NCBI GenBank assembly: GCA_963842525.1 | Contig: CAWJGT010000003.1 | Coordinates: 1,024,001-1,088,000 of the forward strand | Reading direction: 5' to 3' | Length of the DNA stretch: 64,000 bases | Origin: an uncultured Holophagales bacterium | Lineage (GTDB): Bacteria > Acidobacteriota > Thermoanaerobaculia > Multivoradales > UBA5704 | Shown: in pieces, positions 1 through 64,000 of the stretch | Position numbering within the stretch: the stretch's first letter is position 1 | Layout: each line of letters starts with the position of its first letter | Translations under genes and position numbers: made by a program | The notes under the pieces: model-generated | What the model was told of the DNA's origin: nothing | What the model saw: only the letters and a program-made list of their open reading frames with translations | Database searches by the model: none

Positions 1-2
1 AC

Positions 3-3000
3 ATGGACCTGCCCGATGGCGGGGCGGTCATCCGGGCGCAGCGTATCGAACGGGACCTTGGGCACTGGGGCCGCAGGCTCTACGACGTCCTGTTCACGGT
101 CGCGGACAACCGCGATTTTCTGAGAGAGCTTCTCGCCGGTCCGGAGCCGCGCAGGTTGACCATCGCCACCCGGGACCCGGCGCTGCTGCGGCTGCCGTGG
201 GAGCTGATGGCCGATGACGCGGGCAGCCTGGCGCAGCGCTTGTCGGTGCGCCGGCAGTTGGAGCAGCCGGAAGAGACCACGCCGCGCCCGGCGCAGCTCC
301 CGCTGCGCATCCTCTACATCGTCAGCCGTCCGGCCAATGCGGGCTTTATCGATCCGCGGCTCACGTCGAAGGCGCTCTTCGATGCTTTGGATCCACTCGG
401 TGCCAGCGTGCGCGTGGATTTCTGCCGTCCGCCCACTCTTGCACGCATGGAAGAGATGCTGCGCGACGAACAGGTGGCCGGAGATCCATATGACCTCGTT
501 CACTTCGATGGCCACGGTACCTTCCTGCCGCAAGCGCAGATCGGTGCATTGCTTTTCGAGAAGTCCGACGACGGCTCCGGCGCATCCGTGGCCGACCTCG
601 TTCCGGCCGATCGTCTCGGCGATCTGCTGGCGAGCTACACCATCCCGCTCGTCGTGCTCGAAGCGTGCCGCAGCGCCACGGTAGGCAAGACCGCCGTCTT
701 TCGCTCCGTCGCACCGCGCCTGATCCAGGCGGGTGTGGGTAGCGTGCTCTCGATGGGCCATGCCGTCCATGTCGAGGCCGCGCGGCGGCTGCTCGACCGC
801 TTCTATCGCGAGCTCGTCCGCGGCACCACGATCGGACAGGCCGTGGCCGAGGCCCGGAAGGCACTGCTGTCCAGTCCGGCGCGCTGGATCGAACCTGGTC
901 CCGGTGGACGCACGATCGAGCTGCGCGACTGGTTTCTGCCGCACCTCTACCAGAGCGCCGAGGATGACGCGCTCGTCCCGCCCGAGGCCGAGCGGCAGCA
1001 CCTGGTGTGGCGGTTCGACGTATTCTTGAGTCATCAGCACAACGACTCCACTCGTGTCGAGGCGCTCGCCCTCCAGCTCAAAGAGAAGCACGGCCTACGT
1101 GTGTGGCTGGACCTATGGGAGTGCGATACGGGCGACGACGTGGAACCCCGTTGCGAGATCGGCATCAAGAACAGCCGCTTCACCGTCGTCGTCGGATCAC
1201 AAACCGCGCTGAGATCGAAGTGGGTGCAATGGGAGATCGACCGGCACCTGGCCTTCCATCCCGAGGGCGATCGACTGATCCCTATCAAGCTCGAGCGGCT
1301 GGAGCTCCCGCCCGAATTGAATGATTTGCGTTGGGTGGATTTCACCGATCCTGCCCAGGACGCCGAAGCCGCCGTACACCTTGCCCGGCTCGTCCGAAGC
1401 ACGGACGCCGAGCACGCCCGCCAGCGCCGTGGGTTCCGCAGCCCGGCTAATCCCTTTCCGCTCCCGCCCCAGCATGGCTTCCATGGGCGGGCGCGGGAAC
1501 TTTACGAGTTGGAGCGACAGCTTTGGACCGAGCGCGGCATTGTGTTGCACGCCATGGGCGGCATGGGCAAGACTGCGCTCGCCACAGAGGCCGCTCACTG
1601 GTGGGCACGCAGCGGCCTGTTCCGCGACGGAGCGTGCTTCTTGAGCTTCGAGCAGTTCGCCAGCGCCGACCGCGTCGTGCAGGTGCTCGGCAGCTATCTC
1701 GGCGGGCCGAGGTTCGAACAGCTCCCCGCCGTCGAGCAACGCGACCGCGCCATCGAGCTCTTCCAGGAAAAGGGAGTTCTCATGGTCTGGGACAACTTCG
1801 AGAGCGCCTTGCCGCAGTTCAATGACGGCGGCGCTCCCCACGGCAACCCTTACACCGACGTCGAGCGCCAACGCCTCGCCGAGCTGTTCCGCGATCTCAC
1901 CAACGGCCCGGGGAAAGGTTGTCTTCTCGTCACCTGCCGCCCTGGCGACACCGGATTGCCCGGTGCGCAGCCGTACGAGCTCCAAGGTCTGGCCCGAGCC
2001 GACAGCCTCTGGCTCCTCGCGAGCATCCTGCGGCGCGACGGCCTCACCCTTGCCGATCCCCGGCTGAGCCGCGACAAGCTCGATCCGCTCCTGCGCGACC
2101 TAGCTGATCACCCGCTCTCCCTGGAGCTTGTCGGCCCCTATCTGCGCACCCTCACCCCCGAGGCCATCCGTGCGGACTTCGGCAAGCTCCTCGCAAAGTT
2201 TCAGCAGGAAACCCCCGAAGGCCGAAACCAATCCCTGCTCGCCTCTCTGGAGTTCTCCCTCCGCCACCTGAGCCCCGCCGCCCGCGAAGCCCTGCCCTGG
2301 CTCGGCCTCTTCAGCGGCGGGGTGTTCGAGATCAATCTGCTCGAGGTGAGCCATCTTGCCCCGGAGGACTGGGAACCTATCCGGCGGGAGTTGCAAGGCA
2401 TCGCCCTCCTGCGCTCCGAGGACGACATCCAGATCGGAGACCGCCCTTTCCTGCGCTTCCACCCCACCCTCGCCTCGACCGCCGCCGGTCCCACCCTTGC
2501 GCAGAATCCAGAGATCCGACAACGCTTCCTTAGCTCCTATGGTGCCTTTATGCGGGTTCTGGCCAAGGCGCTGAGTGGCGCGCAATCGCATGGCGCACTG
2601 GAAGCCCTGAACCGCGAGGAGGCGAACTACCGCACCGCGGTCCAATGGGCTGTGGCCGATCAGCAGCTCCAAGCCGCCGCAAGGCTGGGCGCCGCATTCT
2701 CTCTCTACCTCAAAAGGTCAGGGCGCCTCCGCGAACGCGATGCTTGGGTGCAGTGGCTGAAGGATGCGGTAGATCAACAGGGCTTCACGGAAGAAGCCGC
2801 TGACTACGAGCGGCAGCACGCCTGGACGCGCTTCACCCAGGGCAATCCGCAGGGCGCGGTGGATCAGCTTCAAACCCTCATCGACCGCCTCCGCAACACG
2901 ACTGAATTCGATCCCGCGTTTCAGTTGGCGCTGGCGGTCCTCGACTTGGGCAAGGTGCTGGAACATGCAGGCGCCTCTGCGCAAGCCATCCCCTTCTTGC

Positions 3001-4265
3001 GGCAGGCTGTCGGCCACTGGGAGGCGTTGGTGGAGAAAAACGGAGGCCGCTTCTCGGAAGGGTCCATGGCCTCTCCCGACGACGCGACGGCTGCGCCGGA
3101 ACTGGGCTACCTTTCAGCCGCCATGGGCGATCTGGCAAATGCTCTGAGTGACGCAGGCCAACACGATGAAGCTCTAGCCGTGGCGGAAAGAGGGCTGCAG
3201 ATTAACAAGAGGAGGGGCGACCACCGCGAGGTCGCCGCTTATCAAACCTGTTGCGCCAGCATCCTCAAGGCAACTGGCCGCTACGACGAGGCCGACGCCC
3301 GCTACGACCTAGCTCTCGCCGCCGCCCGCCAAGCTGGGGACAGGGATCTGGAGGGAACAATCCTTCAGCATCAGGGCGGCCTTGCCAACGATCGCAACCA
3401 ACTCGATCGCGCCAGCCTCCTCTCCCAGGAGGCGCTAGAGTCCTTTCAGGAGGCGGGCGCTCAGGGTTCGATGGTGCGGACCTACAACCTCCTCGGCGTA
3501 GTTGAACAAAAGTCTGGCCGGCTGGCCGAGGCACGAGCGTGGTATGAGAAATCGCGCGAGCTGGCCGTGCAACTGAAGGATCAGGTCGGCCTAGGCCAGG
3601 CAGCTCAGAACATCGGCATGGTCTGGCAACAGGAAGGCGACGCCGCCCGCAAGCGGGGCGAGGAGCCCGACGCCCGGCGGCACTTCGAAGAAGCCTGTCG
3701 CTTTGTGGCGGAAAGTCTGCGGATCTGGAAAGCCCAGAAAAACAAACCATATGAAGCCGCTTCATGGAACGGACTCGCACAGATTCACCTCCGACTCGGC
3801 GATCTTGCCGCCGCCGAACGCCATGCCCACGCAGCTCGCCAGATCCACGAATCCCTCGGCCTCAAGGAAGCTTGGAGGGACTACAACACCCTCTCCGAGA
3901 TCGCCCAAGCCCGCGGCGACCTCGCTGCTGCCGCCGAGTGGGCCAAGAAACGCGATGACCTGCTTGCCGAGCTCAAGCGTCGCGCTGGAGGAGGCGGTGA
4001 CCTGCCTGCCCAGATGCTCGAGGCCCTGCAAGCCCTGACTCTTGCCTGTGCCCAAGCTGGCTTCGGGGATGGCGGCCTCGGCCCTGGCGAGGAAGAAGCC
4101 CTTGCCCAACTCGATGGGCTCCCTGCCCAGTTTCCTGACTTTGCCGCCTTTCTCCGTCAGATCGCCGCGGGTGAGCTGCCACCGATTCCCAACGGCCTGC
4201 CGGTCGAGCTTCGGCAGTGGCTGGAGGAGTTGGTGCAGGCGATCAGTGATCCTGCAACGCCCTGA
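3..4265 (+). CDS. CHAT (caspase-like) + TIR + STAND/NB-ARC ATPase + TPR protein (NLR-like); 5' end probably outside the window
   Basis: CHAT dyad motifs HFDGHG and LEACRS; TIR start FDVFLSHQHND..LRVWLD and SKWVQWEI; Walker A AMGGMGKT, Walker B VLMVWDNFE; long C-terminal TPR-like helical repeats. Confidence 0.85.
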   Translation: MDLPDGGAVIRAQRIERDLGHWGRRLYDVLFTVADNRDFLRELLAGPEPRRLTIATRDPALLRLPWELMADDAGSLAQRLSVRRQLEQPEETTPRPAQLPLRILYIVSRPANAGFIDPRLTSKALFDALDPLGASVRVDFCRPPTLARMEEMLRDEQVAGDPYDLVHFDGHGTFLPQAQIGALLFEKSDDGSGASVADLVPADRLGDLLASYTIPLVVLEACRSATVGKTAVFRSVAPRLIQAGVGSVLSMGHAVHVEAARRLLDRFYRELVRGTTIGQAVAEARKALLSSPARWIEPGPGGRTIELRDWFLPHLYQSAEDDALVPPEAERQHLVWRFDVFLSHQHNDSTRVEALALQLKEKHGLRVWLDLWECDTGDDVEPRCEIGIKNSRFTVVVGSQTALRSKWVQWEIDRHLAFHPEGDRLIPIKLERLELPPELNDLRWVDFTDPAQDAEAAVHLARLVRSTDAEHARQRRGFRSPANPFPLPPQHGFHGRARELYELERQLWTERGIVLHAMGGMGKTALATEAAHWWARSGLFRDGACFLSFEQFASADRVVQVLGSYLGGPRFEQLPAVEQRDRAIELFQEKGVLMVWDNFESALPQFNDGGAPHGNPYTDVERQRLAELFRDLTNGPGKGCLLVTCRPGDTGLPGAQPYELQGLARADSLWLLASILRRDGLTLADPRLSRDKLDPLLRDLADHPLSLELVGPYLRTLTPEAIRADFGKLLAKFQQETPEGRNQSLLASLEFSLRHLSPAAREALPWLGLFSGGVFEINLLEVSHLAPEDWEPIRRELQGIALLRSEDDIQIGDRPFLRFHPTLASTAAGPTLAQNPEIRQRFLSSYGAFMRVLAKALSGAQSHGALEALNREEANYRTAVQWAVADQQLQAAARLGAAFSLYLKRSGRLRERDAWVQWLKDAVDQQGFTEEAADYERQHAWTRFTQGNPQGAVDQLQTLIDRLRNTTEFDPAFQLALAVLDLGKVLEHAGASAQAIPFLRQAVGHWEALVEKNGGRFSEGSMASPDDATAAPELGYLSAAMGDLANALSDAGQHDEALAVAERGLQINKRRGDHREVAAYQTCCASILKATGRYDEADARYDLALAAARQAGDRDLEGTILQHQGGLANDRNQLDRASLLSQEALESFQEAGAQGSMVRTYNLLGVVEQKSGRLAEARAWYEKSRELAVQLKDQVGLGQAAQNIGMVWQQEGDAARKRGEEPDARRHFEEACRFVAESLRIWKAQKNKPYEAASWNGLAQIHLRLGDLAAAERHAHAARQIHESLGLKEAWRDYNTLSEIAQARGDLAAAAEWAKKRDDLLAELKRRAGGGGDLPAQMLEALQALTLACAQAGFGDGGLGPGEEEALAQLDGLPAQFPDFAAFLRQIAAGELPPIPNGLPVELRQWLEELVQAISDPATP

Positions 4266-4324
4266 ACGACTCCAGGCTCCGTCAAGGTGGGTGGTAGCGT
4301 GGGCGGGACCTCACCCCCTGGCCC

Positions 4325-4558
4325 CATAGGCGCTAACTTACCGCTGCCCCGGCGCGCCCCGCCACTGTAGAGACGCCCCGTGGGGCGTCTCCGAAGCGGC
4401 GACATCGTTCAGAGGCCAGCGCAGGTGCGCGGTCACCCGACTGACATTGCGCCCGATCCGCCACCTTCCAATTCGGTCCGTCTTTGCCGCCGCGGAGACG
4501 CCCCACGGGGCGTCTCTACAGTGGCGCCTGCGGCGGGGTGGGTAAGTTAGCGCCTATG
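4325..4558. mobile_element. MITE-like non-autonomous element (234 bp) with 18-bp terminal inverted repeats and an internal REP doublet
   Basis: CATAGGCGCTAACTTACC (4325-4342) and GGTAAGTTAGCGCCTATG (4541-4558) are perfect inverses; inner 34-bp inverted repeat 4360-4393/4493-4526; flanking direct repeat CCCCCTGGCCC at 4314-4324 and 4560-4570. Confidence 0.7.
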
Positions 4559-4919
4559 CCCCCCTGGCCCCCTCTCCCATCTTCCACCCTCCCTTCCCCG
4601 GGAGAGGGGGAACGTGTTTGTTGCCTCTGTGGTGAGCCCGCAAAACGGCTCGTGATGCGTTTCCCCGGGCTTGCGAATTGTGTTGTGATTGTGCGCGCCA
4701 TGATACGCAATCGATACGAAGAGCACAAACGGCGGGCTGGAGGAGCAGCTCCGCGATGTGCTCGGCTATGAGCCGGACCGCGGCTCCCTCCTCCGGATTC
4801 TCCGAGAGCTGGTCCGAGAAGAGAGTCCCCGCGTCCAGCCTCTGGGGACCGGCCAGATCCCCACGGTGTAACCGCAAGACCGGCGGGCTACACACGCCTG
4901 AGCCCGACATCACTACCGC

Positions 4920-5190
4920 CACAATCTGCATCACCACGCGTTCGGACTGCAACGCTCCGATCACAACGCGAGACACTCCTGCCGATTCGTGCATCACGCG
5001 TGCCAGTCCGTGAGACACTCCTTGTAGCTCAGGAGTCACTCCTGCCACTCTCGGAGTGTGTCGAGGCACGCTGGGAGTGATGCGCGCCACCCTCGGAATG
5101 ATTCGCGCCACACTCGGAGTGTCGCACGCCACGCTGGGAGTGATGTCTGCCGCGGCCGTAGTGATGCACGCCACGATAGTTGTGGCGTCC
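4920..5190. repeat. Degenerate 21-bp tandem repeat array
   Basis: Units such as CACGCTGGGAGTGATGCGCGC start at 5046, 5067, 5088, 5109, 5130; more degenerate on either side. Confidence 0.7.
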
Positions 5191-5367
5191 GAAAAGGCGG
5201 CCGTCTTGCCGCTTTTCGCAGGTGCGATAGAGCTTCCAGGCGGAGCGCCGCCGAATGCAGCGAGAGTGCTCCGCGCTACGGCGGTAGGAGCGGCGAGCTC
5301 GGAGCGGCCGGCGCCCATTCCGGCGCTGGTGAGCCCGCAATCGGGTCGAGTCGCTGTAAACGCCTTC

Positions 5368-5396
5368 TTGGCGATCCGCGCCTGACGATGTAGAAT
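5368..5396 (+). promoter_or_regulatory. sigma70-type promoter for the riboswitch-ahcY transcript
   Basis: TTGGCG-N17-TAGAAT just upstream of the riboswitch. Confidence 0.55.
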
Positions 5397-5401
5397 ATCA
5401 A

Positions 5402-5484
5402 GCTGTCCGAGGAGCGTTGCAGGAGGCCCCTCCTCCCAGGCTCGGACGCCGGCCATGACCGGGAGCACGAACGGCGCTCACCTC
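5402..5484 (+). ncRNA. SAH (S-adenosylhomocysteine) riboswitch
   Basis: CCGAGGAGCGTTGC ... CCAGGCTCGG ... AACGGCGCTCA matches the SAH riboswitch consensus and lies in the ahcY leader. Confidence 0.88.
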
Positions 5485-5541
5485 AACCCTTTCCGGGCCG
5501 GTGAGCGACCCTCCCGCCCGGGACCCTCTGAGGAGGTCATC

Positions 5542-6978
<1,437 letters not shown>

Positions 6979-6979
6979 G

Positions 6980-7128
6980 CCCTCTCCCCCGACCCCTCTC
7001 CCGCGCGGCCACCACCGTCCACCCCGAGCGGGAGAGGGGCGCCACCACCCAGCCTCTCTCCTTCCCCCTCTCCCGTTCGGAGTGGGGGGCGGGGGACGCA
7101 CGGGAGAGGGGGCCAGGGGGTGAGGGTT
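6980..7128. repeat. CCCCTCTCCC/GGGAGAGGGG intergenic palindromic repeat pair
   Basis: Two hairpin units between convergent ahcY and DAHP synthase genes; same family at 4560, 33921, 34506, 34652, 61875. Confidence 0.7.
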
Positions 7129-7132
7129 CGGA

Positions 7133-8527
7133 TCACGCTGACGTGACGGCCCGCAGCCGTGGCGTCCTCTCGGCCTGCGACATCCGATTCGCGATCAGCA
7201 GCGCCATCTCCAGGGCCTGCTCGTAGTTGAGGCGCGGGTCGACCTGCGACTGGTAGAAGTGGCGCAGGTCTTCGTCGTTCAAGCCGCGGGCGCCGCCCGT
7301 GCACTCGGTCACGTTGTCGCCGGTCAGCTCGAAGTGGACGCCGCCGAGGTAGGAGCCGGCCTCCTGGTGGATGTCGAAGGCCTGCTCGAGCTCGGCGAGG
7401 ATGTGGTCGAAGCGCCGGGTCTTCACGTTGTTCGCGGTCGTCTCGGTGTTGCCGTGCATCGGATCGCAGACCCAGAGGGCTGTGCGGCCGGTCCGGCGGA
7501 CCGCGTCGAGCAGCGGCGGCAGGCCGTCGGCGATCCGGCGGTGGCCGAACCGGTGGATGAAGGTGAGGCGGCCCGGCTCGCGGCGGGGATCGAGGATCTC
7601 CGCGAGCTCCAGGAGGGTCTCGGGGGTCACTCCCGGCCCTACCTTGAGGCCGATCGGGTTGGCAATGCCACGGAAGTACTCGACGTGCGAGCCGTCGGGC
7701 TGCGCGGTGCGCATGCCGATCCAGGGGAAGTGGGTCGAGAGGTTGTACCAGCCGGTGCGGTGCGGCACCTGCCGTGTCTGCGCCTGCTCGTAGAGGAGGT
7801 GCAGCCCCTCGTGGCTGGTGAAGTAGTCCACCCGCCCGAGCTCGCCCACCGACTGGCCGGCCAGGGTCTCCAGGAAGCGCAGCGACTCGCCGATCGCGGA
7901 GACGATCCGCTGGTACTCCTCGGCGTGCGGCGAGTGCTGGACCCAGTCGAGGTCCCAGTATTCGGGGTGGTGGAGGTCGGCGAAGCCGCCGTCGATCAGG
8001 GAACGGATGAAGTTGATCGTGAGGCCGGCCCGCTCATAGCCGCGCAGCAGGAGGTCGGGGTTGGGCGTGCGGTCGGCCAGGGTGTACGGCGCGCGGTTCA
8101 CCAGCTCGCCGCGGTAGGACGGCAGCGAGACGCCGTCGCGGGTCTCCATGTCCTCGCTGCGCGGCTTGGCGTACTGGCCGGCGAAGCGCCCCACCCGGAT
8201 GATCTTTTTGCGCAGGCCGTGGGTGAGCACCAGGCTCATCTGGAGGAGGATCTTCAGCTTGTTGGCGATCACCGCCGAGGTGCAGTCGGCGAAGCTCTCG
8301 GCGCAGTCGCCCCCCTGGAGGAGGAACCGCTGGCCGCTGGCCGCCTCGGCGAGCTGCGACTTCAGCCGTTCGATCTCCCAGGAGGTGACCAGCGGCGGCA
8401 GGCAGGACAGGTTGCCCAGCACCTCCTCCAGGTGCGCGGCATCCGGATAGGCCGGCTGCTGGAGCGTGCGCTTGCTCTGCCAGGAGGTGGGGGTCCAGTC
8501 GGGCGCCATACCGTTCGAATCTAGCAT
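7133..8527 (-). CDS. Class II 3-deoxy-7-phosphoheptulonate (DAHP) synthase
   Basis: FLLQGGDCAESF, GRFAGQYAKPRS, WIGMRT, CDPMHGNT, GGVHFELTG, DPRLN motifs. Confidence 0.95.
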   Translation of the reverse strand: MLDSNGMAPDWTPTSWQSKRTLQQPAYPDAAHLEEVLGNLSCLPPLVTSWEIERLKSQLAEAASGQRFLLQGGDCAESFADCTSAVIANKLKILLQMSLVLTHGLRKKIIRVGRFAGQYAKPRSEDMETRDGVSLPSYRGELVNRAPYTLADRTPNPDLLLRGYERAGLTINFIRSLIDGGFADLHHPEYWDLDWVQHSPHAEEYQRIVSAIGESLRFLETLAGQSVGELGRVDYFTSHEGLHLLYEQAQTRQVPHRTGWYNLSTHFPWIGMRTAQPDGSHVEYFRGIANPIGLKVGPGVTPETLLELAEILDPRREPGRLTFIHRFGHRRIADGLPPLLDAVRRTGRTALWVCDPMHGNTETTANNVKTRRFDHILAELEQAFDIHQEAGSYLGGVHFELTGDNVTECTGGARGLNDEDLRHFYQSQVDPRLNYEQALEMALLIANRMSQAERTPRLRAVTSA

Positions 8528-8561
8528 CTCGTGCTCCGGAACGGTATGGCGCCCTCGTGCG

Positions 8562-10608
8562 CTATTGGTAGTACCCGTTGATGTCCAGGATGAAGTGGGT
8601 GGTCCCGGCCGCCGAGTTCTGGACGCCGAAGGTGCCGGTTCCGTTGGTGGACAGCGTCAGGGTGGCGTTGTTGGCGCGGGTCTGGCCGGGCCGGAAGTTG
8701 ATGGAGCTCGTGCCCAGCGGGAAAGCGTTACCGGGGTAGAGCGAGAGCAGGCCGGCGGCCGATGGCGTGACGACAGTCACGTTGACCGAGAGGGCCTTGG
8801 CCGCCGCCGGGACGCCGCAGACGCCCGCGGCCGTGAAGATCCGCTGCTGTCCCGCGGAGAGAACAGGGCCGCCCAGGGGCCCGTTCGCGTTGCGCGTGTC
8901 GAGCATGCGGCAGGGGTTCAGGGTATAAAAACGCAGCCCGGCGGATGGGGGGGCATAGAAGTAGGCGTTGCTCTTCGTGGCACTGGTGCCGTCGGTGTTG
9001 GTCACCGTCACGCCCACGGCGCCGGTCGATCGGGCCGGCGTGAGCGCGGTGATGGTCGTGGGGCTGAGCACGGCGACCGACGTTGCCGCCGTGCCTCCGA
9101 AGCTCACGGTCGCACCGGCCCGGAAGTTGGTGCCGGTGATCGTCACCGGCCTGCCGCCCGCGGTCGTGCCGCTGTTCGGGAGCACCGCGACGACCGTCGG
9201 CGGCGGCGCGGCGCCGGAGGGGAAGATACAGGTGTTGACCCGGCTCTGGATCTTGGGATTGAGCAGGTTGACCGTCGCCGGGTGGAACACCAGCGAGAGG
9301 TTGCAGCCGCCGAGCAGGTGGCAGTAGCTCATCAGCGTCCCGCGGACGTTGGTGACGCCGTTGATCGTCGTCGCGGCCGGGCAGCTCGCAGCGCCGGAGT
9401 GGCACCCGGCGCCCTCGCTGCCGTAGCAGGTGTCGACCGGCGGGTTGTAGCAGTGGGTGTGGGGCGAGCCGAAGTTGTGGCCGATCTCGTGGGCCGTGAC
9501 CATGATCTCGCCGAAGGACGGCGTCGTGCCGCTCAGGAAGAGCTGGTTGTAGCTGTACCCGGTGCTCTTGCTGCAGAGCGCGTCGATCCAGGCGATGCCC
9601 GAGGCCCCGGAGCCGCCCCGGCCGGAGAGCATGGCCGCCACGGCGCGGTTGATGCTCGCATGATTGGTCGACCAATAATTCCTGAATTCCTGGAGCTTGG
9701 CGAAGGTGTCGGTGCCCGTCACCGTATAGGGATCCGGCGTCGTCGAGACGCGGAGGAACGTGTTCCCCTGGACGAGCCGGATCAGGAGGTCCCGCTCGTA
9801 GATGACGTTCATCGACGCGAACAGGCTGGCGATGAAGTTGGTCGCCGTCGTCGTGTTGTTCGCGAATTTGTTCTGCAGGAGCTCGTTGTCGGTGTCGATC
9901 GCGACCGAGGCGGTATGCAGGCTGGTGATCGCTGCCGCGAAGATCGGCTCGGTGGCGGCGGCCTGCGCCCGTTCCTCCAGGAACTCCAGGGGGGCGCCGT
10001 CCTGGTCGCACCGCCACTGGTCCGGCGTCTCGGGCTTGTCGCGGAAGTAGTCCGACGGCGCGACCAGGTGCTGCCGAGGGCCGGCAGTCTGGCCCGGTGC
10101 GGTCTCGAGCGGGCGCAGCTCGTGGGGCTTGCCCTCCTCGACGGCGAGGCCCCGGAGCTTCCCGGCTGTCCGGGTCGATGGAGACCATGACCCGGGTCCC
10201 CACGTCGCCCTCGGCCGCTCCCCAGAAGAAGACGAGGCTCGAGCGCGGCACCTCGGTGGGAGCGCCCTTGCCGACCTTCCAGATCTTCGCGTCGGGCGCA
10301 TAGACCTCATGGCGGGTGACGAGCACGTCCGCCCGTCGCTCGGGGGTGATCGGCCAGCCGGCGAGCCGCGCCTCCTCACCGACCTGCAGGCGCAGGAGCT
10401 GGGGCACCGGGTCCACCCCGAACGTCACCAGCTCGGCGCGGTTCGGGTTTCCTGCCGCCGCCTCGATCACCTGCCCCTCGACGGCGGAATCGATCCGGAT
10501 CGGCGCCCGGGCCTGGGTTGGCGATGCGGCCCACGTCGCCGTCGAGACGAGCAGACCAGCGGAAACAACACTCACCACCCCGAAGAGTCGACGGAAGCTC
10601 TCCATGAA
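8562..10608 (-). CDS. Secreted M12/reprolysin-like zinc metalloprotease with IPT/TIG and C-terminal PCR..DTR domain (frameshift near 10165)
   Basis: Signal peptide and prodomain in ORF 8728..10614; HEIGHNFGSPH and the C-terminus in ORF 8562..10379; colinear with the paralog at 10935..12992. Confidence 0.85.
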
Positions 10609-10712
10609 GGGCACCTCCTGCGTTTGACCGCTGACATAACAGCTTATCGCTAACCGTCTATTCCCGGAAGACCTGGATTCCGCGAGAGGGCGCCTGGAGC
10701 CGGGGTGAGCCC

Positions 10713-10916
10713 GTGTGGGACCGCTGGCGGCCGACGGCGATGTTGATGCCGCTGACCCCGTGGGTCGTGGCCCAGGTCCTGGTCGCCAACGGTCTGCTCG
10801 GCCTGGTTTTCGGCTGGCTCTACTGGCGCGACGGCCTGGAGAGCGCCATGGTGGCGCACTTCTCGACCGACATCATCCTGCACGTGATCGGGCCGCTGCT
10901 GCCGTTCGGCAGTTAG
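10713..10916 (+). pseudogene. C-terminal remnant of a CPBP/CAAX (Abi) intramembrane protease
   Basis: NGLLGLVFGWLYWRDGLESAMVAHFSTD is the terminal CPBP motif; the N-terminal EExxxR motif is absent. Confidence 0.6.
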
Positions 10917-10934
10917 GCGCAGCAGCGGCGGCCG

Positions 10935-12992
10935 CTACTGGTAGTACCCATTGACATCCAGGATGAAGTGCGTGACCCCGGCCGTCGCGTTCTCGACGCC
11001 GAAAGTGCCGGTCCCACTGGTGGACAGCATCAGCGTCGCGTTGTTGGCGATGGTCTGGCCGGCCCGGAAGCTGATCGAGCTCGTACCCAGCGGGAAGGCG
11101 TTGCCGGGATAGAGCGAGAGCAGGCCGGCGGCCGAGGGCGTGGCGACGGTCATGTTGGCCGACAGGGCCTTGGCGCCCGCCGGCACGCCGCAGGCGCCCG
11201 TTGCCGTGAAGGTCCGCTGCTGCCCTGCCGAGAGCACGGGTCCTCCCAAGGGGCCGTTGGCGTTGCGCGTGTCGAGGATGCGGCAGGGGGACAGGGTGTA
11301 GAAGCTCAGCGCCGCAGCGGGCGGAGCATAGAAGTAGGCGTTGGCCTTCGTCGCGTTGGTGGCATCGGTGTTGGTCACCGTCACACCCACGGCGCCGGTC
11401 GATCGGGCAGGCGTGATCGCGGTGATGACCGTGGGGTTGACCACGATGACGCCGCTTGCCGCCGTGCCTCCGAAGGCCACCGTTGCACCGGCCCGGAAGT
11501 TGGTGCCGGTGATCACCACCGGTGTGCCGCCCGCGGTCGTGCCGCTGTTCGGGAGCACCGCGGCGATCGTCGGCGGCCCATCCACGGGGAAGATGCAGGT
11601 GTTGACGCGGCTCTCGATAAGAGGGTTGAGCAGGTCGATCGTCCGCTGGTGGAAGACCTCCGCGGCGGCGCATCCGCCCAGGAGGTGGCAGTAGCTCATC
11701 ACCGTGCCCCGCACGTTGGGGATGCCGCTCATGGTCGCCGGGGCCGGGCAGCTCGTGGGGCCCACGTAGCACTCGCCGCTGAAGCAGGTATCGATCGGCG
11801 GACTGTAGCAATGCGTGTGGTGCGAGCCGAAGTTGTGGCCGATCTCGTGGCCGACCAGGGAGCTGTCGAAGGTGGCCGTGTTGGCCGCGAACGTGAAGAC
11901 CATGCTGAAGCTGTAGCCGCTGGCCGTGCTGCAGAGCACGTTGAGGCTGGCACGCCCCGCGGCCTGGTTGGAGAAGGGGCTCTTGCCGGAGAGCATCATC
12001 ACGAGGGCACGAGCGACCCCGCTGTGATTGGTGGTCCAGTTGCTGGCAAGCTCGCTCAACTGCGCATTGGTGACGAATCCGTTCCCGTCGGGCGGCTGCA
12101 CATACGGATCACTGCCGGTGCGCAGGAACGTGGTGCCCTGGAGGAGGCGGATCTTGAGGTCCCGTTCGTACATCACGTTCATCGAAGCGATCAGGCTCGC
12201 GATGTAGTTGGAAGCCGTCGTCGTGTTGTTCGCGAATTTCACCGACATGAATTCGGTGTCGGTATCGACAGCGAGGGTCGCGGTATGGAGCGAGGTGATC
12301 GCCGCGGCGAAGATGGGCTCGACCGGCTCGTCCGCCGGGGCCTGGGCCTTCTCGGCGAGGAAGGGGAGGATCTCCTGCTGGCCCTGCCCGCAGCCCCAAT
12401 TCGGCTTCTGTCCGGCCTTGGCCAGCTCGTCATGGAAGAACGCGGACGGCGCGATCACGTGCTGGCGGTCGCCCGCGGCAACCTTCTGGACCGCGCTCAG
12501 CGGGCGGAGGTTGTAGACCGCTCCCGCCTTCGAGGCGAAACCCTCGATCTGCCCGCTCTCCGGGTCGAGCGAGAGGAAGGCCCAGGTCTCCTCGTCATCC
12601 TCGGCCTGCCCCCAGTAGAAGGCGAGCTTCGAGCGGGGCACCTCCGCGAGGCGTCCCTCGTCCACGTGCCAGATCCTGGCGTCGGGGGCGTAGACCTCGT
12701 GCCGGGTCAGCAGCACGTCGGCCCGTTCCTCGGGCGCCACCGGCCAGCCGGCGATCCGGACTTCCTGGTCCGGAGCAACGCGCAGCAGGGACGACGGCAG
12801 GTCCGCCCCGAAGGTGACCAGCTCGGCGCGGTCCGGGCTTCCGGCCGCCTCGACCACCTGCCCCTGGACGGCGGAATCGATTCGGATCGGCGTCCGGGCT
12901 TGAGCTGGCGGAGCGGCCCACATCACCGCCGAGGCCAGCAGACCAGCGGAGAAGACACTCACCACTCCGAAGAGTCGACGCAAGCTCTCCAT
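10935..12992 (-). CDS. Secreted M12/reprolysin-like zinc metalloprotease with IPT/TIG and C-terminal PCR..DTR domain
   Basis: Signal peptide; HEIGHNFGSHH zinc motif; Met-turn TVMSY; IPT repeat PNSGTTAGGTPVVITGTNF; RBS GGAGG. Confidence 0.9.
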   Translation of the reverse strand: MESLRRLFGVVSVFSAGLLASAVMWAAPPAQARTPIRIDSAVQGQVVEAAGSPDRAELVTFGADLPSSLLRVAPDQEVRIAGWPVAPEERADVLLTRHEVYAPDARIWHVDEGRLAEVPRSKLAFYWGQAEDDEETWAFLSLDPESGQIEGFASKAGAVYNLRPLSAVQKVAAGDRQHVIAPSAFFHDELAKAGQKPNWGCGQGQQEILPFLAEKAQAPADEPVEPIFAAAITSLHTATLAVDTDTEFMSVKFANNTTTASNYIASLIASMNVMYERDLKIRLLQGTTFLRTGSDPYVQPPDGNGFVTNAQLSELASNWTTNHSGVARALVMMLSGKSPFSNQAAGRASLNVLCSTASGYSFSMVFTFAANTATFDSSLVGHEIGHNFGSHHTHCYSPPIDTCFSGECYVGPTSCPAPATMSGIPNVRGTVMSYCHLLGGCAAAEVFHQRTIDLLNPLIESRVNTCIFPVDGPPTIAAVLPNSGTTAGGTPVVITGTNFRAGATVAFGGTAASGVIVVNPTVITAITPARSTGAVGVTVTNTDATNATKANAYFYAPPAAALSFYTLSPCRILDTRNANGPLGGPVLSAGQQRTFTATGACGVPAGAKALSANMTVATPSAAGLLSLYPGNAFPLGTSSISFRAGQTIANNATLMLSTSGTGTFGVENATAGVTHFILDVNGYYQ

Positions 12993-13064
12993 CAAGGCAC
13001 CTCCTGTGTTGGACCGCTGGCATAGGAGTATATCGCCAATTCTCTATCACGGGAAGGGGGGGTG

Positions 13065-13100
13065 AAAAACGCGGGCCGGCCTCCTGGGAAACCGGCCCGC
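13065..13100 (-). terminator. Intrinsic terminator
   Basis: On the minus strand, stem GCGGGCCGG/CCGGCCCGC followed by GTTTTT, downstream of the 13117..13356 gene. Confidence 0.65.
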
Positions 13101-13116
13101 GGGAAGTGGAAAGCCG

Positions 13117-13356
13117 TCAGATTGCGCGAGCGAGGATGAGGAAGGTCGTGGCAATCAAGGCCAAGGTGCCGGCGACTCCGAAGGCGCCCTCGGAGATTTC
13201 TCCGAGCGTCTTGGTCTGTGGCTGCCGCGACCATCGCGCGTAGGCCTGTCGGCGAAAGGTCGGCGAGATCAAGAAGAACCAACCCGCCGTGGCCGAGGTG
13301 AGGAAGCCGAACAGCAGGCCCATCAACCAGGCGGTGAATTGGATCATGGCGGCCAT
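13117..13356 (-). CDS. Small two-TM membrane protein (79 aa)
   Basis: MAAMIQFTAWLMGLLFGF...; AGGAGG RBS; two hydrophobic segments; followed by a terminator. Confidence 0.6.
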   Translation of the reverse strand: MAAMIQFTAWLMGLLFGFLTSATAGWFFLISPTFRRQAYARWSRQPQTKTLGEISEGAFGVAGTLALIATTFLILARAI

Positions 13357-13400
13357 CTCGCGTCCCTCCTGCCCTCTATACGGTGCCAAGGGCCTCTTTG

Positions 13401-14645
13401 TTACGAACGGACGCGATGTGGCGTTTGCCTCACCACTCCGGCCGCCAGCAGCCCGCTGATCTCCTTCCGTCCCAGGCCCGCCTCCCGCAGGACCTCGACC
13501 GTGTGCTCGCCGAGAGCCGGCGGAGGCAGGGAGGGGAGCGCCCGCTTCCCATCCAGGAGGAAGGGAGCGGCGACCGTGGAGAGGTCGCCGTAGGCCCCGG
13601 GTGGAAGAGGGCGGACCTGGCCGCGGACGCGGGCCTTTTCGACGGATTCTCCGACGCCGGCCACGGGGCCTCCCGGGATGCGGTGCTCGCGCATGGTCCG
13701 TTCCCAATGGTTGATAGGCCGCGTCGAGAAGGTGTCGCCGAGGAGGCGGTCCAGCTCCTCGCGGTTCCTCACCCGGGCCTCGTTGCTGTGGAAGCGGGGA
13801 TCGCTCTCGAGGTCCGGCCGCTCGATCGCCTGGCAAAAGCGGCGCCAGAGGTCCTGGCTGCCGACCCCGACGACGAACCAGCCGTCGCTCGCGCGAAAGG
13901 CCTGGTAGGGGGCGAGGTTCGGATGCCGCGAGCCGAGCGGCGGCGGCTGCCGGCCGTCGGCGAGCCAGGACTGCGCGGCATAGGAGAGGAAGGAGGTCCC
14001 GGCGTCCATCATGGAGACCTCGACCCGCCGGCCGCGGCCGGTTGCGTCGCGGGTCCGCAACGCCGCCAGCAGCCCCGCGAGGCCGTAGAGGGCCGAGAGG
14101 ACGTCGACGACGGCGATCCCCGTCCGCACCGGCTCGCCCTCCCCGAACCCGGTCAGCGACATCAGCCCGGATTCGGCCTGGAGGACCACGTCGTAGGCCG
14201 GGCGGTCGGCGTCGGGACCGGCGGACCCGTAGCCGCTCACCGTGCAGTGGACGAGCCGCGGATGGCGCCGTTGGAGCCGCGAGCTGCGGAACCCGAGCTT
14301 CCGCCACTCTCCGGGCAGGAAGTTCTCGACCAGGACGTCCGCCGTGGCCAGGAGCCGGTGGAAGACGTCCTTTCCCGCCGCGGTCTTGAGGTCCAGGGCA
14401 ATCGATCGCTTGTTCCGGTTGATGGAGAGGAAATAGGCGGAGACGCGCGCCTCCTCCGTCCCTACGAAGGGCGGCCCCCAGGCCCGGGTCTGGTCGCCGC
14501 CGTCGGGCTTTTCGATCTTGACGACGTCCGCTCCCAGATCGCCCAGCAGCATGGCGAGATAGGGACCGGCAAGCACGCGCGAAGCATCGACCACACGGAC
14601 GCCGGCCAGGGGAGCGTTGCGTCTGGATCGGCGGCGTGCGGGCAT
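13401..14645 (-). CDS. CaiB/BaiF family III CoA-transferase
   Basis: PLAGVRVVD..RVLAGPY, LGADVVKIE, NRNKRSIALDLK, PPALGEHT. Confidence 0.93.
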   Translation of the reverse strand: MPARRRSRRNAPLAGVRVVDASRVLAGPYLAMLLGDLGADVVKIEKPDGGDQTRAWGPPFVGTEEARVSAYFLSINRNKRSIALDLKTAAGKDVFHRLLATADVLVENFLPGEWRKLGFRSSRLQRRHPRLVHCTVSGYGSAGPDADRPAYDVVLQAESGLMSLTGFGEGEPVRTGIAVVDVLSALYGLAGLLAALRTRDATGRGRRVEVSMMDAGTSFLSYAAQSWLADGRQPPPLGSRHPNLAPYQAFRASDGWFVVGVGSQDLWRRFCQAIERPDLESDPRFHSNEARVRNREELDRLLGDTFSTRPINHWERTMREHRIPGGPVAGVGESVEKARVRGQVRPLPPGAYGDLSTVAAPFLLDGKRALPSLPPPALGEHTVEVLREAGLGRKEISGLLAAGVVRQTPHRVRS

Positions 14646-14702
14646 GGGACGGGTCCGGATGATACGACGGCGACCGCGGATTAGTGGTAGAAAGGGGTCC
14701 CC

Positions 14703-16103
14703 ATGCACTTGGTCAACGACATCCACTCCGGCCTGAACGAGACGCGGGTGCTCCGCGTGCTGGAGGCGGGCTGCCTGGAGACCGTGGTGCGGATCGTACG
14801 GCAGGCGCGGGCGGAGGGGGTGGCCGTCTCGATCGCCGGGGGCCGGCACGCCATGGGCGGGCAGCAGTTCGGCACCGGTACGATCCTCCTCGACATGAGC
14901 TCCATGCGGCGGATCCTCGATCTGGATCCCGAGCATGGGCTCCTCGAGGTCGAAGCCGGCATCCTCTGGCCGGAGCTGATCAACGGCTGCCTGGCCCTCC
15001 AGGCGTCCCAGAACGGCCGGTCGCCCGTCTGGGGGATCGTCCAGAAGCAGACCGGGGCCGACCGGTTGAGCCTCGGCGGCACCCTGGGCGCCAACGGCCA
15101 CGGCCGCGGCCTGACCCTGCGGCCGTTCGTGGCCGACGTGGAGGCCGTGCGGCTGGTCGACCCCAACGGCGAGGTCCGGCGGTGCAGCCGGACGGAGGAC
15201 CCCGAGCTGTTCTCCCTGGTCGTCGGCGGGTACGGCCTCTTCGGAGTCGTCACCGCCCTCACGCTCCGCCTCGTTCCGCGGCGCAAGCTGGAGCGGGTCG
15301 TCGAGATCAGCCACATGGACGGTCTGGCAGAAGCCTTCGCGGAACGCATCCAGGACGGCTTCCTCTATGGCGATTTCCAGTTCTCGATCGACGACCGGTC
15401 GCCGGGCTTCCTCGACGAAGGGGTCTTCTCCTGCTATCGGCCGGTGGACCCGGGCACGCCGATCCCGGAGGGACAGAAGGAGCTCTCGGACGACGACTGG
15501 CGGGAGCTCCTCTGGCTCGCGCATGCCGACAAGGCCAAGGCCTTCGAACGCTACGCCGCGCACTACCTGGCCACGGACGGCCAGATCTACTGGTCGGACA
15601 CCCACCAGCTCAGCCCGTACTTCGACGGCTATCACGCCGATCTCGACACCCGGCTCGGCCGGCCGCACTCGGCGAGCGAGGTCATCACCGAGATCTACGT
15701 GCCCCGGCCACGGCTCACCGACTTCATGAAGGAGGCGGGGAAGATCCTCCGCCGCCACCATACCGAGGTCATCTACGGCACGGTCCGGCTGATCGAGCGG
15801 GACAACGAGTCCTTCCTCGCCTGGGCGCGCGAGCCGTGGGCCTGCGTGGTCTTCAACCTGTGCACGTCCCATACGCCGGAGGGGACGGCGCGCGCGGCCG
15901 AGGCCTTCCGCCGGCTCATCGACCTGGCCGTCGCCCGCGGCGGCAGCTACTTCCTCACCTATCACCGCTATGCCCGGCGCGACCAGGTCGAAGCCTGCCA
16001 TCCCCGGCTGCGTGAGTTCCTTCGCCGCAAGCTCGAGCGCGATCCCGAAGAGCGGTTCCAGAGCGACTGGTACCGCCATTACCGGGACCTTCTGCGGGGT
16101 TGA
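14703..16103 (+). CDS. FAD-linked oxidoreductase (VAO/PCMH fold)
   Basis: GGRHAMGGQ FAD-linking His motif, SLGGTLGANGHGRG, GGYGLFGVV, C-terminal DPEERFQSDWY. Confidence 0.85.
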   Translation: MHLVNDIHSGLNETRVLRVLEAGCLETVVRIVRQARAEGVAVSIAGGRHAMGGQQFGTGTILLDMSSMRRILDLDPEHGLLEVEAGILWPELINGCLALQASQNGRSPVWGIVQKQTGADRLSLGGTLGANGHGRGLTLRPFVADVEAVRLVDPNGEVRRCSRTEDPELFSLVVGGYGLFGVVTALTLRLVPRRKLERVVEISHMDGLAEAFAERIQDGFLYGDFQFSIDDRSPGFLDEGVFSCYRPVDPGTPIPEGQKELSDDDWRELLWLAHADKAKAFERYAAHYLATDGQIYWSDTHQLSPYFDGYHADLDTRLGRPHSASEVITEIYVPRPRLTDFMKEAGKILRRHHTEVIYGTVRLIERDNESFLAWAREPWACVVFNLCTSHTPEGTARAAEAFRRLIDLAVARGGSYFLTYHRYARRDQVEACHPRLREFLRRKLERDPEERFQSDWYRHYRDLLRG

Positions 16104-16107
16104 GCCC

Positions 16108-17019
16108 GTGCGAGAGCATCGCCCCAGTGCGACGGCGTACCTGATCGCCCGGTCCCTGCTCTTCCTGTCGAGAGACCCGGAGACCGCGCCCCTGAACCCA
16201 CCCGGAACAGCCGAGGCCTGCGGCTGGTTCGTCGATCTCGTGGCGCCGTCCGACGGCCGGTGGGCGCGCCGGGCCGGGGCCAGTCCCATGCTCCGCCGGC
16301 TCGCCTATGCGTCCGAGCGCCTGACGATCCCCGGGATCATGCTGCACTACGCGATCCGCAAACGCTTCCTGGAGGACGCGACCCGCCGGGCCCTGGCTGC
16401 GGGGATCGAGCAGGTCGTGGTCCTCGGCGCGGGGCTCGACACCCTGGCCCTGCGGCTCCACCGCGAATTCCCGGACGTCCTCTTCGTCGAGTGCGATCAT
16501 CCGGCCACGCAGCGGGTCAAGCGCCGGGCCCTGGAGGCGCACGCCCGGACCGGCCCCAACTTCCAGCTCCTGCCGGTGGACCTCGCCCGCCGGAGCCTGG
16601 CGAGCGTAATCGCCTCGCTGCCGGAGTACCGTCAAGGCGCCGACACCCTGCTCTTCGCCGAGGGGCTCACCATGTACCTCCAGGAGCAGGAGATCGACGA
16701 GCTCTTCGCCTTCCTGTGGGACCACGCAGGCGCCGGCAGCCGCTTCGCCTTCACCTTCATGGAGCCCCAGGCGAACGGCAAGGTGGACTTTCCGAGCGCG
16801 ACGCCGCTGGTCCGCCTCTGGCTGCGCCTGGTGGGGGAGCCGTTCACCTGGGGGGTTCAGCGGCAGGACCTTCCCCGGTTCCTCGCCGAGCGCGGCTTTA
16901 CCTTGGAGGATCTGGCCGACGACCAGATCCTGCGCGAGCGTTATCTCGTCCCCGCCGGCCTGGCCGGCCGCCGGTTGGCGGTGGGGGAATATGTCTGCGT
17001 GGCGCGGCGGATGCCGTGA
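16108..17019 (+). CDS. SAM-dependent methyltransferase (LCM/TcmP-like)
   Basis: RKRFLED, QVVVLGAGLDT, ECDHPAT, FAEGLTMYL. Confidence 0.88.
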   Translation: MREHRPSATAYLIARSLLFLSRDPETAPLNPPGTAEACGWFVDLVAPSDGRWARRAGASPMLRRLAYASERLTIPGIMLHYAIRKRFLEDATRRALAAGIEQVVVLGAGLDTLALRLHREFPDVLFVECDHPATQRVKRRALEAHARTGPNFQLLPVDLARRSLASVIASLPEYRQGADTLLFAEGLTMYLQEQEIDELFAFLWDHAGAGSRFAFTFMEPQANGKVDFPSATPLVRLWLRLVGEPFTWGVQRQDLPRFLAERGFTLEDLADDQILRERYLVPAGLAGRRLAVGEYVCVARRMP

Positions 17020-17044
17020 CCCGAATCCTTGAGATGAAGGGGAG

Positions 17045-19492
17045 ATGCATGGCCTGCTGAGCGAGGTCAAGCACGCCTTGCGCGGACTGGTCCGGAGCCG
17101 CACGCTCCTGGTCTCGGGTGTCCTGTGCCTCGCCTTGGGGATCGGGGCCAATGCCACGATGCTCGGGATCCTCGACACCCTTCTCTTCCGCCCTCCCGCC
17201 CACGTCGTGAAGGCGGATTCATTGAAACGGCTTTTCTTCACCGATAGCTTGCCCGGCTTCGGTGAATTCACCTCCGCCTCGACCTCGTATCCCGTCTACG
17301 CCGACCTCCGAAGAGACAACGACGACTTCTCGGCGATGGGGGCCTTCGCCACGACGGACCTTTCCCTTGATCGGGGAGCAGGGGCACGGAAAGTCCGGGT
17401 CGCTCTCGTCACTGCCAGTTTCTTGTCTGCTCTCGGAGTCAAGCCCGTCCAGGGGCGTCTCTTTACCCAGAACGAGGGCGACATCCCGGCTCCCAGTTTT
17501 GTGGCCCTGGCAAGCCACGAGCTCTGGCGCCGTGATTTCGCGGGCGAGAGCTCTCTCCTGGGCAAGGAGCTCAGGCTGGGCCGCGCCCTTTATACGATCG
17601 TTGGGGTGCTCCCCTCCGGCTTTACCGGCGTCGGCCTCGAAGCGGTCGACCTCTGGCTGCCGATCAACGCATTCGATCAGGTCATCGGTCCTGGTTGGAA
17701 CGAGAGCCGAGGCTCGTCCTTCCTGCATGTCGTGGGGCGGCTCCGGCCGGGAGTCGCTGTGGATGTTGCGCAGCGCCGGGCGACCCAGGTGCTCCGGGCG
17801 GGAAGCACGGCGGAGGGTCCCGGTCCCACTGCCCGCGTTTCTCTGCATCCCATCCAGCGCGCCAGGACACCCGGGAGATCTCCTGACGCGCGGATCGCGC
17901 AGTGGATCGCGGGAGTCTCCTTCGTCGTCCTGGCCATCGCAGGCCTCAATGTCGCCAATCTGCTGTTGGTGCGCTGGTCCGAGCGGCGGCGCGAGATCGC
18001 CCTCCGGCTCGCCCTGGGTGCAGGGCGAGCCCGGATCGCGATGTGCGTCCTTGCGGAAAGCGTGGTGCTGACCGCGTTCGGCGGCGCGGCGGCCTTGGCG
18101 GTGGCGATCGCCGGGGGCTCTCTTCTGCGGGCTTTCCTCCTGCCCGAGGGAACCCTTCCGGGAAGCTCTCTGGACCTGCGCCGGCTTGCGCTCTTTGCTC
18201 TGCCGACGCTCGGCGCGGCGCTCCTCTGCGGTGTGGTGCCGGCGCTCTGGGCCAGTCGGACCGATCCGGCGGCCGCCGGCACCTCCGGAGTGGTCCGGGG
18301 CATGGGGCGGGCCCCTTCCCGCCTGCAGATCGTGGTGCTTGCCGGACAGATGGCTCTGACGCTCGTGCTCCTGGTGGCAGCGGGCCTTTTCATCTTCAGC
18401 CTGCGCAACGTGCGCCGGCTCGATCTCGGTCTGGACGTGGGGCAGGTGTTGGTTGCCACGACGGACCTCGAGGGGATGGGACTTCCCGAGGCACGGAGCG
18501 TGTCGGTCTACCGCAGCGCCCTCGACCGCATCCGCAGCGTTCCGGGAGTGGAGCACGCGAGTCTCGCCGCCATGGTTCCCTTCCACTCCAGCTATGCCCC
18601 GGGAATTTCGTTGCCGGGCCGTGGCGAGCTGCCGAGCCTTCCGACCGGTGGCCCCTACCTCAATGCTGTCTCCGAAGACTTCTTCGCGACCGTCGGCATG
18701 TCGGTGCGGCGCGGCCGGGCTCTCCTGGCAACCGATCGCGAAGGCGCGATGCGGGTGGCTGTGGTCAACGAGACCATGGCGGGCCTCCTCTGGCCTGGCG
18801 AGGACCCGCTTGGCAAATGCCTCGGCCTCGGTGGCCCGGAGGCCGCCTGCTCTCTCGTCGTCGGCGTTGTGGAAGACGCCCGCCGGTTGGGGCTGCAAGA
18901 GGGGCGGACGATGCAGCTTTACGTTCCCATTGCGCAGGCTCCTTCGGGCCTGGGCCCCCGGGCTCTCCTCGCCCGGGTGTCCGAAAACGGTCCGGCTCTG
19001 CGAGGCACGCTCCGCCGCGAAGTCCAGGCCCTCGATCCGGAGCTTCCTTTCGTGGACGTCCACAGCCTTGCCGACCTGCTCGAGCCTCAGGTCCGGCCCT
19101 GGCGGCTCGGGATGACGGTCTTTACTCTCTTGAGCTTGCTTGCGCTGGTCCTGGGAGTGGTCGGGATTGGTGCCACGACCCTCTCGGCCATGATCCGAAG
19201 GACCTATGATCTTGCCATTCGAGGGGCGGTTGGAGCCCGGCCGCACCAGATCCTCTGGCTGGTCGTCCGGCAGGGCATTGGGAGCGCGGCCCTCGGAGCC
19301 GGCCTCGGGCTGGCTGCGGTGCTCGTTGCGGGCCGTGCGATCGAGCCGCTCCTCTTCCAGGTCTCGGCGCGAGATCCCGGCATCCTGGCAGGGGCTGTCC
19401 TGGTCCTGATGGCCGCCGCCACCGTGGCGAGCTGTATCCCCGGCTGGCGGGTCCTGCGCCTCGATCTGGCGTCGGTCCTGAGAGCCGAGTGA
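17045..19492 (+). CDS. ADOP family duplicated ABC permease (MacB/FtsX duplication)
   Basis: LALGIGANATM, two MacB_PCD/FtsX units, RRREIALRLALGAGR, ends VLRAE; no adjacent ATPase gene. Confidence 0.9.
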   Translation: MHGLLSEVKHALRGLVRSRTLLVSGVLCLALGIGANATMLGILDTLLFRPPAHVVKADSLKRLFFTDSLPGFGEFTSASTSYPVYADLRRDNDDFSAMGAFATTDLSLDRGAGARKVRVALVTASFLSALGVKPVQGRLFTQNEGDIPAPSFVALASHELWRRDFAGESSLLGKELRLGRALYTIVGVLPSGFTGVGLEAVDLWLPINAFDQVIGPGWNESRGSSFLHVVGRLRPGVAVDVAQRRATQVLRAGSTAEGPGPTARVSLHPIQRARTPGRSPDARIAQWIAGVSFVVLAIAGLNVANLLLVRWSERRREIALRLALGAGRARIAMCVLAESVVLTAFGGAAALAVAIAGGSLLRAFLLPEGTLPGSSLDLRRLALFALPTLGAALLCGVVPALWASRTDPAAAGTSGVVRGMGRAPSRLQIVVLAGQMALTLVLLVAAGLFIFSLRNVRRLDLGLDVGQVLVATTDLEGMGLPEARSVSVYRSALDRIRSVPGVEHASLAAMVPFHSSYAPGISLPGRGELPSLPTGGPYLNAVSEDFFATVGMSVRRGRALLATDREGAMRVAVVNETMAGLLWPGEDPLGKCLGLGGPEAACSLVVGVVEDARRLGLQEGRTMQLYVPIAQAPSGLGPRALLARVSENGPALRGTLRREVQALDPELPFVDVHSLADLLEPQVRPWRLGMTVFTLLSLLALVLGVVGIGATTLSAMIRRTYDLAIRGAVGARPHQILWLVVRQGIGSAALGAGLGLAAVLVAGRAIEPLLFQVSARDPGILAGAVLVLMAAATVASCIPGWRVLRLDLASVLRAE

Positions 19493-19508
19493 CAGCCCGG
19501 CAGGTCCA

Positions 19509-19916
19509 CTATGGGGCCTGGAGGCGAGGGGCGTCGTCCGCCGATTCGTCCCTCAGCGGATCGAGGATCACATCGACTGCCTCTCCGGCCAGGAGAAACA
19601 GCTCGACGGTGAGGACCTCGGCGAGGACGCGGTCGGCGCGTGGCCTCCTGCGGGCTGCGAGGCGGAAGGAACGGAGCATCCGCAGCAGGGGGTCGAGGAG
19701 GTAGCGAGGGACGTCCGTCGCCTCCGCGGTCCGCTCCAAGGCCCAACGCGGGACGGTTCGCTCGCCCCGGTCCCACATCCCCACCTGGCTCGGCAGGAAC
19801 CGGGCTGCCGCGGCGAGCTTCGCCTGCTCCCACCAGCCCCGGAGGTAGCGCATCAGCACCATGGCGAGCCGCGCGTCGGGGTCGTCCTGCGTCCTTTTCT
19901 TCCTGTCTTTCTTCAT
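19509..19916 (-). CDS. XRE-family HTH protein, short paralog of the HTH-TPR regulator N-terminus
   Basis: LRGWWEQAKLAAAARFLPSQVGMWDRGER resembles LGWSQADLAEAAGISANQINDYERGRK of the 21880 gene; AGGAGG RBS. Confidence 0.65.
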   Translation of the reverse strand: MKKDRKKRTQDDPDARLAMVLMRYLRGWWEQAKLAAAARFLPSQVGMWDRGERTVPRWALERTAEATDVPRYLLDPLLRMLRSFRLAARRRPRADRVLAEVLTVELFLLAGEAVDVILDPLRDESADDAPRLQAP

Positions 19917-20056
19917 GTCTCCTCCTGATCCGTGTCGTGGCAGCACGGGAATAGGCGACTTCCACACCGGTTCCGGGTCACCATAGCCCGGAGAGGCTCG
20001 CCCCGCGGTCATTCCGGCCGCGGCCGGGCGGCCTCCCGCGGAAAGGAGCCGGATTC

Positions 20057-20368
20057 ATGCGAATGCTTCGTAGAGCCGTCGTCATCGTCGTCCTGGGGCT
20101 CATCCTTGCGGCACCCTGGGCGTCAGCCGAGCCTGTCTTCAAGGTGACCCGTAGCCAGTCCCTTCTGCCCAGCTTGTGGAGCTTCGTCGCCCGTGTCTGG
20201 AGCGCTGCAGGCTGCTGGATCGACCCACTGGGCCGTTGCTTGGCCGGCCCACAGCCACCTTCCGCGGATGCAGGGTGTGGGATCGACCCCCTGGGCTGCC
20301 CGGCGCAGATCTCCGCGGATGAGGGGTGCATCATCGATCCTTTGGGTGGCTGCGCGCCGGGACAGTAG
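20057..20368 (+). CDS. Secreted precursor-like peptide with three GCxIDPLG(x)C repeats
   Basis: AAGGAG RBS; Sec signal ending ASA; cores GCWIDPLGRC, GCGIDPLGC, GCIIDPLGGC; followed by a terminator. Confidence 0.8.
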   Translation: MRMLRRAVVIVVLGLILAAPWASAEPVFKVTRSQSLLPSLWSFVARVWSAAGCWIDPLGRCLAGPQPPSADAGCGIDPLGCPAQISADEGCIIDPLGGCAPGQ

Positions 20369-20377
20369 CCGCTACAT

Positions 20378-20409
20378 GCCGGAGCCTTCACGGAGGCTCC
20401 GGCTTCTTT
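20378..20409 (+). terminator. Intrinsic terminator after the peptide gene
   Basis: GCCGGAGCCT...AGGCTCCGGC stem then TTCTTT. Confidence 0.7.
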
Positions 20410-21880
20410 GCCGCCTTCGAAGCGCAACTCGGGGTCGTGCCGGGCGCGATAGAGGAAGCGGAGCACGCTGCGCGTCAGCTCGATCGAGGCGGCCTCCCGC
20501 CGGGCGGCCTCGCAGAAAACCTTCAGGGCCGCCAGGGCTTCGCGGTGGACGAGCTGCCGCTGAAAAATCCAGAACATCTCGTCCGCGATGATGCGTACCT
20601 GCGCCGTCTTTCCCTGCTCCAAGAAGACTGACGACAAGTCCAGGCTCACAAGTGCGTAGTCGTAGCTCAGCTCATCTTTATGGAACGCACGCCGGACCTG
20701 TCCGAAAAGGCTCCGCGCCTTCTCGCCCTGCCCGAGCCCGGCGGCGATCTTCCCTTCCAACCAGACGACACGGGTCAGGTCCAGGTTTCCGCCCAGCCGC
20801 TCTGCCAAGCCCCCTCACTTTCGCCACTCTCGGCTGGGCCTCTTCGGCCCGCCCCAGGTCACACAGGCCAACCGTAAGGTTGAAGTGGAGGCCGAAGGCA
20901 AGTCGCGGCTCACGCTCCTCATCAATCAAGGGTGCCGCGTGTTGCAGCGCCGCTGCTGAGCCCTCTGAGTTGCCGAGAACCTCCAGGACTGCCGACTTGG
21001 TGAGGAGGATCTTCGCTTTCAACTCTCCATTGTCCAGCCCCAGAGCCTCGTTGATCTTCTGCAGGGCTTGAGGGAAGAGCCGCTGGGCTCGGCGGAGGGC
21101 TGCCTCGATCCAGGGGAGCAGGGCCGGGTTGAGGAGCCCCGGGTCGCCTGGGGCGCCGCCCTCCCACAGCTTCAAGGCCCGGGTGAGGGCCTCCCCAGCG
21201 GCGGGCATGTCGTTGCAGACCCGGAGCGCGTTGGCCAGGGCAGCGGTGGCGAGCCCCTGCAATCTCCAGCGCCACTCCTTCCGTCCAGGTACCAGCTCGG
21301 CGATGCGCACGGCCAGGCGGGCGAGCTCCAGCGCCTCTTTCGGGTGGTTGGCCGCCGCGTCCAGGCTCTCCTCCACCACCCGGAGGACCAGTCCCCAGGT
21401 TCGGAATCTCGGGTCCTTTTCGACCAGGGCGAGGCGTTCCGTCAACGTCTTCTTCTTTTTCAGCAACCCCCAGAGGACGTCGGCTCGGTCCTGTGCATGG
21501 ATGGACTCTCCCCCCAGCGAGAGCAGGGTCAGCGCCGAGCGGGCAAAGGTGGCGGCCAGCCGGCCGACCTTGGCGGCGATGGCCTCGATGCGGCGGCGCC
21601 TCACCTCGAAGCGGTCGGCGGGAGCGCCGTCGGGCCGGGCTGCGGCCCGGGTCGCCTCCATCTCGGCGAGCAGCGCATCGATCCTCTCGGGGCCGAGCCC
21701 GAGGAAGGAAGTCAGGTGCTCCAGGCGCTCGCGGGTCAGCCTCTTCCTCCCACGCTCATAGTCGTTGATCTGGTTGGCCGAGATGCCGGCGGCCTCGGCC
21801 AGGTCGGCCTGGCTCCAGCCCAGCGTCTCCCGGAGCGTGTAAAGGACGATGCTCAGATCAGGCAAGCTCTCTCGGGCCAT
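20410..21880 (-). CDS. XRE-HTH + TPR regulator (frameshift in a G5 run near 20810; 3' end approximate)
   Basis: N-terminal cro/XRE HTH; TPR-like helices continue across ORFs 20678..21880 and 19978..20808; protein-like sequence ends at DPELRFE near 20415, although the frame stays open to 19978. Confidence 0.8.
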
Positions 21881-22057
21881 GGGCTCTCCTCGTGAGTGGG
21901 GCCTCTCCCCAACAACAGTTGCCGCAGGGCCTGAATTGGGGACACGAAGACTCGGGAATTTTTTGCGATCCCACGAGATGTGCTCTCAGGGCACACCGGC
22001 AGCGGACGCACCCACCCGTGCTCGTCCTCCTCGCGAAGCCGGCCTAGCCTGGACGGT

Positions 22058-22252
22058 ATGGCGGAACGTGGAAAGCATCTCAAGGCGAACGTGGTGCAAG
22101 ACTTCGCGCGGTGCCTTTCGGTAGCCGACGCCGGCCTGCTCCTGCATGTCATCGACTGCCCGCGGTGTGCAGCCATTGCGCGCAAGGTCCTGGCGGTCAA
22201 GCCCGTGCGCCGGCGCCGCGCCGTGCCGCCGCAGGGAGAGGGCGCGCCGTGA
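22058..22252 (+). CDS. Small protein with HxxxCxxC (zf-HC2-like) motif
   Basis: MAERGKHL...LLHVIDCPRC; divergent from the HTH-TPR gene. Confidence 0.45.
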   Translation: MAERGKHLKANVVQDFARCLSVADAGLLLHVIDCPRCAAIARKVLAVKPVRRRRAVPPQGEGAP

Positions 22253-22395
22253 TGGGGCAGGCCCTCGCGGAGGTGGCGTAGCCATGGCGCGCATCCCGAC
22301 GCCGCTCACCCGAGGGGGAACGGCTCCTTGCGGCGGCGGACACCCCGCTTCGCATTCCCATAGAATGCCGCGGCGACTGACGAGACCTTGAGATC

Positions 22396-23931
22396 GTGCT
22401 TCCCATCTCCGAATCTCTTCGCGCTCGATCTGGAGAGCGGCTCTGGAAGGCCGTCTTTCTCACGATCGTGATCTGGAGCGCTCTGGTCGGGTTGATCGCG
22501 TTCCGCCTGTCCGGCCGCGCCCCCGACGACATCTACATTTCCTATCGATACGCCTGGAACCTGACCGAGGGAAAGGGATTCACCTTCAATCCGGGCGAGC
22601 GGGTGTTTGGCCTCTCGGACCCTGGCGTGGCTTTGCTGCTGGCTGCCGGCCGTGCCGTGACAGGGATCAGCATTCCGGCTCTGGGCTCGTTCCTGACCGC
22701 CGCGGCGCTGCTGGCCGTCGCGGCGGTCCTGCTGATCGAGGCGGCTCGGCGTGGCTTTTTCTGGGAGGGTGTGGGGGGCGGCACCCTGCTGGTGACGTCC
22801 AGCTTTCTCTGGTTCGCGCAGGGCTCCGGCCCCTTGCCGGCGTTGGCGCTTCTCGTGTCCGCCGGCTTCCTTGTGGAACGCAGGCCCTGGCTGGCCGGGG
22901 TCCTGGGCGGTGCCGCGGTCTGGTGCCGGCCGGATGCGCTCCTGGGCTGCTGTGTCCTCATGATCCTTTCGAGGCGAGACCGGGCGCGGTGTCTGCGCTT
23001 CGGCTTGGCCGCGGCTGGCGTCGTCGCGGTGGGAGTGCTCGCGGCTTTGAGCTACTTCGGGCACCCTCTGCCGGGGACCCTTGGGGTCAAGCAGAGCTTT
23101 GGCGCTCTGAATCCTGCCCAGTTCCTGGGTTGGAGCGGATTCTGGAGGAGGGCCCTCGATCTGTTTGCGTGGTTCGAGGGGGACCGGACGCGCGCTCTCC
23201 TGGTCCTGGGCCTTGCCGGCACCGTGGTCCTCTTTCGCGCCCTGGGCCTGGTGGGGAAGACGCTCGTGGCGTACGCGGCCGTTTCGTGCCTGTTCTATGG
23301 AGTGACGAGGGTCTCCTTTGCCGCCTGGTATGTGACGGTCCCGGTCGCCGTTCTCCTGGTCTCCAGTTGCTTTGCCATCGGCGCCTTGGGCCGCCGATGC
23401 GGACGGTTCGTTCGCAGGCCCTGGACGGGAGCTGCCACCGCGGCGGTCCTGTTCCTGCTCGTGGCGGTCCCGGCATTCGCGATGACTTTCCAGAGAGCAC
23501 GGGAGCCCGCGGGCAGGGACTGGCGGCGGGTCGCCTATCGGGCCGCCGGCGAATGGCTGGCCGCGCATGCTCCGGAGACGGCCGACGTGGCGTTCGACGA
23601 GGTCGGGATCCTCGGCTTCTACAGCGACCGGCGGATCCTCGACCTGATCGGGCTGGTCAGCCCGGCCACGCGGCCCTACTCGGCGGTGAACGACCAGCTC
23701 GGCGCTTTCCTCCAGGACCCGACGACGCACGTCGTGTTCCACACGTTCGGCGTGCGCGGCGGGACGCGTCCGCTGGTGTCCCGCCCCTGGTTCAGGCACG
23801 CTTACAGGGAAGTCGCGCGCTTCCAGTACCCCGAGCTGGGGGGCGCCGCCTTCATCTTCGAGAGGAGGCCGGAGGCGAAGCTTCCGCCGGCGCGGCCTCC
23901 CCGGAGGAAGCGGAGGAAGCGGGCGACCTGA
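22396..23931 (+). CDS. Multi-TM GT-C-like glycosyltransferase / membrane protein
   Basis: DDIYISYRYAWNLTEGKGFTFNPGERV, RPD motif, many TM segments, C-terminal GILGFYS..ILDLIGL. Confidence 0.75.
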   Translation: MLPISESLRARSGERLWKAVFLTIVIWSALVGLIAFRLSGRAPDDIYISYRYAWNLTEGKGFTFNPGERVFGLSDPGVALLLAAGRAVTGISIPALGSFLTAAALLAVAAVLLIEAARRGFFWEGVGGGTLLVTSSFLWFAQGSGPLPALALLVSAGFLVERRPWLAGVLGGAAVWCRPDALLGCCVLMILSRRDRARCLRFGLAAAGVVAVGVLAALSYFGHPLPGTLGVKQSFGALNPAQFLGWSGFWRRALDLFAWFEGDRTRALLVLGLAGTVVLFRALGLVGKTLVAYAAVSCLFYGVTRVSFAAWYVTVPVAVLLVSSCFAIGALGRRCGRFVRRPWTGAATAAVLFLLVAVPAFAMTFQRAREPAGRDWRRVAYRAAGEWLAAHAPETADVAFDEVGILGFYSDRRILDLIGLVSPATRPYSAVNDQLGAFLQDPTTHVVFHTFGVRGGTRPLVSRPWFRHAYREVARFQYPELGGAAFIFERRPEAKLPPARPPRRKRRKRAT

Positions 23932-23980
23932 GCAGCGGAGCCGGTTGTGCTAGACTCCCGCCGTCAGCGGCGCTCCCAGG

Positions 23981-24319
23981 ATGATCGTCGAAAAACGCCA
24001 AATCAACGGCTTCACCGTCCTCAACGTCGAGGGGGTCATCAAGCTCGGCGAGAGCGCGCAGTTCTTTGCCCAGACCCTCGAACGGGCCCTGGCGGACGAC
24101 CGGGGCCACGTCATCGTCGACTTCTCCAGGATCAACTTCATCGACTCGACGGGCATCGGCGAGCTGGTCGGCTATCTCGGCCGCTTCCACAACGCCCGGC
24201 GCGACCTGATCCTGGTCAATCCCTCCGAGCGCATCCGCAAGCTCCTGCAGGTGGCCAAGCTGGCCGACCTGTTCACGATCTATGACACCGTGGACGCGGC
24301 CATGGCCGCGGAGCGGTAG
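23981..24319 (+). CDS. STAS anti-sigma factor antagonist
   Basis: VDFSRINFIDSTGIGEL with phospho-acceptor Ser. Confidence 0.9.
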   Translation: MIVEKRQINGFTVLNVEGVIKLGESAQFFAQTLERALADDRGHVIVDFSRINFIDSTGIGELVGYLGRFHNARRDLILVNPSERIRKLLQVAKLADLFTIYDTVDAAMAAER

Positions 24320-25343
24320 CGCCCTGTTCAACCGCATCGCCACGGTGGTCCGCAGCGGCCGGCCGGAGTCCTGGCACTTCGGCGCGGCGGCTGCAGCCGC
24401 TCCTGAAGGCGGCCGGTTGATCGCCCGCCTCGGCGACCCCACGATCGCGACCTGGATCCGCTCGGCGGCCAAGCCGTTCCAGGCGCTTCCGCTGGTGCTC
24501 GCCGGCGGCATCGAGCGCTTCGGCCTCGACGACGCGGACCTGGCGCTGATCTGCGCTTCCCACGGCGGCACCCCCGAGCACGCCAACCGGGCCGCGGACC
24601 TGCTCGCCCGGGGCGGCTTCACCGAAGCGGACCTGCTGTGCGGCGCGCATCCGCCCTTCGACCCGCCGAGCGCCTTCGCCCTCGACCGCGCGGGCACCGC
24701 GCCCGGGCCGCTCCACAACAACTGCTCGGGCAAGCACGCCGGGATGCTCCTCGCCTGCCGTCTCCTCGGTCTGCCGGCCGAGGGGTACATCGATCCGGCT
24801 CACCCCTTGCAGGCAAGGATCCTGGAGCACGTGTCCCGGTTCTGCGGCCTGCCGGCCGCGGAGATCGGGGTGGGGATCGACGGTTGCAGCGCCCCCACGT
24901 ACCACCTGCCGATCGAGGCGGCGGCCCGCGGGTATGCCCTGCTGGCCCATGCGCGCGGGGCAGGGTTACCGGACGATCTGGCGGCGGCGGCCGAGCGGGT
25001 GGTGGGCGCCATGGGCCGCGCGCCGTTCATGGTCGCCGGGCCGGGCCGCTTCACCACCAGTCTGATGGAGGTGACCGGCGGCCGGGTGGTGGGCAAGGAG
25101 GGGGCCGAAGGCTTCTACGGCCTCGCGGTGCGGGGGCCGGTGGCGCTGGGGATCGCGCTCAAGGTCGCCGACGGCGGCGAGCGTTGCCGCGACGGCGTGG
25201 TCCTCGACCTGTTGGTGCAGCTCGGCTCGCTCTCGGGGGCCGAGCTCGCCGAGCTGGACGCCTGGTACCGTCCCACGCTCCACAACCTCAGGGGGATCCG
25301 GACCGGCGAGGTCGTCCCCGAGGCCGAGCTCGAAGAGGAGTAG
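24282..25343 (+). CDS. L-asparaginase II (Rhizobium AnsA-type); start uncertain
   Basis: RSAAKPFQ, CASHGG, NNCSGKHAGML, DGCSAP, KEGAEG. Confidence 0.9.
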   Translation: MTPWTRPWPRSGSALFNRIATVVRSGRPESWHFGAAAAAAPEGGRLIARLGDPTIATWIRSAAKPFQALPLVLAGGIERFGLDDADLALICASHGGTPEHANRAADLLARGGFTEADLLCGAHPPFDPPSAFALDRAGTAPGPLHNNCSGKHAGMLLACRLLGLPAEGYIDPAHPLQARILEHVSRFCGLPAAEIGVGIDGCSAPTYHLPIEAAARGYALLAHARGAGLPDDLAAAAERVVGAMGRAPFMVAGPGRFTTSLMEVTGGRVVGKEGAEGFYGLAVRGPVALGIALKVADGGERCRDGVVLDLLVQLGSLSGAELAELDAWYRPTLHNLRGIRTGEVVPEAELEEE

Positions 25344-25368
25344 GCTTGCGTTCCAGGAATCAGACCCA

Positions 25369-25890
25369 ATGAGACGTTGCCGCGCGGGGGTGCTCCTCCT
25401 GACCGTCCTTCTGCTGCTCCCGGCCTGCCGCAGCCTGCGCCGGGGCGGCGAGCGGCCCCCCTTCCGCAAGGTCGGCCCTCCCGTGGCTTTCGAGATCATG
25501 CGGGACAGCCCGTGGATCCTGGTCCTGGATTTGCGCGCGCTACAGGCCTTCAACGGGGACACCGGCCATCTGGCCCAGGCGTACAACATCCCCCTGGACC
25601 GGCTCCCTTTCCGGCTCGGCGAGATCGCCAACTGGCGCGACGAGACCTTCCTCGTCTACTGCGACACCGCCCGCTGCGCCGAGGAGGGGATGAGGATCCT
25701 GGTGACGAGCGGGTTCGAGGACGCCATCCTGATGGACGGCGGCGTCGACGCCTGGATCGCCAGGGGCTTCAAGACGGTCCTCCCCGAGACGGTCGCCGGC
25801 CAGCCCGAAATCGCCGACGACAGCGCATCGCCCGGCCAGGGCCCCTCCGGGGTTAACGCCGAGGCCGCGGCGCCGCCACCGCCGCGGTGA
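25369..25890 (+). CDS. Rhodanese-like domain lipoprotein
   Basis: Lipobox-like LPAC; VLDLR..GHLAQAYNIP, LVYC, MDGGVDAW. Confidence 0.8.
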   Translation: MRRCRAGVLLLTVLLLLPACRSLRRGGERPPFRKVGPPVAFEIMRDSPWILVLDLRALQAFNGDTGHLAQAYNIPLDRLPFRLGEIANWRDETFLVYCDTARCAEEGMRILVTSGFEDAILMDGGVDAWIARGFKTVLPETVAGQPEIADDSASPGQGPSGVNAEAAAPPPPR

Positions 25891-25908
25891 GCGCAGCCGA
25901 GACCCTAA

Positions 25909-26225
25909 CCCCGATCTGAGGGGAGCTCACCCCGACCGGAGGGGGTCCGGCCCCGATCTGAGGGGAGCTGGTCCTGCTCCGAGGGGGGCTCGCCCCGATC
26001 CGAGGGGACTTGGCCCTGCCCCGAGGGGGTCTGGACCCGACCCGAGGGAGGCTGGCCCCGACCTGAGGGGGAGCTCACTCCGACCCCAGGGGATCTGGTC
26101 CCGACCTGAGGGGGGCTGGCCCTGCTCCGAGGGGGACCCGCCCCGACCCGAGGGAAGCTGGCCCTGACCTGAGGGGGAGCTCACCCCGATCCGAGGGGAG
26201 CTGGCCCCGACCCGAGGGGGAGACC
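25909..26225. repeat. 21-bp tandem repeat array (~15 units)
   Basis: Consensus close to CCCCGATCTGAGGGGAGCTGG repeated head to tail. Confidence 0.88.
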
Positions 26226-26264
26226 CCAGCTCAGGGCCTGGGTCTCCCCCGTTGTTTTGGACGG

Positions 26265-26789
26265 TCAGGAGGACCGTTCCGGGAACCGGCTGTCGAGGAT
26301 CGCGCCCGCCCGCTCCAGCGCGATGCCGCCCGCGGCTTCGAGGAGGTCCGCGAGAGCCTCGGGAGAGCGCACCACGCTCTCGACGGCATGGAGCGCCTCG
26401 ATCACCCGCTCATCGAAGAGAGCCAGGTGGCCGACCACCTCCCGGCCGCTCTCCACGGCAAAGCCGCCGCGGTCCGGCTCGGTGCGCAGCCGGAAGGCCG
26501 GATCCCGACCGGTCCCGGGAAGGATCGCGGCGGCGAGCCGCGCCAGGGACGCGCTGCGGAACACGGCAAACGGCTGGAACCGTCGCGCCTGTCCCTCGCC
26601 GAGACGGTAGAGCCCGAAACCGGCGCCCGGGATCTCTTCGACGGACCAGGGCCCGGCCATGTCGGCCTCGCCAGCCGTCACCGGCTCGTCGCGGTCGCCG
26701 ATCCTCTTCAGAAACTGGGTGGTGAAGGCGTTGCGGGTAGGCGGAACTTCAGGGAAAGACGGGGTGTTAGACTCATCGGAGCCTTGCAT
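26265..26789 (-). CDS. Hypothetical protein (174 aa)
   Basis: GGAGG RBS before MQGSDES; globular-looking sequence; own promoter upstream. Confidence 0.65.
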   Translation of the reverse strand: MQGSDESNTPSFPEVPPTRNAFTTQFLKRIGDRDEPVTAGEADMAGPWSVEEIPGAGFGLYRLGEGQARRFQPFAVFRSASLARLAAAILPGTGRDPAFRLRTEPDRGGFAVESGREVVGHLALFDERVIEALHAVESVVRSPEALADLLEAAGGIALERAGAILDSRFPERSS

Positions 26790-26976
26790 GGAGCTGTTTC
26801 CTCCGTGTCGGGTCAGGCTCGGGAGTGAGGTCGCACTCACTTCCGGGCCGTTTTTGTTGCGGGCCACAGGAGCCCGGCGGAAACGATCGAACGGCTTCGA
26901 ACGTCCTCGGTTCTTCGCGATTCTTTCTCCCTCGGCACCTCCTCTCGCGGCTTGGGTACGACTGATTACGCCTGGA

Positions 26977-27006
26977 AGCGTAACAGTGGGAGGAGCGGGG
27001 TGTCAA
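26977..27006 (-). promoter_or_regulatory. sigma70 promoter
   Basis: TTGACA-N18-TACGCT on the minus strand, about 190 nt upstream of the 26789 start. Confidence 0.6.
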
Positions 27007-27027
27007 GAGGAAATTGCGGAAAGTCAC

Positions 27028-27477
27028 CCCCTGGGAGCGCGGGCGTCCCGCCCGCACCAACTCCCCAGCGACCGGCGCGCTACCGCAAAGCCTATGGCGG
27101 CCCAAAGTCCGTGGAAGGCGGGCGAGACGCCCGCGGTCCCAGGGAAGAACCGGGTCATGCACCCGTGGCGCCTTTCTGCTCCAGGAGGATCTCAAAGTTC
27201 TCCGCGCGAGTTCCGTTTTCGGGTGGCCCGGGAGGCAGGGTGTTCTCAAGGATGTCGAGAGCGCGCCGCATCAAGGGGCCCGGCCTCGGCCAGACGGTTC
27301 GTGTCCTGAAGCAACTGAGCCAGGTTGTTGGGTGGCCCTGGGAGCGCCGGCGTCCCGCCGGCTCTCCACGAGGCTGTGGAGGAGACGGAGCCGCCGACCG
27401 TTGGAGCGGTGGTGGAGCCTGGCAATGCCTCAGCGCCGACGCAGCTCCGGGCCGGCGAGACGCCGGCGCTCCCAGGG
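27028..27477. repeat. Two REPIN-like inverted doublets of a GGGAGCGCnGGCGTCCCGCCnGC palindrome
   Basis: Copies at ~27029-27055/27118-27144 and ~27336-27362/27451-27477 in inverted pairs. Confidence 0.75.
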
Positions 27478-27569
27478 TTCTATTCTTACAGCGCGCGGAA
27501 CGTCTTCGTCAGAGCTCGAGAGCTGTTGTCGAACGCTGACGCGGCGAAATGGAGAGTGGATCTGGCCTG

Positions 27570-27711
27570 ATCCAAACTGGATGAGGAGAAATCCGGAGAG
27601 GATCTTCGGAGAGCCACCTTGGATCAGGCCCGGTCGTCCGAAGATGAGGACAGGAAGAAGAAAGATCCGGACAGATCCAAGGAGGATCCGGACAGATCCA
27701 AGCAGATCAGG
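27570..27711. repeat. Degenerate 21-bp repeat tract (AGATCCGGACAGATCCAAGGA-like), continuing at 28551-28600
   Basis: Units visible on both sides of the 27712-28550 insertion. Confidence 0.65.
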
Positions 27712-27743
27712 GGTCGTGTCCTAACTCAGTGTGGGTGGTGGGG

Positions 27744-28091
27744 CTATTCGTCGGGGCCTTCGGCCGGCTCCCGCTGGCCCTCCCTTTCCGCCCTCATGCG
27801 CTCCAGGCGCGCCTCAAAGCCGGTTGTCTCGACCTGCGGGACCGGCAGCATCGACTCCTCTTCCGGGATGACAGCAGGCTCCCGGGGTGGCGTGGGCATC
27901 TGGACTATGTATGCTTCGCCCTCTGACACGTGCACCACTCTGTGGGTCCAGCGGTCCACCCTGTAGATGCCAACCCCCCCGTCGTTGATGTACCGGTATC
28001 GGGTCTGCCAAAGAAGCAGCAGAAGGAACGCCGCGCCCCCTGCGACCCACAGGCGGCGCCTCCACCGTAGAGGGTCGGGCGGGCTTGTCAT
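27744..28091 (-). CDS. Hypothetical single-TM protein
   Basis: N-terminal TM followed by RYRY..YRVDRWT; 5 bp from the upstream ORF. Confidence 0.6.
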   Translation of the reverse strand: MTSPPDPLRWRRRLWVAGGAAFLLLLLWQTRYRYINDGGVGIYRVDRWTHRVVHVSEGEAYIVQMPTPPREPAVIPEEESMLPVPQVETTGFEARLERMRAEREGQREPAEGPDE

Positions 28092-28096
28092 GGCGC

Positions 28097-28339
28097 CTAT
28101 GGCTTCTCCTCGGAGCTAGCGCACGACCTCGCGGCAGCGACTATTTCATCCAGGCCCGCTCGATCGATGGGCTGTCCGATGGCATTAGCGTGGTGAATCG
28201 CGTCGGTAAGAAGGTCAGTCAACGCAGTCCGCAGGTCGCGGTCGTTGTCGGTGTAGAGTGCTAGAGCCTCTGCCGCTCTCCTGCCCCTGTCTTCCCGATT
28301 TCGCTGTCTGCGCAGCACCGTGGCATCGCCGTCCGCCAT
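28097..28339 (-). CDS. Hypothetical small helical protein, mobile-element-like
   Basis: G-rich RBS-like sequence upstream; NREDRGRRAAEALALY...LTDLLTDAIH. Confidence 0.6.
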   Translation of the reverse strand: MADGDATVLRRQRNREDRGRRAAEALALYTDNDRDLRTALTDLLTDAIHHANAIGQPIDRAGLDEIVAAARSCASSEEKP

Positions 28340-28342
28340 GGA

Positions 28343-28540
28343 TCACCCCCCCTTTCTTTCAATCATATCGTAGAGAGCGCGGTGCTCGCCCATGGCTTCC
28401 GCTTCGTCGGCGGTGTACGCCTTGGGAAGGGAGTGCCGGGCGCCACGCAAGACCATGGCGATCTGGCGGAGCTTGCCGGCGGCACACCGGATCAGCCGCT
28501 GAGCGGCGACTTCGTCGCGGGTCTTGGGTGGGACGGACGA
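28343..28540 (-). pseudogene. 5'-truncated hypothetical ORF
   Basis: Protein-like 3' part (AQRLIRCAAGKLRQIAMVLRGARHSLP) is cut by the right TIR. Confidence 0.4.
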
Positions 28541-28725
28541 GGACACGACCAGATCAGGACAGATCGGAGGCAGATCCGGACAGGTCGGAATCAGATGTCC
28601 TGAAATTTCCTCTGGGGCGTGTGACATTGGGCTCGCCACGGACGCCTCAGCTACGTCCCCCATCTCCCCCGCTTGCCCTGCCGCGGCAAATCGGCTACAA
28701 CGGCTCCGATTACAGGGAGAGCCTT

Positions 28726-30162
28726 ATGACCGTCTATACCCCGACGACCGCCGAAGCGTTGCGCGACCTCCAGGAGGCGCTCGGCGACCGTATCCTTCTT
28801 GACGACGAGGTCCGGGCCTCGTTCCGTTCCGATTTCGGACGCATGGTCGACCGCCTGCCCGGCGCGGTGGCGCGCTGCGCCAATGCCGAGGAGGTCGCGC
28901 AGGTCGTCCGCTTCTGCCGCGAACGGAAGATCCCGATCGTGGCCCGTAGCCAGGGCCATACCCAGACCGGCCAGGCGACGACCGATGGCGGCGTGCTTGT
29001 GGACACCTCGGCGTTCCGCACCATCCACGAGATCGACGAGGCGGGCGAGACCGCGACCGTCGACGGCGGCGTGGTCTGGCGCGACCTGGTCGTCGCCACC
29101 CTGGAGAAGGGTCTGGTCCCGCGCGTCCTCACCAACAATTTGAACGTGGCGGTCTCCGGCACCTTGTCCATGGCCGGCCTCGGCGTCGCCAGCTTCCGGT
29201 ACGGCACCCAGGCCGACAACGCCGTGGAGCTGGAGGTGGTCACCGGCACGGGCGAGATCGTCATCTGCTCGCGCGAGCAGAACCGGGAGCTGTTCGACGT
29301 CGTGCGCTGCGGCCTCGGCCAGTTCGGCATCATCACCCGGGCCAAGGTGCGGCTGCGGCGGTGCAAATCGATGGTCCGCAAGTACTACCTCCTCTATGAC
29401 GACCTGGGCGTCCTGATGGAAGACCAGAAGATGGTCATGGACCCGGGCAATCCCACGTTCTCGTCGCTGGAGTCGTGGTGCACGCCCTGCTTCCAGGGGA
29501 TCAAGAAGATCGGCGAGGGCATGGAGCTCTGGGAGGGTGTCCAGACGTTCGCCTACTGGATGTATCCGCTCCACCTGACCGTGGACTTCGAGCCGGGGGA
29601 GGAGCCGGACGACGCCGCGGTCCTCGCCGGCCTGCGGCCCTACCGCCACGTCGAGACCTGCGACTACACCCAGCTCGAGTTCTGCCGCCGCATGGAGCCG
29701 GTCTTCGAGCTCTGGCGCCGCGGCGGCTATTGGGCCATGGCCCACCCCTGGACCGAGACCACCTTGCCGTGGGACACCTCCCGCGAGTTCATCGAGACGG
29801 TGCTCGCCGCCACCCCGCCGCAGGCGCTGGGCCCGGGCGGCCACGTCCTCCTCTGGCCGGCCCGCAACGACACCTCGGACGTGCCGCTCTTCATGCACCC
29901 CGGCGGCGAGTACGTGATGGGTTGGGGGATCCTGCCCGGCGTACCGCACGAGTACCTCGACCGCGCCCTGGCCAACCTCGACATGGTCAGCGAGATGTCC
30001 ATCCTCTACGGCGGCAAGCGCTATCTCTCCGGCTTCATCACCTTCAAGACCGCGGAGCAGTGGGCGCAGCACTTCGGCGACCAGTGGCCGCGCGTCCTGG
30101 AGGCCAAGAAGCGGTTCGACCCGGACGGCATCATGAACCCCGGGTTCATCCAGTACGAGTAG
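28726..30162 (+). CDS. FAD-binding oxidoreductase, cytokinin dehydrogenase-like
   Basis: ARSQGHT, GTLSMAGLG..FRYGTQ..ELEVVTGTGE, GLGQFGIITRA, HPW, HFGDQW..KKRFDP..IMNPG. Confidence 0.88.
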   Translation: MTVYTPTTAEALRDLQEALGDRILLDDEVRASFRSDFGRMVDRLPGAVARCANAEEVAQVVRFCRERKIPIVARSQGHTQTGQATTDGGVLVDTSAFRTIHEIDEAGETATVDGGVVWRDLVVATLEKGLVPRVLTNNLNVAVSGTLSMAGLGVASFRYGTQADNAVELEVVTGTGEIVICSREQNRELFDVVRCGLGQFGIITRAKVRLRRCKSMVRKYYLLYDDLGVLMEDQKMVMDPGNPTFSSLESWCTPCFQGIKKIGEGMELWEGVQTFAYWMYPLHLTVDFEPGEEPDDAAVLAGLRPYRHVETCDYTQLEFCRRMEPVFELWRRGGYWAMAHPWTETTLPWDTSREFIETVLAATPPQALGPGGHVLLWPARNDTSDVPLFMHPGGEYVMGWGILPGVPHEYLDRALANLDMVSEMSILYGGKRYLSGFITFKTAEQWAQHFGDQWPRVLEAKKRFDPDGIMNPGFIQYE

Positions 30163-30167
30163 CAAAG

Positions 30168-30194
30168 GAAAGGGCGGCCGCGTGGCCGCCCTTC
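30168..30194. terminator. Hairpin between convergent genes
   Basis: AAGGGCGGCC...GGCCGCCCTT. Confidence 0.6.
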
Positions 30195-30223
30195 GTGTTG
30201 GTGTGCTGTGCGGTCCCCGGCGC

Positions 30224-30598
30224 CTACCGGGCGGCCGTGTGCTCGGCGCCGGCCCAGACGGTCTTCACCTCGACGATCTCGAAGGCCGTCCCCTGCCAGC
30301 CGCAGGTGCTGCCGTCAACAACCCGGCCGTAGAGGCGGACGTGCTCGCCCGGCCGCAAGCCGTGGGTGTCGCCCGACAGGGTCCACAGACGGCCGCCGTG
30401 ATCGCGCAGAGCCGGGCACTCCGCGCCCTCGTTGTTCAGGTAACCGTCGATCACCTGCCCCTGTTGCCCCCGGCTTCTGTTGTGCGCGGCCTGCCGGCCC
30501 TGCGCCGGGGCAGCGGCGGTCTCGACGGACATCGCGAGACACGCTGTCAGGAGCAGGACCTGCCCGAGGGCCTTGACGAACGACTTTCCGGCGTTCAT
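30224..30598 (-). CDS. Secreted small beta-barrel protein (DUF5818-like)
   Basis: Signal peptide; EGAECPALR..G..W.L.G..GLRPGEHVRLYG..C..QG. Confidence 0.7.
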   Translation of the reverse strand: MNAGKSFVKALGQVLLLTACLAMSVETAAAPAQGRQAAHNRSRGQQGQVIDGYLNNEGAECPALRDHGGRLWTLSGDTHGLRPGEHVRLYGRVVDGSTCGWQGTAFEIVEVKTVWAGAEHTAAR

Positions 30599-30607
30599 GG
30601 CACGCCT

Positions 30608-31384
30608 CTAGTTGAACGGCCCGTCGTGGAGGTGGTCGTAGTAGGTCGTCCGGTGCCGGTCGTCGGCCCAGACGGTCCTCACCTCGTGGATGTCGAACGC
30701 CGTCCCCTGCCAGCCGCAGACGCCGCCGTCCACGATGCGGCCGTAGAGCCGCACGTGCTCGCCCGGCTGCAGGCCGCGGGTATTGCCCGCCAGCGCCCAC
30801 AGGCGGCCGTTGTGATCACGCAGGGACAGGCACTCCGAGCCCTCGTTGTTCAGGTAGCCGTCGACGTGGAAGATGTTGGGATCGGCACCACCGCCGCCGC
30901 GGCGCCCGCCGGAGCGATACGGTGTGGCGTAGCGGTTGTCATACCGGTTGTTCCGGTAAGCGTTGCGCTGCCGGATCTCGGCCTGGCGGCGCAGCTCGGC
31001 CTGGCGTTGCAGCTCGAGCTGGCGCTGCTGCTGGAGCCGCAGTTGATTCTGCCGCTGGAGCCGGCCCTGACGCTGCTGCAGCTCAAGCTGGCGCTGTGCC
31101 TGGAGCTGGCGCTGCCGGTCCTGACGGGCGATTTTCTGCCGGATAGCCTGCTGCCGGGCGGCCTTCTGCTGAGCCTGCTGGGCCTTCTGCTGCCGTTGGC
31201 GGGCCTGCGCCTGCTTGCGGGCACCCTTGTTCTGCTTGTCCTTCTTGTCCTTTTTCTCAGCCTTCTCATGCGCAGCCTGCCTGTCGTGTGCGGGCGCAGC
31301 CATCGTATCCATGGGCAGCGCCAGGGACGCCGTCAGGAGCAGGACGGGCGCGAAAACCTTGACGAGCGATTTTCTGGCGTTCAT
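30608..31384 (-). CDS. Secreted protein: Gln/Arg-rich coiled coil + DUF5818-like domain
   Basis: GGAGG RBS; signal peptide; C-terminal domain paralogous to 30224..30598. Confidence 0.75.
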   Translation of the reverse strand: MNARKSLVKVFAPVLLLTASLALPMDTMAAPAHDRQAAHEKAEKKDKKDKQNKGARKQAQARQRQQKAQQAQQKAARQQAIRQKIARQDRQRQLQAQRQLELQQRQGRLQRQNQLRLQQQRQLELQRQAELRRQAEIRQRNAYRNNRYDNRYATPYRSGGRRGGGGADPNIFHVDGYLNNEGSECLSLRDHNGRLWALAGNTRGLQPGEHVRLYGRIVDGGVCGWQGTAFDIHEVRTVWADDRHRTTYYDHLHDGPFN

Positions 31385-31466
31385 TGCAGTTCCTCCTTGC
31401 TGTGTCGGCCCGGCCTTCCGAGCCGGCGTCCCGCGGCTTCCGCGCGACGCAACTGCCTCGATAAAT

Positions 31467-31482
31467 AGCAAGGGCAGTGCCA
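31467..31482 (-). promoter_or_regulatory. sigma54 -24/-12 promoter
   Basis: TGGCACTGCCCTTGCT on the minus strand matches TGGCAC-N5-TTGC(A/T). Confidence 0.75.
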
Positions 31483-31622
31483 ATCAGATAAGCGCTTTAC
31501 CTGCAATGACTTCCAGGAAAATTCCCAACTCTGGGCGAGGGGATCGTCCTGTTTCGGAGACAGGCAGTGGACCCGCGGGGGTCGGCAGCGGCCCATCCTC
31601 TTCTGATAGCCTCGCCGGCGTC

Positions 31623-32480
31623 ATGAGCGACGCCCAAAAACCCATCCGGATCCGCATCGCCCACAGCCCCGACTCGGACGATGCGTTCATGTTCTACGCC
31701 CTCACTCACGGGCTGCTCGACGTCTCCGGGCTCCTGATCGAGCACGTGCTGGAGGACATCGAGAGCCTCAACCAGGCGGCGTTCGAGGGGACCTACGACA
31801 TCACCGCCCTCTCGTTCCATGGCTATGCCCATCTCGCCGACCGGTACCAGCTCATGCCGTCGGGAGCGAGCTTCGGGGACGGCTATGGTCCGGTCGTGGT
31901 CTCCCGCCAGTCCCTCGGCCGCGCCGACCTCGTGGGATGCCCGGTGGCGATCCCCGGCAAGCTGACCACCGCCCACCTGGCCCTGCGCCTCTGGCAGCCC
32001 GAGGTGGAAACCGTGATCGTCCCCTTCGACCGCATCCTCGACGCGGTCCTCGCCAGCGAGGTGGAGGCCGGCGTGGTCATTCACGAGGGGCAGCTCACCT
32101 ACGGCGACCTGGGTTTGCGCTCGGTCGAGGACCTCGGGGCGTGGTGGAAGGAGGAGACCGGCGGGCCGCTGCCGCTCGGCGGCAACGGCATCCGGCGGGA
32201 CCTGGACCCCGAGCTCAAGCGGCGGCTCTGCCGGCTGCTGACCGAGAGCATCGAGTACGCCCTCGATCACCGGGAAGAGGCCCTGGATTACGCCATGCGT
32301 TATGCCCGCGGGCTGGAGGACGATCCGGCGCGATCGGACCGCTTCGTGAGCATGTACGTCAACGAATGGACGCGCGGCTACGGCGAGGCGGGACGGGGCG
32401 CTGTGCAGCTCCTGCTGGACCGCGGCTTCGAGGCGGGGATCCTGCCGCGCCGGGTCGAGGCGGAATTCGTCGAGCCTTGA
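31623..32480 (+). CDS. mqnD: 1,4-dihydroxy-6-naphthoate synthase (futalosine menaquinone pathway)
   Basis: AHSPDSDDAFMFYAL, GDGYGP, TTAHLAL, IHEGQLTY, PLPLGG, MYVN. Confidence 0.9.
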   Translation: MSDAQKPIRIRIAHSPDSDDAFMFYALTHGLLDVSGLLIEHVLEDIESLNQAAFEGTYDITALSFHGYAHLADRYQLMPSGASFGDGYGPVVVSRQSLGRADLVGCPVAIPGKLTTAHLALRLWQPEVETVIVPFDRILDAVLASEVEAGVVIHEGQLTYGDLGLRSVEDLGAWWKEETGGPLPLGGNGIRRDLDPELKRRLCRLLTESIEYALDHREEALDYAMRYARGLEDDPARSDRFVSMYVNEWTRGYGEAGRGAVQLLLDRGFEAGILPRRVEAEFVEP

Positions 32481-33133
32481 AGCTGCGCCCGGCCGCCCTG
32501 GTCTTCGATCTCGACGGGACCCTGATCGACTCCCGCCGCGACATCACGACCGCCATCAACCGCACGCGCACCGATTTTGGCTTGCCGCCGCTCGTCCTCG
32601 AGCAGGTGGTGCGGATGGTGGGGGAGGGGGCGCGGGTCCTGATCGAGCGCGCCCTCGGCGACAAAATCCCACCCGAGCGCCTGGACGACGCCCTGGCGCG
32701 GTACCTGGATCACTATCGCGAGGTCTGCCTCGACCAGACCCGGCCCTATCCCGGCATCGAGGAGATGCTCGCCGCCCTCGCCGCCGTCTATCCCCTGGCC
32801 CTGCTCAGCAACAAGGGAGAGGAGCTGTCGCGCCTCGTCCTGCGCGGCCTGGGGCTCGACCGCTGGTTCCGCGAGGTCCTGGGAGGCGACAGCCTGCCCA
32901 CCCGCAAGCCGGACCCTGCCGGCCTCCACCTCCTGGCCGAGCGGCTGGGAGTCCCTCTCGGAGAGCTGCTCCTGGTCGGCGACACCCGCATCGACGCCGA
33001 GACCGCCCGCGCCGCCGGCTGCGCATTTGCCCTGGTCGAATGGGGCTTCCCGCGTCCGCCGGGGATCGAGGAGCTGGAGGCGGATCTGAAGGTGGCGCAG
33101 GCGGTGGAGCTGGTGGAGGTCCTCACGCTCTAA
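32477..33133 (+). CDS. gph: HAD hydrolase, phosphoglycolate phosphatase-like
   Basis: FDLDGTLIDS, LSNK, KPDP, VGDTRID; TTG start overlapping the mqnD stop. Confidence 0.8.
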   Translation: MKLRPAALVFDLDGTLIDSRRDITTAINRTRTDFGLPPLVLEQVVRMVGEGARVLIERALGDKIPPERLDDALARYLDHYREVCLDQTRPYPGIEEMLAALAAVYPLALLSNKGEELSRLVLRGLGLDRWFREVLGGDSLPTRKPDPAGLHLLAERLGVPLGELLLVGDTRIDAETARAAGCAFALVEWGFPRPPGIEELEADLKVAQAVELVEVLTL

Positions 33134-33254
33134 CGAAATGTCCGGGTCACGCTTCCACCCGGACCCCTTGAATCAGAAGGATGCTATCTTATCCTGGATT
33201 CAGGAATCTGAGAGCCTTGTTGCAAGAAAGACCTTAGGGAGGAAGATCGCCGCC

Positions 33255-33845
33255 ATGCCCTCGATGGCCCACGAGATCCTCGTGGATCTCTTCAAGAATC
33301 GCCCGTCGCTCGCCGCCGAGATCCTGGTTGAGGTGCTGGGCATGTCGCTTCCGCCCTACACCGAAGCTCGCCTTGCCTCCACCGACTTGACCGAGATCCA
33401 GCCCGCCGTCCGCCGGCCCGAGCTCGGAGTGCTGTCTGCAATGGCGCATGGCGAGACCGAGCAGGGAGCAACGATTGCCGCCGCGGTGCTGCCCGTGATC
33501 CGGGGGCTCGACGACGACAGGGTCAGGTTGTACTACGATCTCGTGTACAATTCCTTGAATGAGGCGGCTCGCAGGGCATTGGAGGCGATGATGAAGGGCT
33601 ACGAATACCAGAGCGATTTCGCGAAAAAATACGTCGCACAAGGCCGCACAGAAGGCCGCGCCGAGGGCCGTACCGAAGAGGCGGCGCGCGCCCTGCTGAC
33701 CGTGCTTCGGGTCCGCGGCATTGCAGTGCCGGACGCCGTCCGCGAGCGTATCCTGGCCCAGAAGGATCCGGAGCGGCTGGAGCGCTGGCTTGAGAAGGCA
33801 GCCGTTGCTGCTTCGGTCACCGCGGTCATCGACGAACCGAACTGA
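33255..33845 (+). CDS. Rpn/DUF4351-like protein, apparently internally deleted
   Basis: HEILVDLFKNRPSLA N-terminus; GRTEGRAEGRTE repeat; C-terminal LERWL helix; no nuclease core visible. Confidence 0.6.
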   Translation: MPSMAHEILVDLFKNRPSLAAEILVEVLGMSLPPYTEARLASTDLTEIQPAVRRPELGVLSAMAHGETEQGATIAAAVLPVIRGLDDDRVRLYYDLVYNSLNEAARRALEAMMKGYEYQSDFAKKYVAQGRTEGRAEGRTEEAARALLTVLRVRGIAVPDAVRERILAQKDPERLERWLEKAAVAASVTAVIDEPN

Positions 33846-33920
33846 GAGGGTGTTTCCAGGGACAAGGTCGCGGCCCTCTGCCTCGCAACGTGCCGTAACG
33901 GACTCGCGAAAACGGCTCCA

Positions 33921-33980
33921 ACCACGTCCCCCCTCTCCCGGTCGGTGGGAGGCGATGGGAGAGGGGGACAGGGGGTGAGG
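33921..33980. repeat. CCCCTCTCCC-family palindrome upstream of smpB
   Basis: Closely similar to 34652-34712. Confidence 0.7.
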
Positions 33981-33993
33981 TATCCTCTCCCCC

Positions 33994-34506
33994 ATGGCGA
34001 AGCCGAACGGCAAGGACAAGGCCAGCAAGGCCAAGGACAAGGGCCCGCACCACCGGGAGCTGGCGAGCAACCGCCGGGCGCGGCACGACTACGAGATCCT
34101 GGAGACGTTCGAGGCCGGCATCCAGCTCACCGGGACCGAGGTCAAGGCCGCCCGCATGGGCAAGGTCCAGCTCAAGGACAGCTTCGTCGAGGTCCGCAAC
34201 AACGAGGCCTGGCTGGTCAACGCCCACATCAGCCCCTACAGCCACGGCAACCGCGAGAACCACCCGCCGGAGCGCGACCGCCGGCTCCTGCTCAAGAAGC
34301 GGCAGATCGACCGCCTTTTCGGCCGCTCCCAGCTCAAGGGGCAGACCGTGGTCCCCCTGTCGGTCTACCTGCAGGGGAACTGGATCAAGGTCGAGGTCGC
34401 CCTGGCGCAGGGCAAGAAGCAATACGACAAGCGCGAGGCCATCCGCGGGCGCGAGCTGGACCGCGAGGCTGCCGCGGCGATCAAAACCGGCTCCGGGCGC
34501 GCCTGA
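33994..34506 (+). CDS. smpB: SsrA-binding protein
   Basis: NRRARHDY, EAGIQLTGTEVK, RRLLL, GKKQYDKRE. Confidence 0.97.
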   Translation: MAKPNGKDKASKAKDKGPHHRELASNRRARHDYEILETFEAGIQLTGTEVKAARMGKVQLKDSFVEVRNNEAWLVNAHISPYSHGNRENHPPERDRRLLLKKRQIDRLFGRSQLKGQTVVPLSVYLQGNWIKVEVALAQGKKQYDKREAIRGRELDREAAAAIKTGSGRA

Positions 34507-34712
34507 CCTCACCCCCTGTCCCCCTCTCCCGTCGCCCCCCACCGACCGGGAGAGGGGGGACGTCGCTGAGGCATGAAAGGCGAGGTCGAGGCTTCCTTGT
34601 ATGTAAGGGGAATCCCTGAAGAGGCTCGGCAAGCTACCCCCTCAGAGCACCAACCACGTCCCCCCTCTCCCGGTGGAAGGGGGGGCGATGGGAGAGGGGG
34701 ACAGGGGGTGAG
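34506..34712. repeat. Inverted pair of CCCCTCTCCC-family palindromes
   Basis: CCTCACCCCCTGTCCCCCTCTCCC at the left end and GGGAGAGGGGGACAGGGGGTGAGG at the right end, between convergent genes. Confidence 0.75.
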
Positions 34713-34713
34713 G

Positions 34714-35190
34714 CTACTCCTCCGCCCCTACCCGCCGCCGCCGGCCGCCGGTGTCCTGGATCTTCTCGAGCGCCGTCTGACCCCCGTAACGGGCCACGAT
34801 CCGGTCGTCGTAGTCGTCCGCCATCGTGGCGACCGAGGTGATTGTCCGCAGCAGGTCCCGCGGCTCCAGGCTGCGGCCGAAGAGCGAATGGGCGAAGAAG
34901 ATGTCGTTGCCGACCAGGGAGAACGACCCGCACGGGGTCTGGTGGTTCAGCTCCAGCAGGCCGAGCAGCAGCTCCTCTTCCACCTCGACGTCCTGGACGC
35001 AGTAGGACATCACCGTCACCATCGCCTCGTCGGACCCGGAGGGGTCTACGGAGATTTCAAGCACCGTGGTGCCGTATCGGACATAGAAGTGGTTGTTCTC
35101 GGGATCGTGGTACGGCTCGTCCTCGAAAAGGTCGCTCAAGTACTCCCGCACCTTGAAGAACGTCTCTTCCTGCACCTGATGCTCGAACAT
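34714..35190 (-). CDS. YbjN/CesT-like chaperone-fold protein
   Basis: YVRYGT..LLELN...GSF..ADDYDDRI pattern. Confidence 0.7.
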   Translation of the reverse strand: MFEHQVQEETFFKVREYLSDLFEDEPYHDPENNHFYVRYGTTVLEISVDPSGSDEAMVTVMSYCVQDVEVEEELLLGLLELNHQTPCGSFSLVGNDIFFAHSLFGRSLEPRDLLRTITSVATMADDYDDRIVARYGGQTALEKIQDTGGRRRRVGAEE

Positions 35191-35243
35191 GGTCGCTCTC
35201 CTCCGGCGCGTACTCTACCAGCATGTGAAGCCATGCCCGCCCG

Positions 35244-35272
35244 TTGACACCCTCCTCGCTTGGGAATACTTT
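35244..35272 (+). promoter_or_regulatory. sigma70 promoter for the fadL-lipase operon
   Basis: TTGACA-N17-TACTTT. Confidence 0.6.
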
Positions 35273-35397
35273 TGAGGCGAGCTGCCACGGACGACCGACC
35301 CCCCTTCGACACCCTGCTTTTTTTCACCGGTCTCCGAAACCAGCGGCCCAAAATTTCACAGCAGTCGCACAACAGGTACATCGAGAGGAGGAAACGG

Positions 35398-36704
35398 ATG
35401 CGTAGGCGAGGTGGTTTTCTTGGCAAGGCCCTGGGTGTCGCTGTTCTCGGGGTCGTGGTCGCGGTCCCCCTGTCCGCGGCCGGGTTCAGCATCTTTGAGC
35501 AGGGCACCAAGGCCATGGGCATGGCCGGAGCGTTCACGGCGCAGGCTGACGATCCGTCGGCGCTCTTCCACAACGTCGGCGGCATCGCGTTCCAGAACCA
35601 CCGGGCGTTCTCCGTCGGCGTCACGTGGATCCACGGTCTGGAGGCCGAGCTCGAGGGGGACAACCCCTTCCCCGGCGTGGGTTATACCGCCGAGCAGGAG
35701 AAGCTCTCCGAGTTCCCCCCCACGCCTATTTCGTGCATCCGATCGGCGCGACCTTGAGATTCGGCCTCGGCCTCATGACCCCCTTCGGCCTGACCACCGA
35801 GTGGGAGGACCCGAACGAGTTCGCCGGCCGGTTCCTGAGCACCAAGGCGGCTCTCCAGGCGGTCGACATCCAGCCGACCCTGGGCTGGCAGGCCACCCCG
35901 AGCTTCGGTATCGGCTTCGGCGCCATTGCCCGGATCACCACGGTCGAGCTCAACCGCAACGTTCCACGCCTCAACCCTTTCACCCAACAGGTGGCGGACA
36001 TCGGCAGCCTGGCGCTCGAAGCGGATCCCAGCGAGGGCTTCGGCTGGACGATCGGCCTCCTGCACAAGTACAACAACAGCTTTTCCTGGGGCCTCTCCTA
36101 CCGCAGCAAGATCAAGGTCGAGTACGAAGGCGACGCCCGGCTCACCCAGATCCTGACCGGCAACGCGCAGTTCAACGCCGCGGTCCGTGCCGCCGCTCCC
36201 TTCGACGTCGACCTGCCGGTCGAGACCGAGATCGAGTTCCCCGACGAGGCGAGCCTCGGCCTGGCCTTCGCCCTTGGCCCCAACCTGCTGCTCGAGACCG
36301 ACGTCAACTGGACCGGGTGGAGCAGCTTCGACCAGGTGCCGATCGACTTCATCGGCGGCGCCACCAACTCGCTGCCCGACCAGAGCCTGACGGAGGCGTG
36401 GGACGACGTGTTCAACTATCGCGCCGGCCTGCGCTGGACGGTGGCGAGCGGCAACCAGTGGCGCTTCGGCTACGTCTATGACGAGACCCCGCAGCCGGAG
36501 GAGGGGATCTCGCCCCTGCTGCCCGACGCCAACCGCAACGGCGTCACTCTCGGCTATGGCATGCGGCGCCTCGACCTCGCCGTGATGTACCTCGTCTTCG
36601 ACGAGCGGTCGCGCCACAAGAACTTCCCTGGCGAGGACGCGACCACGTTCTTCGGCACCTATAACACCCGGGCCATCCTTGTCGGTGCGACCCTGAACTT
36701 TTGA
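35398..36704 (+). CDS. fadL: OmpP1/FadL outer-membrane long-chain fatty acid transporter (frameshift in a C-run near 35720)
   Basis: AGFSIFEQG..GMAGA..ADDPSALFHN hatch, TPFGL, beta-barrel ending in Phe. Confidence 0.88.
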
Positions 36705-36726
36705 GCCCTTAGGGAGGTAAACGACG

Positions 36727-38122
36727 ATGCATCGTCCGAAGATCCTTGCGGTGGCGCTGGCCCTGGCGCTCCTCCTGCCGATCGCCGCTTTTGCCCAGCC
36801 GGATACCGGCACGGCCGACTTCACCCGCTACGTGGCGCTCGGCGACAGCCTGACCGCCGGCTTCATGAGCGGCGGCCTGTCGGCCAACGGTCAGACCAAC
36901 AGCTACCCGGTCCTCATCCACCGGCAGGCCACCGGCGGCGGTTCCGGCTTCGTCCAGCCGATCATCACTAATCCCGGTCTCCCGGCCGAGCTCGAGCTCA
37001 GGAGCCTGGCGCCCCTGACCCTCGCTCCCAAGAGCGGCACGGGCACGCTGCAAAATCCGCAGACCAACCCGCTGCGGCCGTTCAGCAATCTGGGGGTGCC
37101 CGGCGCCAAGGTCCGCGACACGCTGGTCACCTTCTCCGGCGGCCTCCACGACGCCATCCTGCAGCAGTTCCTGCCGCCCCTCCAGGGCCGGACGGCCCTG
37201 CAGCAGGCGGTGCTGCAGAACCCCACCTTCGTGACCCTGTGGATCGGCAACAACGACGTCCTGGCGGCGGCCACCTCCGGCCGCGTCATCGAGGGCGTGA
37301 CCCTGACCCCGGTGGCCCAGTTCGAGGTCGACTACCGCGCGATCGCCAACGCGATCGCCGCCACCGGCGCCAGGATGGCCATCGCCAACATCCCGGACGT
37401 CACCACCATCCCGTTCGTCAACACGCTGTCGCGGTTCGTGGTCAACCCGGCGACGAACCAGCCGGTGCTGATCGGCGGCCAGCCGGTGCCGCTGCTCGGG
37501 CCCGATGGCCCGGTCGGCCCGAACGACCGCGTGCTGCTGAGCGCCACGGCCGAGCTGGCGGCGGGCCGGGGCATCCCGGCTCCTCTCGGCCCGGGCGTAC
37601 CGCTCACCGACGCCGCGGTGCTGAATGCAGCCGAGCTCGCCGCGATCTCGGCCCGTGTGCAGGCCTACAACAACGTCATCCGCGCCGTGGCCACGGAGAG
37701 GAACGCAGCGTTCGTCGACTCGAACGCCCTCCTCACCGAGGCGGCGGCCGGGCACGTCGGGGTCGGCGGTGTGGCCCTGACCTCGGCGTTCCTGACCGGC
37801 GGCATCTTCTCCTATGACGGCGTCCACCCGACCCGGATCGGCTACGCCCTGCTCGCCAACGAGTTCATCGAGGCGATCAACGACCAGTTCGAACGCCGAG
37901 ATCCCGCCGGTGAACCTGTTCCCGTTCGTCTTCGGAACGTCCACCACCACCGGCGCCAGCACAGCCGGTGTGACCGGCGTGACCGGAGCGGCGGGCGAGA
38001 TGACCTCGTCGGGCGTCCCGGCGATCCTCACCAAGGAGGCGATGGACAACCTCTTCTGGGCGTTGCGCATCGACCCGAACGCCAAGAAGCCGCCCGTCCG
38101 CCGCCCGCGCGGCCGCCGGTAG
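36727..38122 (+). CDS. SGNH/GDSL lipase (frameshift near 37890)
   Basis: ALGDSLTAG, NLGVPGA, WIGNNDVL, DGVHP; C-terminus continues in ORF 37814..38122. Confidence 0.85.
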
Positions 38123-38217
38123 ACCGCGGCCCGACCGCAGTGGAGCCGCAACCAAGGGGTGGAGGGCGACCAGGCGCGTTCCACCCGGTATTGAGCACAT
38201 GCCGTAGGAGGGACCTC

Positions 38218-38634
38218 ATGAACCAGGACCTCGAGCATCTCCGGCTGCTGTCCATCTTCCACTACATCCTGGCCGGGCTGATTTTCCTCTTCGCCTGCCT
38301 GCCGCTGATCCACCTCTTCCTCGGCATCGCCCTGATCACAGACTGGGAGGGCTTCCAAGACGACCAGCCGCCGCCGCCCTTCGTCGGCTGGATCGTGACC
38401 TGCATCGCCGGCTTCCTCATCCTCGCCGGCTGGACTCTCGCCGCCTGCCTTGCCGTGGCCGGCCGCTATCTGATGCAGCACACCCACTACACCTTCTGCC
38501 TGGTGATTGCCGCCATCGCCTGCACCATCATGCCCTTCGGCACCGTCCTGGGCGTCTTCACCATCATCGTCCTGATGCGGCCTTCGGTGCGGGAGATGTT
38601 CGAGGGGGCACCTCGCCCGGTCCCGGCGGTGTGA
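38218..38634 (+). CDS. Membrane protein (3-4 TM)
   Basis: AGGAGG RBS; MNQDLEHLRLLSIFHY...PFGTVLGVFTIIVLMRPSV. Confidence 0.8.
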   Translation: MNQDLEHLRLLSIFHYILAGLIFLFACLPLIHLFLGIALITDWEGFQDDQPPPPFVGWIVTCIAGFLILAGWTLAACLAVAGRYLMQHTHYTFCLVIAAIACTIMPFGTVLGVFTIIVLMRPSVREMFEGAPRPVPAV

Positions 38635-38663
38635 CGGCTAGAATGGGCTTGGAGGTGATCGAG

Positions 38664-38879
38664 ATGGAACGGGACTTCAGCGTAGTCATCGAGCGGGATA
38701 GCGAAGGCTACTACGTCGCCTCGGTCCCGAGCCTGCGAGGCTGTCACACGCAGGCTCGGTCCCTCGACGAGCTCATGGAGCGCGTCAAGGAGGCGATCGA
38801 GCTTTGCCTGGAAGTCGAAGACCTCGCGTCAGTGCCTCTCGACTTCATCGGCGTACAGCGGGTCACGGTGGGGGGATGA
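38664..38879 (+). CDS. hicB: HicB family antitoxin (short form)
   Basis: VIERDSEGYYVASVPSLRGCHTQA..LDELMERVKEAI. Confidence 0.9.
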   Translation: MERDFSVVIERDSEGYYVASVPSLRGCHTQARSLDELMERVKEAIELCLEVEDLASVPLDFIGVQRVTVGG

Positions 38880-39100
38880 GAAAGCTCCCTGCCCTGACGG
38901 GCAAGGATCTGGTGGCAACTCTCGGGAGAGGCGGATTCGAGGTGATTCGCATCAAGGGCAGCCACCATTTTCTGCGTCATCCCGATGGCCGAGCGACGGT
39001 CGTGCCTGTGCATGCAGGTGAGACGATCGGGCCCGGTCTGCTCGCCCAGATCCTACGGGATTGCGATCTCTCGCGCGAGGAGTTTGCCGCGCTCCTGTGA
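38876..39100 (+). CDS. hicA: HicA family toxin
   Basis: GFEVIRIKGSHH, VPVHAGETIGPGLL; ATGA overlap with hicB. Confidence 0.92.
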   Translation: MRKLPALTGKDLVATLGRGGFEVIRIKGSHHFLRHPDGRATVVPVHAGETIGPGLLAQILRDCDLSREEFAALL

Positions 39101-39272
39101 ATCCCGAATTGGAAACTGAAACTGCGTTGGATTTTCTGTTTAGGTGATGCGAAGCGGCCCTATTCGGAGGTCACCAAAGTCTGCTATATTGATGAGTAGA
39201 GCAGTACAGTGTGCAGCCGGTGGCCCATGATGGGCCTGTAACTTTGGTGTGGAGGAAGCTTATGCGTACCAA

Positions 39273-39689
39273 ATGGCTCGGACCGTCCGTCGCAGCTCTC
39301 GCCGCTTTCAGCATCCTAGTCGGGATTACATTGTTCGTAGTCCTGACCCTCCGAGCCCTCTAGCCCTCACCCACCCCGGCGGCTCGCTTGGCCGCCGGGC
39401 CCTCCGCCGTTGGCAGAACTACTCGACCCCCTCTGATCCGCTACATCGCCGCTGCTCCACGCCCGAGGACCGCGCCCTCCTGATCGACCTCGCTCAGCAT
39501 CCCGAGAAGCGCGAGCCCCCTCTCTCCTGGGGGCTCCAGTTCATCGTGCGCGGCGATGTCATGCTCGAAGACGGATCCGTGGTCACACTCGACGAACTGG
39601 CCGACGAGGCGGGCCTGCCGCGGCTTCCGTACCTGGAAGATATGCCCGACGAGCTCGACGTCGACTGGGAGGCGGAGTCGGAGGGCTGA
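39273..39689 (+). CDS. Hypothetical protein
   Basis: Open frame with acidic C-terminus, preceded by an AT-richer promoter-like region; start uncertain. Confidence 0.45.
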
Positions 39690-39704
39690 TCGCCTGTCGG
39701 AAGG

Positions 39705-40200
39705 CTGGTCCAGCGTGGGCTCCGCTTAGCCAGCGTGAGCTTACGCTGGCGCATTGTCTCGGGACGCTGGCCCAGCGTGGGCTCCGCCAAGACAGCGTCA
39801 GCTCGCACTGGCGCATTGTCTCGGGACGCTGGCCCAGCGTGGGTTCCGCAGAGCCAGCGTGAGCTTACGCTGGCACAGCGTCTCGGGACACTGGCTCAGC
39901 GTGGGCTCCGCCAAGCCAGCGTCGGCTCACGCTGGCGCATTGTCTCGGGACACTGGCTCAGTGTGGACTCCGCAGAGCCAGCGTCAGCTCACGCTGGCGC
40001 ATCGTCTCGGGACACTGGCCCAGCGTGGGCTCCGCCAAGCCAGCGTCAGCTCACGCTGGCGCATTGTCTCGGGACGCTGGCTCGGCGTGGGCTCCGCAGA
40101 GCCAGTGTCGGCTTACGCTGACGCAGCGTCTGGAGACACTGGCTCAGCGTGGGCTCCGCCAAGCCAGCGTGGGCTCCGCAGAGCCAGCGTCGGCTCGCTG
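39705..40200. repeat. 62-bp tandem repeat array (7 full units plus a partial)
   Basis: Units start at 39705, 39767, 39829, 39891, 39953, 40015, 40077, 40139; consensus near CTGGCCCAGCGTGGGCTCCGCCAAGCCAGCGTCAGCTCACGCTGGCGCATTGTCTCGGGACA. Confidence 0.92.
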
Positions 40201-40390
40201 GCGGCCCCACTTTCCAGACCCTCTGAGGGGATTCCTCGTACCTGCGCGTTTCACGAAGCGTGCGGTCACATCGAAGATGATTGTCTTTGCTTGTCACGTC
40301 TTGTACGCTTGACGCACTCTTCATCTAAATGGGCCTAAGAAATCGGCAGTGAAAAGACTCTTCTCCCATCCGTTTCGTTCCGGCGTTGCC

Positions 40391-40424
40391 ACTCGTCGCG
40401 GGTTGCCGCGCGAGTTTTTTCTTT
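40391..40424 (+). terminator. Intrinsic terminator just upstream of the TPR gene
   Basis: ACTCG(T)CGCGG-GTTG-CCGCGCGAGT then TTTTTCTTT. Confidence 0.6.
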
Positions 40425-40461
40425 GTTCGTGCCTAGGAGGGCTTAGACCTGGAGGAATGAC

Positions 40462-41718
40462 ATGTTGATTGGGAAATGGAGCGCAGGTACGTTCGGTTTC
40501 GGGCCGCCGGGACTGGTGGCCGGAGCGGCGGCTCTCCTGCTCGTCTGCGCCGGCGCGGCCCTGGCCCAGGACCCGCAGGACCCCTTCTCCACGCCCGACG
40601 CGGTCTCCGGCACCGACACCTCGAACACACGAGGAGCCCAGGGCCAGCCGCAACCCCGGCCGGACCGGCAGACCCGGCAGGCCATCCGGGATTCCACGGA
40701 GACGCGCTATCGCGAGATCCTCTCTGCCTGGGCCTCGGGCAACACGGAGCAGGCCGCGGCCGACCTGATCGCGCTGGAGACGTCGGTCGTCTCCGACCAG
40801 GATGCGGACTCCCGCAAGCGCCTGCTCAAGGCCGAGCAGTCCGTCATCCACGAGGTGGGCGCCAGCGATCTGGAGACCCTGGTCCCCATCGCCATGCTCC
40901 ACCATGAGGTCTATGAACGCTACCTCGCGATGGGTGCCAAGGGGCGGTCGCTGGTCCTCGGCCACTCCCGCAACATGGCGCGCGACCTGGCGCTGCTCTA
41001 TCACGAGCAGTCGGGCACCGAGGGGGCCGCTCTGGTCTCCAGCCGTGTCCTGACCAGCCTCGGCGGCCTGCTGCAGAAGCATGCCCAGCAGCTCCCGGCC
41101 GCGGAGCTGTTCTTCAAGGCGCTCGAGATGGACCCGCGCAACACCGCGGCCTACATCGGGATCGCCACGATCTACGAGAAGAATTCGCAGTTCGAGAGCG
41201 CGGTCAATTCGCTGCGCAAGCTCCTCGAGGTCGATCCCGGCCATGGGGAGGCCAGCCTGCGCCTGGCGGTCAATCTGCAGCGGCTCGGCAAGACCGGTGA
41301 GGCCCGCAAGGCGCTCGAGGAGCTGACGCAGGCCCAGTTGGCGACCTGGGTCACGCCGCTCGCCTATCAGGAGCTGGCGCGGCTCTTCACGGAGCAGAAT
41401 TCTCCGGCCGCGACCGAGTCGACCCTGCGGGCCGCCATCGAGCGGTTCCCCGAGGACGCCCGGTTCTACCTTCAGCTCGCCGCGGTGCTCGACCGCAAAG
41501 GGGAGATCCGGCGCGCCCAGGAGGTGATGGAGAAGGTCGGGAGCCTGCCGCCGGCGACCGAGAAGTCCGGCCGCTTCCTCTACAACACAGTCCGCGACGA
41601 GACGTTCGTCGAGGCGCGCAAGTTCCTCGACGACAACGCCCGCTCGCGCCGGTCCCTGCTCGCCCAGGCGCTCGGCGTGCCGACGCGCGGGTCTCTGGCC
41701 CTGGGGGTGGGACAGTGA
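40462..41718 (+). CDS. Exported TPR protein
   Basis: Signal-like hydrophobic segment; TPR motifs ALEMDPRNTAAY, LLEVDPGHGEA. Confidence 0.82.
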   Translation: MLIGKWSAGTFGFGPPGLVAGAAALLLVCAGAALAQDPQDPFSTPDAVSGTDTSNTRGAQGQPQPRPDRQTRQAIRDSTETRYREILSAWASGNTEQAAADLIALETSVVSDQDADSRKRLLKAEQSVIHEVGASDLETLVPIAMLHHEVYERYLAMGAKGRSLVLGHSRNMARDLALLYHEQSGTEGAALVSSRVLTSLGGLLQKHAQQLPAAELFFKALEMDPRNTAAYIGIATIYEKNSQFESAVNSLRKLLEVDPGHGEASLRLAVNLQRLGKTGEARKALEELTQAQLATWVTPLAYQELARLFTEQNSPAATESTLRAAIERFPEDARFYLQLAAVLDRKGEIRRAQEVMEKVGSLPPATEKSGRFLYNTVRDETFVEARKFLDDNARSRRSLLAQALGVPTRGSLALGVGQ

Positions 41719-42911
41719 GGCGCCTGCGGTGGAGTGGGAGGGGAGCAGTGCTGGCGCTGGCCTTGGTGCTCTGCGCGTTGAGCGCCGCGGCACCGGCCGA
41801 GGCGGGCGTCCAGGCCCGGATCGACAGCCCGCTGCCCGATCAGGCGATCTTCGGGCGGACGCAGGTCAAGGTATCCATCGTCGCCGGAGACCCGGTCGCC
41901 AAGATCGAGGTCTTCGTCAACGGCAAGCTGGTCGGCACGATGACCCAGCCGCCGTACGAGCTGACGTTCGATGCCGGCGGAGAGAACATCAAGCGCGAGT
42001 TCAAGGTGGTGGTCCATTCCACCCTGGGCGAGTCGGTGTCGGGCTCGGTCTTCACCCAGCCGGTGCAGATCGACGACGAGATGGAGCTGCGCCTGCAGCA
42101 GCTCTTCGTGACGGTGTCGCGCGGCAGCGAACGCGCGCTCGACCTCGACGAAGGGGACTTCCGGATCCTCGACAACGGCAAGGCACAGAAGATCGTCACC
42201 TTCGGCAAGGGCGAGCTGCCGCTGACCGCGGTCCTGCTCATGGACACCAGCGAGAGCATGAAAGGCGAGCGCCTGGAGGCGGCCCGCCGCGGGGTCGACG
42301 CCTTTCTCAAAGGCATGAAGCCGCTCGACGAGGCCATGCTGGTGCTGTTCTCCGACCGGCTGCTGCGGTCCACGCCGTTCGAGCAGGAACAGAAGGACCA
42401 GCTCGGCCGCGTCGTCACCGAGACCGAGGCCGCCGGGGGCACCGCGGTCAACGACTTCCTCTACATGTCGCTCAAGATGCTGGAGCCGCGGCTCGGCCGG
42501 CGGGTGGTGATCCTCCTTTCGGACGGCTCGGACGTGCACAGCGTGCTGCCGATGTCCGACGTGCTCTGGAAGGCGCGCACCAGCCAGGCGATGATCTATT
42601 GGATCCAGCTCGAAGGCGGCGCGAAGCACAAGTCGTACGCCTCGGCCTGGCGCGACGCCAAGGCCAACGACGAGGAGTATGCGGGCCTGGAGAAGGCGGT
42701 GCTGGAGAGCGGCGGGCGCATCCTGCCCATCGAAACGCCTGCCGGGATCGAAGGGGCCTTCCGCAACGTCCTCAAGGAGCTGCGCGAGCAGTACGTGATC
42801 GGCTACTACCCGATCGACGTCCGCAAGGACGGCCGCTGGCACGAGGTCAAGGTCGACGTCGGGCGCTTCGGCGTCCAGGTCCGCACCCGCGACGGGTATC
42901 TGGATTTCTGA
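41715..42911 (+). CDS. Ig-like + VWA domain protein (acidobacterial VWFA-related)
   Basis: MIDAS DTSES, GGTAVND, LSDG, ELREQYVIGYYP, RTRDGY. Confidence 0.88.
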   Translation: MRRLRWSGRGAVLALALVLCALSAAAPAEAGVQARIDSPLPDQAIFGRTQVKVSIVAGDPVAKIEVFVNGKLVGTMTQPPYELTFDAGGENIKREFKVVVHSTLGESVSGSVFTQPVQIDDEMELRLQQLFVTVSRGSERALDLDEGDFRILDNGKAQKIVTFGKGELPLTAVLLMDTSESMKGERLEAARRGVDAFLKGMKPLDEAMLVLFSDRLLRSTPFEQEQKDQLGRVVTETEAAGGTAVNDFLYMSLKMLEPRLGRRVVILLSDGSDVHSVLPMSDVLWKARTSQAMIYWIQLEGGAKHKSYASAWRDAKANDEEYAGLEKAVLESGGRILPIETPAGIEGAFRNVLKELREQYVIGYYPIDVRKDGRWHEVKVDVGRFGVQVRTRDGYLDF

Positions 42912-42926
42912 TCCCAGGAATACGCA

Positions 42927-42950
42927 GGAGACGCCCTCCGGGGCGTCTCC
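42927..42950. repeat. REP-like palindrome GGAGACGCCCTCCGGGGCGTCTCC
   Basis: Same family as the internal palindromes of the 4325-4558 element. Confidence 0.6.
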
Positions 42951-43124
42951 GTTCTCCATCCCCTCTCACCGGTCGCACTGCAAGAGATCCAGGCGCCCCC
43001 GGATCCTCTTCACGCCTTCGGCAAAAATCTCCTCGGGCACTGCGTAGGTGAGCCGGAAATAGCCCCGCATGCCGCAGTCGGTGCCGTTGACCACCGACAC
43101 CCCGAGGGGAAGCCCGGCCATTTC

Positions 43125-43395
43125 CAGCGACGAGGTTCGGATGGGCCTTCAGGACTTCCACCAGGTCCGCCAACTCGTCGCGGCTGTAGACGGCGCCCGT
43201 GGGGTTGTTCGGGTTCGTGAAGATCAACAGGCGGCTGCGCGACGTGATGGCCTCGTGGAGGAGCTTCGGCGTGAGCTTGAAGTTGTTCCCGGGAAAGGTG
43301 GGGATGTCCCTGGGCACCGCCCCGTTGAGCCGTACGATGGACGGGAACTGGAACCAGTACGGGGTCGGCAGGAGCACTTCCTCGCCGGGCGCGGC
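43125..43395 (-). pseudogene. Internal fragment of a class I/II PLP aminotransferase
   Basis: PGEEVLLPTPYW...TNPNNPTGAVYS; both ends and the PLP Lys are missing. Confidence 0.75.
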
Positions 43396-43492
43396 CAGCC
43401 TCGGTTTCTCATCGACCTTCCTCCTTTCCCCTACGCCCACAGGGGTTTTCGGTTGGACGAAACAGGCTTTCCGGCGATCGAAAGCCTTACAG

Positions 43493-45709
43493 TCAGGCAG
43501 GGTAGCTCAGCAGGAAAGCACGGTCAAGCCGCGGCGCCAGCACCAGCCCGGCCTCCTCGAGCACGGCGATTTCCGCGCCGGTGAAAGACGTGAGGCGCTT
43601 GTACAACGCGGCGAGCTCGCGTTCGACGACGGCGGGGTCGGCGCTCTCCAGCGAGCGGAGGAGGGACAACGCCGCCTCTTCGGCAGGGGAGGGCTCGAAG
43701 GGCTGCGGTTTTTCCCATCTTGCGGAGGCGACGGCCAGATACTTTCTGTGGAAGGCTTCGGGCGACGGCCGGTGGAAGTGGAGGATGGAGGGCCCGGCCA
43801 CGAGCTCCTCTCCCTGGGAGGCTTCCAGGTGCCACCCGTGCACCCCTGCGGCGGCCAAGCCGTGCGCCACGGCCACCGCCGACTTGCCGTTGTGGTATCC
43901 GATGAACCAGGGCCGCGGATCGGTCTGGCCCATCCGGAGGGCGGCGACGAGGGCCTGCCAGCCGGACGGTCCATGCCGGGTCACGGCGAGGCGGGGATTG
44001 ACCTTGAAGCGGGGTGGCGCGCCGGGCTGCCAGGGCAGGAGCAGCTCGTGGTTGATGTAGCGGACGAGGGAGAGGCCGGCCGCCGAAGCGGCGGCGAAGT
44101 GGTCGAGGAGAGTGGCGCCACCCCGGGCGTCGCCTTCGAGCCAGAACCATTCGTCGGCGTCGAGATGGAGGAGCCAGGTGAGAGGCGCACCGCCCAGCTC
44201 TCCGGTCCTGGCGGCTGCGAGCGCCGCGCTGGCGTTCAAGGCTTGGCGCGAGGCGTGGGCGAAGGAAGCTGCGCCGGCCTCGGCCCATTCAAGGAGCTGG
44301 TCGCGCTCCGGGAACGGCGGAAGCTCGGGCCAGCGCGCGGCTTGGGCCTCGGCGCCGGACCACAGGGTCAGCCGCTCCTCGGAATAACGGGCCCGCAACC
44401 GCGTCGCGTCGGCCGCCTCGGCCGGCTCGTCCAGGTGATCGAAGACGAGCACGGCATGGTCGAAGCCCAGGCCGAAGTGGTGCTCACACCACGCGTCCAG
44501 CCCTGCGCCGCCGCGGTAGACAGTAGTCACGAGGCCGACCCGCGGGCGGGCTGCGCTCTTGCGCCGAGCCATGATTTTTCCGTCCGAGCCGCTCAGCTCG
44601 TGGACTAGGAGGACGTCAGGAGGGAGGGGCGGATTGGGGATCGCCTGAAGCGCATCCGTCACCGTCAGCGCGGGGATCGAGGTGTCCTCGCGAGGCCGGC
44701 CATCCTGGAGCCACAGCACCAGAGACCAGCGGGGTGGGCCCGGCTGCAAAGGCTTCACCTGGTGGGGCACGGCTCGGGCGTCGAAGAGGACTGCCGAGCC
44801 GCCCCGCGGCGGCAGCACAATGTCCGGCGGGTTCGTGATGCGGACGCCCGGCGGCCAGAGAGCAATCTCGCCGCCCACGCACTCGCTGCCGGGAGGATTG
44901 AGGTAGAGGATGAAGGCGAAGGCCCGCCCGTTGTCCACGGGACCGCCCGGGTTGTCGAGGTGAGGCCGGTAGCCTACGGACGGCGCCGGATAGCGGGCCA
45001 ACATGGCCGTGGCAGGCGCCTGGAGGACGCGGTCCGGGATCGATTCCGCAAGGTGCGTGGCAAACCGGCCGAGCAGCCATTGGAGAAGGACGGCCAGCCG
45101 CGCCGCCGCCGCGAGGAGAGCCGGCTCGAGGCCCGAGAGGTAGGCGACCTCGTCCGACCGTTGCGGCGCCCGCTGGCCGTCCGCGCCGATGCCTCCATAC
45201 TCCAGCCCCAGCCGCCCTCCGGCATGGGCCTCCTCGATCTCCTGGGCGATCTCGACCAGGGCCTCTGGGGCGACGAGCTGTGGGTAGACGTGCCAGGGGG
45301 ACGAGGCTTCGGCCGCGGAAGGCTTCAGAGTTTCGTCGAGCCCAGCCCACAGCTCCTCGGCAGGCGTTGGAGGCGGGAGCGGCGACCACCACAGAGGCTG
45401 GTCCGGATGCCAGGCGCCCGCCTCACGAAGCTCCGTTTCGAGCCGCGCGAGACGCTGCCTCAGCTCGACGGGTGTGCTCCAGGCCAAGGCGCCGATCTCG
45501 GCCATCCGCTGCGCTAAGCCGAGCAGGGCCGCCGGGCTTGGAGCGGTTGCCACGCCTGCTGGCCCCTGCCGGACCAGGAGAGCCAGCTCATAGGCGAAGG
45601 CGAGGTGCAGATCGTCCGGGCCGGCCTGCCGGAGCATTTCGTCCGGAGCGTCCGGCGCGGCCATGGAGCGCTCCAGGAAGGGGAGGAGGTGGGATGGATT
45701 CTGCGGCAT
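43493..45709 (-). CDS. EGLN/PHD-like 2OG-Fe(II) dioxygenase fused to a GT-A glycosyltransferase
   Basis: GYRPHLDNP..ILYLN..PHQVKP..RWSLVLW; C-terminal WLLHLDADE, GYHNGKSAV, ILHF. Confidence 0.8.
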   Translation of the reverse strand: MPQNPSHLLPFLERSMAAPDAPDEMLRQAGPDDLHLAFAYELALLVRQGPAGVATAPSPAALLGLAQRMAEIGALAWSTPVELRQRLARLETELREAGAWHPDQPLWWSPLPPPTPAEELWAGLDETLKPSAAEASSPWHVYPQLVAPEALVEIAQEIEEAHAGGRLGLEYGGIGADGQRAPQRSDEVAYLSGLEPALLAAAARLAVLLQWLLGRFATHLAESIPDRVLQAPATAMLARYPAPSVGYRPHLDNPGGPVDNGRAFAFILYLNPPGSECVGGEIALWPPGVRITNPPDIVLPPRGGSAVLFDARAVPHQVKPLQPGPPRWSLVLWLQDGRPREDTSIPALTVTDALQAIPNPPLPPDVLLVHELSGSDGKIMARRKSAARPRVGLVTTVYRGGAGLDAWCEHHFGLGFDHAVLVFDHLDEPAEAADATRLRARYSEERLTLWSGAEAQAARWPELPPFPERDQLLEWAEAGAASFAHASRQALNASAALAAARTGELGGAPLTWLLHLDADEWFWLEGDARGGATLLDHFAAASAAGLSLVRYINHELLLPWQPGAPPRFKVNPRLAVTRHGPSGWQALVAALRMGQTDPRPWFIGYHNGKSAVAVAHGLAAAGVHGWHLEASQGEELVAGPSILHFHRPSPEAFHRKYLAVASARWEKPQPFEPSPAEEAALSLLRSLESADPAVVERELAALYKRLTSFTGAEIAVLEEAGLVLAPRLDRAFLLSYPA

Positions 45710-45862
45710 CTCTCTTCCTAACGACAGGCGGCGATGGGGGCGGATTGTAGCCGAAGCACGGGTGAGGGGCGCCCGCGAGATCGCGAGTCTTCCTGAGAAC
45801 GTTCGCCGCCACCCGGGAAAAAATCGTCACCAACCGCGACGCCCTGTGATACGCTCTCCTTG

Positions 45863-46318
45863 ATGCACAAGCAGGCTGACATCGCTGTCTACAGCCGGGA
45901 CCGGAGCCTTCAGCTCGTCATCGAGGTGAGGAATGGCTACGGCGACAGCCCGGAATGGGCCCGCGAGGTGCGGCAGATGCTTCTGTCGAACGAAGCGGTT
46001 CCGTCGAGCCCCTATTTCCTCATGGCCCTGACAAACCAGCTCTATCTCTGGACGCCCACGACGCGAAACGACTACGGCGCTCTCCCCGAGCACGCGATCG
46101 ACACCTTGGCGGCTCTGGCAGCCTACATCGGCTGGCTCGAACGACCTCTTGAAACCCTGGGCAAAGAGGCGTTCGAGTCCGTGATCGCCTCCTGGATCCA
46201 GGATCTCATGTATGCCGATCCGAGCCGGCGGGCCGATCCAAGCTTGAGCTGGTTTTTCGATTCCGGCCTGTACTCTGCGATCCAGCGCGGCGGATTGGAG
46301 GTCGAGCTCGTGGTATGA
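45863..46318 (+). CDS. Hypothetical PD-(D/E)XK-fold-like protein
   Basis: ADIAVYSRD..LVIEVR; overlaps the PIN gene start. Confidence 0.6.
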   Translation: MHKQADIAVYSRDRSLQLVIEVRNGYGDSPEWAREVRQMLLSNEAVPSSPYFLMALTNQLYLWTPTTRNDYGALPEHAIDTLAALAAYIGWLERPLETLGKEAFESVIASWIQDLMYADPSRRADPSLSWFFDSGLYSAIQRGGLEVELVV

Positions 46319-46920
46319 GGGTCTATGTCGAGACGAATTTCGTCCTCGAGATGGCTCTCCTTCGCTCCGACTCCAATTCGTGCGGAGGACTGGTCCGGTT
46401 GGCCGAGAGCCGCAGAATCGCGCTGGTGTTCCCCGCCTTCAGCATCGGAGAGAGCTACGAGGCGCTGAGTCGCAGGACCGGACAGAGGCGCCAATTGGGG
46501 CGGATGCTCAGATCCGAAGTCTTGGAGCTGTCTCGATCTCAACCCTATTCGTCTGCACCCCAGGAATTTGCGGCGCCTCTGGCTTGGTTGCACCGCTGCG
46601 GCAACGAAGAGAGAGTCCGGCTGGAGGATACCCTGGCCAGCTTCCTCGAGGTCGTGCAGGTCATCCCGATCGGGCCCCACACGGTCCGAGCCGCAGCCAT
46701 GTTCCAAATGAGTCGTAAGCTGTCCTCCCAGGATTCCATGGTCTATGCGTCGGTCCTGGATCACCTTGCGAACAGCCCGGAGGAGGAGGGCCATTGCTTC
46801 GTCACCCAGGACTCCAAAGGCTTCTTCAACCCCATGGTCCAGTCGGATCTGGCTTCTCTGGGTTGCAGACTCTTCACGCGCTTCCGCGATACTCTGGGCT
46901 ACGCTCACAGCCGTCTCTGA
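46315..46920 (+). CDS. PIN-domain protein
   Basis: VYVETNFVLE, QDSMVYAS, FVTQDSKGF acidic PIN motifs. Confidence 0.8.
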   Translation: MRVYVETNFVLEMALLRSDSNSCGGLVRLAESRRIALVFPAFSIGESYEALSRRTGQRRQLGRMLRSEVLELSRSQPYSSAPQEFAAPLAWLHRCGNEERVRLEDTLASFLEVVQVIPIGPHTVRAAAMFQMSRKLSSQDSMVYASVLDHLANSPEEEGHCFVTQDSKGFFNPMVQSDLASLGCRLFTRFRDTLGYAHSRL

Positions 46921-46959
46921 CCGCGTGCCGTCTACCCTCTGCTAGGATTCCCGGTCCTT

Positions 46960-49830
<2,871 letters not shown>

Positions 49831-49845
49831 GAGAGGTCAGGGAGG

Positions 49846-50058
49846 ATGACGATGAGAGTTGAGTACTTCGAGGACACCGACACGCTTCAGATCACTTTCA
49901 ACGAAGGAAAGGTGGCCGATAGCCGCGACCTCGACGAGAACACCCTCATCGAGGTCGATGCGGAAGGTCAGTTGGTGACGATCACCATCGGGCACGCCCA
50001 GGAGCGCACCGACCTGGAAAGCTTCCTCTTCCAGAAGCACCGCAGCGTCGCTGCTTGA
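49846..50058 (+). CDS. DUF2283-like small protein
   Basis: YFEDTDTLQITF..DAEGQLVTITI; GGAGG RBS. Confidence 0.75.
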   Translation: MTMRVEYFEDTDTLQITFNEGKVADSRDLDENTLIEVDAEGQLVTITIGHAQERTDLESFLFQKHRSVAA

Positions 50059-50253
50059 TGGTATCAAGGAGCTCGGCCCGACTCACGCCACAAGCTCCGC
50101 AACGCGACCTTGAGAGCCGCGATCCTCGGCATGCCAGATGACCGCCGCTGCCAAGCGCATCCTGGCGCCTCAGGGCAGCCCATTGCCAGCTCATTGCCTT
50201 CGAGATATAATTCAAAACATACAAGCGCGATATTCGCCAGACCGGGAGGAAAG

Positions 50254-51834
50254 ATGCGCGGACTCAGACCGTCGCGGTGGCCTGTTCTATGGCTGTTTGC
50301 GGTGCTCTTCGTTGCCGGCTCGGCTCATGCCGAGGATCTCTTCCGCATTGAGGGAGGACCGCTCAGCCGGGGCAGCTTCCATGACCACGACGCCATCGTC
50401 GAGGCGCGTGCCATTCAAATCGACGGATCGCAGCTTGCGGCGGGGCAGGAGACGGTCCGCTTCGAGCTGTTCAAGGGGACCCGCTACGAGGTGGTGTTGA
50501 GCGGCCTCGAACGCCGCGGGCCGTTCGACGTCACCTGGCGCGGCTGGCTGGGCCCGGCGGGCGGAGACCGCGTGGTGCTCACCTTCCAGGATTCCCATGT
50601 CGCGGGAATGGTGTTCTCTCCCGAAGGCGTCTTCGAGATCGCTCCGCTGGCCGGCGGCGGGCACCGGCTTGCCAGGATCGACCAGTCCAGGTTCCCGCCG
50701 TGCGGGGGCGACCCCACGCCGCCAGGTGACCAGTCGCTCTCCAGCGACGCAGCCCCTGCCGCAGCCCTGGACTCCGCAGATCAGATCGACGTGCTGATCG
50801 CCTACACCCCGCAGGCACGCACCGGGGCCGGCGGCACTGCTGCCATCCGGACGACCGCCCAGAACGCTATGGACATGGCGAACACCGCGTTCATCGACAG
50901 CGGCATGGTGGCGCGCTTCGTGCTCGTCTCGACGATGCTGGCAAACCGGAACGACTCGGGCAACATCTCGGCGGATCTGAGCTGGCTCACGACGGACCCC
51001 GCGATCGCGGCGGCCCGCGATGTGGTTCGCGCCGACATGGTCAGTCTGCTCGTGGAGAACGGCGCAGGGGCTTGCGGGGTCGGCTGGGTCATGAGAAACC
51101 CTGGCGCCTCGTTCGCAAGCAACGCCTTTCAGGTGACGGCACGGTCCTGCGCCGTGGGCAACCTCAGCTATGCCCATGAGCACGGCCACAATATGGGCAT
51201 GGAGCACAACCCGGAGAATGGCGTTTCACCGAGCAGTGCCGCCTCCTACCCCTGGTCATTCGGCCACTATGTCAATGGCGTGTTCCGTACGGTGATGTCC
51301 TACGTGGACCCGTGCCCCAGTGGCTGCACCCGCGTCGCCCGCTTTTCCAACCCCAACCTCACCTTTGCCGGATTCCCGACCGGGATCGCCGATCAGCGGG
51401 ATAACCACCGCACCGGTGACCTCACGGCTCCGATCGTCGCCAATTTCAGGCAGCGCACGCTGGGTGGCTTCTTCACGCTCACGCCTTGCCGATTGCTGGA
51501 TACCCGGCAGGTGGGGCAGGGGCCGGCGTTGATCTCAGGCGTTCCACGGACACTCACCACGGTTGGGCAATGTGGCATTCCGGCGACGGCCGCGGCTCTG
51601 GCCGTCAACGTGACGGTGACGGGGCCGGCGGGCACCGGCTCCCTGGCGTTCCAGCCCGGGAACCCCTCGCCGGCCACAACGACCACGATCAACTTCGCGA
51701 CCGGTCAGACGCGTGCCAACAACACCGTCCTGGCCTTGGGAGCCCCAGGCACCGGGACCTTCACGATCCAACCCACTGTGCAGGGCGGCGGCACGGTGCA
51801 CGTGATCGTGGACGTGTTCGGATACTTCGACTGA
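50254..51834 (+). CDS. Secreted reprolysin-like (M12B) zinc metalloprotease with C-terminal PCR..DTR domain
   Basis: Signal peptide; HEHGHNMGMEH; RTVMSY; FSNP; TLTPCRLLDTR...DVFGYF. Confidence 0.9.
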   Translation: MRGLRPSRWPVLWLFAVLFVAGSAHAEDLFRIEGGPLSRGSFHDHDAIVEARAIQIDGSQLAAGQETVRFELFKGTRYEVVLSGLERRGPFDVTWRGWLGPAGGDRVVLTFQDSHVAGMVFSPEGVFEIAPLAGGGHRLARIDQSRFPPCGGDPTPPGDQSLSSDAAPAAALDSADQIDVLIAYTPQARTGAGGTAAIRTTAQNAMDMANTAFIDSGMVARFVLVSTMLANRNDSGNISADLSWLTTDPAIAAARDVVRADMVSLLVENGAGACGVGWVMRNPGASFASNAFQVTARSCAVGNLSYAHEHGHNMGMEHNPENGVSPSSAASYPWSFGHYVNGVFRTVMSYVDPCPSGCTRVARFSNPNLTFAGFPTGIADQRDNHRTGDLTAPIVANFRQRTLGGFFTLTPCRLLDTRQVGQGPALISGVPRTLTTVGQCGIPATAAALAVNVTVTGPAGTGSLAFQPGNPSPATTTTINFATGQTRANNTVLALGAPGTGTFTIQPTVQGGGTVHVIVDVFGYFD

Positions 51835-51908
51835 GGGCTGGCTTGCTCGGCGGCTCGCGGGCATCCCCGGGCCGCCGTGTGCTGGAACCTCCCGTAGGAT
51901 AGAGGGCC

Positions 51909-53384
51909 ATGGCCCGCCCCGATGCCAACCTCGCCGAGAAGCGGCGCATCCTCCAGCTCGAGACTCTGTACGACCTGGCGATCGCGTTCCACGCGCAACG
52001 GCCGGAACAGGAGCTGGTCGACGAGCTGCTGCTGCGGGTCTGCGCCGTGCTCGACCCGGCCGCGGCGGTGGCGGCCACCCGCGACGCCTATGGCGGGGTG
52101 CGGGCGATGGCGACGGTCGGCTGGCTCGAGGACCCTCCCACCGGCGAGGCCCTCCTCAATGCCCCGATCTGGCGCGAGCTGCTCGTCGAAGGGCACACCC
52201 TCTCGCGCTCGCGTGGCGAGCTCGGCGGCCGGCCCTACGAGCAGCTCCTCGCGGCGCCTCTCGCCTACCGCGGGGTCTTCCTCGGCTATATCGCCGTGCT
52301 CGACAAGGAGGTCCGCGGCGACGCCAATTCCGCCTTCACCCCGGACGACCGGCGGTTCCTCGACTCGGTCGCGGCACTGACCGGCGTGGCCCTGGACGCC
52401 GCCCGCCAGGTGGAGCGCCTGGAGACCCAGCGCGAGCGGCTGGAGGAGGAGAACAAGGCCCTGAAGGGACGCTTTGCCGGCGAGGTCGCGGGGCGCCGCA
52501 TCGTGGCCCACGATCCGGCCATGCGGCGGGTGCTCGACCTCGCCGAGCGGGTGGCGCCGCGCGGCGTCAACGTCCTGGTGCGGGGGGAGAGCGGCACCGG
52601 CAAGGAGCTGATCGCCAAGCTCCTCCACCACCTGTCCGGCCGCGAGGGGGCGCTCATCGCCGTCAATTGTGCGGCATTGCCTGAGTCGCTCCTCGAAAGC
52701 GAGCTCTTCGGCATCGAGGGCGGGGTCGCCACCGGCGTCCAGGCGCGGCCGGGCAAGTTCGAGCTGGCCGACCGCGGCACCCTCTTCCTGGACGAGATCG
52801 GCGACATGCAGACCTCCCTCCAGGTCAGGCTCCTGCGCACGCTCCAGGAGCGCGAGGTGACCCGCGTCGGCGGCCGGCGGCCGATCCCGGTCGACGTCCG
52901 GCTGGTGGCCGCGACCCACCAGGACCTCGAGACCCTGGTCGCCGAGGCGCGGTTTCGCGAGGATCTCTATTACCGCCTGAAGGGGGTGGAGATCGACCTG
53001 CCGCCGCTGCGCGAGCGCCGGCAGGACATCCCGCACCTGGTGCGCTTCTTCACCGAGGAGTTCTGCCGCCGGGAGGGGATCCCGGTGCCGCAGATCCGTT
53101 CCGAGGCCCTGGCGCTCCTCCTGGGCCACGATTTCCCGGGGAACGTCCGCGAGCTCCAGAACCTGGTGGAGGGAGCGGTCTCCCTCGCCGAGAAGGAGGT
53201 CGACGCCGGCCTGGTCCGCTCGCTCCTCGGCACTCCGTCCCAGACCTCGCCCGAGCCGCTCGATCTGGAGGCCATGGAGAGGCGCCACATCCAGCGCATC
53301 CTCAAGCTCACCGCCGGCAACAAGAGCGAGGCCGCCAAGATCCTCGGCGTCGACCGCAAGACTTTGCAGCGCAAGGGGTTCTAA
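51909..53384 (+). CDS. GAF + AAA+ sigma54-dependent activator (Fis HTH)
   Basis: GESGTGKE, ESELFG, GVATGV loop, FLDEIGD, FPGNVREL, C-terminal HTH. Confidence 0.93.
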   Translation: MARPDANLAEKRRILQLETLYDLAIAFHAQRPEQELVDELLLRVCAVLDPAAAVAATRDAYGGVRAMATVGWLEDPPTGEALLNAPIWRELLVEGHTLSRSRGELGGRPYEQLLAAPLAYRGVFLGYIAVLDKEVRGDANSAFTPDDRRFLDSVAALTGVALDAARQVERLETQRERLEEENKALKGRFAGEVAGRRIVAHDPAMRRVLDLAERVAPRGVNVLVRGESGTGKELIAKLLHHLSGREGALIAVNCAALPESLLESELFGIEGGVATGVQARPGKFELADRGTLFLDEIGDMQTSLQVRLLRTLQEREVTRVGGRRPIPVDVRLVAATHQDLETLVAEARFREDLYYRLKGVEIDLPPLRERRQDIPHLVRFFTEEFCRREGIPVPQIRSEALALLLGHDFPGNVRELQNLVEGAVSLAEKEVDAGLVRSLLGTPSQTSPEPLDLEAMERRHIQRILKLTAGNKSEAAKILGVDRKTLQRKGF

Positions 53385-53455
53385 GGAGTGAGGGTTGTCC
53401 TCACTCCTGTCCTTTCCGTCTGAAAAAGAAGGGCAGTTTTGAAAGGAGATTCGAG

Positions 53456-53662
53456 ATGAAGAGAAAGCTTGGACTCGGATTGTTCGCCCTGATCCTGGCC
53501 GTTCTGGCCTCACTTCCCGTAGCAGCTCTCCCGACGGCCTGCAGTTGCGACCTCTGCACGAACGCACAACCCAACGCCAGGTGCACCTACTACGGTCAGG
53601 TGTGGACCTGCGACGACTACGAGTACTATATCTGCTACCTGCAGGGCGCAAATCCGACGTGA
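53456..53662 (+). CDS. Secreted Cys-rich small protein
   Basis: AAGGAG RBS; signal peptide; 6 Cys in the mature part. Confidence 0.75.
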   Translation: MKRKLGLGLFALILAVLASLPVAALPTACSCDLCTNAQPNARCTYYGQVWTCDDYEYYICYLQGANPT

Positions 53663-53677
53663 CGTTCACAGCAGGCT

Positions 53678-53716
53678 GGAGATGGGGACGGGGCGAAACA
53701 CCGTCTCCCATCTTCC
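53678..53716. terminator. Hairpin between convergent small genes
   Basis: GGAGATGGGGACGG...CCGTCTCCCATCTTCC. Confidence 0.6.
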
Positions 53717-53719
53717 CCC

Positions 53720-53974
53720 TCAGCAGTTCGGGCAGCCGTTGACGAAGACGTAGTACGGGGTCTCCTCACCCCAGCAGTAGTAGCAGCTTTCGTATCCCAC
53801 GAGCACGGAGTGGGCCCCGTTGTTGTAGTAGTAGATCTCGACCCACTGCCCGTAGGTGCAGTTGCAGGACACGGGCTGCGCCTCCACCGTCCTCGCGGCG
53901 AGGACGGCCACCGCCAGCACGGCAGCCAGGGCCACCTGACGGAACATCCGACCGCTCTTCCTCAGTCCAGACAT
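53720..53974 (-). CDS. Secreted Cys/Tyr-rich small protein (DUF6289-like)
   Basis: AAGGAGG RBS; signal peptide; YYY..VG...C..CWGEETPYY. Confidence 0.72.
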   Translation of the reverse strand: MSGLRKSGRMFRQVALAAVLAVAVLAARTVEAQPVSCNCTYGQWVEIYYYNNGAHSVLVGYESCYYCWGEETPYYVFVNGCPNC

Positions 53975-54263
53975 GTGCTTTTCCTCCTTGGGGGTTCATC
54001 GATCCGCCCGGCATGTTGTAGCACGTGCGGAGAAGGTCCGAAATACTTGCGGCAATATGCCCCATACGGGACATTTCACCCCATGCCCCTCTGGAACCGA
54101 GGCGGATTGGGCGTTTCCCCAGAGTGTTCGGTACGAGATGGAGCCGGCTTGGGGCATTTTGTCGCGACACGGGGTGCGGCAGTCTGTCCCCCTTTTTGGA
54201 GACGACGTCGTAAGTCTATACAGACGAGGGAGTTAGCGATATCCTCGCGGGCGGACCCGGAGC

Positions 54264-54279
54264 TGGCAACGGGCTTGCG
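54264..54279 (+). promoter_or_regulatory. sigma54 -24/-12 promoter with upstream UAS-like palindromes
   Basis: TGGCAACGGGCTTGCG (GG-N10-GC); related imperfect palindromes at 54048, 54150, 54175. Confidence 0.6.
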
Positions 54280-54310
54280 ATAAGGGAGGGCGAGGATGAG
54301 GAGAAAACCG

Positions 54311-54466
54311 ATGCTAGACTCCGTTCGCAAGCACGTCGCCGTTCCCTACATTCCGGGGAGGGTATTGCTATCCGCCGCCACGATCGCCAGCTTTGGTTGG
54401 CTGCTGGCGCACGACATGATTCATCCTCTCGTGATCTACGCGCTGCAGCTCTTCCTGGTCTTCTGA
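54311..54466 (+). CDS. Small hydrophobic protein (51 aa), absent from the ORF track
   Basis: AGGAG RBS; MLDSVRKHVAVPYIPGRVLLSAATIASFGWLLAHDMIHPLVIYALQLFLVF. Confidence 0.6.
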   Translation: MLDSVRKHVAVPYIPGRVLLSAATIASFGWLLAHDMIHPLVIYALQLFLVF

Positions 54467-54504
54467 GCGACCCGAACCACTGCGCGCGTGGACCGAAAGG
54501 ACCA

Positions 54505-54939
54505 ATGGCTGGTGATGCCGTGCTGAGGGAGGTCACACTGGCGCTCCCGATGGTGGCCGACATGGAGATCGAGGCCAGTAAGACTGCGACCGCGATCGCC
54601 GAGTCGATGAGGATGAGTCCGGATAGAATTGACGAGGTCCGGATGGCGGTGGTGGAGGCATGCATCAACGCGCTCGAGCACAGCCACTCCTCCGATCCGG
54701 AGGTTTTCGTGACTTTCGAGGTCCTGGGCGAGAAGGACCCGGAGAAGCTGCGCATCACGGTGCGGGACAACGGCGTCGGCTTCGCCATGGATGCCGTGGA
54801 GGAGCCGGCGATCGGTGCCAAGTCAAAGGCGCCGCGCAAGCGGGGATGGGGCTTGAAGATCATCCGTGGGCTCATGGACGAGGTGGAGATCCGCTCCGGC
54901 TCCGAAGGTACGACCGTGGTGATGAGCAAGTTGCGCTGA
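54505..54939 (+). CDS. RsbW-like anti-sigma factor / Ser kinase
   Basis: EACINALEH, VRDNGVGF, RGWGLKII..MDEV. Confidence 0.92.
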   Translation: MAGDAVLREVTLALPMVADMEIEASKTATAIAESMRMSPDRIDEVRMAVVEACINALEHSHSSDPEVFVTFEVLGEKDPEKLRITVRDNGVGFAMDAVEEPAIGAKSKAPRKRGWGLKIIRGLMDEVEIRSGSEGTTVVMSKLR

Positions 54940-54957
54940 AAGCGGGGGCGAGCTGAG

Positions 54958-55308
54958 ATGACCGAGAGCCTGAACGTGACCGTGGACCGCCGCGACGGCC
55001 TGGCGGTCATCTACACGGAGGGGTATATCAACAACCAGGGCGGGGAGGAGATCGCCCGGGCGGCCTACAAGCTCGTCGACGAGGGCTACAAGACGCTCCT
55101 GCTCAACCTCGGGGGCACCAAGATCGTCAACTCCATCGGCATCTCGATCCTCATCGAGATCATCGAGAAGATGCTGGAGATCGAGGGACGCCTGGGCTTC
55201 TGCTGCCTGACGCCGACCATCGAGAAGACCTTCCACATCATGGGCCTGGCGCAGTATGCGCCCATCTTCCCTGACGAAGACACCGCCGTCGCCCAGCTCC
55301 GGTCCTGA
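54958..55308 (+). CDS. RsbV-like STAS anti-anti-sigma factor
   Basis: LNLGGTKIVNSIGISIL. Confidence 0.9.
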   Translation: MTESLNVTVDRRDGLAVIYTEGYINNQGGEEIARAAYKLVDEGYKTLLLNLGGTKIVNSIGISILIEIIEKMLEIEGRLGFCCLTPTIEKTFHIMGLAQYAPIFPDEDTAVAQLRS

Positions 55309-56923
55309 GGCCGGCGGCGGGCGCGGCGACCGCAGCGACCCCGAAGCGCCCTGGCGCGAGCTGCTGGAGCTCGCCCGCGACGAGTCGGGCGACCGGCTCC
55401 TGATCGAGCGGGCGCTCGACCTCTGGCGGCGGGAGCACCATGCCGAGGCCGCGGCCGTCTACCTGGAGAGGGACGGCGTGCTCGAGCAGGAGGCCGCGGC
55501 CGGCGCCCGTCTCCCCGCGCGGTTCGACGCGGCGGCCCTCGAGCGCGGCGAGCTGTCTCTGGGCAGCCTCGCGCTGTCCGGAGGCTGGCTGCTCTACGCT
55601 CCCGCGGACGCCGTCCCTCCGGACCTCGCCAGAGAGGGTCCCTTTTCCGTGCTCCTCGCGTCGGCCCTCAAGGGGTGCCGCCTCAAGCAGGTCCTGAAGG
55701 AGCAGCAGTTCCAGGTCAACTACCGGGTGGTGGAGCTGGAGGCCCTCTACGACGTCGGCCTCGCGGTGGCCGCCGCGGCGACGCTCGACCTGCAGCGGCT
55801 CTCGGAGGAGATCCTGCTCCACGCCGTCTCGCTGCTCGATGCCCGGCGCGGCGCGCTCTACATCCTGGAGGACGGGCGCTACCGCCTCGACCGGACCCTG
55901 GGCGGCGAGGCCGGCCTCTGGTTCGCGTCCGACGACCCCTCGCTGGCGGCGTTCCTCGCCGGCGGCTCCGCGCCCCCGGCCGACCTCCTCCCCGGTGCGC
56001 GGTTCCTGCTGGGCGTCTCGATCGAGCTCGAGAAGAACCGGCGCGGCATGCTGGTCGTGGGCGACAAGGAGAGCCGCCGCGGCGTCGGCCCCTTCCCGCC
56101 CGGCGATCTGCGGACCCTGGGCCTGTTCGCCAACCAGGCGGCCATCGCCCTGGAGAACGTGCGCCTCCACCTGCGCGCCCTCGAGCAGGAGCGCCTGGAG
56201 CGCGAGATGCACGTCGCGGCCGAGATCCAGCGCCAGATCCTGCCCAAGGGCGCGCCCCAGGTGCCCGGCTTCCAGCTTATCGGCTGGAACCGGCCGGCCC
56301 GCGAGGTGGGCGGCGACTACTACGACATGTTCCCGACCCGGGACGGCCGCATGGGCCTGCTGGTCGGAGACGTCTCGGGCAAGGGCATCCCGGCCGCCCT
56401 GATGGTCTCGATCCTGCACTCGGCCCTGCGGCTGCTGGTGGAGCAGATCGGCGCCGGCGCCGGGCTGCTGGCCCGCCTGAACCGGCACATCCAGGAGTCG
56501 AGCACCCCGAACAAGTTCATCACCATGCTCCTCGGCGAGCTCGACCCCGGGACCGGCCGCCTCCGCTACGTCAACGCCGGTCACAACCCCGGGCTGCTCC
56601 TGCGCCGCGACGGCCGGGTGGAGGAGCTGGGTGCGACCGGCGTGCCGCTCGGCCTCCTGACCGGCAGCCGTTATACGGAACGCGAGGTCACGGTCGAGCC
56701 CGGAGACCTCCTCTGCGTCTACAGCGACGGCATCACCGAGGCCGAGTCGGTCACGGACGACGAATTTGGCACCGAGCGCCTCATCGAGCTGCTGCGCGCC
56801 CACCACGACGACGCTCCCCTCGACGAGCTCCTGGAGTCGATCCAGAGTGCGGTCGGCGACTTCAGCCAGGGCCGGCCGCAGTACGACGACCAGACGCTGT
56901 TGCTGCTGCGGCGGCTGGGGTGA
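55256..56923 (+). CDS. GAF + SpoIIE/RsbU PP2C phosphatase; start uncertain
   Basis: VGGDYYD, DVSGKG, NAGH, YSDGITE, DDQT. Confidence 0.92.
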   Translation: MRPSSLTKTPPSPSSGPEAGGGRGDRSDPEAPWRELLELARDESGDRLLIERALDLWRREHHAEAAAVYLERDGVLEQEAAAGARLPARFDAAALERGELSLGSLALSGGWLLYAPADAVPPDLAREGPFSVLLASALKGCRLKQVLKEQQFQVNYRVVELEALYDVGLAVAAAATLDLQRLSEEILLHAVSLLDARRGALYILEDGRYRLDRTLGGEAGLWFASDDPSLAAFLAGGSAPPADLLPGARFLLGVSIELEKNRRGMLVVGDKESRRGVGPFPPGDLRTLGLFANQAAIALENVRLHLRALEQERLEREMHVAAEIQRQILPKGAPQVPGFQLIGWNRPAREVGGDYYDMFPTRDGRMGLLVGDVSGKGIPAALMVSILHSALRLLVEQIGAGAGLLARLNRHIQESSTPNKFITMLLGELDPGTGRLRYVNAGHNPGLLLRRDGRVEELGATGVPLGLLTGSRYTEREVTVEPGDLLCVYSDGITEAESVTDDEFGTERLIELLRAHHDDAPLDELLESIQSAVGDFSQGRPQYDDQTLLLLRRLG

Positions 56924-56950
56924 CTGCCAGGGAACTGCCCCTCCTGCCCA

Positions 56951-56972
56951 GCCTGGGGTTTCAACCCCAGGC
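56951..56972. repeat. REP-like palindrome GCCTGGGGTTTCAACCCCAGGC
   Basis: Perfect 10-bp inverted repeat in an intergenic gap. Confidence 0.5.
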
Positions 56973-56987
56973 ATGTACAATCCCCGC

Positions 56988-58031
56988 ATGAACCGTCGGA
57001 CCCTGCTCCCTGCTTTCCTGCTGCTCTCCGTCTCCCTGGCCGCCGCGGCCCAGCCCCCCTTGGACGACGGCCGGGCCCATGTGGTCCTGCGCCGCGCCGA
57101 AGCGCCCGCGGCTCCAGATACTCCGAAGTGGTCTCTCGCCATCCATGGCGGCGCGGGGACGATCCCGAAGAGCCTGCCCGAGGCCGAGAAGCAGCAGTAC
57201 CTCGCCTCGCTCGAAAAGGCGCTCGCGATCGGCCGCGACGCGCTGGCCGGAGGCGGGACCAGCCTCGACGCGGTCGAGAAGGTCGTCCGTTTCCTGGAGG
57301 ACGATCCGCTCTTCAACGCCGCCAAGGGAGCGGTCTTCACCCACGACGGGACCAACGAGCTGGACGCCGCGATCATGGACGGCCGCGATCTCTCGGCCGG
57401 CGCGGTCGCGGGTTTGAAGACGGTCAAGAACCCCGTCTCGCTCGCCCGGCTGGTCATGGAGCGCTCCCCCCACGTCTTCCTGGTAGGGGAGGGGGCCGAG
57501 GCCTTCGCCGCCGAGATGAAGGTCGAGCGGGTCGACCCGAAGTACTTCTTCACCCAGCGCCGCTGGGACCAGTTGCAGGCAGCTCTCAAGAAGGAGAAGG
57601 AGGAGGCGGCCGCGGAGGAGAAGCCCAAGGGCACTGTGGGCGCGGTGGCCCTCGACCAGCACGGCAACCTCGCCGCCGCCACCTCGACCGGCGGCATGAC
57701 CAACAAGCGCTTCGGCCGTCTGGGGGACGTGCCGGTGATCGGCGCCGGCACCTATGCGAACAACAAGACCTGCGCCATCTCGGGCACCGGCTGGGGCGAG
57801 AAGTTCATCCGCAACACCGTGGCGCACGATATTTCGGCCTTGATGGAGTACGCCGGGCTGACCCTGCAGCAGGCCGCCGACCGGGTGATCCACCAGAAGC
57901 TCCAGCCGGACGACGGCGGCGTCATCGGCGTCGCCCGCGACGGCTCCATCGCGCTGGCCTTCAATTCGGCGGGGATGTACCGCGGCGCTGCGGATTCGAA
58001 CGGCCGGTTCGAGGTCAGGATCTGGGAATAG
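56988..58031 (+). CDS. iaaA: Isoaspartyl peptidase / L-asparaginase (Ntn hydrolase) with signal peptide
   Basis: IHGGAG, LEDDPLFNA, GTVGAVA nucleophile Thr, TSTGG, GAGTYA. Confidence 0.92.
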   Translation: MNRRTLLPAFLLLSVSLAAAAQPPLDDGRAHVVLRRAEAPAAPDTPKWSLAIHGGAGTIPKSLPEAEKQQYLASLEKALAIGRDALAGGGTSLDAVEKVVRFLEDDPLFNAAKGAVFTHDGTNELDAAIMDGRDLSAGAVAGLKTVKNPVSLARLVMERSPHVFLVGEGAEAFAAEMKVERVDPKYFFTQRRWDQLQAALKKEKEEAAAEEKPKGTVGAVALDQHGNLAAATSTGGMTNKRFGRLGDVPVIGAGTYANNKTCAISGTGWGEKFIRNTVAHDISALMEYAGLTLQQAADRVIHQKLQPDDGGVIGVARDGSIALAFNSAGMYRGAADSNGRFEVRIWE

Positions 58032-59386
58032 GGGCCGGGCGCAGGCCGCGGACCTCCGCGAAGGCGAGCCCCGGCGAGGTGGTGGCGCCGAACAGCGGAT
58101 CGCCGGTGGGGATCGACACGGCTTCCCGGCCCACGCCCAGGAGCCGCGCGAGGAGGGCCTGGAGATCGTCCTCCCAGACGAGGTCGGGGAGCGCCGCGCC
58201 GAGCGCCCCGTCCGCGAGGCGCCGGACCCCGCGCGCCACGGCGCGGAAGCGCAGCGTGCCGGGGTCGAAGCCTTCGAGCGCGTCGAGGGCCCCGACCCAC
58301 AGGCCGCCGTCGGCCCGGCCGAGCAGCTCGGTATCTGGGATCCCCAGGTCGCCGGGCAGGACGAAGAGGTGGCTTGCCCGGGCCTCGTCCGGCGCCACCA
58401 GGTGCGGCGTGGCCGGCCGGTCGATCCGTGCGGCGAGCCGATCGTCCACGGCCGGGGTGAGCAGCACGCCGCGGTCCACCAGGTCCACGGGGCGCCGGGC
58501 CGAGCCGAGGAGGTCGAAGGAGAGGGGGACACCCCGCGGATCGGTGCCGTCGTCGCGCAGGCTGAAGGCCGGATGGAACACCGGCGCGCCAAGCTGGTCG
58601 CGCAGGGCGCCGTCGGCAAAGGAGGTGGAGGTGAGGGCCAGGCGGTTCAACAGCTCGATCAGCCGGCCGGACGGCCTCGGGAGAGAGGACGACGGGCACG
58701 GGCCCCTGCGGCGCCTCGGCAGGCTCGGTTGCTTCGTCAGGCGCCTGGTGGCTGCGTGCCCGCGCGAAGACGGCCGTCGCGTCGAGGCGGTCGAGCGAGC
58801 GCGCCACCGCTTCGGCTTGCCCGGCGCCGGGGGTCCGCGAGCAGATCACCGAGATCCAGGCCGACGTCAACACGGCGGTCCGCCGCAGGCCGCGGCTGTT
58901 GGCGACCACGAGAGACCCGTCCGCCCATCCGAGCTGCGCCTGCTCGCTCCGCTCGGCCAGGCGCTGGAGGATCTCCCGGGCCCGCGCGGCGGTCATGCGG
59001 GCAAGCTCCGGATCGGCGAGAGTCTCCCCCGAGGCTTGCGGCGGCAGCGGGTCGGAGGCCCCTGGCGGGAGGAGGGGAGGCGGCGACGGAGCGGTGAGGC
59101 GGGCCTGCGCCAGGGCCTCGCGGATCGCCCTGCCGAGGTCTGCGGGCTCCGCCGAGCCGGCGCGGTGGAGGCCGGTCCGGCCGGACTCCCGCACCCGGAC
59201 CAGCAGCGTCCGCTCCTGCAGGTCGAGGCTGTCCGGCCGGCCCCTGCCGTGGCTCTCCTGGGCCCGGCGGGCGTCCAGCCAGACGATGTCGGTCTCGTCT
59301 GCCGGCGAGTCGGCCAGGGCCCGCTCCAGGCGCGCGACCATCTCCTCGATCGAGGGGGATGAAGCAGAGGGGCGAGACGGCGGCAT
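58015..59386 (-). CDS. TldD/PmbA family protein (frameshift near 58670)
   Basis: N-terminal TldD/PmbA-like segment, VANSRG, PVVLSPEAV, LRDDGTDP..FD..G, LVDRGVL across two ORFs. Confidence 0.75.
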
Positions 59387-59412
59387 GACGCCGCAGTCTA
59401 GCAGCAGGAGAA

Positions 59413-59428
59413 TGGCTTGGACTTTGCA
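59413..59428 (+). promoter_or_regulatory. Possible sigma54 promoter
   Basis: TGGCTTGGACTTTGCA (GG-N10-GC) upstream of the amidohydrolase. Confidence 0.5.
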
Positions 59429-59474
59429 CCCCTAGGCATCGGGACCCGGGGGCTTATATATAGGATGATATGAA

Positions 59475-61155
59475 ATGAAGCCCAGGATTCCGACGTTTTC
59501 GCTGTTTGCGATGTTGATCCTCTCCGTGGTCCCACCCTCCTTTGCAGAGGACAGTGCCGACCTCATCCTGGAACACGGAGTCTTCTATCCGGTCCAGCCG
59601 CCGGGCCGGGTCGAGGGCAGCCTCGCGGTGCGGGGCGGGCGCATCGTCTATCTCGGGCCGGACGCCGGAGCCGCGCCGCTGCGCGGCCCGAAGACCCGGG
59701 TGGTGGACCTCGCCGGCCGTACCGTCACCCCGGGGCTGATCGACGCCCACTCCCACCTGCTCGGCCTGGGTGAGGCCCTGTCCCAGGTCAACCTGGTCGG
59801 CGCGGCCACCTTCGACGAGATCGTCCGCCGGGTGCGCGAGGCGGCCGGCCGGGCGCCCGCGGGCACCTGGGTCAACGGCCAGGGCTGGGACCAGAACCTC
59901 TGGCCGGACAAGCAGTTCCCCCACCACGCCGCCCTCTCGGCGGCAGTGCCCGATCATCCGGTCTGGCTCAGCCGGATCGACGGCCATGCGGCCCTGGTCA
60001 ACGCCCAGGCCATGAAGGCCCTGGGGATCGATGAGGCGGTCAAGGACCCCGTCGGGCGGCCGCTACCTGCGCGACGCCGCGGGGAAGCTCACGGGCGTGA
60101 TGATCGACAATGCCATGGGGGACGCCGCCGACCGGCTGCCCGACGTGTCCCAGGCCGAGCGGGAGAGATGGCTGCTCGACGCGGGCCGCCACTGCCTGGC
60201 GGTCGGCCTGACCACGGTCACCGACATGGGGATCGAGGAGGCGGACTACCAGGCCTATGCGGCCCTGCGCCGCTCGAACCGGCTGCCCCTGCGCGCGGCC
60301 CTCTTCCTGACCGACGACGAGGCGGTGCTTGTCCCCTGGTTCAAGCGCGGCCCGGAGATCGATCCCGAGGCGCGGCTCCAGGTCCGCGGCGTGAAGCTCT
60401 ACGCCGACGGCGCCCTGGGGAGCCGCGGCGCGGCGCTCCTCGAGCCCTATAGCGACGACGGCGGGAACTTCGGCCTCCTGACCTCCACTGGAACGCACAT
60501 GGAGGACGTCGCCAAGCGCGCGGCCCAGGCGGGCTTCCAGGTCGGCATCCACGCCATCGGCGACCGCGGCGCCCTGGTGGCGATCGACGCCATGGAGAAC
60601 GCCCTCGGCGGCGCCAGGCCCGAAGCGCGGTTCCGGCTGGAGCACACCCAGGTGGTCCGCGTCCAGGACCTGGAGCGGATGGCGCGGCTGGGCATCATCG
60701 CCTCCATGCAGCCCACGCACGCCACCTCGGACATGCCCTGGGCGGGAGACCGCGTGGGAGAGCGCCGGCTGGAGCGCGCCTACGCCTGGCGCAAGGTCCT
60801 CGACGACCGCGGACGGCTCGCCCTGGGGAGCGACTTCCCCGTGGAGTCGGCCGACCCGCGGCTCGGCCTCTATGCCGCCGTGACCCGGCAGGACCTCCAG
60901 GGACGTCCGGAGGGCGGCTGGCTCCCGGGCGAGCGGCTGACCCGCGAGGAGGCCCTCCGCGGCTTCACTCTCGACGCCGCCTGGTCGGTCTTCCTGGACA
61001 AGGAGGTCGGCTCCCTGGAAAAGGGCAAGCGGGCCGACTTGGTCGTCTTCGCGCGCGACATCATGGCCGTCCCCGCGGCGGAGATCCCCAAGGTGGAGGT
61101 CGACATGACCGTGGTGGACGGCGCTATCGTCTACGAGAGGGGAAGCCGACGGTGA
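59475..61155 (+). CDS. Amidohydrolase 3 family (YtcJ-like) with signal peptide (frameshift near 60050)
   Basis: PGLIDAHSH, KLYADGALGSRGA, HAIGD, RLEH, SMQPTH, GSDFPVE. Confidence 0.9.
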
Positions 61156-61874
61156 GAAGGATCCGCCCGCTGGCTGCGGGGCTCGCGTTGCTCCTGAGCG
61201 TTGCCGCTCCGGTCCTGGACCGGCCGGCCGCCGCGGAGGACTTGTACGCGCTCCAGCGGAAGACCATGGTGGCGGACATCCGCCAGCGCGGCATCACCCA
61301 GCAGGAGGTGCTGGCCGCCATGCAGCAGGTCCCTCGCCACCTCTTCGTCCCGGACTCGGTGCGCGAGCATGCGTACCAGGACCAGCCGCTGCAGCTCGGC
61401 AACGGGCGGTCGATCTACCAGCCCTATGTCGTGGCTCTCATGACCTCGTTGCTCAACCTCAAGAAAGGCGACAAGGTCCTGGAGGTGGGCACCGGCACCG
61501 GCTATCACGCGGCCGTCCTGTCGCGCATCGCGCGCGAGGTCTACTCCATGGAGATTGTCCCGCCGGTGGCGAGCCAGGCGAGGCAGCGGCTGTCTGCCCT
61601 GGGCTACCACAACGTCGAGGTCCGGGCCGGCAACGGCTACCTCGGAATGCCGGACAAGGCGCCTTTCGACGCCATCCTCCTCTCGGCCGCGCCGACCCAG
61701 ATCCCCAAGGCGTTGCTCGACCAGCTCCGGGTCGGCGGCAAGATGGTGGCGCCGGTGGGCGGCTTTTTCCAGGACCTGCAGGTGATCACCAAGACGGCGG
61801 ACGGCCTCGAGAAGCGCACCATGATCCCGGTCCGCCTGTCGCCGATGACCGGCAAGGAGCGCGATGCGCACTGA
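61152..61874 (+). CDS. pcm: Protein-L-isoaspartate O-methyltransferase with N-terminal signal/anchor
   Basis: VPRHLFV, QPYVVA, VLEVGTGTGY, APFDAI. Confidence 0.93.
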   Translation: MRRIRPLAAGLALLLSVAAPVLDRPAAAEDLYALQRKTMVADIRQRGITQQEVLAAMQQVPRHLFVPDSVREHAYQDQPLQLGNGRSIYQPYVVALMTSLLNLKKGDKVLEVGTGTGYHAAVLSRIAREVYSMEIVPPVASQARQRLSALGYHNVEVRAGNGYLGMPDKAPFDAILLSAAPTQIPKALLDQLRVGGKMVAPVGGFFQDLQVITKTADGLEKRTMIPVRLSPMTGKERDAH

Positions 61875-62003
61875 GGCCCCTCACCCCCGGCCCCTCTCCC
61901 ATCGCCCCCCCTTCCTCCGGGAGAGGGGAGAAAGGCATCTCTGGTTTTCTTTCCCCCTCTCCCGGTTGGTGGGGGGCGATGGGAGAGGGGGGCCAGGGGG
62001 GTG
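61875..62003. repeat. CCCCTCTCCC-family inverted repeat pair
   Basis: CCTCACCCCCGGCCCCTCTCCCATCGCCCCC ... GGGGGCGATGGGAGAGGGGGGCCAGGGGGGTGAGG. Confidence 0.7.
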
Positions 62004-62714
62004 AGGCGTCTGCCGGCCCTGGCGGTGCTCGCCGTCGCCGCCTTCGCGTGCCTCGGAGCAAGCGGGGCCGACCCCTACATCGAAGCTCGCCGGCGGATGG
62101 TCGAGGAGCAGATCCGCCAGCGCGACATCTCGCAGCCCGGCGTGCTCGCCGCACTGACGCGGGTGGAGCGCCATCGCTTCGTCCCCGCATCCGAGCGCCC
62201 GTCCGCCTATGCCGACAGGCCTCTCCCGATCGGCCACAGGCAGACGATCTCGCAACCCTATATCGTGGCGCTCATGACCCAGCTCCTGGGCGTCGGGCCG
62301 GGCGACAAGGTGCTGGAGATCGGCACGGGCTCGGGCTATCAGGCGGCGGTGCTGGCGGAGATCGTCGGCCAGGTCTACACGATCGAGATCATCGAGCCGC
62401 TCGGCCTCCAGGCGGCGGGCACCCTGCAGCGCCTCGGCTACCGCAACGTCCAGGTGCGCATCGGCGACGGCTACAAGGGGTGGCCCGAGAAGGGCCCCTT
62501 CGACGGCATCCTGGTGACCGCCGCCCCGCCGCAGGTCCCCCGGCCCCTCCTCGACCAGGTCAAGGTCGGCGGCCGGATCGTGCTGCCGGTCGGCCAGGGC
62601 TGGCAGGATCTGCGTGTCATGACCAAGCTCGCCGACGGCAGCTTCGAGACGCGCAGCGTCGCCCCGGTCCGCTTCGTCCCCATGACCGGCCAGGCCCAGC
62701 AGGTGCCGCGTTGA
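62001..62714 (+). CDS. pcm: Protein-L-isoaspartate O-methyltransferase, second paralog, with signal/anchor
   Basis: QTISQPYIVA, VLEIGTGSGYQAA, GPFDGILVTAA, VRFVPM. Confidence 0.95.
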   Translation: MRRLPALAVLAVAAFACLGASGADPYIEARRRMVEEQIRQRDISQPGVLAALTRVERHRFVPASERPSAYADRPLPIGHRQTISQPYIVALMTQLLGVGPGDKVLEIGTGSGYQAAVLAEIVGQVYTIEIIEPLGLQAAGTLQRLGYRNVQVRIGDGYKGWPEKGPFDGILVTAAPPQVPRPLLDQVKVGGRIVLPVGQGWQDLRVMTKLADGSFETRSVAPVRFVPMTGQAQQVPR

Positions 62715-62833
62715 TCCCCAGCCTGTAACTTTTCTCGTCCTCCTGCGCCTTCAAGAGGGGGATGCGGCTCGGGCAAGGTATAGTGATCCGCGTATGGAAG
62801 CTGCGTCCACATCTTTCGAAGAGGAGGATCGAC

Positions 62834-63964
62834 ATGAACAGACTCGGCAGGTTGATGGGCGTAGGGCGGTCCGAGATGTCGCGGGCTGGGCGCCTCTTGA
62901 CGATCGTGATGTTGGCCGGAGCCGCCCTGGTGGCGTTGCCGGGCGCCGGGCAGGCCCAGCCGTTCGGGGCCTGGCTGATCTCCTCCCCGGGATACCCCAC
63001 CTCCAGCGGCTGGGTCGAGATTCCCCACAATGCAGCCCTCAACCCGACAGGCGCCTTCACCTTCGAGGCCTGGGTGGCGATCACCAACAACGTGGCGGGC
63101 GAGGACTGCCGGAGCATCGCGGGCAAGAACTACCTGCAGGCCTGGTGGCTGGGCCTCTGCAATGTCGGCGGCCAGCCGACCCTGCGGACCTACCTGAAGG
63201 GCGGGAGCTCCCTCAGGAACGGCGGCAGGATCACTCGCAACGAATGGACCCACATCGCGGTGGTCTTCAACGGCGCGCAACGCCTTCACTACATCAACGG
63301 CGAGCTCGCGGCGACGTTTGCCGAAGCCGGCCCGCTGACCACCAGCACCGACCCCATGCGCATCGGCAGCGACGAGTCGTGGGAGCGCTCGCCCACGGGC
63401 AGCATCGACGAGGTTCGCCTCTGGAACGTGGCGCGCACCCTGGCCCAGATCCGCGCCAGCATCAACAAGCGGATCAACACCGCCCAGCCCGGCCTGGTCG
63501 CCGTCTGGTCGTTGGATGGCAACGGCAACGACGTCATCGGCCCCCGCGACGGAGCAGCCCAGGGGACCGGGGTGTCGTTCTTGACCTCCCCCGTGGCGTT
63601 CTCCTGCGGCGCGAACACCGCGACCGCCCTCTGCCTCCAGGACCGCTACAGCATCAGGACCCAATGGCGGACCTCCCCGACTCCGGGGACCTCGGATGGC
63701 GACGGCCAGACGGTCCCCGTGGTCAACATCGGCTCCGGCCTCTTCTGGTTCTTCAGCTCGACCAACTGGGAGGTCATGGTCAAGGTGATCAACGGCTGTG
63801 GTCTCAACAACCGGTACTGGGTCTTCTCGGCCGCCACCACCAACGTCTTCTACCGGGTGGAGGTCACGGACGTCCGCTCCGGAACGAACAAGATCTACTT
63901 CAACTACCCCGGACCGCCGGCGCCGGCTGTGACCGACACCGACGCCTTCGCGACCTGCCCCTGA
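62834..63964 (+). CDS. Secreted LamG-like jellyroll protein with a C-terminal Cys-containing domain
   Basis: FTFEAWV, WTHIAVV, YING, GSIDEVRLWN; C-terminal FWFFSSTNWEVMVKVINGC; AGGAGG RBS. Confidence 0.85.
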   Translation: MNRLGRLMGVGRSEMSRAGRLLTIVMLAGAALVALPGAGQAQPFGAWLISSPGYPTSSGWVEIPHNAALNPTGAFTFEAWVAITNNVAGEDCRSIAGKNYLQAWWLGLCNVGGQPTLRTYLKGGSSLRNGGRITRNEWTHIAVVFNGAQRLHYINGELAATFAEAGPLTTSTDPMRIGSDESWERSPTGSIDEVRLWNVARTLAQIRASINKRINTAQPGLVAVWSLDGNGNDVIGPRDGAAQGTGVSFLTSPVAFSCGANTATALCLQDRYSIRTQWRTSPTPGTSDGDGQTVPVVNIGSGLFWFFSSTNWEVMVKVINGCGLNNRYWVFSAATTNVFYRVEVTDVRSGTNKIYFNYPGPPAPAVTDTDAFATCP

Positions 63965-64000
63965 CGCCTGACGCCTGAATGAAATAATGGGAGCCGTGCA

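What the first reader, a model, noticed from the sequence alone, without database searches (positions are those of the whole stretch)
19509..22252. Candidate peptide-signalling system: multi-core GCxIDPLG precursor flanked by XRE-HTH(-TPR) regulators
Seen: a 103-aa ORF with its own RBS and terminator, a Sec signal, an amphipathic LWSFVARVW segment and three cores (AGCWIDPLGRC, AGCGIDPLGC, EGCIIDPLGGC). Each core follows SA(D) and is bracketed by two Cys; within GCxIDPLG only x varies. The gene is convergent with an XRE-HTH+TPR gene and divergent from a second XRE gene. Known: HTH+TPR is the architecture of RRNPP receptors (PlcR, NprR, Rgg), whose ligands are exported pre-pro-peptides encoded next door, some with repeated cores; these are characterised mainly in Bacillota and their mobile elements. 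Inference: a quorum-sensing-like receptor/pheromone pair in a diderm that may release disulfide-closed loops. A RiPP precursor is the alternative, but no modifying enzyme is adjacent.
Basis: partly seen in the sequence, partly recalled or inferred. Interest (0 to 1): 0.9.

Follow-up and report, generated by a model that had tools for sequence, protein, structure and literature searches.

The report
Secreted multi-core peptides paired with TPR regulators
A soil Acidobacteria genome carries about sixty copies of a two-gene unit, a small exported peptide with repeated IDPxG motifs beside a cytoplasmic TPR regulator, which looks like the peptide pheromone systems of Gram-positive bacteria but has never been described or tested.

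Summary
Window 20057-20368(+) encodes a 103-aa precursor with a signal peptide, an LWxxLxxxW helix and three GCxIDPLG cores. It has an RBS and a terminator hairpin. It lies between an HTH-only gene (19509-19916, -) and an XRE-HTH+TPR gene (20410-21880, -). That gene is broken by a 1-nt frameshift in a C5 run.

The ORF belongs to a family with 61 members in this 9.95-Mb genome and 3648 cluster representatives in public data. 54 of 61 copies lie within 1.5 kb of a TPR-family gene (random mean 3.6).

Two classes exist:
- Class A: Cys-bracketed cores, convergent with an HTH-TPR gene.
- Class B: mostly Cys-free precursors ending at ...DPxG, directly upstream of a metal-motif+TPR gene, often with a separate small XRE-HTH gene.

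All 24 searched genomes of the same family (record titles of relatives: Thermoanaerobaculia) carry the peptide family. None of 299 other sampled genomes of the phylum does.

No sequence homology to RRNPP receptors was found. The predicted folds match Rap/PlcR/NprR, but generic TPR proteins match equally well.

Best reading (about 0.45): an analogue of RRNPP peptide-receptor signalling in a diderm. Processing, re-import and binding are all untested. The disulfide loop is a subfamily trait. I found no description in the literature searched.

The parts
19509..19916 (-). Small 135-aa protein, an HTH-only paralog of the N-terminal domain of the HTH-TPR regulators. It is divergent from the peptide gene. 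AGGAGGAG lies 5 nt before its ATG.
   Evidence: ORF. No Pfam hit. hhalign to A3 (the HTH-TPR alignment): residues 11-89 against 15-92, probability 91.9%, E 7e-7. jackhmmer hits the N-terminal regions of HTH-TPR paralogs. A homologue sits at the same position in L049 3413-3841.
19987..20041 (+). Long GC-rich inverted repeat filling the leader between a putative -10 (CACCATA) and the RBS. The apical part at 20003-20023 reads CCGCGGTC-ATTCC-GGCCGCGG. The family consensus is GGCC-ATGGR-GGCC.
   Evidence: RNAfold gives -40.3 kcal/mol for the window copy, and the same architecture appears in the leaders of 35 loci. Mean z is -1.9. The strict apical motif has 46 genome hits, 11 of them 31-36 nt before a family peptide start. 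Whether it acts as an RNA hairpin or a DNA operator is not resolved.
20043..20048 (+). Shine-Dalgarno AAGGAG, 8 nt before the ATG.
   Evidence: Sequence. GAAAGGAG is conserved in the leader alignment A6.
20057..20368 (+). 103-aa precursor: signal peptide (residues 1-24), pro-region with the LWSFVARVW helix (residues 40-48), and three Cys-bracketed cores.
   Evidence: Family of 61 in the own genome. 3648 cluster representatives at E<=1e-3 and 725 at <=1e-10. No Pfam or NCBIfam family.
20213..20239 (+). Core 1, CWIDPLGRC (residues 53-61).
   Evidence: Translation. Core logo from 109 cores.
20276..20299 (+). Core 2, CGIDPLGC (residues 74-81).
20327..20353 (+). Core 3, CIIDPLGGC (residues 91-99).
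20378..20413 (+). Terminator-like hairpin (11 pairs, 8 of them GC) followed by TTCTTT, lying between the convergent genes.
20410..20808 (-). C-terminal TPR part of the HTH-TPR regulator, out of frame with the N-terminal part. Homology ends at ...HDPELRFEGG. This copy has no stop there.
   Evidence: ORF 19978-20808. Comparison with paralog C-termini and with the intact 488-aa orthologue-like protein in L049. Alignment A2.
20810..20814 (.). C5 homopolymer where the reading frame of the HTH-TPR gene shifts by one base. This is either a pseudogene or an assembly length error.
   Evidence: Sequence. Frame comparison against L010 and L049.
20815..21880 (-). N-terminal part of the regulator: XRE-type HTH (residues 10-70), a long linker helix and the first TPR-like repeats.
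   Evidence: Pfam HTH_31 6.9e-13 and HTH_3 1.6e-12. 804 homologues of about 490 aa at E<=1e-10 among the 8000 candidates scored. AlphaFold2 model of the intact relative: pLDDT 90.4, all-helical.
22058..22252 (+). Small 64-aa protein with H30-x3-C34-x2-C37 and KH near its N-terminus, divergent from the HTH-TPR gene.
   Evidence: Cluster of 6 ORFs near class-A loci. Alignment A7, 50-55% identity to the window copy. hhalign of A7 against the N-terminus of class-B TPR proteins: probability 62.6%, E 7.2e-5, with the H...H...C..C positions in register. No Pfam family.

Best explanation
The locus is one copy of a lineage-specific, heavily duplicated peptide-plus-receptor regulatory module. It works like the RRNPP pheromone systems of Bacillota but is not detectably homologous to them.

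Shown:
- A small gene encodes an exported pre-pro-peptide made of a signal peptide, a conserved amphipathic LWxxLxxxW pro-region and 1-4 cores of consensus D/E-x-G-x-x-(I/L/M)-D-P-x-G.
- It is almost always adjacent to a cytoplasmic TPR-superhelix protein.
- In class A that protein is fused to an XRE HTH. In class B it carries an H...H-x4-C-x2-C motif, and a separate XRE HTH protein is often encoded nearby.

Inferred:
- The precursor is exported and cut by signal peptidase.
- The cores are released by extracellular or periplasmic proteolysis. In class B the last core is the exact C-terminus, as in Phr, PapR and AimP.
- The short peptides are taken up again and bind the TPR groove.
- Binding switches the HTH output, which acts on the peptide promoter or leader (the conserved inverted repeat) and on other targets.
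- Duplication and divergence of cores and receptors gave dozens of separate channels.

In the window copy the receptor gene is frameshifted. This particular unit may therefore be defective, or mis-assembled at a homopolymer.
For: Linkage:
- 54 of 61 peptide genes lie within 1.5 kb of a TPR-family ORF, against a random mean of 3.6 (maximum 10 in 500 placements).
- 10 of 11 peptide-seeded loci in 11 other genomes, and 7 of 7 regulator-seeded loci, show the pair.

Peptide type and receptor architecture go together:
- Class A, convergent TPR gene, 17 loci: 17 of 17 have Cys-bracketed cores. 8 of the 17 partner ORFs match the HTH N-domain profile; the other 9 ORFs do not, and some are split copies.
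- Class B, co-directional TPR gene, 29 loci: 25 of 29 are Cys-free and 23 of 29 end at DPxG plus at most 3 residues.

Domain shuffling links HTH and TPR:
- They are fused in class A (Pfam).
- They are separate in class B. All 4 of 4 small proteins scanned hit XRE-type HTH models, 3 of the 4 above a curated cut-off. This small-HTH cluster occurs in 18 peptide loci.

Receptor properties:
- Both receptor types lack a signal peptide or TM segment by inspection.
- Both fold as TPR superhelices (pLDDT 90.4 and 88.6).
- Their best bacterial PDB matches are peptide-bound Rap, PlcR and NprR: 4gyo E 6.2e-6, 3u3w 2.9e-4, 5dbk 2.8e-4.

Core pattern:
- DPxG is invariant by construction, since cores were defined by that pattern.
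- Flanking positions are conserved: -6 is D or E in 93 of 109 cores, -4 is G in 90 of 109, and -1 is I, L or M in 94 of 109.
- Positions -3, -2 and +2 are variable.
- 21 of 55 precursors end exactly at DPxG.

Other:
- The genome has 3 SBP_bac_5 (Opp/Dpp-type) binding-protein genes.
- From the abstract in a search listing: tandemly duplicated pheromone propeptides exist in RRNPPA systems (PMC11343458).
Against: - No sequence homology to any RRNPP receptor. phmmer against all PDB chains lists none at E<=1.
- Fold matches to eukaryotic LGN and to designed TPR proteins are as good or better, so the fold says only that this is a TPR peptide-binder type.
- The organism is a diderm. Export beyond the outer membrane and re-import across two membranes are assumed.
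- A disulfide-closed loop would be reduced in the cytoplasm.
- About sixty parallel quorum channels in one genome has no precedent that I know of (recalled).
- A strongly conserved pro-region helix and a shared leader element are not features of RRNPP propeptides. They hint at another logic.
- In class A the peptide is flanked by two regulators, and which one is cognate is unknown.
- Many paralogs, including the window's, are split or frameshifted.
- No expression, processing or binding data exist.
Confidence: 0.45

Rival explanations
1. The peptide is a secreted end product: an antimicrobial, metal-binding, adhesive or protease-inhibitor-like small protein or loop peptide. The adjacent TPR/HTH proteins are simply its dedicated transcriptional regulators and sense something else. 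The peptide is not their ligand.
For: - Tight linkage is equally expected for a regulator and its target gene.
- A conserved inverted repeat sits in every peptide leader, at the place where a regulator would act.
- The mature region is rich in Cys, His and Asp in many members.
- Large multi-core proteins exist. P0235 is 669 aa; HMMER reports 8 matched stretches, and its sequence shows many more DPxG motifs by eye. This suggests DPxG may be a structural repeat rather than a signal.
Against: - No immunity, transporter or modification gene is enriched in the neighbourhood.
- A dedicated regulator of about 450-490 aa with a peptide-binding-type TPR groove for every 90-aa product, roughly sixty times over, is hard to explain without a ligand role.
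- Peptide class and receptor architecture co-vary.
Confidence: 0.25
2. Secretion-coupled feedback. The cytoplasmic TPR protein binds the unexported precursor, for example the conserved amphipathic LWxxLxxxW segment, as TPR class II chaperones of type III secretion bind their cargo. Once the precursor is exported, the freed TPR protein changes the activity of the HTH partner.
For: - The pro-region helix is seen in 42-43 of 55 precursors and is shared by both classes.
- The TPR and HTH functions can reside on separate proteins (class B), as in chaperone/activator pairs (recalled knowledge of IpgC-MxiE and SicA-InvF).
- Peptide and TPR gene are co-transcribed in orientation in 29 loci.
Against: - It explains neither the repeated, variable cores nor why so many precursors end exactly at a core.
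- Sec substrates of this size are not known to need dedicated chaperones (recalled).
- It gives no reason for about sixty paralogs.
Confidence: 0.12
3. A RiPP precursor family. A conserved leader (the helix) is recognised by a shared modifying or cleaving enzyme encoded elsewhere in the genome. The TPR proteins are pathway regulators or recognition partners.
For: - The layout is a conserved leader plus variable multi-core, as in multi-core RiPP precursors.
- One distant member (P0124) passes the Pfam cut-off for DUF6799 (31.1 bits against a cut-off of 26.8).
- Cys-rich cores occur in class A.
Against: - No radical SAM, cyclodehydratase, lanthionine synthetase, peptidase or ABC-maturation gene appears among the neighbour families shared by several of the 61 loci. 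None lies next to the window locus: MacB/FtsX permease, an unknown membrane protein, STAS and asparaginase II.
- A classical signal peptide with an AxA site points to Sec export of an unmodified chain.
- 0 of 22 A1 members match DUF6799.
Confidence: 0.1

Closest known systems
RRNPP(A) peptide quorum-sensing systems of Bacillota and their phages and plasmids (Rap-Phr, NprR-NprX, PlcR-PapR, Rgg-SHP, PrgX, AimR-AimP)
   Same: - A small adjacent gene encodes an exported pro-peptide.
- The receptor is cytoplasmic and built from a TPR superhelix, fused to an XRE-type HTH in class A.
- The candidate active unit sits at the C-terminal end of the precursor.
- The family expands by duplication with variable peptide positions.
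- Rap, PlcR and NprR are the best bacterial fold matches.
   Different: - No detectable sequence homology.
- The host is a diderm Acidobacteriota lineage. The two papers consulted present these systems as systems of Bacillota/Firmicutes: passages of PMC10075063 and the listed abstract of PMC9765709.
- There are 1-4 cores with an invariant DPxG turn motif.
- A conserved amphipathic pro-region is present.
- Class A has Cys-bracketed loops.
- Class B receptors have a His/Cys motif domain instead of the HTH, with the HTH on a separate protein.
- Copy number is about 60 per genome.
Tandemly duplicated Phr-type pheromone propeptides (PMC11343458; only the abstract in the search listing was seen)
   Same: One precursor carries several pheromone units that are released by extracellular proteolysis.
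   Different: Those are Rap-Phr systems of Bacillota. Here the units are DPxG cores, often disulfide-bracketed, and their release is only inferred.
Zinc-binding anti-sigma factors (ZAS, HxxxCxxC) (recalled)
   Same: - The small 64-aa protein has H-x3-C-x2-C with a further upstream His.
- Class-B TPR proteins have invariant H5, H33, C38 and C41.
   Different: - No Pfam zf-HC2 match.
- Class B spacing is H-x4-C-x2-C.
- No sigma-factor gene appears among the neighbour families shared by several loci.
- The linked partner is an XRE HTH, not a sigma factor.
TPR class II chaperone plus transcription activator pairs of type III secretion (IpgC-MxiE, SicA-InvF) (recalled)
   Same: A cytoplasmic TPR protein binds an exported partner and thereby controls a separate DNA-binding protein.
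   Different: - There is no secretion apparatus here.
- The substrates have Sec-type signal peptides.
- The HTH is of XRE type, not AraC type.

Membership tests
RRNPP(A) receptors and systems | Cytoplasmic receptor whose ligand-binding part is a TPR-type superhelix. | tested here: met
   Pfam TPR families in paralogs and orthologues. AlphaFold2 models are all-helical repeats, pLDDT 90.4 and 88.6. No signal peptide or TM segment by inspection of the N-termini.
RRNPP(A) receptors and systems | N-terminal XRE-type HTH output domain (as in PlcR, NprR, Rgg, PrgX, AimR). | tested here: met
   HTH_31 6.9e-13 and HTH_3 1.6e-12 in the window gene. Class B lacks the HTH and has it on a separate protein.
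RRNPP(A) receptors and systems | Sequence homology to known RRNPP receptors. | tested here: not met
   phmmer of the intact 488-aa HTH-TPR and of a class-B TPR against all PDB chains lists no RRNPP chain at E<=1. NCBIfam gives only generic HTH hits below cut-off.
RRNPP(A) receptors and systems | Fold closer to RRNPP receptors than to other TPR proteins. | tested here: inconclusive
   RapJ-PhrC 4gyo is rank 1 for class A (E 6.2e-6, TMt 0.61), but LGN is at 1.4e-5. For class B, LGN ranks first (3.6e-7) and Rap is rank 13.
RRNPP(A) receptors and systems | Adjacent small gene for an exported pro-peptide. | tested here: met
RRNPP(A) receptors and systems | The mature peptide is re-imported and binds the receptor, changing its output. 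| not testable with these tools
   Needs biochemistry. The genome has 3 SBP_bac_5 genes, which shows only that peptide importers exist.
RRNPP(A) receptors and systems | Occurrence in Bacillota or their mobile elements. | tested here: not met
   Record titles of the relatives read Thermoanaerobaculia or Acidobacteriota, with one Gemmatimonadales label. No relative was found in viral contigs with two single-protein scans.
RiPP precursor | A modifying enzyme encoded with the precursor. | tested here: not met
   Neighbour clustering over 61 loci finds only regulators and small proteins. The window neighbours are a MacB/FtsX permease, an unknown membrane protein, STAS and asparaginase II.
ZAS anti-sigma domain (small protein 22058-22252 and the class-B N-terminus) | HxxxCxxC motif with a further His or Cys ligand, and a match to the family model. 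| tested here: inconclusive
   The motif is present in the small protein. Class B has H-x4-C-x2-C with invariant H33, C38 and C41, and H5 nearly invariant. No Pfam match at E<=1. No sigma-factor gene appears among the neighbour families shared by several loci.
XRE-family HTH | Match to HTH_3 or HTH_31 above the curated cut-off. | tested here: met
   Window HTH-TPR. 3 of 4 small class-B-linked proteins are above a curated cut-off. The 135-aa window protein qualifies only through a profile alignment.

The most novel reading that the evidence does not exclude
An abundant, uncultured diderm soil lineage (relatives' record titles: Thermoanaerobaculia) runs dozens of private peptide channels per cell. 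Each channel is a multi-core DPxG pro-peptide read by its own cytoplasmic TPR receptor. The receptors come in two interchangeable architectures: HTH-TPR with a small His/Cys-motif (possibly metal-binding) protein, or the same motif fused to TPR with a small HTH. All peptide genes share a common leader element. This would be an independently evolved peptide-pheromone or kin-code system outside Bacillota, with thousands of variants in soil metagenomes.
Probability: 0.3. Interest if true: 0.9.

Novelty: new variant of a known kind. Interest (0 to 1): 0.8.

Why it matters
Genetically encoded peptide pheromones read by cytoplasmic TPR receptors are treated as a hallmark of Bacillota and their phages and plasmids. 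Diderm bacteria are known mainly for small-molecule signals (introduction of PMC10075063, passages seen).

The family described here has:
- 3648 cluster representatives in public data;
- 7-60 matches per genome in every one of 24 genomes searched from one Thermoanaerobaculia family;
- near-obligatory linkage to a receptor-like regulator.

If the peptides are signals, one of the most abundant soil phyla has a large, unexplored cell-to-cell communication or kin-recognition vocabulary. It would also be a natural library of short turn or loop peptides matched to TPR binders.

If they are not signals, the family still stands as a large, undescribed regulatory module with an unusual domain-swap pattern and a shared cis-element.

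The system is directly testable with synthetic peptides and one purified TPR domain.

Tried and rejected
Not a spurious ORF. The antisense frame of the regulator stays open through the peptide gene, so I asked which strand codes. The peptide frame is conserved as a protein family. In the intact relative L049 the regulator stops 36 nt before the peptide's stop. I therefore read the antisense extension as the consequence of a lost stop or a frame error.

Steps that gave no usable result:
- Complex prediction, TPR domain 135-481 of A3 against the mature peptide 26-99 of A4: no verdict (scores 0.56, 0.01, 0.01). It counts neither for nor against binding.
- Sequencing runs: none was listed and no RNA holder was listed. 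Nothing can be said on expression.
- RNAalifold on the MAFFT alignment of 31 leaders: only 3 pairs predicted, because the outer stems do not align. No covariation statistic was obtained.
- RNA or DNA for the leader repeat. The sense strand folds more stably than the antisense in 23 of 35 leaders (Wilcoxon p 0.028, sequences not independent). G-U against A-C mismatches were 35 to 26 in a crude ungapped anchoring of 66 of 70 leaders. This does not decide the question.
- A sigma-54 promoter reading of the GGCAC...TT motif upstream of the leader: rejected by eye. The GG is not conserved and the spacing is off by one in the best case.
- Opp linkage. 2 of 3 SBP_bac_5 genes lie within about 3 kb of a TPR-family gene. 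The numbers are too small and no permease genes were recognised, so I dropped it.
- PADLOC: only weak generic HTH hits.
- ESM Atlas: only 'hypothetical protein' clusters of Acidobacteriota.
- Viral contigs: no relative with two single-protein scans, which reach close relatives only.
- Receptor-core covariation as proof of binding: not attempted. Adjacent genes duplicated as a unit share history, so congruent trees would not discriminate.

Literature. No paper in the held library contains RRNPP together with Acidobacteria, or 'peptide-based quorum sensing' together with Acidobacteriota. None of the 10 listed papers contains RRNPP. Supplements are closed and were not seen. Taxon tables in the supplements of the RRNPP surveys could bear on the claim about taxonomic range.

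Full report
1. THE OBSERVATION

- An ATG at 20057, preceded by AAGGAG, opens a 103-aa frame that ends at 20368.
- The product starts with a Sec-type signal (MRMLRR, a Leu/Val-rich core, AAPWASA|EP). It continues with a pro-region containing LWSFVARVW.
- It carries three nearly identical Cys-bracketed units: GCWIDPLGRC, GCGIDPLGC and GCIIDPLGGC.
- Ten bases after the stop lies an 11-pair hairpin with a T-rich tail.

Downstream on the opposite strand is a gene with Pfam HTH_31 and HTH_3 (E 6.9e-13 and 1.6e-12). Upstream, divergent, is a 135-aa gene. It has no Pfam hit, but it aligns to the HTH N-domain of the HTH-TPR family (hhalign 91.9%, E 7e-7).

- The HTH-TPR gene is broken. After ...AKVRGL the sequence homologous to paralogs and orthologues (LAERLGGNLDL...HDPELRFE) continues in another frame. 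The shift is at the C5 run 20810-20814. The frame then lacks the usual stop and runs on through the terminator hairpin and antisense over the peptide gene. A relative (L049) has an intact 488-aa protein ending 36 nt before the peptide's stop. More than 100 library homologues are about 490 aa long. I cannot tell a pseudogene from a homopolymer-length error.
- A fourth small gene (22058-22252, +) with an HxxxCxxC motif recurs at such loci.

2. IT IS A LARGE GENE FAMILY, NOT A ONE-OFF

The window lies in a 9.95-Mb genome of 34 contigs with 67.8% GC.

jackhmmer of the peptide against all stop-to-stop frames of at least 50 aa found 61 members. All share the same plan:
- a signal peptide;
- an amphipathic (L/F)WxxLxxxW segment, seen in 42-43 of the 55 members for which I could assign a start;
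- 1-4 cores.

In the 109 cores defined by the pattern DPxG:
- position -1 is I, L or M in 94;
- position -4 is G in 90;
- position -6 is D or E in 93;
- positions -3, -2 and +2 vary.

22 of 55 precursors have Cys-bracketed cores, and 21 of 55 end exactly at ...DPxG.

A profile of 22 paralogs (A1) found 3648 cluster representatives at E<=1e-3 (725 at <=1e-10) among 1.84 billion, nearly all 85-170 aa. Pfam, NCBIfam and the ESM Atlas give no name. One distant member passes the cut-off of DUF6799. None of the 22 A1 members does.

3. TAXONOMIC RANGE

With A1 as query:
- 32 of 41 related genomes match at E<=1e-3;
- every one of 24 genomes of the same family matches, with 7-60 matches each and 40-60 in the same genus;
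- 5 of 11 other families of the order have a match;
- in an even sample of 300 further genomes of the phylum, only one matches, and it belongs to the same family. That search used E<=1e-5 and scored only 16 candidates per genome.

Record titles of seven loci holding close relatives of the regulator read Thermoanaerobaculia (5), Acidobacteriota (1) and Gemmatimonadales (1, a 3.9-kb contig).

4. LINKAGE TO TPR PROTEINS

- 54 of 61 peptide genes lie within 1.5 kb of one of 145 TPR-family ORFs (E<1e-15). 500 random placements gave a mean of 3.6 and a maximum of 10. With the looser set of 199 ORFs the count is 56 of 61.
- In other genomes, 10 of 11 peptide-seeded loci hold a TPR ORF next to the peptide. 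The exception is a 2-kb contig.
- 7 of 7 regulator-seeded loci hold a peptide gene immediately downstream.
- 5 of 6 DNA-seeded loci do so as well.

5. TWO ARCHITECTURES THAT CO-VARY WITH PEPTIDE TYPE

Class A, 17 loci, including the window:
- The peptide is convergent with a TPR gene, stop codons 3-40 nt apart in relatives, and divergent from another HTH(-TPR) gene.
- All 17 have Cys-bracketed cores and none ends at a core.
- 8 of the 17 convergent partner ORFs match the HTH N-domain profile. The other 9 ORFs do not, and several are split copies whose HTH lies in a neighbouring frame.

Class B, 29 loci:
- The peptide is followed on the same strand by a TPR protein of about 450 aa.
- 25 of 29 have no Cys-bracketed core, and 23 of 29 end at DPxG plus at most three residues.
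- Class-B TPR proteins show only TPR families in Pfam (10 of 10 scanned).
- Their N-termini carry invariant H33, C38 and C41 (H-x4-C-x2-C) and a nearly invariant H5-P6.

The remaining 15 loci fit neither rule.

A family of small XRE-HTH proteins forms a neighbour cluster in 18 peptide loci. All 4 of 4 scanned hit HTH_31 or HTH_3, 3 of them above a curated cut-off. By my reading of the map, it is mapped beside about 15 class-B loci.

A family of 64-80-aa HxxxCxxC proteins occurs beside class-A loci: 6 ORFs, with the window's copy at 22058-22252. Its profile aligns to the class-B N-terminus with the His and Cys positions in register. The support is only moderate: hhalign 62.6%, E 7.2e-5 with four sequences, and 3%, E 0.015 with the window sequence alone.

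The same three modules (HTH, His/Cys motif, TPR) thus appear as HTH-TPR plus motif protein, or motif-TPR plus HTH protein. That is a domain-fusion argument that they act together with the peptide.

6. WHAT THE RECEPTORS LOOK LIKE

- AlphaFold2 models of an intact class-A protein (pLDDT 90.4) and of a class-B protein (88.6) are all-helical. Each has a small N-domain, a long helix and about eight helix pairs.
- Against the PDB, class A is matched best by RapJ with PhrC (4gyo, E 6.2e-6, TMt 0.61), followed closely by LGN complexes, other Rap proteins and PlcR-PapR.
- Class B is matched best by LGN, then by Rap proteins (4gyo and the phi3T and phi105 Raps) and NprR.
- Sequence searches against the PDB list no RRNPP chain.

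The fold is therefore that of a peptide-binding TPR superhelix. Kinship with RRNPP is not shown.

7. A SHARED LEADER ELEMENT (noticed in passing, but part of the system)

- In the window, in 17 further own-genome loci and in 17 loci of relatives, the 55-60 nt before the RBS form a long imperfect inverted repeat. RNAfold energies are -22 to -42 kcal/mol, with mean z -1.9 against shuffles.
- Its apex is conserved, with consensus GGCC-ATGGR-GGCC. The window has CCGCGGTC-ATTCC-GGCCGCGG at 20003-20023.
- A strict form of the apex occurs 46 times in the genome. 11 of those are followed, 31-36 nt later, by the start codon of a family peptide. Most of the remaining 35 have no RBS-plus-start downstream and appear to lie inside other sequence.
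- Both classes have the element.
- It sits just downstream of a conserved CACCATA-like box that may be the -10 (by eye).
- Whether it is an operator palindrome for the HTH proteins or an RNA hairpin at the 5' end of the mRNA could not be settled.

8. HOW IT MOST LIKELY WORKS

Shown: the gene pair, its architectures, its expansion and its restriction to one lineage.

Inferred:
- Sec export and signal-peptidase cleavage at AxA.
- Release of the cores. The exact C-terminal position of the last core in class B parallels Phr, PapR and AimP (recalled).
- Uptake, binding in the TPR groove, and a change of HTH activity at the peptide leader and other targets.

I give this RRNPP-like reading about 0.45. 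The rivals are:
- a regulated secreted product that is not the ligand (0.25);
- a secretion-coupled switch in which the TPR binds the unexported precursor through the conserved helix (0.12);
- a RiPP precursor with remote enzymes (0.10).

The points against signalling:
- two membranes must be crossed twice;
- the disulfide would be lost in the cytoplasm;
- sixty channels per genome is without precedent;
- the conserved helix and the shared leader element are not RRNPP traits.

9. COMPARISON WITH WHAT IS KNOWN, AND NOVELTY

- It works like RRNPP on the genomic evidence. It fails the homology and taxon criteria for membership.
- The His/Cys motif resembles ZAS anti-sigma domains, but it matches no model and has no sigma-factor gene among the neighbour families shared by several loci.
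- No paper in the searchable library joins RRNPP or peptide quorum sensing with Acidobacteria or Acidobacteriota.
- Database names are only 'helix-turn-helix transcriptional regulator', 'tetratricopeptide repeat protein' or 'hypothetical protein'.

I rate it a new variant of a known kind.

10. LIMITS

- Tools that were closed or gave nothing: earlier findings, cluster members, encoding contigs, sequencing runs and the complex verdict.
- Start codons of 6 of the 61 peptides could not be assigned.
- Class counts rest on stop-to-stop ORFs and simple distance rules.
- Paralogs and related genomes are not independent observations.

Noticed in passing
window 19987-20041; also L038-L061 and own-genome loci, 70 nt before each peptide start: A conserved long GC-rich inverted repeat fills the leader of the peptide genes. 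Its apex consensus is GGCC-ATGGR-GGCC. It is present in both classes. The strict motif is strongly enriched at a fixed distance before family peptides: 11 of 46 genome hits.
   Followed up: partly
window 20810-20814: A frameshift in the HTH-TPR gene at a C5 run. Several other paralogs in the genome are also split into two frames or carry internal stops (for example C10 31417-32473, C19 69242-70404, C9 1446840-1447933, C1 45568-46600). This is either widespread decay of paralogs or homopolymer errors in the assembly.
   Followed up: partly
P0235 (669 aa) and P0134 (4336 aa), library proteins: P0235 is a 669-aa protein with many DPxG units in one chain, following a signal-like N-terminus, and has no Pfam family. 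P0134 matches the profile in 24 stretches but carries HAMP-like repeats, so it may be a helical-repeat artefact.
   Followed up: partly
G000 C14:58409-59547, C24:112917-113351, C25:267033-267966, C29:23064-23477, C34:231450-231881, C5:36424-37041: A further small protein family (about 130 aa, ending ...RNERLVxFGxxPxRKR) recurs beside 7 peptide loci. It has no Pfam family at E<0.05.
   Followed up: partly
L049 3868-4245 (+): In a relative, next to the orthologous locus, another small secreted Cys- and Gly-rich protein (125 aa) is encoded. It is unrelated to the DPxG family.
   Followed up: no
G000 C9:421000-440000 (L029) and C14:49000-59000 (L030): Tandem arrays: six class-B TPR genes with three peptide genes within 19 kb, and three class-A modules within 7 kb. 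Identical copies sit at contig ends (C9:3995 equals C18:2597; C8:907 equals C10:32941), so the repeats break the assembly.
   Followed up: partly
G000 C9:403765-404823 and C1:375359-376348: Two of the genome's three SBP_bac_5 (Opp/Dpp-type) binding-protein genes lie within about 3 kb of TPR-family genes. The numbers are too small to judge.
   Followed up: partly
window 17045-19492 (+) and 23981-24319 (+): Neighbours of the locus: an 815-aa duplicated MacB_PCD/FtsX permease ending 17 nt from the small HTH gene, and a STAS-domain protein. Neither type is enriched at other family loci.
   Followed up: partly
P0124 residues 111-147: One five-core family member passes the Pfam gathering score of DUF6799 (31.1 bits against 26.8). 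None of the 22 own-genome members scanned does.
   Followed up: partly
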